DNA from: an uncultured delta proteobacterium
GTDB lineage: Bacteria > Desulfobacterota > Desulfomonilia > Desulfomonilales > Desulfomonilaceae
NCBI GenBank assembly: GCA_963789265.1
Contig: CAWBKB010000003.1
Span: 1,056,001-1,120,000 of the forward strand
DNA length: 64,000 bases
Direction: 5' to 3'
Shown here: positions 1-64,000 of the stretch, piece by piece
Layout: every line of letters starts with the position of its first letter
How positions within the stretch are numbered: position 1 is the first letter of the stretch
The notes under the pieces: model-generated
Told to the model about the DNA's origin: nothing
What the model saw: the letters and a program-made list of their open reading frames with translations, nothing else
Databases searched by the model: none
Made by a program: the position numbers and the translations under genes

Positions 1-1
1 G

Positions 2-898
2 CCCCAGCCGGTCACTCTAGAGGACCTTGAGGTTGTGCACACGCCGTCGTACGTGAGAAAAGTATTGCATACTGCCAACCTAGATTTTACGCACTTAGCC
101 CAGGATACTCCTACTAGTCCGCGTTCGTATATGGCCGCTTGGTTGGCAGTCGGCGGATGCACTACGGCCTTGGAGATGCTTCGGTCCGGAGAGTGCGATG
201 TTTGTTTCTCTTTGGTGCGGCCTCCGGGACATCATGCACAACCGGACCGAGCCGGCGGTTTTTGCATCTTTAACAATCTTGGCATAACAGCGCGATATGC
301 CATAAGAAGATACGACTACAAACGCATTCTGATCGTGGACTGGGATCTGCACCACGGCAACGCGTTACAGTATCTGTTTTACAATGAGAAGCAGGTGCTT
401 TACATATCGTCTCACTATACCAATATCTTCCCGTATAGTGGAGAGTGGGAGGAGACAGGCGCAGGCGAAGGGGAAGGATACAACGTGAACATGGTGCTGA
501 CCAAGGCAATTGAGGATTCCGATCTAATATATCTGTACTGTGAGGTTGTGGGGGAAGCTATAAGAAGGTACCAACCGGACCTGATTCTTGTGGCCGCGGG
601 CTTTGATCTCCACGGACAAGACATTTTCAGCAGGGCAAAGATAACAGAGAAGGTCTTCGGAATACTCACTCGACTAATTCTGGATCGGAAGCGAGAAATA
701 GGGGATCCTCCTTTGCTTCTCGCCCTTGAAGGAGGATACAGAATCCCGGCCTTGGTGAAGTCTGTCCGAGAAGTGCTTAAAGTCTTGACACAACCGGACT
801 CTGCGATCAAACTCCCCGATGAAAGCACTTCAACGGGAGAGCAATTGTTGACAACCGCGCGTGATTTTCACTCAAAATATGGCGTGTGGACTGACTGA
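2..898 (+). CDS. Histone deacetylase family (AcuC-like) Zn-dependent protein deacetylase, 5'-truncated by the window edge
   Basis: Motifs RPPGHHA, GFCIFNN, DWDLHHGN, AAGFD, LEGGY; frame is open back to base 2; directly upstream of an acetyl-CoA synthetase. Confidence 0.9.
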   Translation, partial: PQPVTLEDLEVVHTPSYVRKVLHTANLDFTHLAQDTPTSPRSYMAAWLAVGGCTTALEMLRSGECDVCFSLVRPPGHHAQPDRAGGFCIFNNLGITARYAIRRYDYKRILIVDWDLHHGNALQYLFYNEKQVLYISSHYTNIFPYSGEWEETGAGEGEGYNVNMVLTKAIEDSDLIYLYCEVVGEAIRRYQPDLILVAAGFDLHGQDIFSRAKITEKVFGILTRLILDRKREIGDPPLLLALEGGYRIPALVKSVREVLKVLTQPDSAIKLPDESTSTGEQLLTTARDFHSKYGVWTD

Positions 899-2510
899 TG
901 CCTTCGCAGGGAGCCGGCTCATGATCAAATCAAGAATCAAAGCCGAGCGCAGTGATGCAAATCTGAGTTCTTATGACCAAGCTTACCGATCTTTCTCATG
1001 GGCCAAGGTGGAAGAAGAGTTCGCATGGAATGATTCAAATCTTACGAACATAGCGTTTGAGGCCATCGACCGTCATGCGCTGGATAGAGCGCATATCAAG
1101 GCTTTAGTCCTGGAAAAGGCCGGGAAGACCCAAAGCTTCACCTATCTGGATTTAAGAAGGATTTCTTGCCAGTGGGCCAATCTGCTTTCCCGTTATGGTT
1201 TGACCAAGGGCGATAGGTTATTTATTTACCTTGACCCGTGTCCCGAACTATATTTCGCCATGATAGCCTGCGCCCGCATGGGAGTGGTGTTCTGTCCGCT
1301 TTACCCCACGTTGGTTTTTGACGAACTTGAAGACCGTATTCGTAACGCTACGCCGACAATCATATTGACGCATCCGGACCTGGCGGAGAATCTTCCGCCC
1401 GAAGCAATGGCCGACGTCGAACATGTCCTACTCACAGAAGGCCCCACCCCAGGGCTTTTCCGAGGCGAGGCGATTATCGAAAACCTGGTTCAAGAGATGC
1501 CGGATGAATTCGAAACTGTGTGGGTCGAACGAGAGGCGCGGCTTTACCTTCTCTATACTTCCGGATCCACCGGACCCCCTAAAGGAGTGGTGCACTCCCA
1601 CCAGGATATGCTGGGACTCAAACTAACTGCCAAATACGTGCTTGAGCTGAATGAGGGCACCTTATTGTGGACCGATGGGCATCCTGCGTGGGTGTTGGGT
1701 ACGACGTACGGCACGTTTGCGCCCTGGCTGTGTGGAGCAACATCAATAGTCATGGCTGATCCGTTCTCGGCGTCTAGCTGGTATCGCACACTGGAAAAGC
1801 ACAAAGTCGAGGTATGGTACACTACTCCAAGTCGAATCAGAAGACTCATGGATGCAGGGGAGGATCTGCCTCCAAGATACGACTTCTCAAATCTGCGCCA
1901 TATTTGTACCGTCGGTGAGGCACTCGGGCCGGAGTTGTTCCACTGGGTCCGCGGTAATATAGGCTTGTCTCCACACGACACATGGTGGATGACCGAGACC
2001 GGTATGATATGCCTCGCCAACTTCCCGTCAATGGATATCAAGCCGGGATCAATGGGAAAGCCGGTACCTGGAGTGGAAGCTGCAATAGTTTCTGAAGACG
2101 GCGAGAAACTTCCCATGCTCACATTGGGCCAGTTAGCCTTTAAGCCCGGATGGCCCGCCATGATGAAAGAGATATGGCAGGACAAACTGAGATACCGGGC
2201 ATATTTCCGACTCCCCGGCTGGTTCCTGACCGGTGATATGGCCATTGTCGACGAAGATGGATATTTCTTTCATCAAGGGCGCATGGACGATCTTATCAAG
2301 TTCGGCGAGAAAATTGTCGGCCCCTATGAGATCGAACAGGTTCTTTGTAGACATCCTGCCGTGCATGAAGCTGCGGTAATTTCCAAGGAAGTTTCTCCGG
2401 GAAAATCTTCACTTAAGGCGTTCGTAACAGTGTCGGAAGGCTTTACACCGTCGATGCGGCTACGGCATGAAATCAGGGCCTTTCTCAGAAGTAATCTTTC
2501 TTCCGCAGTA

Positions 2511-2835
<325 letters not shown>

Positions 2836-2888
2836 TCAGGAGGCAGATATTTGTTTAATCTGCCGATTTCCCCAATGTGAAAGAGCTC

Positions 2889-3132
2889 CTATACTTGCTG
2901 GATGATCTTGTTTTCACCCGGATGGTCGCGATAGCTGCAGGTGTTGACGATCAGGTTCACACTCGAAAGATTCACTGCCAAGTCCCTGATAAGTTTTTTC
3001 AGTCTCGGCGGATCCGGAGACATACGCGGTGTCTAAGGGGACCGGTTCTGGCGAGCGATAAACAAAATGATTACCATTGAGGTAACCACCTTCCAAAACG
3101 AACAGGTCCTCCAATATCTCTACTGCGGTCAT
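2889..3132 (-). pseudogene. Degenerate N-terminal remnant of an MBL-fold metallo-hydrolase
   Basis: MTAVEILEDLFVLEGGYLNGNHFVYRSPEP..LDTAY, a frameshift in an A-run near 2995, then LIVNTCSYRDHPGENKIIQ (decayed THxHxDHxGGN motif) and a stop. Confidence 0.6.
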
Positions 3133-3181
3133 ACAACACCCATCGAATAGTTGAGAGCAATTACGTGATAGCGGCAGCCTA

Positions 3182-3607
3182 TTACCTCTGAACCGCACTG
3201 ACTTTCAGCCTGATTCCTCCGTATCCCGAACAATCCACACCCACGTCAAGGCACCGAACTTGGTGCATGAAATGGAATTCTTGCGGGTCAAGGCTCTCGC
3301 TGAGCCTCTCGTTTATGAGCGCAACGGGCACGGCCAACTGAGAGACCGCGTACACGCACACCTTTTTCGGACATAATTTCGTGATGAAATTGCCATCCGC
3401 GTCAAGGACGAACTTGTCGCCGACCTTGTAGCCGGAATTGCAGTGCCTGGATTCCACCACTTCAGCTTCGATGGAGTACACGGCGAACGCAGCGGCCATT
3501 TTTCCCATGTGACGGACCCGCGGATCGTTGTCCCGAAATTTTTCCAGATCGGACTCGCTGTATCCGACACGGTCACCGAATTTCTTGAGTATCTCACTTG
3601 CTGACAT
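3182..3607 (-). CDS. Cys-containing hypothetical protein resembling the TIGR04076 family
   Basis: EVVESRHCNSGYKVGDKF, LCPKKVC and RCLDVGVDCSGYG motifs; GGAGG RBS; paralog at 5028..5453. Confidence 0.7.
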   Translation of the reverse strand: MSASEILKKFGDRVGYSESDLEKFRDNDPRVRHMGKMAAAFAVYSIEAEVVESRHCNSGYKVGDKFVLDADGNFITKLCPKKVCVYAVSQLAVPVALINERLSESLDPQEFHFMHQVRCLDVGVDCSGYGGIRLKVSAVQR

Positions 3608-3854
3608 GCTTACCTCCCAGGGATGAATCGAACGCTGTTTATGCTGTTGAAAATGCAGGACTCCTTCTTACCTATGGCGCCGGGCTGAAGACCACCATGC
3701 AACTGCCGAACGGGAGTTTTGCGGAGGGACCGGGGATGCTGATGGTCCCTCCACGGAAAATCTCCCAAAAATCCAGTCGATTTGGCCGAAAAAAGTACTC
3801 CGCATGTCTCTTCAGATCAGTCGCACACTTCGTCACTCGATCCCAATATCATGA

Positions 3855-4955
3855 TCAGGTTTCGGATTTCCTTGTTGCGACGAGTGGAACAAGAGATGTC
3901 CCTCGAAGACGCGACACTTGCATCAGATAGTCTTTGTCCGTAGCTGGAGGTTCGCGTCGTTCCGATTCGGGCTTTTGTCTCAAAGACGCAGCTCCGGTGG
4001 GACACGTCGTGACGCACAACCCGCAACCGATGCATCTGTCGAGGTCAACCTCCGCTATGTCATTGGCTCCCACCCTAATGGCTTCCGTTTGGCAGCGAGG
4101 TACACAAGTCTCACAAGCCGAACAGGCTTCGGGGTCAATGGCCGCGTAGTAATTGGTCAACACCTTTTCCGCAGGCTTGGGGTGCAATTTAATGGACCGC
4201 AGAATTTCACAGCAGTCCCCGCAACAGTTGCAGAGCGCTCCTGCGTCTTGACCGGCGAAGGGTTGGGAGACTAGGCCGGCTTCTTCGCACCTGTCTATTA
4301 TGTCGAGAGCTTCCTCTTTAGTGACGAATCGACTCATGCCTTTATCAACGTAATAGTCCGCATGGCTGCCGAACTGAAAGCACGTCTCCAGCGGCTTACC
4401 ACATCCCTTGTCCAAAAGGCTCTGCTGTACTCGGCATACGCAGCGTGCGACGGAGATTCTTTCTTTTCCTTGGATGATCTGCCTCACGTCTTCGTACGGC
4501 GCTACCGACCACAAATGGTCGATTGACCTGTGAACTGGTATGGTCCGCAATGGAGGAAATTGGGATATTCCTTCCTTGCCCAATGCTTCAAGCATGTATT
4601 GCTCGAAAAGTTCCGCGAATTCTCCGCCCATGTCTTTCACCTGGAAATCGTACGAACCCGGCACAAATGGCACCGCTCCGTACTTAACGGAGGCCCCTTT
4701 CTTCATCCGGAAAATCAGCCCCTTATCCGTCATGCGTTCCAGAAGCGCGACAATCTCGTTCGGCTCCCACCCGATACGCTGCGCCAGCGCTTCCGACGCT
4801 TCAAGCATCAAGCTGAGATTGAGGTACAGTTCGGCCTCTTGTTCCGTAAAGAGCTTTTCCAGTATTTTAATCTCGACCCCGGATTCGGTTGAAGGGAATC
4901 CGCTTGCATATTGATCCAACTGTTCACGCAGATCGTAGTAAACCTTGCTGGTCAT
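3855..4955 (-). CDS. Multi-Cys 4Fe-4S binding protein with C-terminal 2x[4Fe-4S] ferredoxin domain
   Basis: CxCR, CNCCGDCC, CSACETCVPRC and CIGCGLCVTTCP motifs; AAGGAG RBS before the ATG at 4955. Confidence 0.85.
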   Translation of the reverse strand: MTSKVYYDLREQLDQYASGFPSTESGVEIKILEKLFTEQEAELYLNLSLMLEASEALAQRIGWEPNEIVALLERMTDKGLIFRMKKGASVKYGAVPFVPGSYDFQVKDMGGEFAELFEQYMLEALGKEGISQFPPLRTIPVHRSIDHLWSVAPYEDVRQIIQGKERISVARCVCRVQQSLLDKGCGKPLETCFQFGSHADYYVDKGMSRFVTKEEALDIIDRCEEAGLVSQPFAGQDAGALCNCCGDCCEILRSIKLHPKPAEKVLTNYYAAIDPEACSACETCVPRCQTEAIRVGANDIAEVDLDRCIGCGLCVTTCPTGAASLRQKPESERREPPATDKDYLMQVSRLRGTSLVPLVATRKSET

Positions 4956-5027
4956 CTTGCACTCCTTGAGGACGACAGGGCAGTCCCGCCGTTCTTGGGC
5001 TGTGTGTTCCACACGTTTATTACTGGT

Positions 5028-5453
5028 CTATTTCTTCCGGACTTCCATTTTGACATCCATGACGATTCGCACCCAGCTTTCGTATTCCAACCAGCCGTCA
5101 AAGCATCCAGTCCTCTTCAATTTCATTTCATCGGCGTCCATTTCGGCATAAAGCAGCTCGTTCATTGCGATGCCGCGGACTTGGAGAGCAGTCACAGCGT
5201 GAATGCACATCCTTTTGGGGCAGAGCTTTGAGATAAGGGTGCCCCTGTTCAGGTAGAACTTGTCGCGCAGTTTTTGTTGGCTATTGCAACCGAGGGATTC
5301 CTGAACTTCCGCTACGATGGTCTTATTCATGAGCTCGGGAGCTTTCACGAGGATGTCAGCGTCCCCCGGGTCGCTTTTGAAGAGTTCCATCTCCTCATTC
5401 GAATATCTCGGATGGTTCCGGGCGACTTCCCACACTTCGTTGTTCATTTCCAT
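5028..5453 (-). CDS. Second TIGR04076-like hypothetical protein, possibly degenerating
   Basis: AEVQESLGCNSQQKLRDKFY and LCPKRMC align with 3182..3607, but DVGVDCSGYG is replaced by DGWLEYESWV. Confidence 0.6.
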   Translation of the reverse strand: MEMNNEVWEVARNHPRYSNEEMELFKSDPGDADILVKAPELMNKTIVAEVQESLGCNSQQKLRDKFYLNRGTLISKLCPKRMCIHAVTALQVRGIAMNELLYAEMDADEMKLKRTGCFDGWLEYESWVRIVMDVKMEVRKK

Positions 5454-5766
5454 CGGCCTCTCGGCCTTCAATAATCTCAACACCGACTGTAACCCCTGCA
5501 ACAAGACGATTCTGCTCCTGAACGGATTATTGCTGCGGGTGGACGGATTCTCGTGTTTATCATGCCTTTAATTGTCGGCTCAACTCGGCTCGAAACGCCG
5601 TCCATCAAGAATTCGTGCGCCACGCGGACGAATTTATGGTAGTTAGCGCGGCGAGGCCGTGGTATGCTCGAACCTGTTCTTGGTGATCAGAACCGAAGCC
5701 GAATGTTTAGCCTGTCGTGATTCGGTCGCGAAAGATTTCGACCGCAAACTTGGCCGACCGGAGGCA

Positions 5767-6795
5767 ATGATGACGGAACTCCTGTCAAGAATGCTCGTTA
5801 CCCGCGCCAACGCAGAAGAGTTCCGAACCCAAATCGGAGCCCTATTCGGTCACCTGGCTAAAGACGTGACCGAGGTTTCCATCGTCGCCGAGGGGCCGCT
5901 GTTCAGCGGCAAATTGGAGGTGCATCCTGTGCGACCGGGCCTGCGGCTTTTTGCGATGAACGTGGAAACACAGCGGGACCTCCAACTCAATGTTGCTCCG
6001 GTAAATCCGGGCGTCTTTTTTTCTCTGGTCCTCAATGGCCGTTCCGAGTACACTGTGCAGCGTCCGGCGGGATGTCATGATCAATGGGAATTTCTCCCCG
6101 GCCGGAACGTCGTAGGAACTTTCCAGCCGGAAGAGTCGCATTGGAAGGTGTCCGCGCGGGATTCTCACCGCTTGGTGGAACTTCATATTGCTTCAGGTAG
6201 AGCCTCGCAGCTCCTTTCAGAATATCTCGAGTCAACACCGGGGCACATAAATCCCGTTATGGCCCAATCCAACGCCTTCCCCAGACATATCCAGCAAGCC
6301 CTCACGCCTGAACTAAGGATCGTTGCGCACCAGGTCCTCAACTGCCCGCTGGAAGGATCCGCAAAGCGCCTCTTCATGGAGAGCAAGGCGCTGGAAATCC
6401 TGGCCCTTCAATTGGACACGCTCTCATCGTCAAATCCGAGAGAACGAGCCAAGCGAACCAAAGAGGAACTCAAACGCCTTGAGGAGGCCCGGAGAATCCT
6501 CGACAAGGAGTTCGCTGATCCTCCGTCACTACTGATGCTGGCTCGTCGTGTGGGCTTGAATGATTTCAAGCTCAAGCGCGGGTTTCGAGAGGTCTATCAC
6601 ACCACCGTCTTCGGCCACGTCCGGATGCTCAGAATGGAGAAGGCTCTGAATATGCTCGAAACCAGTGATTTCAACGTAAGCGAGGTTGCTGTTGCCACCG
6701 GATATACGTGCTTCGGCCACTTCTCCGGGGCCTTCCGCAAGAGGTTTGGCATCGCTCCTCGAGACTTCAAGAAGGGACGACGGTCAATTGAATGA
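5767..6795 (+). CDS. AraC family transcriptional regulator (PchR/YbtA-like)
   Basis: C-terminal LARRVGLNDFKLKRGFREVYHTTVFG...VSEVAVATGY..FGHFSGAFRKRFG; GGAGG RBS. Confidence 0.9.
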   Translation: MMTELLSRMLVTRANAEEFRTQIGALFGHLAKDVTEVSIVAEGPLFSGKLEVHPVRPGLRLFAMNVETQRDLQLNVAPVNPGVFFSLVLNGRSEYTVQRPAGCHDQWEFLPGRNVVGTFQPEESHWKVSARDSHRLVELHIASGRASQLLSEYLESTPGHINPVMAQSNAFPRHIQQALTPELRIVAHQVLNCPLEGSAKRLFMESKALEILALQLDTLSSSNPRERAKRTKEELKRLEEARRILDKEFADPPSLLMLARRVGLNDFKLKRGFREVYHTTVFGHVRMLRMEKALNMLETSDFNVSEVAVATGYTCFGHFSGAFRKRFGIAPRDFKKGRRSIE

Positions 6796-7101
6796 AGTTG
6801 ACTTCATCAGCAAGCTTCCCAAAACTCGATCCGGTAAACTTCTAAGGAGAGTCTTAAGGGCGCGCGAGTTGGGTCTTCCTGAGGGTGATTTATTGGGCTT
6901 ACAGGACGAGCCTTTCTCAAAACACGAAGTCTGACGGAAGGCGGCGGCACTTCTGCTCCGGATTTAGATTCTCACCTGCGGCGTCTTTCCGGGCAAGGAT
7001 TGCGTACAGTGCCGGCAACACCAGTAGCGTCAAGGCCGTACTCGAGATCAATCCACCGATGACCACGGTAGCCAAGGGTCTTTGCACCTCAGCTCCGGTT
7101 C
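6785..7101 (+). repeat. Imperfect direct repeat, copy 2 (orphan acsA 3' tail plus functional czcA 3' end)
   Basis: Encodes [49 protein letters not shown], 46/49 identical to the AcsA C-terminus. Confidence 0.95.
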
Positions 7102-10100
7102 CCGTGGACAGCGCCATCGGCACAAACCCCAAAGACGCAACAAGTGCCGTCATAAGCACAGGCCGAAGTCTCTTCAACGACCCCGCGACAAGTGCCTCGT
7201 CCGGAGGCGTCCCCTGTTGCCGTAACTGATTGATCAAGGTGACCATGACCAAACCGTTGAGAACAGCAACACCGGCAAGAGCGATGAAACCCACGGCGGC
7301 AGTTATGGAAAAAGGCATCCCTCGCACCCAAAGAGAAACGATCCCTCCGGTTAAAGCCAACGGGACGCCGGTAAAAACGAGCAAAGCATATTTCACCGAG
7401 TTGAAAGCGCTGAACAGCAGCAAGAAAATCAAAAAGAGACAGACCGGAATTACAATACTCAGCCGTTTCCTTGCAGCCAAAAGGTTCTCGAACTGACCGC
7501 CCCAATCCAACCATTGCCCTGGAGGGATTTTTACTTGACGGCCAATCTTTTGTTGGGCCTCTGCAACGAAGGAACCCAGGTCCCGTCCCCTCACGTTCGC
7601 CTGTACAACCACTCGGCGTTTGCCGTTTTCCCGGCTGACCTGGTTAAGGCCTTCTTTAACTTCTATCTTGGCCACTGCCTTAAGAGGAACAAAGTACCGT
7701 CTCTCTGATTCCTTTTTCTCAGGCGCTTCTTTTTGTTCGGGATTCCTGGAGAGAGTCGCGAGAAGTACTCTTCCTTCTCCTGCCTTTGGAAGAGGGACAG
7801 GCAAGGTTTCAAGGGCTTCAACATCATTCCGTAGACTTTCAGGCAGCCTGACGATGATGTCGAACCGCCGGTCTCCTTCAAATACCAGCCCTGCTTCTCT
7901 GCCGCCGACAGCAATTGCCACGGCATCATGGACATCCGCCATGCTCAATCCGTAGCGTGAGATGGCCGAACGATCCGTTTTCACCTCAATGGTAGGAGCT
8001 CCCTGTGTCTGCTCCACCTTCACGTCTGCTGCCCCCTGAACTTTCTTGATTACCTCGGCAATGATGTTTGCCGTCTTCACCATATCTTTGAAACTGTCCC
8101 CGTAAACCTTCACCGCAACGTCACTCCGAACCCCTGCTATGAGTTCGTTGAAGCGCATCTGAATCGGCTGGGTAAACTCGTAATTGTTGCCCGGCAATTT
8201 CTTCAGTGCCTTCTCAAGGCGCTCTATCACCTCCTGTTTCGGTTCCTCAGGGTCGGGCCATTGTTCGCGTGGTTTGAGAATCACAAAGGTGTCCGTAAGG
8301 TTGGGTGGCATCGGATCATTTGCCATCTCCCGCGGTGCCAGTCTTTGAATAGACAGAAGCTACCTCGGGAAATCCCTCAATCGTTTTTTCAACTTCAAAC
8401 TGCATCTGCGTGGACTGGGTGAGGCTTGTGCCGGGGATGCGGGCCGGTTGGACTAATATGTCTTTTTCGTCCAGCGTCGGGACAAACTCTTGGCCCAATT
8501 GCCCAAAAAGGAGCAAGGATGCAGCAAAGACTACTACTGCCGCAAGTACGACAGTGAACTTGTATTGAATCGCCAATTTCAAGCCGGGCTCATATAGCCG
8601 TTCGGCGATTCGCATCAACAAGTTCTTCGTCTCTTTTACCCGTCCCCTGATAACGATCGCGACCATCGCGGGAACAAACGTCATAGAAAGGATAAAGGCG
8701 GACACAAGGGCCAATATGACGGTCATTGCCATAGGATGAAACATCTTACCCTCTACGCCAGTCAGTGAGAGGATGGGAAAATAGACGGTTATGATGATGG
8801 CTTGACCGAAGACCGAGGGTTGAATCATCTCCTTACTTGCGAACATTACTTCTTGCAGACGCTCCGGCAGGGTCAACAAACGACCGAGTTCATGTTGCCT
8901 CTCTCCCAGTCGGCGCAAGCAATTCTCTATGATAATCACTGCTCCATCAACGATGAGGCCAAAGTCAATAGCTCCCAGGCTCATGAGGTTTCCGCTGATT
9001 TTCATCTGCACCATGCCTGTGGCTGCCATGAGCATGGAAAGAGGAATAACGGCCGCAGTAATCAATGCCGCGCGAAAGTTCCCCAGCAAAAGAAACAACA
9101 CGGTAATTACCAATAATGCGCCTTCAGTCAAGTTCCGCCTCACCGTGGCGATGGTGGCATCGACCAACTTCACCCGGCTTAAGACAGGTTTGGCATGAAT
9201 GTCCACGGGGAGCGTAGAGTTGATCTTGTCCAATTTCGCCGCCACCGCCGCGGCAACGGTTCGGCTATTTGCTCCTATGAGCATCCAGGCAGTTCCCACA
9301 ACCAACTCCCGCCCGTTTTCACTCGCGCTGCCGGTCCTTAACTCCATTCCTATGGAAACAGTCGCCACGTCGTGGATGTGGATCGGAATTCCGGCTCGTG
9401 TCGCCACCACGATGTTCGCAATCTGTTCTTGGCTCGCGATCCGCCCTTCGGCTCGCACCACATAAGATTCGCCTTGGCGCTCGATGTATCCAGCCCCCGT
9501 GCTCAAGTTGTTCCGCTGTATCGCTTCGATGAGATCCTTGAACGAAAGTCCGTAAGAATAAAGCTTCATTGGGTCCGGCTGAACGTGATATTTCTTCTCA
9601 TACCCGCCGATTGCATCTATGTCAGCTACGCCATGCAATCCTTTGAGTTGAGGACGGATAATCCAGTCTTGAATAGTTCGGAGATAAGCCGTTTGTTCCA
9701 GCCCCGTGGTCAATCTGTGACCTTCCGGCGTCAAATATGCCCCATCACTCTGCCATCCGGGCGATCCATCCTTTATCTGAGCACCGTTTCCTCCAGGATG
9801 CTCGTAATCCACGGTCCAAACGTATACCTCGCCGAGACCCGTGGTAATGGCCCCCATTTGAGGCTCTGTTCCGCTAGGCAGAGTCTTTCGCGCTTCAAGC
9901 AGCCTCTCATTGACCTGCTGCCTGCCAAAGTAAATGTCTATGTTGTCCCCGAACACCGCGACAACTTGCGAGAAGCCATTTCGGGACAGGGATCTCGTAC
10001 CGATGAGACCCGGAATCCCGGCCAATGCCGTCTCCAGTGGAAACGTGACCTGTTTTTCAATTTCGACTGGAGACAGTCCGGCAACGACGGTGTTGATTTG

Positions 10101-10241
10101 AACTTGATTTGGAGTGATGTCAGGTACGGCATCAATCGGCAATCGCTGTAACGAATACACCCCAATCCCTGCAAGCGCCGCAATGCCGAGAACAATGAGA
10201 AATCTGTGTTCAATAGAGAATTGCAATATCCGTTCGAGCAT
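6917..10241 (-). CDS. czcA: CzcA/CusA family heavy-metal efflux RND permease, split by a single-base frameshift near 8330
   Basis: IDAVPDIT, GAIDFGLIVDGAVIIIEN, RLRPVLMTA; removing one G in GCGGGAG restores GTAEMANDPMPPN and joins ORFs 8316..10241 and 6917..8326. Confidence 0.9.
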
Positions 10242-10295
10242 GAACTACACCTTAGTACTCTGTTTCATGGATTCGGTCACGTATTTTCACAGTGG

Positions 10296-10389
10296 AAATT
10301 GCTTTCCCGCGGGAACGCGGGATTTCACTCCTCGCAATGACATTCCCACTACCTGCCATTGCGAGTCCCGCCTCGCGGGAAAGCAATCT
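10296..10389. repeat. REP-like inverted pair (ATTGC...CTCGCAATGAC / CATTGCGAG...AGCAATCT family)
   Basis: Same family recurs at ~32205, ~38256, ~60202 and ~63483. Confidence 0.8.
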
Positions 10390-10532
10390 TCTTCCCTACC
10401 GGGTCTTAACGTCACCGTATTTGCGAAAAGGAAGACTCGGTCATTTTCGCTTATTTCCGGCCGCCCGCCTTACTCTGCATGCCATTTTAGCAAGCGGATC
10501 ATACCTATTTCCGGCAGATTCCGCCGCAGGCC

Positions 10533-11798
10533 TCAGTCGTTGTCCTTGGCTTCAGACTTCCCGAGATCGGCTTTGAGCAGAAAACTCTGCTTGCTCACAA
10601 ACTCATCCCCGGCATTAATGCCTGAAACGATCTCGACCTCAGTTCCATTCTGGCGACCGATCTTGACTGTCCGAGCCTCAAATCCTTCGCCTTCGCGGAC
10701 GAAGACCACAGACTTTCCGTCAATCGTCTGAAGAGCCGCCTTCGGCACGAGTATCCCTGCATCAACGGTTTTTGTCGTAACCTTCGCGGTCACAAAGAGT
10801 CCCGGCGTCCATTGCCTCTTGGGGTTCGGAAGGACGACCCGAGCGACGGCCGAACGCGTTTTATCTAAAAGCACAGGTACCAGATATGCGATGACCCCTT
10901 GCGCGTCAGGAATGCCGTTGCCCGTGGAAATGGTGACTGTCTGGCCCTGCTTCACGTAGGGCAGATCTTTCTGGGAAACGTTGATATTTGCCCACACAGA
11001 GCCCAGGTCTGAAATTACGAAGGCTTCGTAGTCGTCTTTTCTCATTTCTCCAATCGTTATTCGCTTGCTGAGAACCGTCCCCGCGAACGGGGCGACGACC
11101 TCGTACCTGGTCAGTGAGTCATCCTCCGGACGCTTGGGAAGCTCTTTCAGGTCATCTGCCGATAAGCCCATAGCAAGAAGCTTTTGTTTGTACGATCTGC
11201 GCTCAATGTCAGCCTCTTGAGAAGCGTTTTTCATTTCGAGAAGTTGTTTCTCAGTAACCAACCGATCTTTGAAGAGGCTCTCGTATTTCGTGAAATTCGT
11301 CTGGACAAGCTCCACTTTGGACAATGCGGTCAAATATTTCGCCTTAGCTTCTGCGAGTTGTCTGCTCTCGATGACAGCCATCACTTCACCGGCGCTCACC
11401 GTATCCCCGATGTTTTTCCGAACTTCGCTCACCACCCCCGTCAACCGGGGCACAATTTGGGCAGTGCGGTCCCAATTGACCGTGATTTCGGCGGGAAAAC
11501 TTAGACTGATGCCCAGCTCACCGGGTCCTGCAGTTTCAACTTCGATTCCGAAACGTTCTATCTCTTCTGGGGGTAGAATTATGTATTTCTGGTCTTCATG
11601 TTTCTCTCCGTATTCGTGACTTTCTCGGTGTTGCGCCTTGTCCTGATTCTGAAAGCCCTTCTTGTCCACGGGCTTTTCAGTCTTTTGGGTCTGATCCGGG
11701 GAAACGGATGCCTGCCCAAAGTTACGGCTCGCCAAAGCAGCTAGCAGTACGACGGCTATGATCGCCACAACAAACATAGATTTCCACTCATGTTTCAT
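10533..11798 (-). CDS. czcB: Efflux RND transporter periplasmic adaptor (CzcB-like)
   Basis: N-terminal TM helix, short His-containing linker, barrel-sandwich and hairpin (PRLTGVVSEV..IGDTVSAGE; VVAPFAGTV); upstream of czcA. Confidence 0.88.
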   Translation of the reverse strand: MKHEWKSMFVVAIIAVVLLAALASRNFGQASVSPDQTQKTEKPVDKKGFQNQDKAQHRESHEYGEKHEDQKYIILPPEEIERFGIEVETAGPGELGISLSFPAEITVNWDRTAQIVPRLTGVVSEVRKNIGDTVSAGEVMAVIESRQLAEAKAKYLTALSKVELVQTNFTKYESLFKDRLVTEKQLLEMKNASQEADIERRSYKQKLLAMGLSADDLKELPKRPEDDSLTRYEVVAPFAGTVLSKRITIGEMRKDDYEAFVISDLGSVWANINVSQKDLPYVKQGQTVTISTGNGIPDAQGVIAYLVPVLLDKTRSAVARVVLPNPKRQWTPGLFVTAKVTTKTVDAGILVPKAALQTIDGKSVVFVREGEGFEARTVKIGRQNGTEVEIVSGINAGDEFVSKQSFLLKADLGKSEAKDND

Positions 11799-11826
11799 TG
11801 CTACTTCTCCGTCCGAAGTGGGACTA

Positions 11827-11870
11827 CCCTCAATCGGGCCTGGAACCATCGTTCCAGGCCCGATTGAGGG
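11827..11870. promoter_or_regulatory. Perfect 20-bp inverted repeat (hairpin) just upstream of czcB
   Basis: CCCTCAATCGGGCCTGGAAC-CATC-GTTCCAGGCCCGATTGAGGG. Confidence 0.7.
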
Positions 11871-12051
11871 GCTCCATTGCCCTATCAGCCTCACGTTCAA
11901 GTCTTCTAAACGTTTCGTTTTGCCTCTTCTGAACGGCCTCTACGCGTTTCCACCTCCGGTCGAGTTCAGAGCGAAGGCTGTCCGCCGACAGAGCCATAGG
12001 AACCGGAATCAATAAGATGATAAGAGCCAAAATAGCGGTGAGTCTTTTCAT
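11830..12051 (-). CDS. Small secreted helical protein (73 aa)
   Basis: Signal peptide MKRLTAILALIILLIPVPMALSA; GAGGAG RBS; co-oriented within the czc operon. Confidence 0.65.
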   Translation of the reverse strand: MKRLTAILALIILLIPVPMALSADSLRSELDRRWKRVEAVQKRQNETFRRLEREADRAMEPLNRAWNDGSRPD

Positions 12052-12259
12052 TGTACCGCTCCTCTGCGCTGCATTTGCAGCGCATCTCGGAAGATGCAGA
12101 GTGCATGCCGCGGTTTTCTCAAGTGATTTGCCCCTACTTCCTCCTGTGTCCGGGAAGAACCCGAGTGTGCAATCGTCTTGGATAGATGATGCTTGAAGAC
12201 GGCAGACCGCTACACACTCTTTCGCAGGCGAGACGCGGCGAATCTACTTCAGGAACGTA

Positions 12260-12718
12260 TCAAATGAGAAGCACAGTTGATTGGACTGCATGAAGAGATT
12301 GACTACATAGGCGAGAATGGCGGGAATTGTAGGCACATGGCGGAATAAAGGAACGTTCGGAATGGAGACCTGCTAGAGCCACATATTGGGCTCCTTGCAA
12401 CTTCAATGTCACCTTTGTGGCTGACGCGTTTTGGTTCAACGCGGTCAGCGATATGGGGACATCAAAGCAGGAGTCACACGTCCCACTGCAAGGGCTCACA
12501 AGGCAGTGATCTCCGGATTGGGTTGCGGAAGATAGAAAGCCACAACAACACACCGGCCACTCTACCTTCACGTGTCCGCTTGACTCAAAACACCACACCA
12601 GATGAGGTTGGGCAAGTGCAGCCACTGCAAGACACATTAAAATCCTGAGCTTTGTCTCGCGTATCGGTGTTAGAAATCTACTCATGATTGTTCTGCCCAG
12701 CCCTATCTCCCAATTCAA
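12260..12718 (-). CDS. Cys/His-rich putative exported protein leading the czc operon (start uncertain)
   Basis: Hydrophobic segment, then LVWCFESSGHVKVE..CCC..HC..C..CDSCFDVP, ending VQSTVLLI; first ORF after a good promoter. Confidence 0.6.
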   Translation of the reverse strand: MNWEIGLGRTIMSRFLTPIRETKLRILMCLAVAALAQPHLVWCFESSGHVKVEWPVCCCGFLSSATQSGDHCLVSPCSGTCDSCFDVPISLTALNQNASATKVTLKLQGAQYVALAGLHSERSFIPPCAYNSRHSRLCSQSLHAVQSTVLLI

Positions 12719-12769
12719 CCATTTCTAACTCGGGAACACATGCGCCCCGAACCGGGAATCTGGCACGGG

Positions 12770-12798
12770 ACCATAACAGTCTGTGGTGGAGCTGTCAA
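12770..12798 (-). promoter_or_regulatory. Sigma70-type promoter for the czc operon
   Basis: Minus strand TTGACA-N17-TATGGT with an extended TG. Confidence 0.6.
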
Positions 12799-12900
12799 TT
12801 TGTTTGCGGATTTTGTTGAAAATCTCGGATGTTGAAGTATCCAGTGGTATCTTTTGGAATCGTGAGAGTTTCATGAGGATCGGACGGCCGTCTCCACTAA

Positions 12901-13389
12901 TCAAAGCCTGAGAATCATGGTTAATTCTCTTTCGCCATGATCCATGGCCGTGAATCCGGAGTTTCGATAAAGTCGTATAGCTCTGAAATTGAACGATTCG
13001 ACGGTGAGCCAGAGCCTTCTCAATCCGATAGTCTTTGCGTCGTCAATGGCTAATTGCGTAAGGGCAGTACCGAGTCCGCGATTGCGAAAAGGTTCGCTGA
13101 CAAATATTACGTATTCTCCATCACTTCTGTCAAAATCCGGAATTACGGCTGCATGCCCCACGGCATTCCCTTCCGACCAAGCCAGGAAGTTTCTGCCGAA
13201 TTCTAAAAGCTTTTCAATCCACCTGTCCCTGACTTCTTTTTGCGCGGGTGGAAGCCCTTGACTTATAGCCAACCTCGGGAACCCGTCATACATTTTCTTG
13301 ATTTCAGATGAAGATTCAGGGTTGCATTTGCCTACTTCAAATGGGCAGCCCGTCTTGTCAACTCTGGAGATACGGCTAAGCGAGGTCAT
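12901..13389 (-). CDS. GNAT family N-acetyltransferase
   Basis: IFVSEPFRNRGLGTAL (motif A) and NFRAIRLYRNSGF. Confidence 0.88.
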   Translation of the reverse strand: MTSLSRISRVDKTGCPFEVGKCNPESSSEIKKMYDGFPRLAISQGLPPAQKEVRDRWIEKLLEFGRNFLAWSEGNAVGHAAVIPDFDRSDGEYVIFVSEPFRNRGLGTALTQLAIDDAKTIGLRRLWLTVESFNFRAIRLYRNSGFTAMDHGERELTMILRL

Positions 13390-13608
13390 TTCGCTTTTCC
13401 AGACCTGATGGATTTTGATTTGCAGCCCGGCAAAGACCTCAATGACCCTATTGTGAGTAGCATCATCGGCTCTCCGGAGAGGCTCGGGCGCAATACAACC
13501 GCTGGATCAGACTAGATAAACATTACCAACTGTATCGTCCAGCCAATATATCATCAACGGTTCCGAGCGGTCAAACCGGCCATCACAAATGGTGAGTTCG
13601 ATTCTCGA

Positions 13609-13820
13609 TTACAGCAATTGTTTGAACTCTTCAGGTGTAAGGCGGCGTCACGTACAATACCGCCCATAGTATATGCGTTTACCGGATCATGCCGGGGAAT
13701 AATAAGAATTCTGTGGCCATCCGACATGACGACGTGTTTCCCCTGACGTACAATAAGAAAGCCGGCCTTTTGCAAAGCACGTACGGCAGCCAAGTGGTCA
13801 ATGCCGGGAATTTTGCCCAT
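13609..13820 (-). CDS. hicA: HicA family toxin with a single-base deletion near 13643
   Basis: LQKAGFLIVRQGKHVVM..IPRH; restoring one G gives the typical ending RDAGLTPEEFKQLL* at 13609. Confidence 0.8.
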
Positions 13821-13824
13821 GAGG

Positions 13825-14022
13825 TTATACTGCTACCTCTATTTCACGGACTTCCGCATCAGGGAACAAGTCGTTTATGGCCGCCAAATACTCATGAATT
13901 GCATCTCGGATATTTTCGATGGCCTCCTCCTCCGTAACTCCCTGGGACCAACATCCCGGAAGACCTGGAACAGAGACACTATAACCTTCCTCTGAATGCC
14001 GAAGTACTACTTTATATTTCAT
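13825..14022 (-). CDS. hicB: HicB family antitoxin (short form, no DNA-binding domain)
   Basis: EEGYSVSVPGLPGCWSQGVTEEEAIENIRDAI. Confidence 0.88.
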   Translation of the reverse strand: MKYKVVLRHSEEGYSVSVPGLPGCWSQGVTEEEAIENIRDAIHEYLAAINDLFPDAEVREIEVAV

Positions 14023-14314
14023 GTTGGGATTCTCACTTCTATCTCTATCGCTTCCCAGGAAGTTCGCACGGCCCAACTACCAGAAACATTCCCTTCTCGC
14101 CCTGGAATGTCCGATATTTAAGTGGCCTTCGCCGTGGACATAAGTAAGTTCTCACGGAAAATTGGATAACACAAGCCGAACAAACATTTTCGTCACAAAA
14201 TCTTTGGTGAGTCCAAGCGTAGTATTGCGTTAATTTACAGGGGGTCTCGGGTGGGCATACGGATTAGATCATTTCGGAGCGGTTTGGTGACTAATTCTCT
14301 GAGACGTCAAATAA

Positions 14315-14373
14315 TGAAGACAGGGCGTCTCGCACGCGCTTAGATCGCCGACGTTGCGAGACACCTGTCTTCA
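14315..14373 (-). terminator. Long stem-loop immediately downstream of acs
   Basis: TGAAGACAGGGCGTCTCGCA ... TGCGAGACACCTGTCTTCA inverted repeat 12 bp past the acs stop. Confidence 0.55.
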
Positions 14374-14385
14374 CACTTTTGTTTG

Positions 14386-16350
14386 CTATTTGATCTCGAC
14401 ACGCTGCTTCACAAGGTTTTCCACAACTGACGAATCCGCGAGAGTGGTGATGTCCCCAAGCTCTTCAATCTGGCCAGCGGCTATTCTCTTCAGGATACGT
14501 CTCATGATTTTTCCGCTGCGGGTTTTGGGCAAGCCATCAGCCCATTGAATCACGTCCGGGGTCGCTATAGGACCGATTTGGGTCCGCACGAGCTTGACCA
14601 GTTCCTTCTTCAGATCTTCCGACTTCGGCACTCCGGTATTAAGGGTGACAAAGGCATAAATGCCTTGCCCTTTTATCGGATGCGGAAAGCCGACTACCGC
14701 GGCTTCTGCCACGTCGTTGTGAAGCACGAGGGCAGATTCCACTTCCGCAGTTCCCATACGATGCCCTGAAACGTTGATGACATCGTCGATGCGGCCGATA
14801 ATCCAGTAATAACCATCTTCATCCTTCTTGGCGCCGTCCCCGGTAAAGTACAGCCCCGGGACCCGCGAGAAGTAGGTTTCCCTGAAACGTTCATGATCGC
14901 CGAAAACGGTTCTCATCATCCCCGGCCAGGGCCTCTTTATGAAAAGAGCCCCTTCTTCGTTCGGATACTTGACCTCTTCGCCGGTTTCAGGGTCCAGAAT
15001 AACCGGATCGACCCCGAAGAATGGGAAAGAGCAGGAACCGGGCTTGATTGGGGCTACCCCAGGCAGCGGGGTCATCAACTGTGCACCTGTTTCTGTTTGC
15101 CACCATGTGTCCACAATTGGACACCAATCACGCCCTACATAATGATAATACCATCTCCATGCTTCGGGGTTGATGGGTTCCCCAACCGTTCCGAGAAGCT
15201 TGAGACTGGAGATATCATGTTTCTCTACATGGGTGCTGCCTTCTTTGGCCAAGGCACGTATGGCCGTCGGCGCGGTATAAAATTTGTCAACATGGAGTTT
15301 CTCAACTATGGCCCAGAATCGGTCAAAATCCGGATAGCTGGGAACGCCTTCGAACATCACGCTGGTGAATCCGCAGCACAGCGGCCCGTAAACTATGTAA
15401 CTATGACCGGTCACCCAGCCGATGTCCGCTGTGCACCAAAACGTTTCCTGAGGCTTCAGATCGAAGACCAGCTTGGTGGTCATGGCAACATTTAGCAAGT
15501 ACCCGGCCTGTGTGTGCAACACGCCCTTGGGTTTCCCGGTACTGCCGCTTGTGTAAAGGATATACAGGGGGTCTTCCGCATCCATGCGCTCCGGTTCCAC
15601 ATAGGATGGCAGAGATGGATCAGACATCAGTTCGTGCCACCATAATTCCTTTTTTGGATCGAGCTGGAGATTCAAGCTCGGGACTCGGCTAAATACAATG
15701 ACCTTTTCCACCGCGGGACATCGCTTCAATGCCTCGTCAACATTTGCTTTCAAGTTGAGATGCTTGCCCGCCCGGTAGCCGCCGTCGACTGTCACTACCA
15801 TCTTCGCCTTGCAATCTTCGATCCGGCTCGCGATGGATTCCGCGCTGAAACCGCCGAATATAACGCAGTGGATCGCCCCGATTCTGGCACAAGCCAACAT
15901 CGCTATGGGGAGTTCCACAATCATCGGCATGTAGATGATCACTCGGTCTCCCTTTTTTATGCCCTGAGCCTTGAGTACGGCCGCGAATTTGTTGACTTCC
16001 TTGTAAAGTTCCAGGTAGGTCACGACCCTGGATTCGGCGGGATCGTCTGCTTCCCAGTAGTAGGCCACTTTATTTCGTAGCTGGTCCAAGTGTCTGTCCA
16101 AGCAGTTGTAAGTGACGTTAAGGACGCCTCCGCCGAACCATTCAATGTTGGCCTTCTCGAAGTCGTAGCGGAGCACGAAATCCCAATCCTTGTACCAGGA
16201 AATATATTCCTTGGCTGCTTCACCCCAGAAGTTGTCTACGTCTTCAAGTGAGCGCCTGTACAGTTCCTTGTACTCCTCCATGCTTTTGATGTACGCGATC
16301 TTTCGATACTCCTCCAGATGGGCGTCGTACCATTTGGGAGCATTCTCCAT
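14386..16350 (-). CDS. acs: Acetate--CoA ligase (canonical Acs)
   Basis: [56 protein letters not shown]. Confidence 0.95.
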
Positions 16351-17272
16351 TTAATGACCCTCCTCTTTTGTTTTTTCGTCGGGGAACCGGCACGGAGCAA
16401 GGCGACGTGTCGGCGGTCCGGCGTGGAATTCTTTGGAGCAATGCTGAATGCGGACTGTCATCGGGGACACAGCACGGCCTTAGGCGTGTGTCCTTCCAGC
16501 GTCTCCTATTTGCAGCAGACTGCCGACGAGCGGCTGGAGACCAAGCCTAGCAGTCAACTGCTGCTACAGCCAAACATTAGGAATCCAATTTTAGAGTTGT
16601 TGAGGACCTCATGGTCCCGCCACCGCACGGTCGCTCCCTAAAAGGACTTATCCAAGCGCAGATCAACCGCGTCGGATAGACTCCAAATATCGCCTGAAAG
16701 ATTTATCAAAATTTCCGTAGAGTATGATTTCGGAAGGCTGGTGGACACGTCGAGACCCGTTGCACACTCGCCGGGCCGTCTCTTAGGAAGGAAAAACGCC
16801 ATCCTCACCTGCGTTACGGAAATATGCTTGACTGCACATCCGGATCGTGAAATTCCCCGTTCTTGGAGGACGTTGCACAAGAGTTCACTATAATATACTA
16901 TCGGAGGGAGCTTAATCGGTATGGGGACCAAATGTCAAGCAAGATCACCACAAAAAGTTTCGGGCTTTTTGCCGGGCCGGAAACCTTCCACAAATCAAAT
17001 CATTGTCCGGAGATCTCAAGTTCTCACCGGCCGACCGTCAAGCAAGGGCACGGCCATTGGTGCTTTTCCGGCCTTCTAATGATATGGTAAGGACGGTTTA
17101 GAGGGGCCGAGGTCCGTTCCGGACTGTTCAGCAGCCCGTTGCTTCTCAGAATTCGGCACAACCTCGAAGGGAAGGCCTCACTCACCTCATAGGGGGCCTC
17201 TAGTCCGCCGAGGCGCTGCGCTTCAAATTGAGGCTTGAAAAGTTCAAGTCATTCCCGTCCGTAAGCAAGAGC

Positions 17273-19219
17273 ATGAAGACAAGTGTTAATAGCTACGCGG
17301 TAGTTCCCGGTGCGGTTTTGCAATTCCTGGGCCGAACCATGCCGTTTAGCGAACTCGACCGTACGATCCTCGAAAACTTGTGCAGAGAATGCACCCTTGA
17401 GCATTTTCCCAAGGGATCGTTGATCCTAAAACAGGATGTAACTGACATCACGCATGTCTATCTAATTCAGACCGGCGGCGTGCGGATGAGCATGACTACG
17501 GACGCCAAAGTCGTTACGTTAAAGGAATACGGCGGGGAAGGAGCCTCATTTGGGGCTTCTTCGATCGTAGACGGGGAAAAGGCGTCATTTGACGTGGAGG
17601 CTGTGGAAGACACGTTCTGCCTTCTGATTCCCAGAGAGATATTCCTGTCTCTAATGAGTCAAAACCCTCGTCTGGCCGCTTACTACGACGAACACATCTC
17701 CGAAGACATGATGGGCGTGGTTTATTCCGAGTTAAGAACGGAGAAGGTCAGTCTTAGGGCGGAAGGATCTCTTCATCTATTCAACACCAGGGTAGTGGAC
17801 ATTATCAAACATCGGCCGGAAGTGGTGCAAGCGTCGGCATCGGTCCGGCAAGTGGCAGCGCTGATGGCAAAACAGGGGGTAAGTTCCTTGTTGGTCGAAG
17901 ACCTGTCCGGCAAGGCCATCGGCATAGTGACGAACTTGGATCTCAGAACCAAAGTGGTAGCCAAAGGGCTGGATTATGAAGCTTCGGTGGACCGGATCAT
18001 GTCTTCTCCGGTCAAGGTTGTCCCTGCCCTCGCCTTTTGCTTCGAGGCCCTCGTCACAATGATTCAGGAGCAGGTGGACTACCTTGCAGTAGAACATCGA
18101 AGAGAGATCATCGGTTTAATTAATGCCCGGGACATGATGGTGCATCTTGGATCTTCTCCACTCTATCTTTTCCGCGAGATCTCCACTCAACGAACCGTTC
18201 AAGGGCTTTACGGTCTGTCCAGGAAGGTGCCGATCCTCGTTCGAAGCTTGCTAGAGGCGGGCGCTAGGGCTGCCAGTGTCACCCAGATGCTCACCGTGTT
18301 CAGCGATCATCTTCTTAACCGCATTCTCACACTTATAGCGGAAGACTTGGGAGATCCCCCCTGTTCGTTTTGTTGGCTCGGTTTAGGTAGTGAAGGCCGG
18401 AGAGAACAGACATTCCGAACAGATCAGGATAATGCACTTGTCCACGAATCATTGCTTGACCCTGGGGATTGGAAGAAAGCTCAAGAGTATTTTCTCGCCT
18501 TTGCGACTCAGGCAGTAGAACATCTTGAAAAATCCGGAAATCCGCGGTGCAAAAACAACTTCATGTCTTCCAATCCACGCTGGTGCAAGGATTTCAAATC
18601 ATGGGTCAAATGTTTTGACGAGTGGATAACGACGCCAATGCCGCCGGACATATTCCTTTCGACAATATTCTTTGATTTCCGCTCTGTGGCGGGAAGCGCT
18701 TATCTTGCGGAGGACCTCCGGACAAGTGTGCTAAAAAGAGCCGGAAAGTACCATAACTTCTTAAAATACTTCCTCAAATATTTCTTATTGAACGAACCGC
18801 CCGTAACATTTTATGCAGATTCTGTTGTGGAAAAAGACGATACGAAGGTTGAAGTACTGGATCTAAAAACAAGGACCCTGACTCCCTTTGTGGAATTTGC
18901 GCGCATCATGTCTCTGCGACACGGGATCAGAGAAACTAACACGTTGGCAAGGCTTAGACATCTCGCGGATAAAGGCCACATATCGCTGGACTTGTACACT
19001 GATGCGAGTCAAGCTTACGAGTTCGACATCCATCTTACCCTGGTGCACCAACTCAAAATGGTGGAGATGGGCCGAAAGCCGGAAAACTTTGTATTGGCCG
19101 CAGACCTGTCCGAACTGGAGAGAAAAACTCTACAATTTTCTTTTTCGGTGATACAGGAACTGATGACGCATGTGAGACGCGAGTTTCAACAAGGGTCCCC
19201 TGAGCCTCGCGTGAGATAG
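17273..19219 (+). CDS. DUF294 putative nucleotidyltransferase: cNMP-binding + CBS pair + NTase + substrate-binding domain (copy 1)
   Basis: cNMP fold (FPKGSLIL..GEGASFG), CBS pair, GSEGRREQTFRTDQDNAL, TIFFDFR; start uncertain (17228-17273). Confidence 0.88.
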   Translation: MKTSVNSYAVVPGAVLQFLGRTMPFSELDRTILENLCRECTLEHFPKGSLILKQDVTDITHVYLIQTGGVRMSMTTDAKVVTLKEYGGEGASFGASSIVDGEKASFDVEAVEDTFCLLIPREIFLSLMSQNPRLAAYYDEHISEDMMGVVYSELRTEKVSLRAEGSLHLFNTRVVDIIKHRPEVVQASASVRQVAALMAKQGVSSLLVEDLSGKAIGIVTNLDLRTKVVAKGLDYEASVDRIMSSPVKVVPALAFCFEALVTMIQEQVDYLAVEHRREIIGLINARDMMVHLGSSPLYLFREISTQRTVQGLYGLSRKVPILVRSLLEAGARAASVTQMLTVFSDHLLNRILTLIAEDLGDPPCSFCWLGLGSEGRREQTFRTDQDNALVHESLLDPGDWKKAQEYFLAFATQAVEHLEKSGNPRCKNNFMSSNPRWCKDFKSWVKCFDEWITTPMPPDIFLSTIFFDFRSVAGSAYLAEDLRTSVLKRAGKYHNFLKYFLKYFLLNEPPVTFYADSVVEKDDTKVEVLDLKTRTLTPFVEFARIMSLRHGIRETNTLARLRHLADKGHISLDLYTDASQAYEFDIHLTLVHQLKMVEMGRKPENFVLAADLSELERKTLQFSFSVIQELMTHVRREFQQGSPEPRVR

Positions 19220-19316
19220 CTTACGTATCTTGATCGCGAGTGATTCGGAGCCGAGGATTTCAAATGAAGGCAGGCGGCCGACACTCCGAAGATTAAGCAA
19301 AGATAGAGGGAAGTCA

Positions 19317-21249
19317 ATGGAGAAGCAAAACGAGATTCCCGCAGCAGATCCGGCAGCCGTGCTGGAATTCCTTAGCCGCACGCGTCCTTTCAAAGATCTG
19401 GAGCCTTCTATCTTGAAGGAGGTTTCGGAAAAAGTTACCCAGGATTTTTATCCAAGAGGGACGATTATTCTCGAACAAGGCGTTAGTGAAGTAACTCACT
19501 TCCAACTCGTGACGCGAGGAGGAGTCAAGATCCAGCATATAGACCCGGATGGCTCGGCTAAGCTTGTAGATTTTATTGGGGAACGAGGCTATTTTGGGGC
19601 CCTTGGCATTATAAAGCAATCCCGGTCCAATCACATGGTTCAGGCCGAAGAGGACACTTTTTGCTATCTCCTGGAAAGAGAAATGTTTCTCAGGCTGGTC
19701 CATAGTTATCCTCCCTTTGCACAGGTCCTATCTGGATAGGTTTTCAGGGGACGTGCTAGGCGCGGCGTACACTGAGATGCGAGATCAAAAGAGGATTCGA
19801 TCAAATCGAGGTGGCCTGTTCCTATTCACAGCCAGAGTTAAAGATATCGTCAAGAGACCGGCTGAAGTTATAAACGGGCATGAAACGGTTCAGGCGGCCG
19901 CCCGCAAAATGGCCGATCTATCCCTGGGCTCTTTACTGGTACTGGACCAGGCCGGAAAAGTGGTGGGAATCGTCACGGACAACGATCTTAGAACCAAAGT
20001 GGTGGCGAAGGGCTTGGATTATGGCAGTTCGGTCCAATCCGTAGCCACTGCTCCGGTCAAATTCGTGCCCGACACTGCACCGGCTTTCGACGCGTTGCTG
20101 CAGATGATGAATCAACGGGTGCACCATCTCGCTGTGGAACGAGATGGAGATCTCATCGGCATGATTACGGCTCACGACATAATGATCCAGCAGGGGACCT
20201 CGCCTATCTCTCTTTTCAGAGAGATCGTGTCGCAGCGTACCATTGAGGGGCTCTACTCTCTCGGGGAAAAAGTGCCTCTTGTTGTTGCAACTCTCATTCA
20301 GGAAGGCGGCAAAGCCCAAGATATCACGAGAATGGTGGCTGCTCTAAACGACCACATAGTTACTCGCGTGTTGGCGTTGCTGGAAGAAGAGATCGGGCCC
20401 GCCCCATATCGTTGGTGCTGGCTCATGTTGGGCAGCGAAGGGCGTCTCGAGCAAACCTTTGCTACCGATCAAGACAATGCCTTGCTTTACGAGAACCCGC
20501 CGGACGACTGGGAACGCATCAAAACAGCTAAACTGTACTTCCGCAGATTTGGAAACGAAGCTGTCAAGCATCTTGAAGCGTGTGGGTACGCTCTGTGCAA
20601 AGGAAAGATGATGGCCTCCACGCCCAATTGGCGCAAGCCTTCCAAAGTTTGGCAAGGTTATTTTGACCGTTGGATGACATCTCCGGAGCCTCAGGCAGTC
20701 CTTCATGCCACCATATTCTTCGACTTCCGGCCAGGTTATGGCAGTTTTTCCCTCGGAGACCGCCTAAGAGAATATGTGGCGGAAGTGGCCCCGAGAAGAG
20801 AACTCTTCCTCATGCATCTCGCCAAAGATTGCCTCACCGGCAGAGCCCCCCTGACCTTTTTCAGAGAATTTGTAGTGGAGAAAGACGGCCAGCACAAGAA
20901 CCGCCTTGATCTCAAAACTAGAGGACTGGTTCCCTTCGTAGATTTTGCACGCGTCATGTCATTGAAATACGGTGTTAAGGAAACTAACACCCTTGCCAGA
21001 TTGAAGGCTCTGGCGGATGGCGAGCGTATTCCACGAGGTTTCTACGCGGAGGTACGCGAAGCCTACGAATTCCAGATGCAGGTACGCCTTGTTCATCAGC
21101 TCAGAAGGCTTTTAGCCGGGCTGACCCCGGACAATTACATTGATCCGGTGGATTTGACCGACACAGAGAAACAAACTCTTAAGGAGGCATTCGGCGTCAT
21201 CAATAGCATACAGACGCTTCTAAAAGAAGATATCAGAATCGTGGAATAG
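19317..21249 (+). CDS. DUF294 putative nucleotidyltransferase (copy 2), single-base frameshift near 19724
   Basis: Joining ORFs 19230..19739 and 19717..21249 gives the same architecture; GSEGRLEQTFATDQDNAL, TIFFDFR. Confidence 0.85.
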
Positions 21250-21295
21250 CAACCGCTCATGAGACGGTTCTGTCACCCGATGAGGGAGAATTTCT

Positions 21296-22003
21296 GTGAA
21301 ATTGAAGTGGCCATGGATTCGCAAGGATAAGCACTCCGCAATCGTTGCAAATCACCGGCGCTTCGAGAAATTTGACCGGACTAGGCCTATCGAAAGCTAT
21401 CAATTTGTCTCTCTTGACACCGAACTGACCGGACTCAATCTGCGTCGCGATGCAATAGTGTCTATCGGGGCAGTGCGCATAGATGGCTTGCAAATAATCA
21501 CAGGGGAAACCTTTTTTTCGTACGTGAAACCTCAGCAGTCCATGCCCAAGGCGAGCACACTAATACACCGGATAACTCCGGATCAGATCGAAAGTGCACC
21601 GGAGCTGAGAAAGGTTTTGCCCGATTTTGTGGATTTCCTTCATGGCGCTCTGTTGGTAGGTCATTTCATCGGACTTGACCTGGCGTTCATAAACAGGGCA
21701 GCACGGAGGCTTATGGGCGGGCCATTGCGAAACCCTTGCCTGGATTCCATGAAGCTGGCCCAGGTCTATGAAGAGCGGCAGCGAGGGAGCTATTACGACA
21801 GGATTGAAGTGGCGGCTGGATACAACCTTAAAACGCTCTCGAGAAAATACCGTCTGCCGACATTCGAACAGCACGATGCCCTTGGAGACGCGTTCCAGGC
21901 TGCGTGTTTGTTTGTATTCATAGTCAAAAAGATGCAAGGGTTCGGATGCAAAACTCTCGTAGATCTTCATACAATGAGCAGAAGCAGCTTGGGGCTGATT
22001 TGA
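21296..22003 (+). CDS. DEDDh 3'-5' exonuclease (DNA Pol III epsilon-like)
   Basis: LDTELTG, GHFIGLD, HDALGDA; typical partner of DUF294 genes. Confidence 0.9.
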   Translation: MKLKWPWIRKDKHSAIVANHRRFEKFDRTRPIESYQFVSLDTELTGLNLRRDAIVSIGAVRIDGLQIITGETFFSYVKPQQSMPKASTLIHRITPDQIESAPELRKVLPDFVDFLHGALLVGHFIGLDLAFINRAARRLMGGPLRNPCLDSMKLAQVYEERQRGSYYDRIEVAAGYNLKTLSRKYRLPTFEQHDALGDAFQAACLFVFIVKKMQGFGCKTLVDLHTMSRSSLGLI

Positions 22004-22072
22004 ATCTCTTATGCCAGTGCGCGATCAAACGGTGAACAATCAACGGAATACGGCACGGATCCGACAAAGCCT

Positions 22073-22165
22073 CCCGCGGGACGCGGGATGGCACCCATGA
22101 CCCGATATTGACTGGATGTTGGGTGCCACTGACCTGAGCACCATCATGGCGCCAGGTCAGTGCCC
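22073..22165. repeat. Palindromic intergenic repeat cluster
   Basis: CCCGCGGGACGCGGG motif (also near 10306, 32274, 63766), TGGCACCCA/TGGGTGCCA and CACTGACCTG/CAGGTCAGTG inverted pairs. Confidence 0.6.
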
Positions 22166-22208
22166 TTTCCTATCGCCCCATTCTCACTTGCTTGAAAGCG
22201 AATCGGTA

Positions 22209-22760
22209 TTACTTTCGTCTTGAAGGATTTTGACCGGTACTCTGGTCCGTAAGCTTCTGAAGTCGCTCAACAGTTTCCTCGAGCTCTTTGTTTCTAGCTT
22301 TGAGTGCCTCCTCCGCCTTCAGCTTTTCCTCCTTGAGACGAATAGTCTCGAAAGCAAGATCCACCAATTCGACAAGCTCAGGAGGATCCACTGGTTTGCG
22401 CAGGTAATAAAAAGCTCCTTTCTCAATGGCAAGGACCGCCGAGTCCACGTCGGCGTATGCCGTCATGAGTATGCAGGTAATTCCAGGAGCCACACCGTTC
22501 AATTCAGACAGGAGCGCGGTGCCGGACCCGTCCGGTAGCTTGAGGTCCACTATGGCCAGGCTAGGTAATGCCTCTTGAGCCATTTCGGTCGCCCTGGCCC
22601 TTGTGGAAGCCAGAAGAATGTCATAGCCCTCACCCTCCAGGATATCTTTAAGGCTATCACTTAAGCTTTCGTCATCATCCACTATGAGAATTCTGCGAGC
22701 GTTTTCACTGGGCGGCCTCTTGTTCGGAAAAATCTTCCTCAAGAAACTCGTCATCGTCAT
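22209..22760 (-). CDS. Response regulator: receiver plus short coiled coil, no output domain
   Basis: ILIVDDD, DLKLPDGSG, MTAY, KP; C-terminal heptad helix. Confidence 0.88.
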   Translation of the reverse strand: MTMTSFLRKIFPNKRPPSENARRILIVDDDESLSDSLKDILEGEGYDILLASTRARATEMAQEALPSLAIVDLKLPDGSGTALLSELNGVAPGITCILMTAYADVDSAVLAIEKGAFYYLRKPVDPPELVELVDLAFETIRLKEEKLKAEEALKARNKELEETVERLQKLTDQSTGQNPSRRK

Positions 22761-22925
22761 GGTCTTTCCCTTCCTTTGAATCGCCGCTATTTGGCAGGTG
22801 TTTCACGAATCCGAGGAATCGTGATCGAGCCAAGGCGGCAGACCGAAAAACGTCAGCTCGATATCACGCGGCAGAGCTAAAGTTGTCGAATGAAAAATGG
22901 ACTCGCTTAGGTACTTGTACCTCGC

Positions 22926-23291
22926 CTATTCGACTCGGAAAGCACATTCTATCGCATCCAGTAGCAGAGCGATCCGGAAGGGCTTTTTGAGAACCGCGAA
23001 TGCTCCCGCCTCCTCGGCCCTGCGGATCAGATGTTCCATTAAATGCGCTGTGCACATTATAACTCGTATGCCCGGTCTGTACCTCTTCATTTCTATGAAA
23101 GTCGCAACACCGTCCAGCCCCGCCATTTTTATGTCCATGACCACAACCGGAAAATATTCGGATCGAATCCGGGCCAGGGCCTCCTCACCGCTAACTGCGG
23201 TAATCACTGCATAGCCTTCACTTTCCAATACGTCGCGGGCACTGTCAAGGAAAAGCTCATTGTCGTCAACTAGAAGGATGCGCCTTTTCAC
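22926..23291 (-). CDS. Single-domain response regulator receiver
   Basis: ILLVDDN, DIKMAGLDG, CTA, KKPF; GTG start after GGAGG. Confidence 0.88.
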   Translation of the reverse strand: MKRRILLVDDNELFLDSARDVLESEGYAVITAVSGEEALARIRSEYFPVVVMDIKMAGLDGVATFIEMKRYRPGIRVIMCTAHLMEHLIRRAEEAGAFAVLKKPFRIALLLDAIECAFRVE

Positions 23292-23341
23292 AGTGATATC
23301 CTCCGATCCGGATAGTCCTGGAGGTCTGCTCGTGAGATGGC

Positions 23342-26108
23342 TCACTGTTCAACCGTTAGTGAAACTGTAACGACTGTCCCGTGATTGGGCCGGCTGGAAA
23401 GCGACACCTGACCTCGATGCTCGTCCACGACTTTCTTAACCACTGCGAGTCCCAGGCCCGTACCTCGCGACTTGGTGGTAAACAAAGGCTCAAAGGCCCG
23501 CGATGCATGTTCGGAATCCATTCCGATTCCGTTGTCCGCAAGCTCAATGCTAACAATGTCGTCTTTCATGGAAGTAGAGACCGTGACAAGCGGCCGATAA
23601 GACCGTTTCTCCTCCCTGGCGCTTCGTGCCTGCACAGCCTGAAAGGCGTTTTCAACAAGGTTGATAACGACTCGGCGGAACTTTTCACCGTCGAAGGTGA
23701 TCGGAGGTAGGTCGGCAGCAAGTTCTCTCTTCAAGGTAATTCCCTTGGGCGTGGAAATTTGGTCGAGGACTGTTTCCAGCCACGGGTTAATCTCACTTTT
23801 TGCAAGGGATGACCGCGTCTCTCGTGTGTATTCCAATAATTCGTCGATAATCAGGTCGCAATGCCCGACTTGTTCTCCGATCCGATTGAGGTGCTTCGTG
23901 AGTTTTTCATCTAGCTCTTTAATATTCTTAAAGAGATAATAAGCCGAAAAGCTGATCACTCCGAGAGGATTTCGAAGCTCATGGCTGACCACCGCTGTGA
24001 GCTGACCAAGCACCGACAGTCGCTCCCGTTTTATCAATTCCCCCTGAGCAGCCTCCAAGTCTCGAGTGCGCTCTCGAACTTTTACTTCAAGTTCTGAGGC
24101 ATGCTGGGTAAGGAGAGCTTCCCGTTCTTGGTGATAGTCGATTCGCCGCTTCAGGTCGTCCGGTGTGACCTTCAAACCTGCAAGTATTTCGGCGTACACT
24201 TCTGAAAGATCTCTGGCTTCCTGCTCAGCGAACAGATCGGACTGCGCGAGTATCCGATGGGCGGTAGCCGCACCTACAGAGCCGGCAAGAAGTCTCTCCA
24301 CCTCGCTGTGAAGTTGCGCCAGTTCGACTATCGAAATCCTGTCTGTAGCCTCGAGGAAGGCTTGACGCAGACATTTCCGGGTCATGGCGTGGGCTTCTTC
24401 TTCCGAGAAGAATTGACCGAAAAGCTCAAATATTATCCCGGTCTTCGCGGCCAGGTCTATGTGGGATTCCCGGCGTGGTGATCTGCTTAACGCCTGTCCT
24501 GCGGTCAGTGACCCGACAAAATTTTCCGCAAGATTTTGTTCCGACGGGCTTTGCCTGAAAAGAAGAGATCCCAGAACGTACAGGCCGGTGTTGAAAACAA
24601 TTGACCAGAAAACAGTATGCGACAGAGAATCTAATGCGTGGACGCCAAATAGTTGTTCAGGGCGGAGAAAAGAAATGCCCCAGAGCCCCTCCTCAAGAAA
24701 TTTGTTGGCTATCCACCCGCTCCGGACGAACGCGGGCAACAACAAGGTGTAAAACCAGATTGCAAATCCGGCGGCTAAGCCCATAAGGGCCCCGGCCTTG
24801 TTGCCACGGCGCCAGAAAATTCCTCCGAGTATTACCGGAGCGAATTGAAAAGCAGCAGCAAACGATATCATCCCGATATTCACGAGCATATACGACTCGC
24901 CCACCCCCCGCTCGAACCAATATCCTATTAGAATTACAAGGGCAACAGCAGCCCAGCGACAGTGAAGGAGTCGTCTTCTAAGAAATGCAAGCCTTGGAAC
25001 TCGACCCACCACCGGCGACAAGAAATGATTTGTAATCATGGTGGAGATCGTGATGGAACTTATCATTATCATGCCTGTGGCGGCAGAAGCACCTCCAATG
25101 AAAACGAGCAAGGACAGCCATTTATGTCCCGCATGAAGCGGCAACCCCAGGACGAACGTGTCCGCTTCCCACGGGCTGTATCCCTTAAGGATCCCGCCCA
25201 TCGCAATGGGAAACACAAAGATGTTGATTAGTAACATGTAAAGAGGAAAGAGCCAAAGGGAGGTGCGGATGTGCTTCTCGTCAAAATTCTCCACTACACT
25301 TATATGAAACTGGCGCGGCAGAGAACATTATTGCAGACATGGACAGAATGAGATAAGTCATCCACGTTACCGACCAGGCCTGATCGCCATTCCACATAGG
25401 CACAATTTGTGCGGGGAGTTCGGTTGAAAGCCGCTTTAATATGTCCCCAAATCCGCCAAACATGAAGTAAGTGACAAAGACCCCAGCCGCAAGGAAAGCC
25501 ACCAGCTTAACGAGGCATTCCACCGCTACGGCCATTATCAGCCCGGGATGTCGCTCAGTGGGATCCAGTCGCCTTACACCCAACACTATGGTGAAAACTA
25601 TCATTAGGCCGACTACCACGGGCCCAAGATGGAGAGTGATCCAAGAAGGAGGCGCCCCTTTCTCTGACGTGATTATTTCAAAAGTGGTGAAGATGGCTTT
25701 AAACTGTAGAGCAATGTAAGGCATGGTCCCGATCAGTGCCATCAGTGTAGCAAGTGCGCCGACTGCAAGGGACTTGTCGTATCTGGCTGAAATGAAATCC
25801 GCGATGCTCGTTATATGGTGGATGGTCTTTATCCTTACCAGCTTTCTAAGCACTATCCACCACAGGGTTATGACTATAGTGGGGCCGAGATATATGGGAA
25901 GAAATAGCAGTCCCGATGTTGCCGCTTTTCCGACGCTCCCGTAATATGTCCAGGCTGTGCAATAAACCCCGAGAGAAAGGGAGTAAACGATGGAGTTGTC
26001 CACCGGGCTCTTGGCTTCCGCGGACCTCCGTTCCACCCACAGGGCGGTGAGAAAAAGGATCCCCATATAGAGGCAGAAAACCATCAGGACTGAGAAGGAG
26101 TCGAGCAC
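23342..26108 (-). CDS. Sodium:solute symporter-STAC-histidine kinase (CrbS/CbrA-like), single-base frameshift near 25322
   Basis: YSLSLGVYCTAWTYYGSVG, SIADFISARY, restored MFLPRQFH, ERLLAGSVGAATA (STAC-like), SHELRNPL H-box, N/G boxes. Confidence 0.88.
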
Positions 26109-26117
26109 GGAGAACTC

Positions 26118-26351
26118 CTATTGGTCGCTGTCGTCGGTCGGCTGGGAAGAATGAGGGGGCAGTAGAACTCGGCTTATGAGAAATTGAAGGAAAATGACAA
26201 CAGTCCAGCAAACAAAAAGATAGACAAACATCGCATCTATGCGATCGAAGTCCGAAGAAGAAACCAGAGGCCAGCTAAAAAGAACCAAACTGAGGCAAAA
26301 GATCAATACGTGAAACTCAGGCCTACCTAGCAAATTCCTGATTCTTTTCAT
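26118..26351 (-). CDS. Small two-TM membrane protein preceding the SLC5 kinase
   Basis: Two hydrophobic helices, GGGAGG RBS, 9 bp upstream of the kinase start. Confidence 0.7.
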   Translation of the reverse strand: MKRIRNLLGRPEFHVLIFCLSLVLFSWPLVSSSDFDRIDAMFVYLFVCWTVVIFLQFLISRVLLPPHSSQPTDDSDQ

Positions 26352-26559
26352 GGCGGCCCTCCCTACCCGGGGGGAGCGTTGTGTCGATGGCAATCGTTCG
26401 TTGGCAAGCAGTGCGGACTTGTATTAGACCAAAATCTTCGGACTTCCTCTCCCGTCGGAAAAGTAGTCGAAGAATCTCTGCAGACCTGATCAGGCGTCTA
26501 AAGAAGCGCGAAGTCGGTTCAATTCTAAAGGGTTTGCCATAGCAGACCTTCTCGGAATC

Positions 26560-28455
26560 TCAGATTTTGCCGTAACCGATCTCCTTTACGGCAGATCTTA
26601 TTTCATCAAGGATCGCCGGGTCGTCGATTGTCGACGGGACATTATAAGCTTCGCCATCAGCTATCTTTCTCATGGTTGACCTAAGTACTTTACCGGAACG
26701 TGTCTTGGGGAGTCGGTTTACCACCACTGCTTTCTTGAATGAGGCCACCGGACCGATGTCGTTACGGACCATTTGAACAACATCAGCAACTATCTCGTCT
26801 TTGGAACGAGTGACACCTGCCTTGAGTACCACGAAGCCCAGAGGCACCTGGCCTTTAAGATCGTCGGCTGCTCCTACGACCGCGCACTCGGCCACGTCCG
26901 GATGTTTCGCCAGTACTTCTTCCATTCCCCCGGTGGATAGCCGATGGCCTGCCACATTTATCACGTCGTCTACACGGCCCATTACAAAGACATATCCCTC
27001 TTCATCAATGTACCCGCCATCTCCCGTCAGATAGTATCCAGGGAAAGGATTCATGTATGACTCGATGAAGCGCTGGTCATCATTCCAGAGTGTGGGCAGA
27101 TTTCCCGGTGGTAGAGGCAGCTTAACAGCGATCACGCCGTTCTGATTGGGACCCAATTCCGCCGCAGTCCCGGAATCAAGGATTTGGACATCATATCCCG
27201 GCATAGGCTTTGTGGCGGAACCGGGCTTTGTGGGAAATTCCTCAAGACCGCGGAAGTTCCCACAAATTGCCCAACCAGTCTCAGTCTGCCACCAGTGATC
27301 TATGACCGGCTTTCCTAGCAGCTTTGTAGCCCAATAATAAGTGTCAGGATCGAGTCTCTCACCAGCCAGGAACAGTGTATCAAATTTTGATATGTCGTAT
27401 TTTTTTAGGTACTCGCCTGTCGGATCTTCCCTTTTAATGGCCCTAATTGCCGTGGGCGCGGTGAAAAGTGCTTTGACGCCGTGCTGAGAAATGACACGCC
27501 AAAAGGCCCCCGGGTCCGGTGTCCCCACCGGTTTACCTTCGTAGATTATTGTGGTAGCCCCCATAAACAGAGGAGCATAAACTATGTATGAGTGTCCCAC
27601 TACCCAGCCCACATCCGATGCGGCCCAGTAAACTTCTCCGGGGCCGATGTCATATATATGTTTCATGCTCCACCTGAGAGCAACCGCATGTCCCCCGTTG
27701 TCTCTGACGACCCCTTTCGGCTTGCCGGTCGTACCTGACGTATACAAAATGTACAGCGGATCCGTGGCAGCCACAGACACGCAATCCGCAGGCTGGGCCT
27801 TGGATTCCAGCTCAAGCCAGTCGAGATCGCGGCTCGGTTTTAGTTCTGCCGTTGCTTGAGGTCGCTGAAACATAACGCACTTTTCAGGCTTGTGGACGGC
27901 AATTTCGATAGCTTCGTCGAGGAGTGGCTTATAAGGGATCACTCGTTGCACTTCGATGCCACAGGAGGCAGACAAGATGACCTTCGGTTTTGCATCGTCA
28001 ACTCGAATAGCCAGTTCACGTGGAGCAAAGCCCCCGAAAACCACCGAATGAATGGCGCCGAGACGGGCACAAGCGAGCATGGACATTAGAGCTTCGGGAA
28101 TCATCGGCATGTAGATCAGTACGGTGTCGCCCTTCCCCACACCCAGCTCCCTCAAGAAGCCTGCGATTCGTGAAACGCGTTTCTGGAGTTCCGAATAGGT
28201 GATTTTCTCAACAGTGTCCGTGACTGGGCTGTCATAGATAACGGCCGTCTGATTTCCCCTACCTTGCCGGATATGATAGTCGAGAGCGTTGAAGCAGGTG
28301 TTCAGCATGCCACCACGAAACCATCGGTAGAAAGGTCGGGTCGATCGGTCAAGGACTTGGTCCCAGTGACGGTCCCAAGCGATTTCTTCGGCCGCCCTCC
28401 CCCAGAAAGTTTCGGGGCTTGCTAAAGATTCTCTGTAAGCTTCCTCATACTTCAT
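26560..28455 (-). CDS. prpE: Propionyl-CoA synthetase
   Basis: YTSGTTGKPKGVVRDNGGHAVAL, WAASDVGWVVGHSY, FLAGERLDP, DHWWQTETG, PKTRSGK. Confidence 0.9.
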   Translation of the reverse strand: MKYEEAYRESLASPETFWGRAAEEIAWDRHWDQVLDRSTRPFYRWFRGGMLNTCFNALDYHIRQGRGNQTAVIYDSPVTDTVEKITYSELQKRVSRIAGFLRELGVGKGDTVLIYMPMIPEALMSMLACARLGAIHSVVFGGFAPRELAIRVDDAKPKVILSASCGIEVQRVIPYKPLLDEAIEIAVHKPEKCVMFQRPQATAELKPSRDLDWLELESKAQPADCVSVAATDPLYILYTSGTTGKPKGVVRDNGGHAVALRWSMKHIYDIGPGEVYWAASDVGWVVGHSYIVYAPLFMGATTIIYEGKPVGTPDPGAFWRVISQHGVKALFTAPTAIRAIKREDPTGEYLKKYDISKFDTLFLAGERLDPDTYYWATKLLGKPVIDHWWQTETGWAICGNFRGLEEFPTKPGSATKPMPGYDVQILDSGTAAELGPNQNGVIAVKLPLPPGNLPTLWNDDQRFIESYMNPFPGYYLTGDGGYIDEEGYVFVMGRVDDVINVAGHRLSTGGMEEVLAKHPDVAECAVVGAADDLKGQVPLGFVVLKAGVTRSKDEIVADVVQMVRNDIGPVASFKKAVVVNRLPKTRSGKVLRSTMRKIADGEAYNVPSTIDDPAILDEIRSAVKEIGYGKI

Positions 28456-29836
28456 ATTGACCTCCAGAGACGGCGTTTACGACTACAATGACTTTATTCG
28501 GGAAAGTTCACCGCGTGCTTGTAAATGCGATTGACGTCACGTTGTGACCTGATCGGAGCGAGAAATAATCATGACACTTTTCGATAATGATCGCAACTTT
28601 TCTTTGGCTACATGGGAAAGATCAGTTCTAGGGGTCCAAGGCTTTCGATCGCTATGTGGTCGGCCCATCTTCTTACGAAGAATTGGCCGAGCTAAGATTT
28701 GCGGATTAAGATCTTGATTTCATGACAATGAACTATTCTATCAATTGAGCATAGCGCCATTCCCACAGATGTCGCATCGATGCTAGCTTCTCATACTGAT
28801 CGCCCGATGCCACCGTTCGGTACAGACTATCAGGCGCCTATCATAAAAACTTCGTAAAAAAATAGAAGTTGACACGGTCCACACAAAGACCTTAATGTAA
28901 GCGGCCAGAAGTATCATCGCATTACCACTTGGAACAGGTTAGACCTCAGCGACGTGAAGGGGTTTTATCGGGGCAGATAGAAGGAGCCGTGCTCCCGTAA
29001 CCTTGTCCCCGTCATGCATGTACAAAATTTCGATCTGAGACTTCACCGACAATTGCATTGAAAGCCTGAGCAAAAGGCTGCGGCAATGGGGAATCACCGA
29101 GTGTCTCGGAAATCACGGAAAAGCAGCTATCGATGCCTGGTTCGAATGTACCCGAAGCAGGCCCTTAAGGGCCCTGGAGCGGGGCCCGGCCGGGCCGGCC
29201 CTGCATTTGCCGGCTTCTTCGTGGAACCTTTTCCTCTGGACTTTTGGAAGCTTGAAAAGTCCTTTGCCACGACCTCTCCGTCATCCTTTTTGGTCAAACC
29301 GACATACGTAAAAAGCTTTCTCAAGAAACGTCCGGAACCTGATTCCTAGACCATTCTCACCCAAATATCGATACACTTATTTCACTTTCATCGCTCTCCT
29401 AATAGTTCCCACCCCGACTTTGTCAGATTCCATAGCCATTGATGCAAGACGCTGTTCCCTAATTAGACGCACTTGGAGCTTGGATAACGGCTTTTTCATT
29501 GTAACGGTCGTTCCGAGCAGAAGGCCTCGACATTCCAAATCGGAGTCACCGGAAATCCTGGGGAGAATAGTTTTTTTTATCACGGCGGTGGGGCGTTCGC
29601 CTCCTGGTGCTGCTGTAACGGCTGTGAAGGGCCTCTATTGAGGCTGTAAACGGCAACATGTGTTCCTGAGAAAAACTCCAATTTTCCAAAAAATGAGACG
29701 TGGCGCGGGCTGAGTTCGGTTTGGGGTGTCGTGTACCGACCCGGACCAAGCGATCCGGTCGTAATCCGGGCATACGCGTGTTCCCGAAATCAAAGGAACT
29801 CGCCGTCCGTGGCCCAACAAGGAAGGAGTAAGAACA

Positions 29837-30151
29837 GTGGCGGAAAAGAAAGAAGACTGGGCTGCAGTAGCCAGAAATCCCAAGTTCTTAGAACTCAGCA
29901 GGAGAAAAGCCTATTTTCTCTTCGGTTGGTGGATATTCTCTACCATCTACTATTTCCTCCTCCCCATCGGCGCGGGGGCGGCTCCGGGCGTTTTCAGCGT
30001 CAAGGTGATAGGGAATATTAATATCGGGTACTTGTTTGCGCTCTCTCAGTTTTTCGTCTCGTGGGCCTTAGCTCTATATTACTATAGTTGGGCGACCAGG
30101 GTATCCGACAAGCTAACCAGCGAGCTGATTGACGAACTGAAATTGCAGTGA
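29837..30151 (+). CDS. DUF485 (YjcH-like) membrane protein, ActP accessory
   Basis: NPKFLELSRRK, two TM helices, directly upstream of actP; AAGGAG RBS. Confidence 0.85.
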   Translation: MAEKKEDWAAVARNPKFLELSRRKAYFLFGWWIFSTIYYFLLPIGAGAAPGVFSVKVIGNINIGYLFALSQFFVSWALALYYYSWATRVSDKLTSELIDELKLQ

Positions 30152-30165
30152 GGAGGAATGCACGA

Positions 30166-32098
30166 ATGAAAAGCCTGTTCATAACCTTGACCCTGGCACT
30201 ATCGCTGGGGTTGATCGTGGCTCACCTTTCAGCGCCAGGACCGGCGTTTGCGGGCCCTGAAAGTGTGATTTCAAACGCTGTCGTGGCTCAGGCTCCGGTC
30301 GCAAAGCCTGCACCTCCGCATAGAGTTAAAGCGGACAAGGGAATCACTATAACGATGTTCATTATTATCATTTTGATAACCATGTACATCGTGTATTGGG
30401 CCGCCAAACGGACTAAAACCACAGCCGACTTCTACGCAGCCCACGGGGCTGTGACGGGGTGGCAAAACGGATGGGCGATCGCGGGGGATTACATGTCCGC
30501 CGCCTCGTTCCTTGGAATAGCGGGCCTCATTTGTCTGTACGGGTACGATGGCTTTATGTATTCGGTAGGATGGCTGGTGGCCTATGTTACGGTGCTCCTG
30601 ATCGTTGCGGAACCCTGTCGTAATGCCGGAAAGTACACGATGGGGGACATTCTTGCTTTTCGGTCCTCGCCAGTGCCTGTCCGGGCGGCTGCCGCCTTCT
30701 CGACTGTGCTGGTCTCGATCTTTTACCTCACCGCTCAGATGGTCGGTGCAGGCATGCTCATAAAGCTGCTTATCGGCGTCCCCTTTAAGATCGCTATCAT
30801 CGGCATCGGCGGTCTCATGATCGTTTACGTGGCCTTGGGGGGCATGATAGCCACTACCTGGGTGCAGATAATCAAGGCGGCTCTACTTATGGGAGGAGCG
30901 ATATTCCTGAGCTTCCTCGTAGCGCTACACGCGGGTTTCAATCCAGTGCGATTTTTCAACGAAGTTGCCACCAATCCGCAGATCCAAGATTGGACCAGAG
31001 TACATCTTTCTCAAAGAAGTGGTGGCGAGACCCGGCTTTGACTATGGGCAACGTTTCCTCGAACCCGGGTTGTTGCTGAAAAATGTTTGGGACCAGATCT
31101 CTTTGGGCATGGCACTTGTTCTGGGGACTGCGGGTATGCCTCACATACTCATGCGCTTCTTCACGGTGCCCACGGCACAGGCCGCACGTAAGTCCGTTAT
31201 CGTAGCCATGTTTCTCATTGGCTTCTTCTACATCTTAACAACCCTCTTGGGCTTCGGTTCCGCTATCTGGGTGAGCCCGCAGGTTTCATTTGCCGTGGAC
31301 AAGGGCGGCAATATGTCCAACCTGCTTCTGGCCCAGATGATGGGTGGTATGATCACCCCCGTTATTGGGGACATCTTTCTAGCGTTCCTGTGCGCGGTGG
31401 CCTTTGCAACCATACTTGCGGTTGTCTCTGGCCTTGTGCTCGCGTCTGCTGCGGCGGTTTCGCACGACATCTACGTCAATGCCATCAAGGGCGGCAAGGC
31501 AGATCCGCATGAGCAAGTCATGGCGGCCAGGATTGCCTCCGTCATTGTTGGCGCCATAGCAGTTGTTATCGGGGTCTTAGCCGAAGGCCAGAATGTTGCC
31601 CATCTGGTAGCTCTGGCCTTTGCCGTGGCATCTGCGGGTAATCTCCCGACGGTGGTGCTCTCCTTGTTCTGGAGGAAGATGAACACCGCAGGGATCGTCG
31701 GGGGCCTGGTGATAGGTACGGTGGTTTCAATACTTCTGGTTATGGTCTCTCCCAACATGCAATATCCAAAAATAATTGCCGCGGGAAGCCAGAAAGTGGT
31801 CACCACGTTGGAGAAAAAGCAGGCCGGTGGTGCGACTCTTACGGATACTCAGAAGGCAGCCCTGGCCGCTGCTAAAGCCTCCTACGAGAAAAACAAGAAC
31901 GGCACTTCCTTCATTTTCGGGCTGGACAAGCCTCTTTTCAGTCTAAAGAATCCGGGCATCATCTCCATTCCGCTTGGATTCCTGGCTGCAATTGTATTTT
32001 CCTTGCTCTTCAGAAGGAAGGAAGAAGAGGACGCGTTCGACGAACTTTATGTTCGCCAGAACACCGGCTTGGGGATTGCGAAAGCACTCGAGCATTAA
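30166..32098 (+). CDS. actP: Cation/acetate symporter ActP, single-base frameshift near 31006
   Basis: QNGWAIAGDYMSAASFLG, GTAGMPHILMRFFTVP, AVAFATILAVVSGL; two ORFs join on removing one T. Confidence 0.9.
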
Positions 32099-32122
32099 TC
32101 TAGGGATGTATTTCTCATTCTT

Positions 32123-32149
32123 GGGGAAGGCCCAGGCCTTCCCCTTTTT
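32123..32149 (+). terminator. Rho-independent terminator after actP
   Basis: GGGGAAGGC-CCAG-GCCTTCCCC followed by TTTTT. Confidence 0.85.
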
Positions 32150-32169
32150 CGTTCTAAAATGATTGGGGA

Positions 32170-32493
32170 GAAAAAGTGTGACCGTTGACTTACCGGCGCG
32201 AAATTGTCGTTGCTAGGAGCTAAGCGACGAAGCAATCTCGGTTCCGGACGCTCTCCAGAAATAAGATTGCTTTCCCGCGGGACGCGGGACTCGCAATGAC
32301 ACCGGTTGGAACAGGTCGATGACCCCAGATAACTGAAAGGATACAAAAAAGTGTAACCATTCAGCTTGTGGAGCAGTCACGCGAGGCGCGAGACAGCCTG
32401 CCGGGGAAATCCCTGCTCAATGGCGGGCTGGAAAGCCCACCCCCGTGAAGCCACCCGCAAATTCCGGCTGTAACTGAATGCATACGAAAAAGT
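32170..32493. mobile_element. Two tandem MITE-like elements with 8-bp flanking direct repeats
   Basis: GAAAAAGT|32178..32344|AAAAAAGT|32353..32485|GAAAAAGT; imperfect TIRs GTAACCATTCAG/CTGAATGCATAC; first element holds a REP pair (32205..32301). Confidence 0.6.
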
Positions 32494-32585
32494 GCGGAGC
32501 ACTGTTTACTTCGTGAACCACGTGTGATATTAATATCAGATTGAGCTGATTAAGCGTTTGCATGCCTATCAGGAGGATGATGAGA

Positions 32586-32856
32586 TTGGCATTTCATACG
32601 GAGAAGAAAAAATCAATCATTGAGAAGTACCGGCTCCACGAGAGTGACACGGGGTCTCCTGAGGTCCAAATAGCGCTCCTCAGCGAACGAATCGGATATC
32701 TTACCGAGCATTTCAAGATTCATAAGAAAGACCACCATTCTCGTCGAGGCCTTCTCAAGCTCGTCGGACAGCGCCGACGGTTGTTGGATTATTTGAGAGC
32801 CAAGAAACGTTGACCGGTACAAAACCATCATAGCCGAACTGGGTATTAGAAAGTAG
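32586..32856 (+). CDS. rpsO: 30S ribosomal protein S15, apparent extra base near 32806
   Basis: [37 protein letters not shown]; removing one A restores [16 protein letters not shown]; upstream of pnp. Confidence 0.95.
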
Positions 32857-32925
32857 CTCTAATCTCTGAAGGCGCGACATCGCGGCGGGATAATCCCCGA
32901 ACGCGTGATGAGGATCATCGTAATT

Positions 32926-35016
32926 ATGGCTCATATTGCAAGTACCACTGTTTCAGGCAAAGAAATCGTGTTCGAGTCAGGACACTTGGCCAAACAGGCC
33001 TCAGGAGCTGTTCTCGTTCGTAGCGGAGAGACGGTGGTTCTCGTTACAGCCGTGGCAGAAAAACACGGCAGAGAAGGGATCGATTTCTTCCCGCTCACTG
33101 TTGACTACCTGGAAATGACATACGCCGCCGGAAAAATTCCGGGCGGCTTTTATAAGAGGGAAGGACGCCCCACAGAAAAAGAAATTCTGACGGCCAGGTT
33201 TATTGATCGCCCGATACGACCGTTGTTTCCAAAGGGCTTTAAGTCAGAAACTCAGATCATCGCGACCGTTCTGTCCTCCGACGGCGAAAGCGATGCTGAC
33301 ATGCTGGCCATAAATGGGGCCTCCGCTGCTCTCCACATTTCGGACATCCCTTTTACCGGACCGATTGGAGCGGTACGAGTAGGCCGGGTTGATGGAAATC
33401 TTATCGTCAATCCGTCTCCGTTGGAGGATTCCTATTCGGACCTGAGCTTAATAGTTGTCGGGTCGCATCAGGGCATAGTTATGGTCGAAGGTGGCGCTGA
33501 TCGGATTTCCGAGGAAGTCATCCTGGAGTCCATATTCAAAGCTCAAGACGAAATTATGCAGATAGTGGAGGCTCAGGAAAAACTGCGTGAGCAGGCTGGG
33601 AAGCCCAAGAGAGAAGTCACACCTCCAGTCCAGGACGAAGAATTGGTACAGAAAATCAGAAGCGAATGGGGCCAACAGATCGAAAGCGCCGTAGCCATTC
33701 CGGCGAAACTTGAACGACAAGGCACCTTGAGCATGATCTATGACAAAGTCCTCGAATCCGCGGGTGAAGAAGCCACGCAGCGCCGCTCGGAGATCCTGGG
33801 CTATCTGGAGAAGATCGAGGGCGAGTTTATCCGAAAGATGATTCAGGAAAAGAGTGTCCGCATCGGAGGGCGTTCCTTTACCGACATTCGCAATATTTCG
33901 ACTGAAATAGCAGTATTGCCTCGAACGCACGGCAGCGCGCTGTTCACTCGCGGTGAAACTCAGGCGCTGGTTATTGTAACGCTGGGCACATCCTCCGACG
34001 AGCAGAAAATCGAAGCGCTCGAAGGCTCAAGCTACAAATCTTTCATGCTCCATTATAAATTTCCGCCATTTTCCGTGGGGGAAGTCAAGTTTCTCAGGGG
34101 ACCGTCTCGCCGGGAGATAGGTCACGGCGCCCTTGCTGAAAGGGCCCTGGCATATTTGCTCCCGAATGACGAAGAATTCCCTTACACTATCCGCGTGGTC
34201 TCGGAGATTCTGGAGTCCAACGGCTCCTCCTCTATGGCCACAGTCTGCGGCGCATCGCTTTCCCTCATGGATGCCGGAGTTCCGCTGGCAGAGCCCGTGG
34301 CGGGAATTGCCATGGGATTGCTCAAAGAAGACGGCCGCGTGATTGTGCTCTCTGACATTATTGGAGATGAGGATCATCACGGGGATATGGATTTCAAGGT
34401 GGCGGGAACCAGGGACGGCATCACTGCCCTGCAAATGGACATCAAGATCCAAGGAATCACTCGCGAGATTCTGACCGAGGCACTGTTTCAGGCAAGGGAG
34501 GGACGCAGACACATACTGGACATAATGGCCCAGACCATCAGCAAATCCAGGACAGAAATATCCCCATACGCGCCAAGGATCTTTGTTATGTATGTGAACC
34601 CTGAGAGAATCAGGGACATCATCGGCCCGGGCGGCAAAGTAATTCGGGCCATACAGGAAGAGACAAACACCAAGATCGAGGTGGACGACACGGGAAAGGT
34701 GGTAATTGCCTCGGTGGACGTCCAGGGCGCGGATCAGGCCAAGGCCGCCATAAAGTCTCTCACCCAAGAGGCTGAAGTGGGAAGAATTTACATGGGGACG
34801 GTTCGCAAGATCACGGATTTCGGGGCTTTCGTGGAAATCTTTCCCGGTACCGACGGCTTGGTCCATATATCGCAACTTGCCCCGGAACGGGTCCGCAAGG
34901 TAACGGACGTTATCAGAGAAGGCGACACTTTCCCTGTCAAAGTGATCGGAATTGACCCTCAGGGCAAGATCAAACTTTCACGGAAAGACGCAATCGGTCA
35001 AACTCCCGACAAATGA
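32926..35016 (+). CDS. pnp: Polyribonucleotide nucleotidyltransferase
   Basis: FFPLTVDY, IDRPIRPLFP, RREIGHGALAE, ESNGSSSMA, GDMDFKVAG, KH and S1 domains. Confidence 0.97.
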   Translation: MAHIASTTVSGKEIVFESGHLAKQASGAVLVRSGETVVLVTAVAEKHGREGIDFFPLTVDYLEMTYAAGKIPGGFYKREGRPTEKEILTARFIDRPIRPLFPKGFKSETQIIATVLSSDGESDADMLAINGASAALHISDIPFTGPIGAVRVGRVDGNLIVNPSPLEDSYSDLSLIVVGSHQGIVMVEGGADRISEEVILESIFKAQDEIMQIVEAQEKLREQAGKPKREVTPPVQDEELVQKIRSEWGQQIESAVAIPAKLERQGTLSMIYDKVLESAGEEATQRRSEILGYLEKIEGEFIRKMIQEKSVRIGGRSFTDIRNISTEIAVLPRTHGSALFTRGETQALVIVTLGTSSDEQKIEALEGSSYKSFMLHYKFPPFSVGEVKFLRGPSRREIGHGALAERALAYLLPNDEEFPYTIRVVSEILESNGSSSMATVCGASLSLMDAGVPLAEPVAGIAMGLLKEDGRVIVLSDIIGDEDHHGDMDFKVAGTRDGITALQMDIKIQGITREILTEALFQAREGRRHILDIMAQTISKSRTEISPYAPRIFVMYVNPERIRDIIGPGGKVIRAIQEETNTKIEVDDTGKVVIASVDVQGADQAKAAIKSLTQEAEVGRIYMGTVRKITDFGAFVEIFPGTDGLVHISQLAPERVRKVTDVIREGDTFPVKVIGIDPQGKIKLSRKDAIGQTPDK

Positions 35017-36320
35017 ATCAAGGAATCGTCATCCCACCTTCGGCCACCAAGTTCGGCGATCTAGGCACCTACCGCAAAACCACTCTGGATAATGGTTTAC
35101 GGATTGTTACGGAGGAAATGCCTTACCTGCAATCCGTTTCTCTCGGGATATGGGTCCGTTCCGGGTCAAGGTTTGAGCGGCCGGCCGTCAACGGAATTTG
35201 TCATTTTATTGAACACATGCTCTTCAAGGGTACCGAGCGCCGCTCAGCTTTTACCATAGCCAAGGAAATCGATTCGGTAGGCGGGGTACTGAATGCCTTT
35301 ACCAGCAAAGAAATGACCTCGTTCTACTGCCGCATCCTCAGTGAAAACCTCGAACTAGCCATAGATCTGTTGAGCGATATTTTTCTCAACTCTTCCTTTC
35401 CGGAAGAAGAGATCGAACGGGAAAAGCAAGTGATCTGCCAGGAGATCCACCAAATGGAAGATAATCCGGAAGATTTGGTGCATGAAATCCTTGGCGCCAG
35501 ATTCTGGCAGGATGATCCTTTGGGCCAGCCTATACTCGGGACCATTCCCAATGTCGCTAAGCTGGACAGAGACACCATTGTAGGATTCAAGCATAGCTAT
35601 TATACCCCTGAAGAGACCGTGGTTTGCGCGGCTGGAAACATCGAGCACGACCGCTTTGTAGATTCTATCGAAAAAAAGATGGGAAGCTTTGCGCGGGCTT
35701 CGGCGCAAACGCGGCTCACCGCTCCTAAAAGCGATTCATCCGCTAATGTTGTCGAACGCGATCTCGAACAGGTGCATGTTTGTGTTGCCGCGGAAGCCCC
35801 CAGCGCGGTAGATGAAAGCCGACACGCTGCATATATTCTCAATACTATTCTGGGCGGCGGGATGAGTTCCAAGCTCTTTCAGGAAATTCGGGAAAAGAGA
35901 GGATTGGCCTATTCCGTGTACTCCTTCCTCTCCTCGGTCTCGGATACAGGGATCTTCGGGATTTACGCCGGTTGTGATCCCGAGCGCCTCGAAGAACTCC
36001 TTCAGACCATGGGCAAGGAAACGTTGGAACTCTCCAGGAGAGTCACAGACGAAGACATTGTCACCGCTAAGAGCCAGATCAAGGGCAACATCATTCTTGC
36101 GATGGAATCCACGGACTCCCGCATGAATCGGCTCGCCAAAGGAGAGTTTTATTTCGGCAGATACATCCCTTTGGATGAAATAATCGGCTCGATGGAGAAA
36201 GTTACTGCAACAGAGTTGCAAGCAACAGCGGAACAGATAATCAATCCGGAGCGTCTTACCATCGTGGCCCTGGGCCCTGTCGCTTCGGACACCGATCTCT
36301 TCGGCCTATTCAAAGGTTGA
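35013..36320 (+). CDS. M16 family (pitrilysin-like) zinc peptidase
   Basis: HFIEHMLFKGT inverted zincin motif, LNAFTS, LFQEIREKRGLAY; commonly follows pnp. Confidence 0.92.
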   Translation: MNQGIVIPPSATKFGDLGTYRKTTLDNGLRIVTEEMPYLQSVSLGIWVRSGSRFERPAVNGICHFIEHMLFKGTERRSAFTIAKEIDSVGGVLNAFTSKEMTSFYCRILSENLELAIDLLSDIFLNSSFPEEEIEREKQVICQEIHQMEDNPEDLVHEILGARFWQDDPLGQPILGTIPNVAKLDRDTIVGFKHSYYTPEETVVCAAGNIEHDRFVDSIEKKMGSFARASAQTRLTAPKSDSSANVVERDLEQVHVCVAAEAPSAVDESRHAAYILNTILGGGMSSKLFQEIREKRGLAYSVYSFLSSVSDTGIFGIYAGCDPERLEELLQTMGKETLELSRRVTDEDIVTAKSQIKGNIILAMESTDSRMNRLAKGEFYFGRYIPLDEIIGSMEKVTATELQATAEQIINPERLTIVALGPVASDTDLFGLFKG

Positions 36321-36341
36321 TCGCCACATCATATTTGAGTT

Positions 36342-37641
36342 TTATTCCGGTTGATCTTCTTTGTTGTCCGTGGATTCTCTGCGGCGGATCTCAGCTTTTC
36401 GAGAGAGATTATCTATAGAGACGGCAACCTTCCCTAGGCTTCTCATACCTAGCAGATTTGTGAGCCGCTTGATATTCTTATCAAACACCTGCACTTCGAT
36501 CTCGCCCAAAGGCAAATTGAAGAGAAAAGCGGTCTTCACTTTGTAGCGTGTCACCCTGAGCACGGAACCATCCGCTATGGTGACAATTCCTTTTCCTATT
36601 TTAGTCACCGGGGTATCGTGGCCTATCTCCTGAAGGAGATCCCGGCCGATGAGGGAAGATGAAGCCCCGGTGTCCAGGAGAAACCTGTGCGGTGTCCCAT
36701 TCTTGCGGAAGCGAACCTGCACGAAAATGTGACCCTTTTGGCTAACAGGCACTATCACACTCATGGGACCCGAGGCCGAGACTGACAGCTCCTTCAAAAT
36801 CCTTTCCGCCATCTTTCCGGTTTCTTTGTCAGGGTTCAGGCTCATAGCCCTTTCCGCGTCTCTGCGAGCGGATTCGACTCTGTCCTTGCGAAGGTATGCC
36901 AGCCCTCGCCCTGCGTAGGCAAAACTGGACTTCGGGTCCAATTCGACGGCTTTGTTGAGGTCGCTGACAGCCTCGTCAAATCTCCCCAGGTTTATAAAGG
37001 TGATCCCACGGTTGGCAAAGCAGATTGAGCGAAGAGATTCGTTCCCATGGGCCGTTTTGATCGCCGCCGTAAGATCGGCCAACGCGCTTTTCCCCCGGCC
37101 TTGCCGGAGGCTCATGTACTCCGCGAAGTTGCAGCCCTGAGGCTAGTACTTCGCCATCTACCCCGCCGGAGCGTAGTAGTTCGTTAACATCCTTGTATGC
37201 CTGCTTCAGGTCACCTTCACCAAGATAAGCTTGAGCCCGGGACAGTCTCACCACCTGCGCATTGTGCGTGTGGGGATCCACTGAATCCAGGGCTTGCGCA
37301 AAAACTTGAGCAGCTTGCTTATAGTGGTGAGACTTGAGGAGTTGTTTTCCTTTTTCAAACAAGGTTTCCACATTCTCGCCGGCATAGCCCTGGAGAGTAC
37401 AAGCGATAACAACTAGGATCGAACTGAAAACCAACAAGATGGTGCTACGTGCCAAGCTGTTTTCACGCTTAGGAAATTGCTGTGATAGCCGCTCCGAGAA
37501 TCCGCGACTTTTGCGTTCAATTTCGGGGGCGGTCCGGAAGTTGAGTTCCTCGCATGAAGGCTGTTCTTCGCATCTTCCGGTCTGAGTATCGTTTTTGTCA
37601 TTTCGGAGGCCGTTTTCTGAACCATTCCACCATCCCTTCAA
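36342..37641 (-). CDS. TPR-repeat protein with C-terminal retropepsin-like aspartyl protease, frameshift near 37117 (start uncertain)
   Basis: Hydrophobic signal-like segment, TPR repeats, FLLDTGASSSLI and NLLGM motifs. Confidence 0.75.
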
Positions 37642-38107
37642 GCTCGGCCAACTCTCTCCCGGAGAACTTCCTCACCAACGTCAGGACCTGTTGTGCCAAC
37701 CAAAATCTTTCTTCTTTTTGCGCACGGTCGGCAGCATCCAGGACTCCTTTCAGCAGGTCCGTCAGTGTCGTGAGTTGGTCGAAAATCGAATCTGCCACCA
37801 GGGCATCGAGCTTCCTCTGCCGCGCTCCCAGGATGGTCACGACCTTTGAAGGATCAACGGATGGACCGCCTGTTATGGGTGTCCCCCCTTTAAGGATAGC
37901 ACCTGCGTGGTTGTTGGGAAGCACGTAGCCGCGACTCAGCTCATCAGCCTGCAAATCAGGGTAGATTTGTTTGAGCTGAACCCCGGTCCTCACATCGAAA
38001 AACTCCGGCAAAGCCCCCTGGCCGGCTCCTGCTGTGCCGCAGGGGACCTTAACCAGGATGTTCGCTTCTCGTATGAGAATGTAATCGTACTCATCCGCCG
38101 TGCTCAT
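37598..38107 (-). CDS. Hypothetical protein (169 aa)
   Basis: Protein-like ORF filling the gap, co-oriented with the downstream gene; no recognised motif. Confidence 0.55.
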   Translation of the reverse strand: MSTADEYDYILIREANILVKVPCGTAGAGQGALPEFFDVRTGVQLKQIYPDLQADELSRGYVLPNNHAGAILKGGTPITGGPSVDPSKVVTILGARQRKLDALVADSIFDQLTTLTDLLKGVLDAADRAQKEERFWLAQQVLTLVRKFSGRELAELEGMVEWFRKRPPK

Positions 38108-38255
38108 GGAGGTATAATAGCATGATGGAAAACATCCGTTGAGAGAGAAGCGCAGATTAGGGTGTGTTAGGCTCTTGTCGGCCCCATGTCCACCGCATAC
38201 CGGAAATGGTGGATAAAGTCTAACTGTAATCCCTCAATTGTGAGCAGCAAAAGAT

Positions 38256-38404
38256 TGTCATTGCAAGCGGAGCGAAGCAATCTCATTGGTGGGACCGGCA
38301 TCTTGCCGGTCATTCGTCACCCCGGATCGAATCCGGGGTCCAGACTGGATTCCGGCGTACGCCGGAATGACGATTGCCTTGTCGTTTCACTCCTCGCAAT
38401 GACA
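38256..38404. repeat. Nested palindromic repeats (REP pair enclosing two other palindrome types)
   Basis: TGTCATTGCAAGC..AAGCAATCT; GACCGGCATCTTGCCGGTC; CCCCGGATCGAATCCGGGG and ATTCCGGCGTACGCCGGAAT; GATTGCC..CTCGCAATGACA. Confidence 0.8.
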
Positions 38405-38521
38405 GAAAACCGAGAATTCTTAGCGTCATTGAATGATTGCAGTTGCTTCAGATTTTTGCTTTACATTAGACCGGACCGAAGATAGTATCCGCACATTTCA
38501 ATGAATTGGGCTCTAACTCTA

Positions 38522-41500
38522 ATGAAGATCTCAAAACTCGAAGTCAAGGGATTCAAAAGCTTTCCCGACAAGACCGTCTTTGAGTTCAAGCCCGGCATAA
38601 CTGCCATTGTGGGCCCGAACGGTTGCGGTAAAAGTAATGTTTTTGAGACATTACGCTGGGTTATGGGAGAGCAGAAGGTTCGCAGCCTGCGTGGCAAAAA
38701 GATGGAAGATGTCATCTTCAATGGCTCGGAAAGCCGCAAGCCGGTGGGCATGGCGGAAGTTCGACTGGTTCTTTCCAATGCCGAAGGTCTGGCACCATCT
38801 TCCATGGCCGATTACGACGAAATCATGATAACTCGCCGCCTGTTCCGAGACGGAGAATCTCAGTACGAAATCAATAATGTCCCCTGCCGGCTCTCGGACA
38901 TCACTGATTTCTTCCTCGACACAGGAGTAGGCAAGAAACTCCTATGCCATTATCGAACAGGGGAGCGTGGACGCGATCGTGGCATCAAGGCCCGAGGATC
39001 GTCGTGTGTTGATCGAGGAGGCCGCAGGGATCAACCGTTACAAATCCCGTCGGGAAGCCGCTCTGAAGAAACTTGATCAAACTCGGCAAAACTTGTTGCG
39101 GATCAGTGATGTTATCGGAGAGGTCAAGCGCCAGAGTTCCTCGCTGAAGAGACAGGCTTCGAAGGCCCAACGTTATCGGGAGCTGAGCGAGCATCTACAA
39201 GAACTGGATATGGCATTCCATGCTTATAAGTGCCGTCAACTCCAGAAACAAGCGGAACAGATCCAGGGGGAACTGGAAACCGGTCGGTCGGATCTTTTGC
39301 AGAAAGAATCTCATTACTCCATCATAACGGCTCGACTGGAACACGATAGACTTAAATCCCTGGAGAGAGAAAAGGGCTTGAAAGATCTTCTCGAAGCGCG
39401 CCATCGAGTGGAACTGGACCTGACCGGTTTGAGGGGTGGCATGGAGAGAGATCGGAACCGCGTCTTGCAACTTGAAAACCAGACGCAGCGGTCTTTCGGA
39501 GAAAAGCAAGTCCTGGAAGAAAAGGTCGAGGAAGCAAGGGCTCTTCAAGACGCATTGCATAAAGATAAGCAAGAGGCCGATAGGGAGTTGGGGCTTGTCA
39601 GCGAACAATTGGAACAAGCCACGAAGGACTCGGAGGATGTCGAAAAAGATGTCGTCAGCCAACGCGACCGTTTGGAGCAGCTCAAGGATGATCTATTCCA
39701 CATTCTTCAGGAGACATCCCAGGAGAAAAATCGAAGAGAAACCCTGACAAGACGCGGGATAGAAATAGAAGCAGCTCTGGACAGGATCTCCAAGGACTTT
39801 GCAGAAACTCATTCCAGCCAGGATAAAGATGAAAGCGAAAAAGAAGGACTGACATCCAATTTGGCCGAACTCGGCCGAATCCAACAAGAGAACGCGACCG
39901 CAAAAGCGGAGCTGATCAAAGCTCGGGAAGTAGCCGGGAAACATATAGATTCGCTGAGAGAAAGTCTCAAGGTATCGGAAAAGGAGTTGGCAGCGGCCCA
40001 GGCGAAGCTCGAATCACTTGAAGAACTGCAAAGGAACTACAGTGGTTATGATCGAGCGGTCAGATTCATGCTCAACGATGGAGCATTCGGAACAAAAGAG
40101 GCTCTCCTGGGCCCTCTTGCCGAGATGATCGACGTCCCTCCGGAGTTCCAAAAAGCCCTTTCAGCAGCCCTTGGCGATCGTTTGGGCCATTTAGTGGTCG
40201 CCTCCACTCGTGACGGGGCCAAGGCCGCGGATAGGCTTAAAGAAGCCGGCGCGGGTAGATCCACATTTATTCCTATATCTCCTCGACCGGCCCCGGAATC
40301 AGAGCCTGGTAATGTACCGGACGGTCTTACCCCGCTACAAGAGGTGGTTTGTTTTCGTGAAGGATGCGAGAGCTTGGGGAACTTCTTGTTGAACCGCTGC
40401 TTCGTTGTCGAGGATATTCGGCAAGCAGTGGAGATTTGGGAAAATAACGGAATCCACGTTGACTTGGTAACTCCCGGGGGCGACATGCTCAACCGCTACG
40501 GTGAGATCACCGCGGGCGCACGGGAGGACAGCCGAGAAATAGTTTTTGAGCAGCGCCGCGAGATCGCGGAGCTTGAAGAAAAGATTGCACGTGTGCAACC
40601 TGAGCTGGATAGTTTGCAGTTGAGTATGAAGCAGCAGGAGGCACACCTTGAAAAGCTTTCTGAAGAGAGAGATCAAGTCGAGAGGCTTTTGAACGAATCA
40701 AACGTGAACGCAGTTCGTCGGCGAAAGGATCGAGAAGTCCTTGAAGCCAGATTGGCAAATTCGGAACGCAAACTGGAGGTCCTGAACCTGGAAAGAGCGA
40801 GGGTGACAAAGGAACGGGAGGACCTTTCCATCGACCTTGCCTGCGCCGAGAAAGCCATTAGTCTCTTGGAAGACAGACGAATCTATATACAGCAAGAACG
40901 AGAGGCAGCAAGCCGCAAACTCGAAGAATGCAGCCGCTTTGCCACAGAAAAGTCACAGTTCACAAGCCAACTCCGAGTCAGAGCGGCACAAATGGAAGAG
41001 AGAAGCCATTCACTGGATCGCGAGTGCAGGTCCTCCCAGGAAAGCCTCAATCAACATGTGTCAAGGTTGACCGCCCTTTCGGCAGAGATAGAGCGAAACG
41101 AGATTGAAGTAAATAAACTTGGAGAGCAGCTCTATCATGCTGAACTGAGAGAAAAGGAGCTAATGGAGCATCACGCCTTGCAGACTGATCAGATTGAGAA
41201 GCTGCAAACCGAATCCAACGAGATCTCTGTTTCTATAGAAGGGCTGGAGGGAGAGGTCGCTGCAACTGGAAAGGCAGTCAAAGAGCTGAAGGAGACTGTC
41301 CACGACTTGGAAATGGAGTCTGTACGTCTGGACCAAGTCCAGCAAGGGCTTGTTGAAAAGATCCTGGAACGATATCACGTAGATCCACGCTCCATGCCCT
41401 GTCCTGAGTCCCCTCCCGATGATCAAATGATATCCGACGTTCGCAATAAGATGGATACAATGGGTGAGGTGAATTTGGCGGCTATCGCGGAGAGCAAACA

Positions 41501-42056
41501 AGCTGAGGAAAGGCTGACATTTCTGCTCGATCAGGAGCAAGACTTGAAAAAAGCCGTGGATTCTCTGTACGCCACTATAAATACCATCAATAAGACCACT
41601 CGGGAACGCTTTCGCGTTGCTTTCGACAGCGTCAACGAGAAATTCCACGAGATATTTCCGTTTCTTTTCAGGGGCGGCGAGGCGCGCTTAGAGCTTACTG
41701 ATGAAGAAGACCTTCTCGAAACCGGCGTGGACATCATGGCTCGCCCCCCGGGGAAGAGAATTCAGAACATGGACCTACTGTCCGGAGGCGAGAAGGCCCT
41801 TACAGCGGTGGCTCTAATCTTCTCCATTTTCCTGATACGACCCTCGCCGTTCTGTCTTCTTGACGAGGTGGATGCACCTCTAGACGATTCTAACCTCGTC
41901 CGGTTCAACGAGATGCTTAGAAAACTCTCGGACCGAACTCAATTCCTTGTTATTACCCACAACAAGCGAAGCATGGAAGAGGCCGATTCACTTTATGGCA
42001 TAACTATGGAAGAACCTGGCGTGTCAGGTGTAGTTTCGGTTGAATTTGTGAAGTAA
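38522..42056 (+). CDS. smc: Chromosome segregation protein SMC, single-base frameshift near 38937
   Basis: GFKSF, GPNGCGKSN Walker A, coiled coils, hinge (GRSTFIP), LSGGEK, LDEVDAPLD. Confidence 0.95.
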
Positions 42057-42169
42057 ATAGGGGCCATGAAAGAAGCCCCATATTAATGAAGATTAATCAG
42101 GTTATGCATTTTTGCGACTGTGAATTTGCCCTTATGTCCGACAAACTTCATAGTCAATCCATTTGCCTC

Positions 42170-42230
42170 CTAATCATTTTCTAACAGAGCGCTCACCATA
42201 TTCTAAACTTTACGTGACTAATTTCTAATA
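42170..42230 (+). promoter_or_regulatory. PHO-box-like array with 11-bp periodicity upstream of pstS
   Basis: CTAATC, CTAACA, CTCACC, CTAAAC, GTGACT, CTAATA begin at 42170, 42181, 42192, 42203, 42214, 42225. Confidence 0.65.
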
Positions 42231-42336
42231 TTGTTCTTACGGCCCCTTAATGAATAGGGCTTATCTTTGGAATAATACTTACCAGCAGTTGGTTATCCGG
42301 TAAGATATTGAAATGATGTGATGAAAGGAGTTGTCT

Positions 42337-43416
42337 ATGAAGGCAGGGCGAACTATCATGTCGGGCTCCCTCGTGGTTGCGGCGCTTGTCGCTACTATTT
42401 TCCTGCTGGTTCCCGCCGCGGGCTCTATCTGCAACGCAGCGGGTCCGACCGCGATCAGTGGAGCGGGTGCAACTTTTCCATACCCGATTTATTCGGCGTG
42501 GGCCCACGAGTACCAGAAGAAAACGAGCGTTCAATTGAACTATCAGTCCATCGGTTCCGGTGGCGGTATTGCCCAGATCAAGGCAAAAACCGTGAACTTC
42601 GGCGCATCGGATGAACCACTAAAGAAGGACGAGCTTGTCAAGCACGGGCTCATACAATGGCCGATGGTAATGGGTGGCGTGGTGCCGGTAACTCATGTTA
42701 AAGGAATTGAAAAAGGGAAGCTCAAGCTCACCCCGGAGTTGTTGAGTGAAATTTATCTTGGAAAGATAAAGAAGTGGAATGACGCGAAGATCAAGAAAGT
42801 AAATCCTGATCTTAAACTCCCCGATCAGGCTATCGTGGTGGTTCATCGATCCGACGGTTCAGGGACGACCTGGATTTTTACGAGCTATTTGAGCGCGATA
42901 TCAAAAGAGTGGAAGGAGAAGGTTGGTGCGGCCAATGCCGTTTCATGGCCCGCCGGTATTGGCGGCAAGGGCAATGAAGGGGTTTCCGCGTTCGTGCAGC
43001 GCACTAACGGTGGCATCGGCTACGTAGAATTTGCGTACGCCTTACAAAACAATCTTGTTTACGCCCAGTTACAGAACAAGGCGGGCAAGTTTGTCCAGCC
43101 GACCATTGACACGTTCAAGTCGGCGGCTGCTAATGCGGATTGGAAGCATGCCCCGATGTATTTTATCTTGCTGGTAAATCAACCGGGTGAAAACAGTTGG
43201 CCGATAGTCGGCGCTACTTACATCCTGTTCTATAAGGAACAGGCCGACGCAGCTAAAACCGAGGCGGTCCTAAAATTCTTTTCTTGGTGTTATGACAAGG
43301 GTGACGAGATGGCGGCAAAGCTTCTCTACATCCCGATGCCGAAAAACGTAGTAGACTTGGTGAAGACCACATGGAAGGACGACATAAAGTCAGGCGACAA
43401 GCCCGTGTGGAAATAG
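42337..43416 (+). CDS. pstS: Phosphate ABC transporter substrate-binding protein
   Basis: GAGATFPYP, NYQSIGSGGG, FGASD, HRSDGSGTT. Confidence 0.95.
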   Translation: MKAGRTIMSGSLVVAALVATIFLLVPAAGSICNAAGPTAISGAGATFPYPIYSAWAHEYQKKTSVQLNYQSIGSGGGIAQIKAKTVNFGASDEPLKKDELVKHGLIQWPMVMGGVVPVTHVKGIEKGKLKLTPELLSEIYLGKIKKWNDAKIKKVNPDLKLPDQAIVVVHRSDGSGTTWIFTSYLSAISKEWKEKVGAANAVSWPAGIGGKGNEGVSAFVQRTNGGIGYVEFAYALQNNLVYAQLQNKAGKFVQPTIDTFKSAAANADWKHAPMYFILLVNQPGENSWPIVGATYILFYKEQADAAKTEAVLKFFSWCYDKGDEMAAKLLYIPMPKNVVDLVKTTWKDDIKSGDKPVWK

Positions 43417-43430
43417 TCATCTCATAACCC

Positions 43431-43464
43431 GAAATCGAGGGGCACCTAATCTCCCCTCGATTTC
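43431..43464 (+). terminator. Intercistronic hairpin after pstS (mRNA stabiliser or attenuator)
   Basis: GAAATCGAGGGG ... CCCCTCGATTTC. Confidence 0.6.
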
Positions 43465-43492
43465 AGCATACAGCGACACGGACAAAAAACGG

Positions 43493-44431
43493 ATGGGTCC
43501 TCAAAAAAATAGAGTTCATAATACCGGCGACACTGTGTTTCAGCTAGCCGCTGCAGCGGGTGCCGCTGCTCTCGTATTACTTATGCTGGCCCTTCTGGTG
43601 CAACTCATTCGTGCAAGCGACTTGTCACTGCACCATTTCGGGTTCGGATTTCTCACGTCCGACGCATGGAACCCGGTCACCAAGGACTTCGGGGCTGCTA
43701 GTAGCATCTTTGGCACCCTCGTTTCTACTGCGATCGCGATGATACTTGCGTTGCCAATAAGTCTCTTCATCGCACTGTTCCTTGCGGAGCTTGCTCCGCC
43801 CGTCATAAGCAAGCCGGTGGGGTATGCTATCGAACTCTTGGCGGCAATACCCAGCATAATTTACGGCATGTGGGGCCTGTTCGTTTTTGCTCCCTTCATG
43901 GCGGACCACGTGCAGCCGTTATTAGGGAAGTACGCGGGATTTTTGCCTCTCTTTCAAGGACCGCCCATGGGCATCGGCATGCTTACCGCCGGAATTATAC
44001 TCGCACTCATGATTCTACCCTTTATCAGCGCTGTGATGAGAGACGTCTTTACTATGGTTCCCAAGGTGGTCAAAGAAGCAGGTTATGGGATTGGGAGCAG
44101 CACATGGGAAGTGACCCGCCACGTGACCATCCCGTATGGGTTCTCAGGGATGGTCGGTGCCTCGTTTTTGGGGCTGGGCAGAGCGATCGGCGAAACCATG
44201 GCCGTGACTTTTGTCATAGGCAATATGCATAGTTTTTCAGCTTCCCTATTTTCCGCAGGCAACACCATAGCCTCAACCATGGCCAACGAGTTTACAGAGG
44301 CGTCCTATCCACTTTATTTGAGTAGCCTTGTCGAGCTTGGTCTCATATTGTTCGCTATAACTCTGGTGATACAGATCCTTGCTCAGTTGTGGCTCAAACA
44401 GATTCGTGGTTCGATTGGAGTAGGCATTTGA
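43493..44431 (+). CDS. pstC: Phosphate ABC transporter permease
   Basis: IELLAAIPSIIYGMWG, LGRAIGETMAV. Confidence 0.95.
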   Translation: MGPQKNRVHNTGDTVFQLAAAAGAAALVLLMLALLVQLIRASDLSLHHFGFGFLTSDAWNPVTKDFGAASSIFGTLVSTAIAMILALPISLFIALFLAELAPPVISKPVGYAIELLAAIPSIIYGMWGLFVFAPFMADHVQPLLGKYAGFLPLFQGPPMGIGMLTAGIILALMILPFISAVMRDVFTMVPKVVKEAGYGIGSSTWEVTRHVTIPYGFSGMVGASFLGLGRAIGETMAVTFVIGNMHSFSASLFSAGNTIASTMANEFTEASYPLYLSSLVELGLILFAITLVIQILAQLWLKQIRGSIGVGI

Positions 44432-45273
44432 CTCGTCGCTCTTCCGGAATGCGGAATTTTGTGAATTTTTCAGCCAAGGTTGTCGCGACCTTGTGTGCGG
44501 TTCTCGGCATTGTCTTTCTGAGTTGGGTTCTCATCGAAGTTATTCAAAACGGCTTTCACGCGCTTAACTGGTCTTTTTTCACGCAACTGCCCCCTCCGCC
44601 GGGAAGCGAGACGGGGGGACTGGCCAACGCCATCTTAGGGACATTGGAACTCACCGGCCTTGCCACCCTCCTCGCGGTGCCTCTTGGGCTACTAGCGGGA
44701 ATATATTTGTCCGAGTTCGGACAGAAATCTATGTTGGGAGCCACCGCACGCTTTGTTACCAATTGCTTGATTGGGATTCCGTCGATCATAGTCGGACTTT
44801 TCGTGTATGCCTCGATGGTAGTACCGATGGGCAAATTCTCCGGATACGCTGGCGCAGTATCATTGGCCGTTATAATGTTCCCGGTCGTTGTCGGCACCTC
44901 GGAAGCCATGCTCAACCTGGTGCCGAACGAATTACGCGAATCGGCCATCGCTATTGGTGCACCCAGATGGAAGATAACTCTCCAGGTGGTTTTCGCTGCG
45001 GCAAAGGCCGGCATTGTTACCGGCATAATTCTTTCTGTAGCCAGAGTGAGCGGGGAAACCGCACCGCTATTGTTCACCGCTCTTAATAGTCCGTACTGGC
45101 CGAGCCAGTTTGCCGCACCCACTGCAAACCTGACCGTAACCATTTTCAATTACGCGATGTCGCCTTATGCATACTGGCAGCAGCTTGCATGGGGAGCCTC
45201 ACTTTTGATCATGATGGCGGTCCTGGCACTGACGATAGCTGCCCGTACGGCTTTCAGGGAGTCCCTACGATGA
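44428..45273 (+). CDS. pstA: Phosphate ABC transporter permease
   Basis: [32 protein letters not shown]. Confidence 0.93.
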
Positions 45274-46109
45274 AGAAAACCCCGGCTTTCTCTTATCTCG
45301 CGGAGCCGCAACCGGTCGAGGAAATGCCAAAATCACAAGACACGCCTTTGGAAGCGGAGATCAAGGTTTCGGTTAGAAACCTCGATTTCTACTATGGCAA
45401 TCATCAAGCCCTCCACTCAAATGATCTGGATATTATCTCCAATAAGGTGACGGCGATAATTGGGCCCTCGGGATGCGGCAAATCCACCCACATACGAGTC
45501 TATAACAGGATTTACGAACTCTACCGCGATCAAAGAGCCTCCGGAGAGATTCTTATGGACGGCATGAACATCTTGTCCCCTTCCGTCAACATCCTTGAAT
45601 TGCGACGAAAAGTCGGCATGATCTTCCAGAAGCCCACGCCGTTCCCAATGACAGTGTTCGAGAACATAGCTTGGGGCTTGAAGCTGCATTATAAGATGTC
45701 CAGCCGCGACCTTTCGGAACGGGTCGAACAGGCTTTGGAAGGGGCAGCGCTCCTGGATGAAGTGAAGGACAAGCTCCACTCTCCCGGGACTGCGCTCTCC
45801 GGCGGTCAGCAACAACGACTTTGCATAGCCAGGGCCATTGCTGTACAACCTGAGGTGTTGTTGATGGATGAGCCCACTTCCGCTATCGACCCAAGGGCTA
45901 CCGATAAAATAGAAGAGTTGGTCGAATCCCTGAAGGACAATTTCACCATTGTCATCGTTACTCATAACATGCAGCAAGCGGCCCGTATCTCAGACTATAC
46001 CGCCTTCTTTTTTGAGGGCCGGATAATCGAAGTCGGCTCCACGAGTCAAGTGTTCACAAACCCTAAAAACCAGCAGACGGAAGGCTACATAACGGGCCGA
46101 TTTGGCTAA
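45270..46109 (+). CDS. pstB: Phosphate ABC transporter ATPase
   Basis: [38 protein letters not shown]. Confidence 0.95.
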
Positions 46110-46467
46110 GGGTATGGTTCCGGGCTTGGGCAGTGCCGCAATTGTTTGGTCCGGATCCCGCTCCCAGGGCTCAGACACTGCTCCTTCTAGGGCGTTGACC
46201 CGTTTGCGATAATTTGAAACAGCGAAGACCTCTTCTTCTGCAATCCGCTGATAGCACACGTATCTCTGCGCTTCTTGCCGCGTCTTGTTCCTGCCGGTAT
46301 TCCACATCAAGTTGTGAATGAGGTTTCCTAATGCGGGATGGGCCCAAGCAGGCTGTCCCGCGTGCATATTTTTTCAGTTGCTCTTGACAAATTTATCATT
46401 AAAAGGTATTACTTGCGACGTTTTCTTAAAGTAATTTACATGATCGACAGCGCGTCGACCACGGATA

Positions 46468-47214
46468 ATGAAAAAACTTCTCGTCACTGCTTGGCTCACG
46501 GCTCTCTGTTTTCTCCTCCTCGGGAACGTCCATGCATGGGAAGTGCCTGCCTTCCTGAGACTGAGCGCGGGTACTAGAATGTGGTTCTCGGTGCTTCAAG
46601 GAGATCTCATACAGAGCGACAAAACCAAATTGGACATTATCGACAATGTTGGAGTAGATAGTAATAAGCTTGTGTGGGAATTCTTTGCGAATTTCAGAAT
46701 AGATAATATACACGTGTTCAGGTTCCGCTGCGAACCGAACACCCTTTATAGCTCCGGAAACGCCTCTTTTCAAAAAATACGTTATTTTCAAATGGGTTAT
46801 GATTGTGATTTCTACATGACCCCGCAGACCCTCTTCGGGGCCAATTGCGACCTTGGAATCTGGGACATGGAAACCAGAGTCAATGACGTCACTGTTGCCA
46901 ATTCGTTTTTTAATTACAGTGAAAACCAGAATCGCACGATACCTACTCTCGGCCTGCACGGAAGTTTCTACCCCATAATAGAAGGAATCTCTCTACGCCC
47001 GTGCGTGTCCGGCAGGGCTGACTGGTGGAATTACAACAATCTTGAGACGTGGGATTGGGAGGTCAGCGGTGCAGTGGACATCCCGGTAAATAGTCTTTGG
47101 ACTTGGACTATTAACTCCGGGTACAAAATGTGGCATATCAAATCCAAACGGGACCGCGACACAATTGACATAAATCGGAGCGGCTTCTTTATCGAAACAT
47201 CGGTTCTATTTTAG
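46468..47214 (+). CDS. Putative outer-membrane beta-barrel protein
   Basis: Signal peptide ending NVHA, aromatic-rich amphipathic strands, C-terminal Phe. Confidence 0.65.
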   Translation: MKKLLVTAWLTALCFLLLGNVHAWEVPAFLRLSAGTRMWFSVLQGDLIQSDKTKLDIIDNVGVDSNKLVWEFFANFRIDNIHVFRFRCEPNTLYSSGNASFQKIRYFQMGYDCDFYMTPQTLFGANCDLGIWDMETRVNDVTVANSFFNYSENQNRTIPTLGLHGSFYPIIEGISLRPCVSGRADWWNYNNLETWDWEVSGAVDIPVNSLWTWTINSGYKMWHIKSKRDRDTIDINRSGFFIETSVLF

Positions 47215-47364
47215 ATGTCAACTCAATATTTATGGCCTTGCCCTATGCCCGCGTCGGCCACCTTATGGATTATTGCAACCGAAAGTGAATTTGGCTGAAG
47301 GTACCGCAGTGCCACCAGGGCCTTTGCTCCAAAATCTTGCCGGTTCGGCCGGGACTATGTCTGT

Positions 47365-48156
47365 CTAGCACGCGCCTGCCATTAACTTGCCCTCCAGCAC
47401 TTCCGTAAGCCTGCCGAGGATCTCGCTCGCGCTTCCCAATAGCAAAATGTCGCTAACCTGTTCGTACATTGCCGATGGTTCCCGGTTTATCTCAACAACC
47501 GTTGCCGGAGGATATTTTAGTTTGACGGACAGCGGAATCTGCGCGGCGGGGAACACTTGTAGGGAGGTCCCAATCACCAGGAGCAGGTCACATTTTTGTG
47601 ATTGGACCTGAGAAATCATAAGCGCCTTGGATGGAATGGCTTCCCCAAAGAAAATTGCGTCGGGCTTGAGCAATCCTCCGCATTTTTGGCACCTCGGGGC
47701 TCCGTCCGGAGCGCCGGCGAATCGGGCCTCCACTTCTCCTATGGGCTCCAGGGCCCGACATTTCATACATGCAGCCCGCAATAGATTTCCATGAAATTCA
47801 ATTACGTCAACGGAGCCTGCTCTCTGGTGAAGGTTATCCACGTTTTGAGTGATAATGCACTTCAGCATTCCCATTTGCTCCAGTCGAGACAGAGCGAAGT
47901 GAGCCGGATTAGGGTTTGCCGAGGCTAAGTCGAAGTCACCGGATTCCTTTAACTTCAAGTGAAGTCGCCAGAATCGCGCCGGATTTTGGAGAAAGCGGTC
48001 GATCGAAAATTCGCCCGGATCGACCCGGGTCCAAAGCCCGCCCGGGCTTCGGAAATCCGGGATGCCGGATTCAGTACTAATTCCGGCACCGGTCAACGCC
48101 ACTGCGTTTTTGGCGCGCACTATGCTCTGTGCAACTTTTTCTATGAGGTCTTCCAT
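47365..48156 (-). CDS. cobB: NAD-dependent protein deacylase (sirtuin)
   Basis: GAGISTESGIPDFRS, TQNVDNLHQRAG, HG, two CxxC, GTSLQVFPAA. Confidence 0.93.
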   Translation of the reverse strand: MEDLIEKVAQSIVRAKNAVALTGAGISTESGIPDFRSPGGLWTRVDPGEFSIDRFLQNPARFWRLHLKLKESGDFDLASANPNPAHFALSRLEQMGMLKCIITQNVDNLHQRAGSVDVIEFHGNLLRAACMKCRALEPIGEVEARFAGAPDGAPRCQKCGGLLKPDAIFFGEAIPSKALMISQVQSQKCDLLLVIGTSLQVFPAAQIPLSVKLKYPPATVVEINREPSAMYEQVSDILLLGSASEILGRLTEVLEGKLMAGAC

Positions 48157-48555
48157 GCACTCTCCTCACTTTTCCTCATATTATAAGGGGCCGGGCAATG
48201 ACGCAACGGATTTCTCGGAGGGGAATGAATTTCAGGCGACAATCCCCACGCCGGGCGACCTTTCAATCAGAGAGCGAATTTGTACAAAGCAATATCAGCC
48301 CCAATATTTAAGACTTTCATCGGACAATATGTGTCAATGAGCCATCAACCGCTTCAACTTGCTATTGATGAGCCCGCGGCGTACCGGGAGATCTTTTATG
48401 GGGCAAAAATTTCGTCGGCCTTCGGCGCGCATCCCGTCTACCGCTGCTCTGGTTTGCTCTTGACACAAGGAAGAGATAGATACTATGGTTAAATAGAATC
48501 ATCAATTTTGCGATTCTTTAGCTTTGAAGCACGCATCTTTGACACAGGGACGAAC

Positions 48556-49164
48556 ATGGACGAAGACCGACAAACAATAGCAGAGGTCCTCGCCGGAGAC
48601 TACGATGCTTTCGAGCGCCTGGTGACGAAATATGAAGGTAGGATTTATCGTCATTTGAGAAAGATTGTTAAGGATAACCATCAGGCACAAGATTTATTGC
48701 AAGAGACTTTCTTGAACGCCTATAAGGGCTTGAAAGGCTTCAGCGGCACGTCATCCTTTTCCACATGGCTGTTCAGGATAGCAACGAATAATGCTTTGAT
48801 GCTTCTCAGGAAGAATAAGCCGGAACTCATTGAATATGACGATCAGCTTAAAAGCCCTATCGACTCCTCCTCTGGTCCGGGTTCCGCTGAGTTCGCTAGT
48901 TCGCCTCTGGATCTTCTTCTTTCGAAAGAGGGCTGCAAGAAGATCGAAGAAGCCATTGACGATCTTCCCGTGTTATATCGTTCCGTAATTGTTCTTAGAG
49001 ATGTCGAGGGTTTTTCGCTCAAGGAAGTTTCCGAGATAATGGATTCTTCAGTGGCGGCGGTAAAATCGCGTCTTCACCGGGCCCGGAATTCTGTCCGCCT
49101 GGCTTTAAATTCCTATTACATGGAAGAAGAGGTCTCTTCCGGCACGCGTAGGGCATCGAGATAG
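48556..49164 (+). CDS. ECF RNA polymerase sigma-70 factor
   Basis: AQDLLQETFLNAY, FSTWLFRIATN, VKSRLHRAR. Confidence 0.92.
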   Translation: MDEDRQTIAEVLAGDYDAFERLVTKYEGRIYRHLRKIVKDNHQAQDLLQETFLNAYKGLKGFSGTSSFSTWLFRIATNNALMLLRKNKPELIEYDDQLKSPIDSSSGPGSAEFASSPLDLLLSKEGCKKIEEAIDDLPVLYRSVIVLRDVEGFSLKEVSEIMDSSVAAVKSRLHRARNSVRLALNSYYMEEEVSSGTRRASR

Positions 49165-49167
49165 AAA

Positions 49168-49410
49168 ATGAAAACTTGCGAAGATTATTGCGATCATTTG
49201 TCTGATTTCCTGGACGGTGACATTGGGGAAGATGAGTGTAGGTGCATCGAAGAGCACTTAGCGCTGTGTGAGCCATGCTCCCTGGTATACCAGTCGCTTC
49301 GAGCCACCGTAAATCTATGCGCCAGGGGTGTTTCGGAGGATATCCCGGAAGATGTTCGGACCAAACTGAAAATGTTTCTGAGAGAGCATTGCGGGAGAGA
49401 GCAAATTTAA
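49168..49410 (+). CDS. Soluble zinc-finger (ZAS/zf-HC2) anti-sigma factor
   Basis: CxxxxxHLSDFLDG..EEHLALCEPC (HxxxCxxC); no TM segment; follows the ECF sigma. Confidence 0.88.
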   Translation: MKTCEDYCDHLSDFLDGDIGEDECRCIEEHLALCEPCSLVYQSLRATVNLCARGVSEDIPEDVRTKLKMFLREHCGREQI

Positions 49411-49430
49411 GCTTTTGAGAGGAGTGTATA

Positions 49431-49763
49431 ATGTCTGAAAATGAGAACCTTTACCATGTGACTGATGGAGATTTCGACCAACAGATCCTTCAGTCGGATA
49501 TACCCGCACTGGTGGACTTCTGGGCCGCGTGGTGCGGCCCCTGCCGGACCGTGGGTCCTATCGTGGAAGAACTCGCGGACGAATATAAAGGGAAGGTCAA
49601 AGTCGCCAAGCTGGATGTCGACAATAATAAACAGGTTGCGAGCAAGTACGGAGTCAGGGGCATCCCAACTTTAATGCTGTTCAAAGATGGACAAGTAGTT
49701 GACCAGATTGTCGGCGCGGTTCCCAAAAGCCGTATAAAGGAGCTGCTAGACAAGGCCTCTTAG
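49431..49763 (+). CDS. trxA: Thioredoxin
   Basis: [15 protein letters not shown]. Confidence 0.96.
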
Positions 49764-49764
49764 C

Positions 49765-50685
49765 ATGAAGAAAGATCTTCTTATTTTGGGAGGCGGGCCG
49801 GCAGGCCTGACGGCCGGTCTGTATGCAGCTAGAGCTCGCGTCCCTGTTGCCGTCCTTGAAAAGGGCTTGCCTGGGGGGCAACTAACCGCGACGGAGACTG
49901 TGGACAACTACCCTGGCTTCAGCGAACCGGTTCTGGGCTTTGAGTTGGCCCAAAGAATGGAAGCCCAAGCGAAGAGGTTCGGTGTGGAAATTGTCCAGAC
50001 CGAAGTGAAACGGGTTACGCCAATAGATAAAGGCTTTTCAGTAAGTACGGACGCAGGGGAGGATTTCGCATGCCAAGTGTTGATATTGGCCACAGGAGCG
50101 GCGCCGGTTAAGCTAGGCATTCCCGGAGAATTGAAGTTGGCGGGCAGAGGAGTGAGCTACTGCGCGGTTTGTGACGGCCCTTTCTTCAGAGATCTTGAAG
50201 TCGCCGTTGTGGGAGGCGGCGATTCGGCAGTGGAGGAAGCTTGCTATCTCACGAGGTTCGCTTCGAAGGTTCATCTTATCCACAGGCGTGACCAATTACG
50301 AGCAGTAAGAGAAATTCAGGAAAAGGCGTTTACCCAGCCCAAAGTCATGATTCACTGGAACACGGTTCCCGTTGAGATTCTAGGTGACCATGAGGTACAA
50401 GGGTTGCGCGTTCGTTCAGTGCATGACGCGTCTGAAAAAGTGCTGCCGGTGGGCGGGATTTTCTTCTATGTGGGCTTGAATCCCAATTCGGAAGGATTCC
50501 GCAATCTCGTCGACGCAGACGAGAGAGGATTCATTACTACGGACAGTAGCATGGCCTGCTCCAGGCCGGGCGTCTTCGCAGCCGGAGACATACGGGCCAA
50601 AATCCTCCGTCAGATTTCCACCGCAGTTGGGGATGGCGCCACAGCCGCGTACAGCGCACAACAGTATCTCGAGAGCATGAGCTGA
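49765..50685 (+). CDS. trxB: Thioredoxin-disulfide reductase
   Basis: GGGPAGLTA, SYCAVCDG, GGGDSAVEE, HRRD, FAAGD. Confidence 0.95.
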   Translation: MKKDLLILGGGPAGLTAGLYAARARVPVAVLEKGLPGGQLTATETVDNYPGFSEPVLGFELAQRMEAQAKRFGVEIVQTEVKRVTPIDKGFSVSTDAGEDFACQVLILATGAAPVKLGIPGELKLAGRGVSYCAVCDGPFFRDLEVAVVGGGDSAVEEACYLTRFASKVHLIHRRDQLRAVREIQEKAFTQPKVMIHWNTVPVEILGDHEVQGLRVRSVHDASEKVLPVGGIFFYVGLNPNSEGFRNLVDADERGFITTDSSMACSRPGVFAAGDIRAKILRQISTAVGDGATAAYSAQQYLESMS

Positions 50686-50760
50686 TCACGACAAACCCGT
50701 TTTCGATTTGTCGCAAGCGGCCAAATTTGTGCGGTACCCCTCCGGTTCGATCTTCGGGAA

Positions 50761-51219
50761 TCAGCGCGGCGGCCCTGTATACCAAAAAGGATTCGGATCG
50801 AAGTAATCCTGATCCCCGAAAGCGCGGCAACGAGTTCCGTATTCCGGGTCCATCGTTGGGCCGTATTCCGGCTTCCAGAATGTGGCAATCTCGAGGGCGC
50901 CTAATGTCATTCTTTTGAGCCCGTACACAAGACCCGAGGCTGTTCCGGCAATCATGCCATTAAGGGAACCTGCTATATTCCCCCAGCAACCACTCTCGTA
51001 CGATCCTACATAGGCTCCATTAATAGCGCTGTTCGCGAAGTGTGTAGCGAGTTCATGGGGACCTGATATAAGATCTACGAAGCCTCGCCCAAGTTTCCAA
51101 GCGGGGAGGCACCTGTCGAAGTTGTTGAGATCGTCAAAATCCGTCTCAAACGCAAATGACCAGCAACTAATTCCGATTAACAGAACCATTGCCACGGCCA
51201 AGATTAGGAACTTCTTCAT
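50761..51219 (-). CDS. Secreted protein resembling the putative exosortase-associated TIGR04073 family
   Basis: Signal peptide, KLGRG motif, RMTLGALEIATF segment; GGAGG RBS. Confidence 0.6.
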   Translation of the reverse strand: MKKFLILAVAMVLLIGISCWSFAFETDFDDLNNFDRCLPAWKLGRGFVDLISGPHELATHFANSAINGAYVGSYESGCWGNIAGSLNGMIAGTASGLVYGLKRMTLGALEIATFWKPEYGPTMDPEYGTRCRAFGDQDYFDPNPFWYTGPPR

Positions 51220-51507
51220 CTCATCCTCCGTGGTCCGAATGCCCGCCGCGCTGTCGAACATTCAGATTTGTGTCTGTCCCATGATATTTGTCCATGTCAG
51301 AGCATTCACGGGAATTGATTCACGTGGCTATATTATCATAATAGATTGCAAAAAACAATAAAATTACCTATTATTACACCGGGATGTGGAACATCTATAT
51401 AAATAACTTTCACTATTGGGCAGGCTTGCCTCCTTTGATCCAGCGAGGTATCATCGGTTGCGGAACGTTTTTCCCGGGGATCGCGGTCGGCCCACACGAG
51501 GATCACG

Positions 51508-51648
51508 ATGAAAAGATGGTTGCTGGTTGCCCTGACTCTGCTTATGCTTTCCAGTTGCTCTTGGGACAATTTTTTGAAAAGCATTAAGGATATGGATTGG
51601 GAGCGCGATGACCAAACTGTCCGCATCACGGACATATTCATAAGATAA
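51508..51648 (+). CDS. Small predicted lipoprotein (46 aa), absent from the ORF track
   Basis: MKRWLLVALTLLMLSSCSWDNFLKSIKDMDWERDDQTVRITDIFIR*; GAGGA RBS; lipobox LSSC. Confidence 0.65.
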   Translation: MKRWLLVALTLLMLSSCSWDNFLKSIKDMDWERDDQTVRITDIFIR

Positions 51649-51747
51649 AGATGCTGAGTTGGGGTATGACCGAAGCTCTAGGATTTTAGTTTCTTGAGCC
51701 TACAAGCGTTATTTCAACCCGACAAGCCGACTCACTCGGAGGCTGAA

Positions 51748-52143
51748 ATGGTGGAGATCAAGGTGGACAGAGACGTATTGGAGGCTAATTCTACCGAAGA
51801 GATAATCAGAATACTCCGAGAGGAGAGAGACGATTACACTCCCGAGGCAATAAAGATTTTCGAGGAAATCCTTCGGGAAAGGCGAGGGCCGGAGATAAAT
51901 CGAGAAAGCAGCGAACCCGATCCTGCAATACCTGACCGCATTTCTCCTGTTTATGCTGCTCCACGGGAGCCCTTGATTCGCAGGCCGGCAGATGCTGTGC
52001 GCGTTCTAAACGACCTACTCAGCGGCGTCTTGAATGGAAGCACAGAGCCACAGGTGGCGCAGGTTGCCTCCGGTATCGTGATGGGTATCCTCCATGCCAT
52101 CGAGCAGGAGTTAATGACCGAAAGTGAGGAGACCCCCGGATGA
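51748..52143 (+). CDS. Hypothetical protein translationally coupled to hisI
   Basis: GGAGG RBS; ATGA overlap with his[16 protein letters not shown] helical motif. Confidence 0.65.
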
Positions 52144-52511
52144 AGCCGCTAGCAGGAAACGATCAACCGGAGGTTGATTTTGAAAAAGGCAATGGGCTCG
52201 TTCCGGCCATAGCTCAGGATGTTCGTACCGGTAAAGTCCTTATGATGGCTTACATGAATAAGGAAGCGCTGGAGACGACTTTGAAGGAAGGTAGGGCATG
52301 CTACTGGAGCCGTTCTCGGAAAGAACTGTGGCGCAAGGGAGCGACTTCGGGAGACGTCCAGATCGTCAAGGAGGTACTGGTAGACTGCGATCAGGATACC
52401 ATACTACTCTTGGTAGAACAGCAAGGAAGAGGGGCTTGCCACACCCGAAAATGGAGCTGCTTCTTCCGCCGCCTTACCCCGCAAGGAGAGATTCTGGATA
52501 TAGATGAATAA
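52140..52511 (+). CDS. hisI: Phosphoribosyl-AMP cyclohydrolase
   Basis: [32 protein letters not shown]. Confidence 0.95.
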
Positions 52512-53382
52512 AGAAGCACTCAAGCTGGTAATACCAAAAGGCAGCCTCGAACAGGCCACCATAGACCTGTTTCGCAGAGCAGGATGGAACATCAACGTTT
52601 CCCCTCGCAGCTATTTTCCCACTGTTGACGACGATGAAATCATAATGGCACGTTTGAGAGCCCAGGAAATATCTCGCTATGTCGAAGCCGGCACGTTTGA
52701 CGTCGGTTTGACAGGAAGAGACTGGATACTTGAGAACGAATCAGACGTGATGGTCATTGACGATTTAGTTTACTCTAAAGTCTCGCAAAATTCGGCACGT
52801 TGGGTGCTGGCTGTGGACGCGGAATCCGACTACAACGTGCCTGAAGACCTTGATGGAAAACGTATCGCCACCGAACTGGTGAGGTTTACAAAAAAGTTCT
52901 TCTCGGAGCGAGGCGTGAATGTTGAGGTCGAGTTTTCATGGGGAAGTACTGAGGCTAAGGTCAATGAAGGAGTTGTGGATGCAATTGTGGACGTCACCGA
53001 GACCGGCAGCACGCTGAGAGCAAACGGACTGAGGATCATTCACAACCTGCTTACCACCAATACTCAATTCATTGCAAACCGAAGAGCGTTTAAGAATCCC
53101 TTCAAGAGAGAGAAGATCGAGCAGATTCACCTCTTGCTGCAAGCCGCTCTTGAGGCGCGTAAAATGGTGGGCCTCAAGATGAACGTTCCACGGGACAATT
53201 TGGACAAGGTAGTGGGCCTTCTCCCATCCTTAAATGCCCCTACTGTGGCCGGGCTTTACAAATCGGATTGGTTTTCGGTCGAGTCGGTAGTATCTGAAGA
53301 AGTCGTGCGCTCCCTCATTCCGAAGTTGTTGAAGGCCGGAGCTACGGGCATCGTCGAGTATTCCCTCAACAAGGTGATTTGA
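52504..53382 (+). CDS. hisG: ATP phosphoribosyltransferase (long form)
   Basis: [34 protein letters not shown]-terminal regulatory domain. Confidence 0.95.
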
Positions 53383-53449
53383 GCATTCTGTGAACCTACA
53401 CCTCGATACAGCCATGCTGCATGCTCTGCCCAGGTTCTAAGCGCGGTTT

Positions 53450-54478
53450 TCAATGCGGTTCGCTATAGCACTTATCTTCTTGGCTTATTTGGATTACGGC
53501 GCCGCGAGCGGCTATTGATTGCTCCACCAGCGTTAGAGCTTGCATAGCTCTCAGGCCTCTCAGCCCATCCACCAGCGGAGGATTCCCTTCCCGGATAGCT
53601 AAGACGAAGTCCTCGATCTCACGCCGCAGCGGCTCTTCATACGGCACGGAAATCTCTTCTTTATCAACGTTTCCCATCATGCACAGATTGTTTTCCATTG
53701 GGGAAAGTTGATCCGCCGTGTATATTGTGAGGGAACAGGCGAGCGTGTCGGCTATTAGGCAGCGCCTGGGCGTGCTGACGGTCAAAGTACGGATCTTCAT
53801 AGGGGAGCATTTTCCGGTCCAAAAGATTCCCGCGACACCGTTCCCGAATTCAATTCGTGTGTGGGCGACATCAGTTTTCTGCGAAAAAACCGGACGGCCT
53901 ACTGCGGACACGTTGAGAACTGAAGAGCCTGCTATTTCCTGGGCAAGGTCGATATCGTGAATCAGCAAATCATAGAGCACGTCAACATCAATGCAGCGGG
54001 AGCCGTCGAAGGGAGCCAGCCTTCGAGCGTCGATTGAAATGATCTCTTCCGGTTCCCGGCGAAGAACCTCTATGAGTTTATCCACAGCAGGATTGTACCG
54101 TTCGACATGTCCTACCATGAGTACCAGGCCGGCCTTCCGTGAAAGATCCACCAGCCGAGCGGCGGCTTCCACATCATGGGCGAGCGGTTTCTCCATCAAC
54201 ACGTGGATCCCCCGGCCCAAACATTTCTCTCCAATTTCGTAGTGCGTTGATGTGGGAGCCGCCACAATTACCGCGTCACTCTGGTTCAGCAATTCGTCAA
54301 GCGTATCAAAACATTCGCAACCGTGCCTGTCGCAAATTTCTGCGGATCTTACCGGATCGGGGTCGTGAAACCCTGCCAGGTTCACATCCGAAGTCTGGGA
54401 AATGATGCGAACGTGGTGTTGCCCCATAGTCCCGACACCAACGACGCCAACTCGCAAATTCCTATCTGCATTCTTCAT
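53450..54478 (-). CDS. Gfo/Idh/MocA family oxidoreductase
   Basis: GVVGVGTMG, HVLMEKP, VGHVERYNPA, DLLIHDID. Confidence 0.9.
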   Translation of the reverse strand: MKNADRNLRVGVVGVGTMGQHHVRIISQTSDVNLAGFHDPDPVRSAEICDRHGCECFDTLDELLNQSDAVIVAAPTSTHYEIGEKCLGRGIHVLMEKPLAHDVEAAARLVDLSRKAGLVLMVGHVERYNPAVDKLIEVLRREPEEIISIDARRLAPFDGSRCIDVDVLYDLLIHDIDLAQEIAGSSVLNVSAVGRPVFSQKTDVAHTRIEFGNGVAGIFWTGKCSPMKIRTLTVSTPRRCLIADTLACSLTIYTADQLSPMENNLCMMGNVDKEEISVPYEEPLRREIEDFVLAIREGNPPLVDGLRGLRAMQALTLVEQSIAARGAVIQISQEDKCYSEPH

Positions 54479-54651
54479 GAGCGTGGAAGATACACCGCCG
54501 GCATAGTTTCGTCAAAGGGCACATCTATTTCCAATTCGAGTTCAGATAAGCCCTCGCAAGAGCCTACCTAAATCATCGTGCAGTCATCCGAATTATGGGA
54601 GCCGACCTGCCGGATTGAGCCGCCCTCGCCGGTAAGCCGGACCCGAAAGAA

Positions 54652-55836
54652 TCATTCAAAGCGCATAGCGCTCACCGAATCCAGCCTGCTCGCTCTGATC
54701 GATGGATATAGTCCTGAAAGCACCCCAAGAAAAAAGGTAAATATAAGACCTCCGATGATGCTCACAGTCATCATCAAAGGAGAGACCTCCACCCCCAGTG
54801 GCGTCTTCAAGAACTGGACGGACAGAGCCCCACCGACGGCACCGATTATGCCCGCAAAAAGACTTATGAAAATCGCCTCGGTGAGAAACTGAACCATGAT
54901 AAACTCTTCTCGGGCCCCAAGGGCCTTGCGGAGACCTATCTCTCGGGTTCGATCCCGCACCGCGGCAAGCATGACATTCGTTATGCCAAGGCCACCAAGA
55001 ATTATAGTTATACCAAGCGCGGAATAGACTAAGAGCTTGACGATATAAACCGTTCCCTTTACTTTCTTGATGCGCTCAGGGTAGTGGACGACACGAATTC
55101 CCGCTTCGTAACCTTTGTGCGATCCCTTGAGTGCCCGAAGGGCCTCATCGCGGACGGGCTCCACCGCATTCCAATCATCTACTCTCAGGTATATCTCCCT
55201 GATCCATAGTAGGCCCTCAAATAGATCTCGGGCGGTTGAGATCGGGATAAAGACAGAACGGCGAATGTCTGAATTTTGAACTCCACCAAGAATCCCTATC
55301 ACTTGAAAGGACAAATTCCCAACGCGGATTGTCCGTCCGACAGGATTTGGATTATCGAACAGATACTTGACGACGTCTTGGCCTAGCACGCAAACGTTCT
55401 TCCTGCCCACTACATCCGATGGACCTATCAGACGCCCGTAAAGCAAAGTGGGGGTTTGAGTTCTCCAATACGATTGGTCAACGCCAAAGAGTCCGGGGCT
55501 CCATTCTGTGCTGCGAAAATAAGCGTCGATTTGAGGCAGCGAAACGATCGGTGCAACCGCCATCACATGGGGAAGGTGTTTCAGCTTTATGACATCCCTC
55601 TGGTAGTACTGACCCGGATGATAATTCTCATCATTTTGCCATTCCGCTTTCATGACGGTAGCTTCTCCGAGGAGTTCGAGGTGCTCGCCCATCCTCTTTT
55701 CTACCGAATGGCCCATGGTTTGAATAATTATGAATCCAGCGGTGCCGACGGCTATACCGGCCATTACCGCTTTGTAGCGGCGGCGGTTGCGCAACACAAG
55801 ACGCCAGCACATGGTCATGAGGTCATCGAATTTCAA
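54652..55836 (-). CDS. MacB/FtsX-like ABC transporter permease
   Basis: N-terminal TM, large periplasmic domain, GGLGITNVML..RTREIGLRKALGA, LYPSIRASRL. Confidence 0.9.
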   Translation of the reverse strand: MKFDDLMTMCWRLVLRNRRRYKAVMAGIAVGTAGFIIIQTMGHSVEKRMGEHLELLGEATVMKAEWQNDENYHPGQYYQRDVIKLKHLPHVMAVAPIVSLPQIDAYFRSTEWSPGLFGVDQSYWRTQTPTLLYGRLIGPSDVVGRKNVCVLGQDVVKYLFDNPNPVGRTIRVGNLSFQVIGILGGVQNSDIRRSVFIPISTARDLFEGLLWIREIYLRVDDWNAVEPVRDEALRALKGSHKGYEAGIRVVHYPERIKKVKGTVYIVKLLVYSALGITIILGGLGITNVMLAAVRDRTREIGLRKALGAREEFIMVQFLTEAIFISLFAGIIGAVGGALSVQFLKTPLGVEVSPLMMTVSIIGGLIFTFFLGVLSGLYPSIRASRLDSVSAMRFE

Positions 55837-56532
55837 GCTGTGAAGCTCCTCTGCCTAGAGCCTAACTGTAGTGAGCTGCATCGAGATTCGCACCGTTCTC
55901 GCGATTTTGGAGCGGGACGCAGCGTGCAACGCCCCTACACGTTGATGTGCACGTGCTGCGTATGACGCAGGGCCAAGCGTGCAGTGCCCGGATGCGAAGC
56001 GCAGTCCACTACTGTGCAGTTCACTGTAGTCTCCTTTATGGTTCCTTCAATAGTACACGATTTACTCGGAAATTCCAGCCCGACGGGGTACCGTTCATGA
56101 GCCGGACCCCACAGAAAAAAATGGAAACTGTCGTCCTTCAATTCGAGCTCAACCTGTTTAGGAGCCGAGTAGTTGATCAATTATTCTTTGATAAGAATTC
56201 AAAGAAGGTTGAAGACTTCAAAGGATTGATTGAGTGTCAGAGTGATTTTTTCTCGTTCCCAGTTAGGCGTTTCGCGGGATTGGGAACCAGAAATGTCTTT
56301 TCAACTGACTCATTATCGTCGTTTGATATTCTCGGACAGGTTCAACTTTTGTCTTGAATAAGAGGACCAAGACATGTGACGATAATGCTGGTGAGGACGT
56401 GAAGTTTGCCGGCTCTTTGCCATGTTGCTTCCGTATGTTCCTCCGATCCACTGAAGTGAAACGATCTAACACTGTAAACCCCTTCCGGACGTGTGGGGGT
56501 CTACGGCCCATTTAGCGCAGTTGCCAGGCATA

Positions 56533-57786
56533 ATGAAATTCAACGCCCTATCTCTGATCTTCGTAGCTGTTTACCTCTCCCAATTTCTCTTTTCGTTGTG
56601 GTTGGAGCGGCTGAATCGTAACCATCTCCAGAGATCGGGTAACGAAGTGCCCAGACCGTTCGAAGAAGTTGTTGATGCAGACACGCTCGCCCGCATCAAC
56701 GCGTATTCCGTAGATAAAAGTCGACTCTTTGAAATCCGGAAAATTACGGTCGACCTGACGCTTCTAGCAATCATCTTAACCGGCGTACTGCCGATCGCGG
56801 ACAGTTACTCCCTCAATCCGCAATTTCATTATATATGGGCCGGACTGGTTTTCTTCATAGCCGTAGGCGTACTGCTTTTCATGCTGGAGCTGCCTTTTGA
56901 CTATTACAACACTTTTGTAATCGAAGAAAAATATGGATTTAACAAATCAGACTTCAAGACATGGACCTTCGACAATCTAAAAGGAGAATTGTTGTCGGTG
57001 GTTTTTCTCGTGGTAGTTATGGCGCCACTCCTATGGACAATTCACTTGTCGCCGAACTATTGGTGGTTGTGGGGCTTCATCATTATTGCCTCAGTCCAAT
57101 TCATTGTTGTGGTTATCTATCCAGTGCTTATAGCGCCGCTATTCAACAAGTTCGAGCCGCTGGAAGACAGAGAGCTCGTTGCAGCAGTGGAAAAGCTTGT
57201 GAAAAGTGTAGGAATGCGGTCCGGTGGCATATTCAAAATGGATGCAGGCCGAAGAAGCACTCATTCGAACGCCTATTTCACCGGCTTTGGCAAGACCAAA
57301 CGTATAGTGCTCTTTGATACACTTTTAGAACGCCACACTCATGACGAGATCCTGGCAGTGCTGGCACACGAATTGGGACACTTTAAGTTCAAGCATATCT
57401 GGCGGATTTACGCGGTCGGTCAGTTGGCCGCACTTGTGGGCCTCTACGTCTCCCATTTCATGCTGAAATGGGAGCTGCTGTATTCGACTTTCGGCCTCAA
57501 CCTCTCTCAATCGTATATCGCACTCTTTCTTATCGGTATATTCTGGCTCAAAATCAGTTTCTTTGTTAAGCCATTTTATGCGGCCACATCCAGACGCTTC
57601 GAGACGCAAGCAGACGCTTTTGCGGCAAACCTCCAAGAGAATCCTCAGAGTCTTGCCGCGGCTCTAAAGAGAATAGGCGCGCAGAATCTTTCTAATTTGA
57701 CACCTCATCCGTTTTATGTATGGTTCTATTATTCTCATCCACCTCTGCCGGAGAGGGTTGCGTTACTGGAAGATCGGAAGTACTGA
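56533..57786 (+). CDS. M48 family (Ste24/CaaX-like) zinc metalloprotease
   Basis: FVIEEKYGFNK, NAYFTGFGKTKRIVLFDTL, HELGH, SHPPLPER. Confidence 0.93.
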   Translation: MKFNALSLIFVAVYLSQFLFSLWLERLNRNHLQRSGNEVPRPFEEVVDADTLARINAYSVDKSRLFEIRKITVDLTLLAIILTGVLPIADSYSLNPQFHYIWAGLVFFIAVGVLLFMLELPFDYYNTFVIEEKYGFNKSDFKTWTFDNLKGELLSVVFLVVVMAPLLWTIHLSPNYWWLWGFIIIASVQFIVVVIYPVLIAPLFNKFEPLEDRELVAAVEKLVKSVGMRSGGIFKMDAGRRSTHSNAYFTGFGKTKRIVLFDTLLERHTHDEILAVLAHELGHFKFKHIWRIYAVGQLAALVGLYVSHFMLKWELLYSTFGLNLSQSYIALFLIGIFWLKISFFVKPFYAATSRRFETQADAFAANLQENPQSLAAALKRIGAQNLSNLTPHPFYVWFYYSHPPLPERVALLEDRKY

Positions 57787-57936
57787 CTAACGCGGGGGTG
57801 ACCCATTTGTCAGAGGTCATGGTAATGCCTTGCCCCGAAGACAAACGGACTATTCGACACAACGCCCGCGCCCAATACGGCTCAATAACCGGTCCCGCGC
57901 CCCTGGGATCGGTCCTACCACGAGAGGTCTAGAAAA

Positions 57937-58590
57937 ATGGAAGCCTGGTGGCAGGGACTTTCAACGCTGACTCAAGTTTTCTTCCTGGGAGCGCTCTTTT
58001 TCTCGGTAATTTCAGCCGGTCAAGTGGTATCCATGTTGTTCGGCGTGGGGCACTTCCACGGACACCTGGATCATGCGGGAGGCTTGCACCATACGGATTT
58101 GTCTTCGCACCACTTAGGCTCATCTCCGGGGGGTGGGGGCCATTCGCATGTAGCACATCCTCATGAGGCTCACGGCGCCGAGAAATCTGCATTCACCTTT
58201 GTCTCCATGCGCTCGTTGATTACCTTCGGCACGCTATTTTGCTGGTCTGGGACCCTTTACTTGATGGGAGGCACCCATGCGGTCTGGGCGATAGGATTCA
58301 GCGTGGTATGGGGACTGCTCGGCATGTTAGTCGTTTCTTATCTGATGTACCGGCTGCTCAATTTGGAAGAAATCGGCAATATTGATCTTGGTACTGCACT
58401 GTTTGAAGAGGGCACGGTGTACATCGGCATCCCCTTGAATGGGACCGGCCAAGTCCGGATCATGGTCAGTGGGGTGGTCAGCTACGTCAAAGCGCGTTCC
58501 AAGACAGGGGAAGCAGTCAGTCGCGGAACAAAAGTGCGAGTTGTAGGAGTCTCCGACCAGAGTGTCATAGAGGTCGAGCCTGTAGAGTAA
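57937..58590 (+). CDS. NfeD-like membrane protein with His-rich loop
   Basis: TM helices plus C-terminal OB-fold (GTVYIGIP..GQVRI..GTKVRVV); upstream of flotillin. Confidence 0.8.
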   Translation: MEAWWQGLSTLTQVFFLGALFFSVISAGQVVSMLFGVGHFHGHLDHAGGLHHTDLSSHHLGSSPGGGGHSHVAHPHEAHGAEKSAFTFVSMRSLITFGTLFCWSGTLYLMGGTHAVWAIGFSVVWGLLGMLVVSYLMYRLLNLEEIGNIDLGTALFEEGTVYIGIPLNGTGQVRIMVSGVVSYVKARSKTGEAVSRGTKVRVVGVSDQSVIEVEPVE

Positions 58591-58611
58591 AAAATCGAAA
58601 AGGAGATACGT

Positions 58612-60132
58612 ATGGGAACAGCGGTCATCTTAATCATAATTCTGGCCATCTTCGTGGCCGCAATTCTTCAGATGTTCATGAGTCGGTTCAAGCGCTGTCC
58701 GTCAAATAAGATTCTAGTGATCTATGGAAAGACCGGACAGGGCGTTGCCAAATGCGTACACGGCGGAGCAGCTTTCGTCTGGCCCGTCGTCCAGTCGTAC
58801 GATTGGCTGGATCTGGATCCCTTCGACATTACCTTGGAGCTAACCAGCGCGCTGTCTCATGAGAATATTCGAGTGACCGTGCCCACTACGGTCACTGCGG
58901 CGATAAGTACCGAAGAAGGGCTGATGCAAAACGCCGCGATCCGCCTCCTCGGCCGTAGCAGGGAGGAAGTTCAGAGGCTGGCTCAGGACATTATTCTGGG
59001 TCAGATGCGGGCTGTTATGGCAACCATGCGCATCGAAGAGATCAACCGTGACCGGATCTCATTTATGGCCAAGGTGAACGAGGCGGTGGCAATAGAAATC
59101 GAGAAAATCGGTCTTTCAGTCATAAACGTCAACATCAAGGACGTTGAGGACGAAAGCGGGTACATAAAGGCTCTGGGGCGCAAGGCGGCTGCTGAGGCCA
59201 TTAATCAGGCTATGATAGACGTAGCCGAACAGGATAAGATCGGGAAAATCGGAGTGGCCGAACGAGACCGCGATCAGCGTCGCGCGGTCGCTGGAGCGAC
59301 TGCGGAAGCGGCTGTTGGAGAAGCAGAGGCAGAATCGAATCGTCGTAAAGCGGTCGCAGCGGCCAACGCGTTGGCGGCGGTCGGCGAAGCACAGGCTGAG
59401 CGGGACCGCAGGCAGCAGACGTCATTGCTCGACGCCCAGGCCGTTGAGACCGAAACTACTGCAAATGCCAATAAGGCCGGCTACCATGCGAGCCAGAAGG
59501 TGGCCGAAGAAGAAGCGAGAAGCAAATCCCAATCAGCCGCGATGAAGGCAGACGGGGCTATACGAGTCGCTCAGGAAGAAGCCCAAAAAGCGGCCGAAGA
59601 GGCTCGTGCCCATCGGGAACAGGCGCGGCTTAATGCAGAGGTTGTCGTACCCGCGGAGGCTGCCAAACAAAAGGCGGTGGTAGAAGCTGAAGCGGAGCGA
59701 CAGCAGAAGATACTGGTGGCCCAGGGTGAGGCGGAAGCGGTGACGGTCAGGATGCAGGCCGAAGGCAAAGGGCAGCAGGCCATTCTTGACGGGAAAGCCG
59801 GGGGGTACAGATCGCTCGTCGCGGCGTGCGCGCAGGAACCCAGCCTTATGGCCGCGTTGCTACTCATCGAGAAGTTGGTGGACGTGGCTCGCATCCAGAC
59901 CGAAGCTGTGAAGAACCTGCCCATAGAAAAAATCATGGTCTGGGATGGCGGTGGGGACAGCGGTATGTCAAACTTGGGGCAGCGCATCATGGGCATACTC
60001 CCTCCCATGCACGAGTTGGCCAGGATGGCCGGCCTGGAGTTGCCCGAATTCCTTGGTAAGATCGAGTTCAAGAAGGAAGGATCGCCGGACGAGCCCCTCT
60101 CGGCATCACCGGAAAAGAAGAAAGATGATTGA
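58612..60132 (+). CDS. Flotillin/SPFH domain protein
   Basis: N-terminal TM, GGAAFVWPVVQ, IEEINRDR..F, Ala/Glu coiled coil. Confidence 0.9.
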   Translation: MGTAVILIIILAIFVAAILQMFMSRFKRCPSNKILVIYGKTGQGVAKCVHGGAAFVWPVVQSYDWLDLDPFDITLELTSALSHENIRVTVPTTVTAAISTEEGLMQNAAIRLLGRSREEVQRLAQDIILGQMRAVMATMRIEEINRDRISFMAKVNEAVAIEIEKIGLSVINVNIKDVEDESGYIKALGRKAAAEAINQAMIDVAEQDKIGKIGVAERDRDQRRAVAGATAEAAVGEAEAESNRRKAVAAANALAAVGEAQAERDRRQQTSLLDAQAVETETTANANKAGYHASQKVAEEEARSKSQSAAMKADGAIRVAQEEAQKAAEEARAHREQARLNAEVVVPAEAAKQKAVVEAEAERQQKILVAQGEAEAVTVRMQAEGKGQQAILDGKAGGYRSLVAACAQEPSLMAALLLIEKLVDVARIQTEAVKNLPIEKIMVWDGGGDSGMSNLGQRIMGILPPMHELARMAGLELPEFLGKIEFKKEGSPDEPLSASPEKKKDD

Positions 60133-60201
60133 TGGGGGCAGCCTAGTGCTGATTACTCCGTTTCGCGAACACGGTGACGATAGGAACTCCCGTATGCAAG
60201 A

Positions 60202-60274
60202 AGATTGCTTCGCTGCGCTCGCAATGACAGATAGCGGGAATGTCATTGCGAGGAGTGAAACGACGAAGCAATCT
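60202..60274. repeat. REP-like inverted pair
   Basis: AGATTGCTTCGCTGCGCTCGCAATGACA ... TGTCATTGCGAGGAGTGAAACGACGAAGCAATCT. Confidence 0.85.
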
Positions 60275-60336
60275 CAATCGTGAAAATGTGTTACCGAACT
60301 TATGAAACATAACACTAAGGCAAATAGGAGAAACGT

Positions 60337-60846
60337 ATGCCCGCCAACGAGAAAGTGATCAAGATCTTCGAGTACGCGCTTAACCAGGAAAATACCGGCC
60401 TGAGCTTTTTTCAGCATTCGCTGGAGCGTTTGGGAATGGGCGCGGCCGTTACTGCGTTCAAGACCTTAATTCAAGAAGAACAAATGCATATCGCCTTCAT
60501 AACCCGAATTATCAGCGAACTTAAAGAGGATCGAGAACTTCAGCTCTCGAATATGAAAGACCTTGTTATGGAGCCAACGGACTATTTCGACGATCGCGCT
60601 CGGTCGGAGTTCCTCGAGAGGTGTATTGAGGGTTCCATGGTGCCCGATGTGACCGTTTTCAACACAGCCTGGCTCATCGAGAAGGACTTGAGCGAGTACT
60701 ACGCGGCAATGGCCGACCTAACGGAGGGGAAGGCTAAACAAGCTCTTACGATGCTCTCAAATTGGGAGAAGGAGCACGAAAAGTTCTTCCGGGAATTTCG
60801 CGACAGACTCTCTGATATTTATGCTCTAATGCCCTGGGGAGGATAA
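60337..60846 (+). CDS. Ferritin-like (rubrerythrin-family) diiron protein
   Basis: E..G..FF / EEQMH / EKD..EYY / WEKEH carboxylate-His pattern; AGGAG RBS. Confidence 0.85.
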   Translation: MPANEKVIKIFEYALNQENTGLSFFQHSLERLGMGAAVTAFKTLIQEEQMHIAFITRIISELKEDRELQLSNMKDLVMEPTDYFDDRARSEFLERCIEGSMVPDVTVFNTAWLIEKDLSEYYAAMADLTEGKAKQALTMLSNWEKEHEKFFREFRDRLSDIYALMPWGG

Positions 60847-61064
60847 TTATTTCGGGATCGCCGAAGATGCCACAGAGAGTGCAAAAACGGATCGCACAGG
60901 ACCGCAACAATCAGGAACGCAGCTAGTTAAAAGCATCGTTTTCCTCGCATCGCACGGTCGCAAATCCGAATGGACAATGTATCGACTAAGTTCAATGAAG
61001 AGAAAATACAATCCTCCGCGATCTCTGCGACCTCCGTGGTGAACGATTCCCATGAGGAACCGCG

Positions 61065-62579
61065 GTGACCAAATCCATCCTGGAATATCATGACCAGACC
61101 GCATACCGGCGACATGGCATGTCGGGGCATGGACTGGATTGGGGCACTCAGCCGGACGTGTTCAAAACTTATCCCGGCTTGGAAACGATTTGTTTGCCGG
61201 AGCCAACTCCCTGGCCGACAGATAATTTGTTCACACTCCTGGAACGAGACGTTGCTCATTCGACGCCCCTGGAGATCGACCACTATTGCCTGGCCCTAAT
61301 ACTTCGCCTTACGCACTCCTTGACTGCAAAGGCCCGGCATGGCGGCGTCGATTTCTTCTATCGCAGCGTGGCTTCCGCGGGAGCTCTTTACCCGTTCGAG
61401 CTGTACGTCGGCTTGGCGAACATCCCGGGCCTAAATAGCGGGCTTTACCACCACAGCGTTGCCAGTCAAGGTCTGACCCTATTGCGAGAAGGCAACGCCA
61501 ACCTCGCTCTGGACGGCGCGGTGAAAACCCGGCGGGACACGCCCCCCGGCCTGGTCTTTTTTCTCACTTCCATATTCTACAGAAGCTCCTGGAAATATCG
61601 CGATCGCGCCTATCGGTATCATCTGCTCGATACCGGCCATTTGGCGGAAAACCTAGCCTTAGCTCTCACAGCCGCGTCTGTCCCGTTTGAGGTTCATTAC
61701 GACTTTGCGGACGAATCCGTTAACAGCCTGTTAGGAGTGGACCCGACACTCGAGGCCTGCCTGGCGATAGTATGCGCATGGAATGAGACCAGTGGCCCGA
61801 GCGACTCGGTGGACCTGACCGAGCCTGAAATCGACCTGGCGGATGCGAGCCGTGTTGCGGCAAGAGAGGCCCACTATCCTTTTATTCAAGAATTTCATTC
61901 AGCTACTTCTCCCGTGGTCGAACCTCCCCGCGACGGGCCTCGAATGCTGCACAACTTGGGACCCATCGTTAAAGAAACTGGCAAAATTAACCGCGCGGAG
62001 AAATCGCCGGAGCTGATGAACTATTCTGAAGCGGTTCTCAAGAGACGGTCCATGCGGAACTTTGTGCGGGAAGAATTGCCCGCGGACTGCATGGCGGCTT
62101 TTTTGAAAAGCCTTTGTTATGAAACGGGAGCCAAGAGCCGCTCTCAGCCGACTGGTAGCGATGTGATTTCAGTAGGGCTCCTTGTCGGAAAAGCTGAGGG
62201 ATTCGCCCCTGGCTTCTATTTGCTTGACCGCCGCCATGAGTCGATAGGTCCGGTGTGCCAAGGTGATATGATGGATCGTATGGCGCTTGTCTGCCTGGAT
62301 CAGGCCTGGTTGGCCAATTGTGCGATTCATTTCTTGTTTATCAGTAACTTGAAGCTTCTCGAAGAGAGCCGTGGCCCGCGAGATTACCGCCATGCAATGC
62401 TGTCCGCGGGCCGTCTCGGGCAACTCATCTACTTGGCGGCTACATCTATGCGATTGGGATGCTGCGGAGTCGGAGCATTCTATGATGAAGAGGCGGTAGA
62501 ACTATGCGGGCTGAACGACCAATCGAGGCTGTTGTATCTTGTGGCTGTTGGCCCGGTCAAGAAATGGTCTGTGAAATAG
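61065..62579 (+). CDS. SagB/ThcOx family FMN-dependent dehydrogenase (tandem nitroreductase domains)
   Basis: RSVASAGALYPFE, WKYRDRAYRYHLLDTGH, RRSMRNF, GCCGVGAFYD. Confidence 0.88.
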   Translation: MTKSILEYHDQTAYRRHGMSGHGLDWGTQPDVFKTYPGLETICLPEPTPWPTDNLFTLLERDVAHSTPLEIDHYCLALILRLTHSLTAKARHGGVDFFYRSVASAGALYPFELYVGLANIPGLNSGLYHHSVASQGLTLLREGNANLALDGAVKTRRDTPPGLVFFLTSIFYRSSWKYRDRAYRYHLLDTGHLAENLALALTAASVPFEVHYDFADESVNSLLGVDPTLEACLAIVCAWNETSGPSDSVDLTEPEIDLADASRVAAREAHYPFIQEFHSATSPVVEPPRDGPRMLHNLGPIVKETGKINRAEKSPELMNYSEAVLKRRSMRNFVREELPADCMAAFLKSLCYETGAKSRSQPTGSDVISVGLLVGKAEGFAPGFYLLDRRHESIGPVCQGDMMDRMALVCLDQAWLANCAIHFLFISNLKLLEESRGPRDYRHAMLSAGRLGQLIYLAATSMRLGCCGVGAFYDEEAVELCGLNDQSRLLYLVAVGPVKKWSVK

Positions 62580-62592
62580 AGAGGAGGCCGTC

Positions 62593-63435
62593 ATGGCATT
62601 CGCAACTCTAAAGAAGCTCTTTACGCCGGTGGAATCCATTGATGCCGATCAACTCAGAGCTTATTTAGCCGAACATAAAGAGGGAACTTTCACCCTGCTG
62701 GACGTTCGTCAACCGGGAGAATACAAGCAGGCTCATATTCCCGGTGCGAAACTGATCCCGATAGCGCAGTTGCCCGATCGAATGCGAGAACTTGACTCTG
62801 AAAAGCCGGTCATTGCGTACTGAGCGGTCGGCGGCCGGAGCCGAGTTGCGGCTCAATTGCTGTCAGGTCGCGGCTTTAGGGAGGTATATAACCTCAAGGG
62901 CGGAATAATGGGTTGGAATGGTCTGAAAGCCGAAGGCCCGATGGAACTGCATTTGGATATTGTGCGCGGTGATGAAACGCCGGCAGAGATCATTCGGCTG
63001 GCGTACGGGATGGAACACAGCTTGGGCGGTTTTTATCGTGCTGCAAAAACGAAAACCCTGGACGATGATCTCGCAGGCCTTTTGGAAAGGTTGATAACCG
63101 TCGAAGACAAGCACAAACAATATCTGTTCGAATTGTTCCAATCACTGGAGTCTTCCGGAATCAGCCTTGAAACCTTCGAGGCCGATGTTATACCCAAGGT
63201 CATGGAAGGCGGATTTGATACCGATGAATTCATGAAGCAAAACGAGATATTCCTGGATGACGTCCCTTCATTGCTGGATTTGTCCATGATGCTCGAAACT
63301 CAAGCCCTGGACTTGTATCTCCGCTTCGCGGACAAGAGTGAAAACCAGAAGACGAAAGAAGTTCTCTATCGCATAGGCGATGAGGAAAAGGCTCATCTGG
63401 CCGCGCTCGGCGACATGCGTGACAAGAGGTTGTAG
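62593..63435 (+). CDS. Rhodanese-ferritin/rubrerythrin fusion, probable selenoprotein (Sec77, UGA at 62821-62823)
   Basis: LLDVRQPGEY..HIPGA then PVIAY-UGA-AVGGRSRVAAQLL in frame with ORF 62857..63435; UGA occupies the rhodanese catalytic Cys position. Confidence 0.88.
62830..62864 (+). promoter_or_regulatory. Putative bacterial SECIS element
   Basis: Stem GAGCCG/CGGCTC with AGUUG loop about 20 nt after the UGA, plus lower stem GGCGGC/GCUGUC. Confidence 0.7.
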
Positions 63436-63460
63436 AAACTTTTTAAGTCCAAGGGAACGT

Positions 63461-63575
63461 TAAGAACACGGCACCGAAGAGAAGATTGCTTCGTCGTTTC
63501 ACTCCTCGCAATGACATTTCCAACACCTGTCATTGCGAGCGCAGCGAAGCAATCTTCTTCTGGACCGGGTTCTTA
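63461..63575. mobile_element. MITE-like element with TA-bounded long TIRs enclosing a REP pair
   Basis: TAAGAACACGGCACCGAAGAGAAGATTGCTTCG ... CGAAGCAATCTTCTTCTGGACCGGGTTCTTA. Confidence 0.65.
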
Positions 63576-63811
63576 TAGCGTCTGCCAAACGTAAAGTCCG
63601 TTTGGCCGCCCGATGCCAAGAATGCTGAACATACTCCGCTGTGGACGTTTAGCCGTCATTCTCGCGTACGCCGGAATTCACTGTAGGGGCATCCCTGGTG
63701 GGTGCCCGGAAGAGGGCAGACACAAGATCTGCCCCTACAGACCTCGGATCGGAGTCCGGGGCGTCCCCGCGGGACGCGGGGCAAATCGGTCAAACCTTTT
63801 GGCAAAGCCTA
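63576..63811. repeat. Adjacent composite repeat containing a GTAG-type REP pair
   Basis: Imperfect ends TAGCGTCTGCCAAA / TTTGGCAAAGCCTA; internal TGTAGGGGCA...TGCCCCTACA and CCCGCGGGACGCGGG. Confidence 0.5.
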
Positions 63812-63956
63812 TAACAAAACCGTATTTGCGAAAAGGAGTACTAAGTGCTGTGCGACCCGTGCTGATGCTGTCCTCGCCGGCTGAACCCATTGAATTAGAC
63901 CGGCTTGTGCCTTATCTTTAGTGAGTAAGAATGCTGAAATGCAATGGGGGCAATCG

Positions 63957-64000
63957 ATGAAAACTACCGTTAAAGTCACAGGAATGGCGTGCAATCACTG
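63957..64000 (+). CDS. Heavy-metal-associated (CopZ-like) protein, 3'-truncated by the window edge
   Basis: MKTTVKVTGMACNH then a partial TG codon, matching the GMxCxxC motif. Confidence 0.75.
   Translation, partial: MKTTVKVTGMACNH

Follow-up and report, generated by a model that had tools for sequence, protein, structure and literature searches.

A predicted selenocysteine codon at the active site of a rhodanese-diiron fusion gene that gene calls split in two

The window analyzed here is a stretch of 64,000 nucleotides from the genome of an uncultured bacterium of the Desulfomonilaceae, and all coordinates refer to it. On the plus strand, at 62593..63435, it holds a frame of 280 codons whose sole interruption, by sequence reading, is a TGA at 62821-62823. 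The upstream open reading frame (62593-62823) encodes 76 aa and ends in this TGA, after which the frame is open to a TAG stop at 63433-63435. Translation with the TGA read as selenocysteine (U) gave a product of 280 aa, in which the residues around U77 read P-V-I-A-Y-U-A-V-G-G-R-S. The original prediction had described two open reading frames in frame across one UGA at a rhodanese active site (Y-U-AVGGRS) and a joint product of 280 aa, and both frames, the context and the length were found as described. The ribosome-binding site AGAGGAGG (62580..62587, plus strand, by sequence reading) lies 5 nt ahead of the ATG and 1 nt past the stop codon (62577-62579) of the upstream gene, which is of the SagB type. 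The N-terminus M..LKKLFTP agreed with that of full-length homologs in the alignment. Because of this site and this N-terminal match, a gene start at 62593 is credible. Judged from the translation with TGA as U, the N-termini of the homologs and the two-domain layout, 62593-63435 is very probably one complete gene for a selenoprotein of 280 residues.

The upstream gene (61065..62579, plus strand) encodes a 504-aa protein with two SagB-type/nitroreductase-fold domains (Pfam Nitroreductase, 5.7e-20; TIGR03605, 138 bits). The gap of 13 nt between the two genes suggests co-transcription, and the SagB-type gene is probably part of the same operon as the fusion gene. Further upstream, at 60337..60846 on the plus strand, lies a gene for a stand-alone ferritin-like protein of 169 aa (Pfam Rubrerythrin, 4.8e-07). 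Close paralogy between this protein and the C-terminal domain of the fusion was considered, but the two are only weakly similar (E 0.002). Downstream of the fusion gene are genes for CopZ and a copper ATPase. The cluster is bracketed by 77-nt inverted repeats, and a mobile cassette was considered; since the element has 202 matches in the genome, the repeats were judged to be probably incidental.

Two Pfam families only were found in the 280-aa product. One is Rhodanese (PF00581, E 3.3e-21), which covers residues 26-109 (62668..62919, plus strand) and scored 76.1 bits, with the cut-off at 22.2. The other is Rubrerythrin (PF02915), which scored 33.2 bits, with the cut-off at 22.8; it covers residues 132-272 (62986..63408, plus strand), a diiron four-helix bundle of the ferritin-like, rubrerythrin type. 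The proposed fusion of a rhodanese to a ferritin-like diiron domain was borne out, with both matches above their cut-offs. No NCBIfam model reached its cut-off, the scores being 38.7 of 115 bits for rhodanese_LYCAU (NF041203) and 20.2 of 805 bits for TsoB (NF045694).

A catalytically competent rhodanese carries Cys or Sec at the head of a six-residue active-site loop. In the fusion protein, the PF00581 match is combined with a Cys/Sec position that heads such a six-residue loop, and in an alignment of 121 sequences the loop and its head read U/C-A-x-G-G-R-S. No second conserved Cys column was present in the 121 sequences, and residue 77 is the sole Cys/Sec position of the protein. The ExxH diiron motifs that had been predicted in the second half, EDKH and EKAH, lie at E171-H174 and E265-H268. 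Together with E141 and E235 they give the four-helix bundle the E, ExxH, E, ExxH ligand set of ferritin-like diiron-carboxylate proteins. E141, E171 and H174 were invariant (121/121), and E235, E265 and H268 were present in 120/121 sequences, with one gap. E205, in the loop motif MEGGF, was also invariant (121/121), and Y148, D240 and Y242 were nearly so (119-120 of the 121 sequences). Diiron sites with a catalytic or ferroxidase role typically have this E/ExxH/E/ExxH pattern within one subunit, together with a conserved Tyr.

An AF2 model of the protein, made with Cys in place of Sec, reached a pLDDT of 85 and a pTM of 0.84, and its C-terminal half was helical. The rhodanese half matched the rhodanese domains of 3nt6, 3gk5 and 5ve4 with Z-scores of 14.5-16.3. 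The C-terminal half matched Dps-like PA4880, thioferritin, bacterioferritins, 2fzf and 1vjx with Z-scores of 14-17.6; helical bundles score high generically, and these matches were generic, to ferritin-like proteins only.

A database search returned 2857 homologs at E<=0.001, and among the 120 homologs listed nearly all were 271-301 aa long and had both domains. Homologs with Cys at position 77, which the original prediction had asked for, were indeed present: Cys was aligned to U77 in 24/25 homologs, and the remaining one, JGI entry P0002 (79% identity), has W. Across 121 distinct genes, the codon for residue 77 was TGA in 64 and TGC or TGT in 57. Each gene with the TGA has a single one, always where the catalytic Cys would be, and a UGA aligned with Cys in homologs is the pattern by which a bacterial selenoprotein is recognized.

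The gene was also searched for in 40 relatives and in an even sample of the phylum. Eighteen of the relatives carried it at E<=1e-20, with one in-frame TGA in 16 of the 18. Fifteen of these 16 TGAs were first placed at the catalytic position, and the sixteenth (locus L030) was placed there likewise. The even sample of 401 Desulfobacterota genomes gave 99 matches at E<=1e-30, which by table count comprised 36 with one TGA (the window included), one with a TAG and 62 with neither. In each of the 35 TGA cases outside the window, the codon fell at residue 77, with identities as low as 33%. In the one case with a TAG, residue 77 is encoded by TGC and the stop lies 170 codons downstream. When each species, represented by a single genome, was scanned by sequence pattern, 80 loci were found, with 25 TGA, 44 TGC and 11 TGT codons; since C is part of one of the two search patterns, this tally favours Cys. 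The closest of the 80 loci were in Desulfomonilaceae/Desulfomonile-type MAGs (81% identity). Other loci were found in Desulfobaccales, Syntrophales and Desulfobacterales and in single Nitrospinaceae and Scalinduaceae MAGs.

The genome of the window (9 contigs, 95.6% complete) encodes selB (386 bits), selA (594 bits) and selD (360 bits), all above curated cut-offs. The selD gene is likewise interrupted by one TGA in frame. A single tRNA-SeC(tca) was found, at C3 c[261385,261482], and it is the sole tRNA with anticodon tca among 48 tRNAs. The Sec machinery on which the original prediction depended, selA, selB, selD and tRNA-Sec, is all present in this genome. It had further been noted that reads with TGC or TGT would speak against the proposal. 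Two public read sets, both of a single study and possibly the data from which the genome was assembled, gave contigs that span the TGA without differences.

The candidate SECIS element is the hairpin GAGCCG-AGUUG-CGGCUC at 62838..62854 on the plus strand, within codons R82-Q88, and its assignment draws on folding, the bSECIS criteria and synonymous conservation. Its 6-bp stem pairs 62838-62843 with 62849-62854 around the loop AGUUG (62844-62848), in which a G at position 2 is followed by U. The spacing from UGA to loop is 20 nt, and the isolated hairpin folds at -9.2 kcal/mol. In the published bSECIS model, the apical loop has 3-9 nt, the stem 4-16 bp and the first two loop positions contain a G, and the element lies 16-37 nt from the UGA with an energy of -7.5 kcal/mol or lower (excerpts of PMC13188914, including the legend of its Fig. 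2). The window's hairpin, with its loop of 5 nt, falls within every one of these limits, and the hairpin with G at loop position 2 about 20 nt downstream that had been predicted is there.

Sec forms and Cys forms of the gene differed in how often such a hairpin was found. The published criteria were passed by 47/62 distinct Sec-form segments versus 4/55 Cys-form segments, and looser criteria by 53/62 versus 7/55. Synonymous codon identity, scored among pairs with the same amino acid, was 0.71 over codons 83-88 in 30 Sec forms, which ranked 1 of 275 six-codon windows against a Sec-form gene mean of 0.40 (sd 0.06). The same codons in 56 Cys forms had an identity of 0.52 and ranked 13. In the alignment of the 30 Sec forms, 88.9% of stem cells were paired, versus at most 56.7% when the partners were slid. 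Covariation analysis of the 30 nearest Sec forms, in which the stem is nearly invariant, gave 0 double-sided pair changes. The 71 nt after the UGA folded no better than shuffles (z = -0.13), and an Rfam scan of 62000-64000 at E<=10 gave four chance-level matches, none of them at the hairpin.

Hairpin energies were -13.6 kcal/mol in Sec forms versus -12.2 kcal/mol in Cys forms (p = 0.045, among related sequences). By synonymous resampling, the peptide alone would give -9.6 kcal/mol in Sec forms and -10.7 kcal/mol in Cys forms, where -12.6 and -12.3 kcal/mol, respectively, were observed. Hairpin energy alone barely discriminates between the forms, since GGRSRVAAQ, as a peptide, already predisposes its coding sequence to a hairpin. 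In the wider set of sequences, the stem was rebuilt in other registers through synonymous changes: beside GAGCCG-AGUUG-CGGCUC, we found GAGCCGC-GUG-GCGGCUC, GCAGC-CGUGYY-GCUGC and GCAGCC-GGKC-GGCUGC. The stem of L030, GCAGCA-GGUC-UGCUGC, differs from that of L125 by one exchange of C-G to A-U.

These results were weighed against two other readings of the TGA. If it were a true stop, the locus would hold a broken gene, or else a 76-aa rhodanese fragment and an internally started ferritin-like protein. This is how public gene calls split it: in the database, the protein from the window is represented by P0011, a C-terminal piece of 175 aa, there are many 'rubrerythrin/ferritin family' entries of 141-153 aa, and Sec forms appear in public catalogues as truncated 'rubrerythrin' or 'ferritin family' pieces. 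However, the 76-aa piece is without the active-site loop and half the fold, and the same TGA recurs in 64 genes, across the whole range of identity given above. G80, R82 and S83, which follow the TGA and precede the next start codon, are invariant in 121/121 sequences, and therefore the stretch just past the TGA is translated. The short database proteins start at an internal Met in helix A ('MIALAYGME'), as truncated calls would. A search for shorter homologs gave 172 matches, and stand-alone forms of the C-terminal domain were sought among them. The protein records of seven matches below 154 aa were inspected; they start inside or after helix A or have a non-homologous N-terminus, and they look like truncated calls. 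A true stop is hardly credible on this evidence. Reading of the UGA as Trp, Cys or Gly, through an altered code or near-cognate suppression, would fit the W recorded in P0002, which a pipeline with TGA=Trp could have produced. Against it, the tRNA-SeC is the only tRNA of the genome with a tca anticodon, the full Sec machinery is encoded, the one Trp codon of the fusion gene is TGG, and the TGA is confined to one catalytic position per gene. In addition, Trp at the catalytic position would inactivate the rhodanese domain. We regard such a read-through as very unlikely. Recoding of the UGA as Sec is supported by the sequence evidence, and the TGA that splits the rhodanese-diiron gene is almost certainly the codon of an active-site selenocysteine. 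U77, at 62821..62823 on the plus strand, would be the first residue of the loop U-A-V-G-G-R-S, an assignment that draws on the Cys alignment, the recurrence of the codon and the read-derived contigs.

Rhodanese-type selenoproteins have been catalogued before. Excerpts of PMC13188914 list five forms of 'rhodanese-like domain-containing protein' (forms 1-5), of which forms 2 and 4 are PF00581 proteins with UxxG, and rhodanese-type or 'sulfurtransferase COG0607' selenoproteins also appear in passages of the catalogues PMC9312934, PMC2398784 and PMC1976440. The fusion protein resembles them in having Sec at the catalytic Cys of PF00581/COG0607, in the UxxG motif (here U-A-V-G), in its deltaproteobacterial lineages, in having Cys homologs and in being predicted by bioinformatics only. 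It differs from them, by their descriptions alone, in that only the rhodanese domain is named there. The words 'ferritin' and 'rubrerythrin' have 0 occurrences in the reviews PMC13188914 and PMC9312934. The rhodanese-diiron fusion may sit in the existing catalogue under the rhodanese name. We found no paper on it in the literature searched, and the excerpts of PMC3906813 and PMC8346489 do not describe it. As read from sequence, the locus is a mis-split selenoprotein gene with a predicted new domain arrangement within the known class of rhodanese selenoproteins.

Rubrerythrin consists of a diiron four-helix bundle and a rubredoxin-like FeS4 domain and acts as a peroxide reductase of anaerobes. 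The fusion protein shares with it the PF02915 domain, the E/ExxH/E/ExxH ligands with conserved tyrosines, the occurrence in anaerobes and a redox-active partner domain in the same chain. In contrast to rubrerythrin, the partner is an N-terminal rhodanese, and the bundle has the extra invariant carboxylate E205. Since the rubredoxin-like Cys4 domain is absent, the fusion does not qualify as a rubrerythrin proper. The best matches of the C-terminal half were TM1526 (1vjx), Pyrococcus 2fzf, Dps-like PA4880 (8w1d) and Bacteroides thioferritin (2vzb), with profile E-values of 7e-08 (1vjx) and 1.7e-07 and Z-scores of 15.3-17.6 over 136-151 residues. Unlike the fusion, these are stand-alone proteins of unknown or iron-storage function without a rhodanese, and they are 15-20% identical to its C-terminal half.

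The closest solved relatives of the rhodanese half are rhodaneses fused to persulfide-handling redox enzymes (E 1e-14 to 1e-8, 31-37% identity), namely the persulfide dioxygenase-rhodanese fusion BpPRF (5ve3/5ve4), the NADH-dependent persulfide reductase Npsr (3nt6/3nta), CoADR-RHD (3icr) and the CoA-persulfide reductase 8a56. In these enzymes, as in the fusion, a sulfane-sulfur carrier is linked covalently to a redox centre based on a metal or a flavin. However, their partner is a metallo-beta-lactamase or a flavoprotein, whereas here it is a ferritin-like diiron bundle, and the catalytic residue is Sec. Assignment to the PRF/CstB type was rejected: the metallo-beta-lactamase-fold mono-iron dioxygenase domain is absent, and the likeness is confined to the rhodanese half.

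Gene neighbourhoods were compared over the 80 loci of the pattern-based scan. The SagB-type gene was directly upstream on the same strand at 27/80 loci, including 20/25 Sec-form loci, and the gene for the 169-aa ferritin-like protein was present at 21/80, including 16/25 Sec-form loci; these loci are not independent, as they are largely one clade. The order ferritin-like, SagB-type, fusion was kept in the Desulfomonilaceae-like clade only. Outside that clade the neighbours were heterogeneous, with nitroreductases among the upstream ORFs (22/74) and Cu-ATPases among the downstream ORFs (14/79), in a tally that took, on either side, just the longest ORF lying within 2.5 kb and so can miss small genes. 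Gene context outside this one clade gave no support to an enzymatic mechanism. A persulfide dioxygenase was considered as the usual neighbour and rejected: ORFs with the H.H.DH motif (MBL) were near 10/80 loci, and five of them were RNase J.

For recoding, SelB with Sec-tRNA(Sec) would bind the mRNA hairpin at 62838-62854, 20 nt past the UGA at 62821-62823. Selenocysteine would then be inserted, and the ribosome would go on through the hairpin, which encodes R82-Q88. The inferred function of the enzyme would be to couple chemistry of sulfane sulfur or of a selenol with the diiron site. In the mechanism that we prefer, Sec77 (Cys in other lineages) would carry sulfane sulfur as a selenopersulfide. 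O2 or H2O2 would be activated at the diiron centre, with this sulfur acting either as reductant or as substrate. Selenium could make the site faster and harder to over-oxidise. With this chemistry, anaerobes might reduce O2 or H2O2 with sulfide or sulfane sulfur, or oxidise sulfane sulfur at the diiron site. By analogy, such an enzyme would resemble a rubrerythrin with a rhodanese replacing the rubredoxin domain, or a persulfide dioxygenase-rhodanese fusion. The preference is a tentative one, held with low confidence, and comes from the relatives of the rhodanese half, the usual chemistry of diiron sites and the Cys/Sec exchange that is typical of redox-active residues.

The main rival to this enzymatic mechanism accepts the selenoprotein and assigns it to iron and sulfur/selenium trafficking for the building or repair of Fe-S clusters: Fe(II/III) would be bound in the ferritin-like domain, sulfane sulfur would come from the rhodanese, and the diiron site would do no oxidant chemistry. 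Iron-storage and Dps-like proteins are indeed among the best fold matches of the C-terminal half (Z 16-17.6), and rhodaneses donate sulfur for cofactor and Fe-S synthesis (excerpt of PMC8346489). However, isc, suf and nif genes were absent from the commonest neighbours. The E/ExxH/E/ExxH ligands with a conserved Tyr point instead to a catalytic or ferroxidase site. Exchange of Cys for Sec is, moreover, usual at redox-active residues (excerpts of PMC9312934). Trafficking is on these grounds distinctly improbable.

The history of residue 77 was followed in a maximum-likelihood tree of the 121 sequences (64 Sec, 57 Cys), built with the site column removed. At least 14 Cys/Sec changes were required, compared with about 40 for shuffled labels, and at least nine were forced by well-supported branches. 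One TGC form (L035) is nested among Sec forms and has kept the hairpin with one mismatch. The frequent exchange marks residue 77 as the residue that does the redox or nucleophilic work. A hairpin favoured by the peptide itself may lower the barrier to Cys/Sec switches: the conserved GGRSRVAAQ segment would fold at the right distance from the codon, and such pre-adaptation would explain so many switches in one family. Taken together, the fusion could be an undescribed type of selenoenzyme, a Sec-persulfide carrier that feeds a diiron-carboxylate centre and is encoded by a sequence pre-adapted for recoding, a combined view that we think possible but rather doubtful.

The fusion gene is present in roughly one in four of the Desulfobacterota genomes sampled (99/401), and roughly one in three copies is a Sec form (36/99). 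The family is common in relatives of sulfate reducers, and gene callers often split the gene in two; a family model that includes the Sec position would probably mend many more truncated records. The fusion joins a sulfane-sulfur carrier and a diiron centre, two well-known chemistries, in an unstudied arrangement. The family also offers a clean case of the ease with which a SECIS element may arise in a coding sequence already prone to fold.

In locus L035 the homologue at position 6222 carries TGC at residue 77, shares 65% identity and is nested among Sec forms (TGA at this residue). The window-type hairpin, the SECIS candidate at 62838-62854 of the window, is retained there with one mismatch (GAGCCG-AGUUG-CCGCUC). 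Because a nested Cys form keeps this near-intact hairpin, the sequence suggests a recent Sec-to-Cys change in L035.

Residue 77 is entered as Trp in P0002 (JGI; 79% identity), which is known from the protein record alone and in which this Trp is most likely a TGA translated by a pipeline with a TGA=Trp code. Five public entries of 141-151 aa (P0125, P0131, P0134, P0139, and P0142), named 'rubrerythrin' or 'ferritin family', start at an internal Met or Val within helix A of the diiron domain and appear to be Sec-form genes whose predicted products were cut short.

In three same-genus MAGs (L032-L034) the SagB-type gene immediately 5' of the fusion gene appears as shorter ORFs, with 207-362 aa aligned compared with about 504 aa, which could reflect assembly frameshifts or a further interruption. 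Downstream of the fusion gene are a P-type copper ATPase and a CopZ-like protein of the heavy-metal-associated kind (window 63958-64000 and L012:2829-3840); an ATPase is found downstream in 14 of 79 loci, chiefly of the same clade. A 77-nt inverted repeat flanks the three-gene cluster (60198-60274 and 63483-63559; arms 94% complementary). The element has a further copy at 38257-38282, is scattered through the genome (202 blastn-short matches, 29 of at least 60 nt) and looks like a REP/MITE-like intergenic repeat; its flanking of the cluster is probably incidental.

The selD gene of the same genome (L010, G000:C7:193442-194362) contains a single in-frame TGA, and its selenophosphate synthetase is therefore probably a selenoprotein too.
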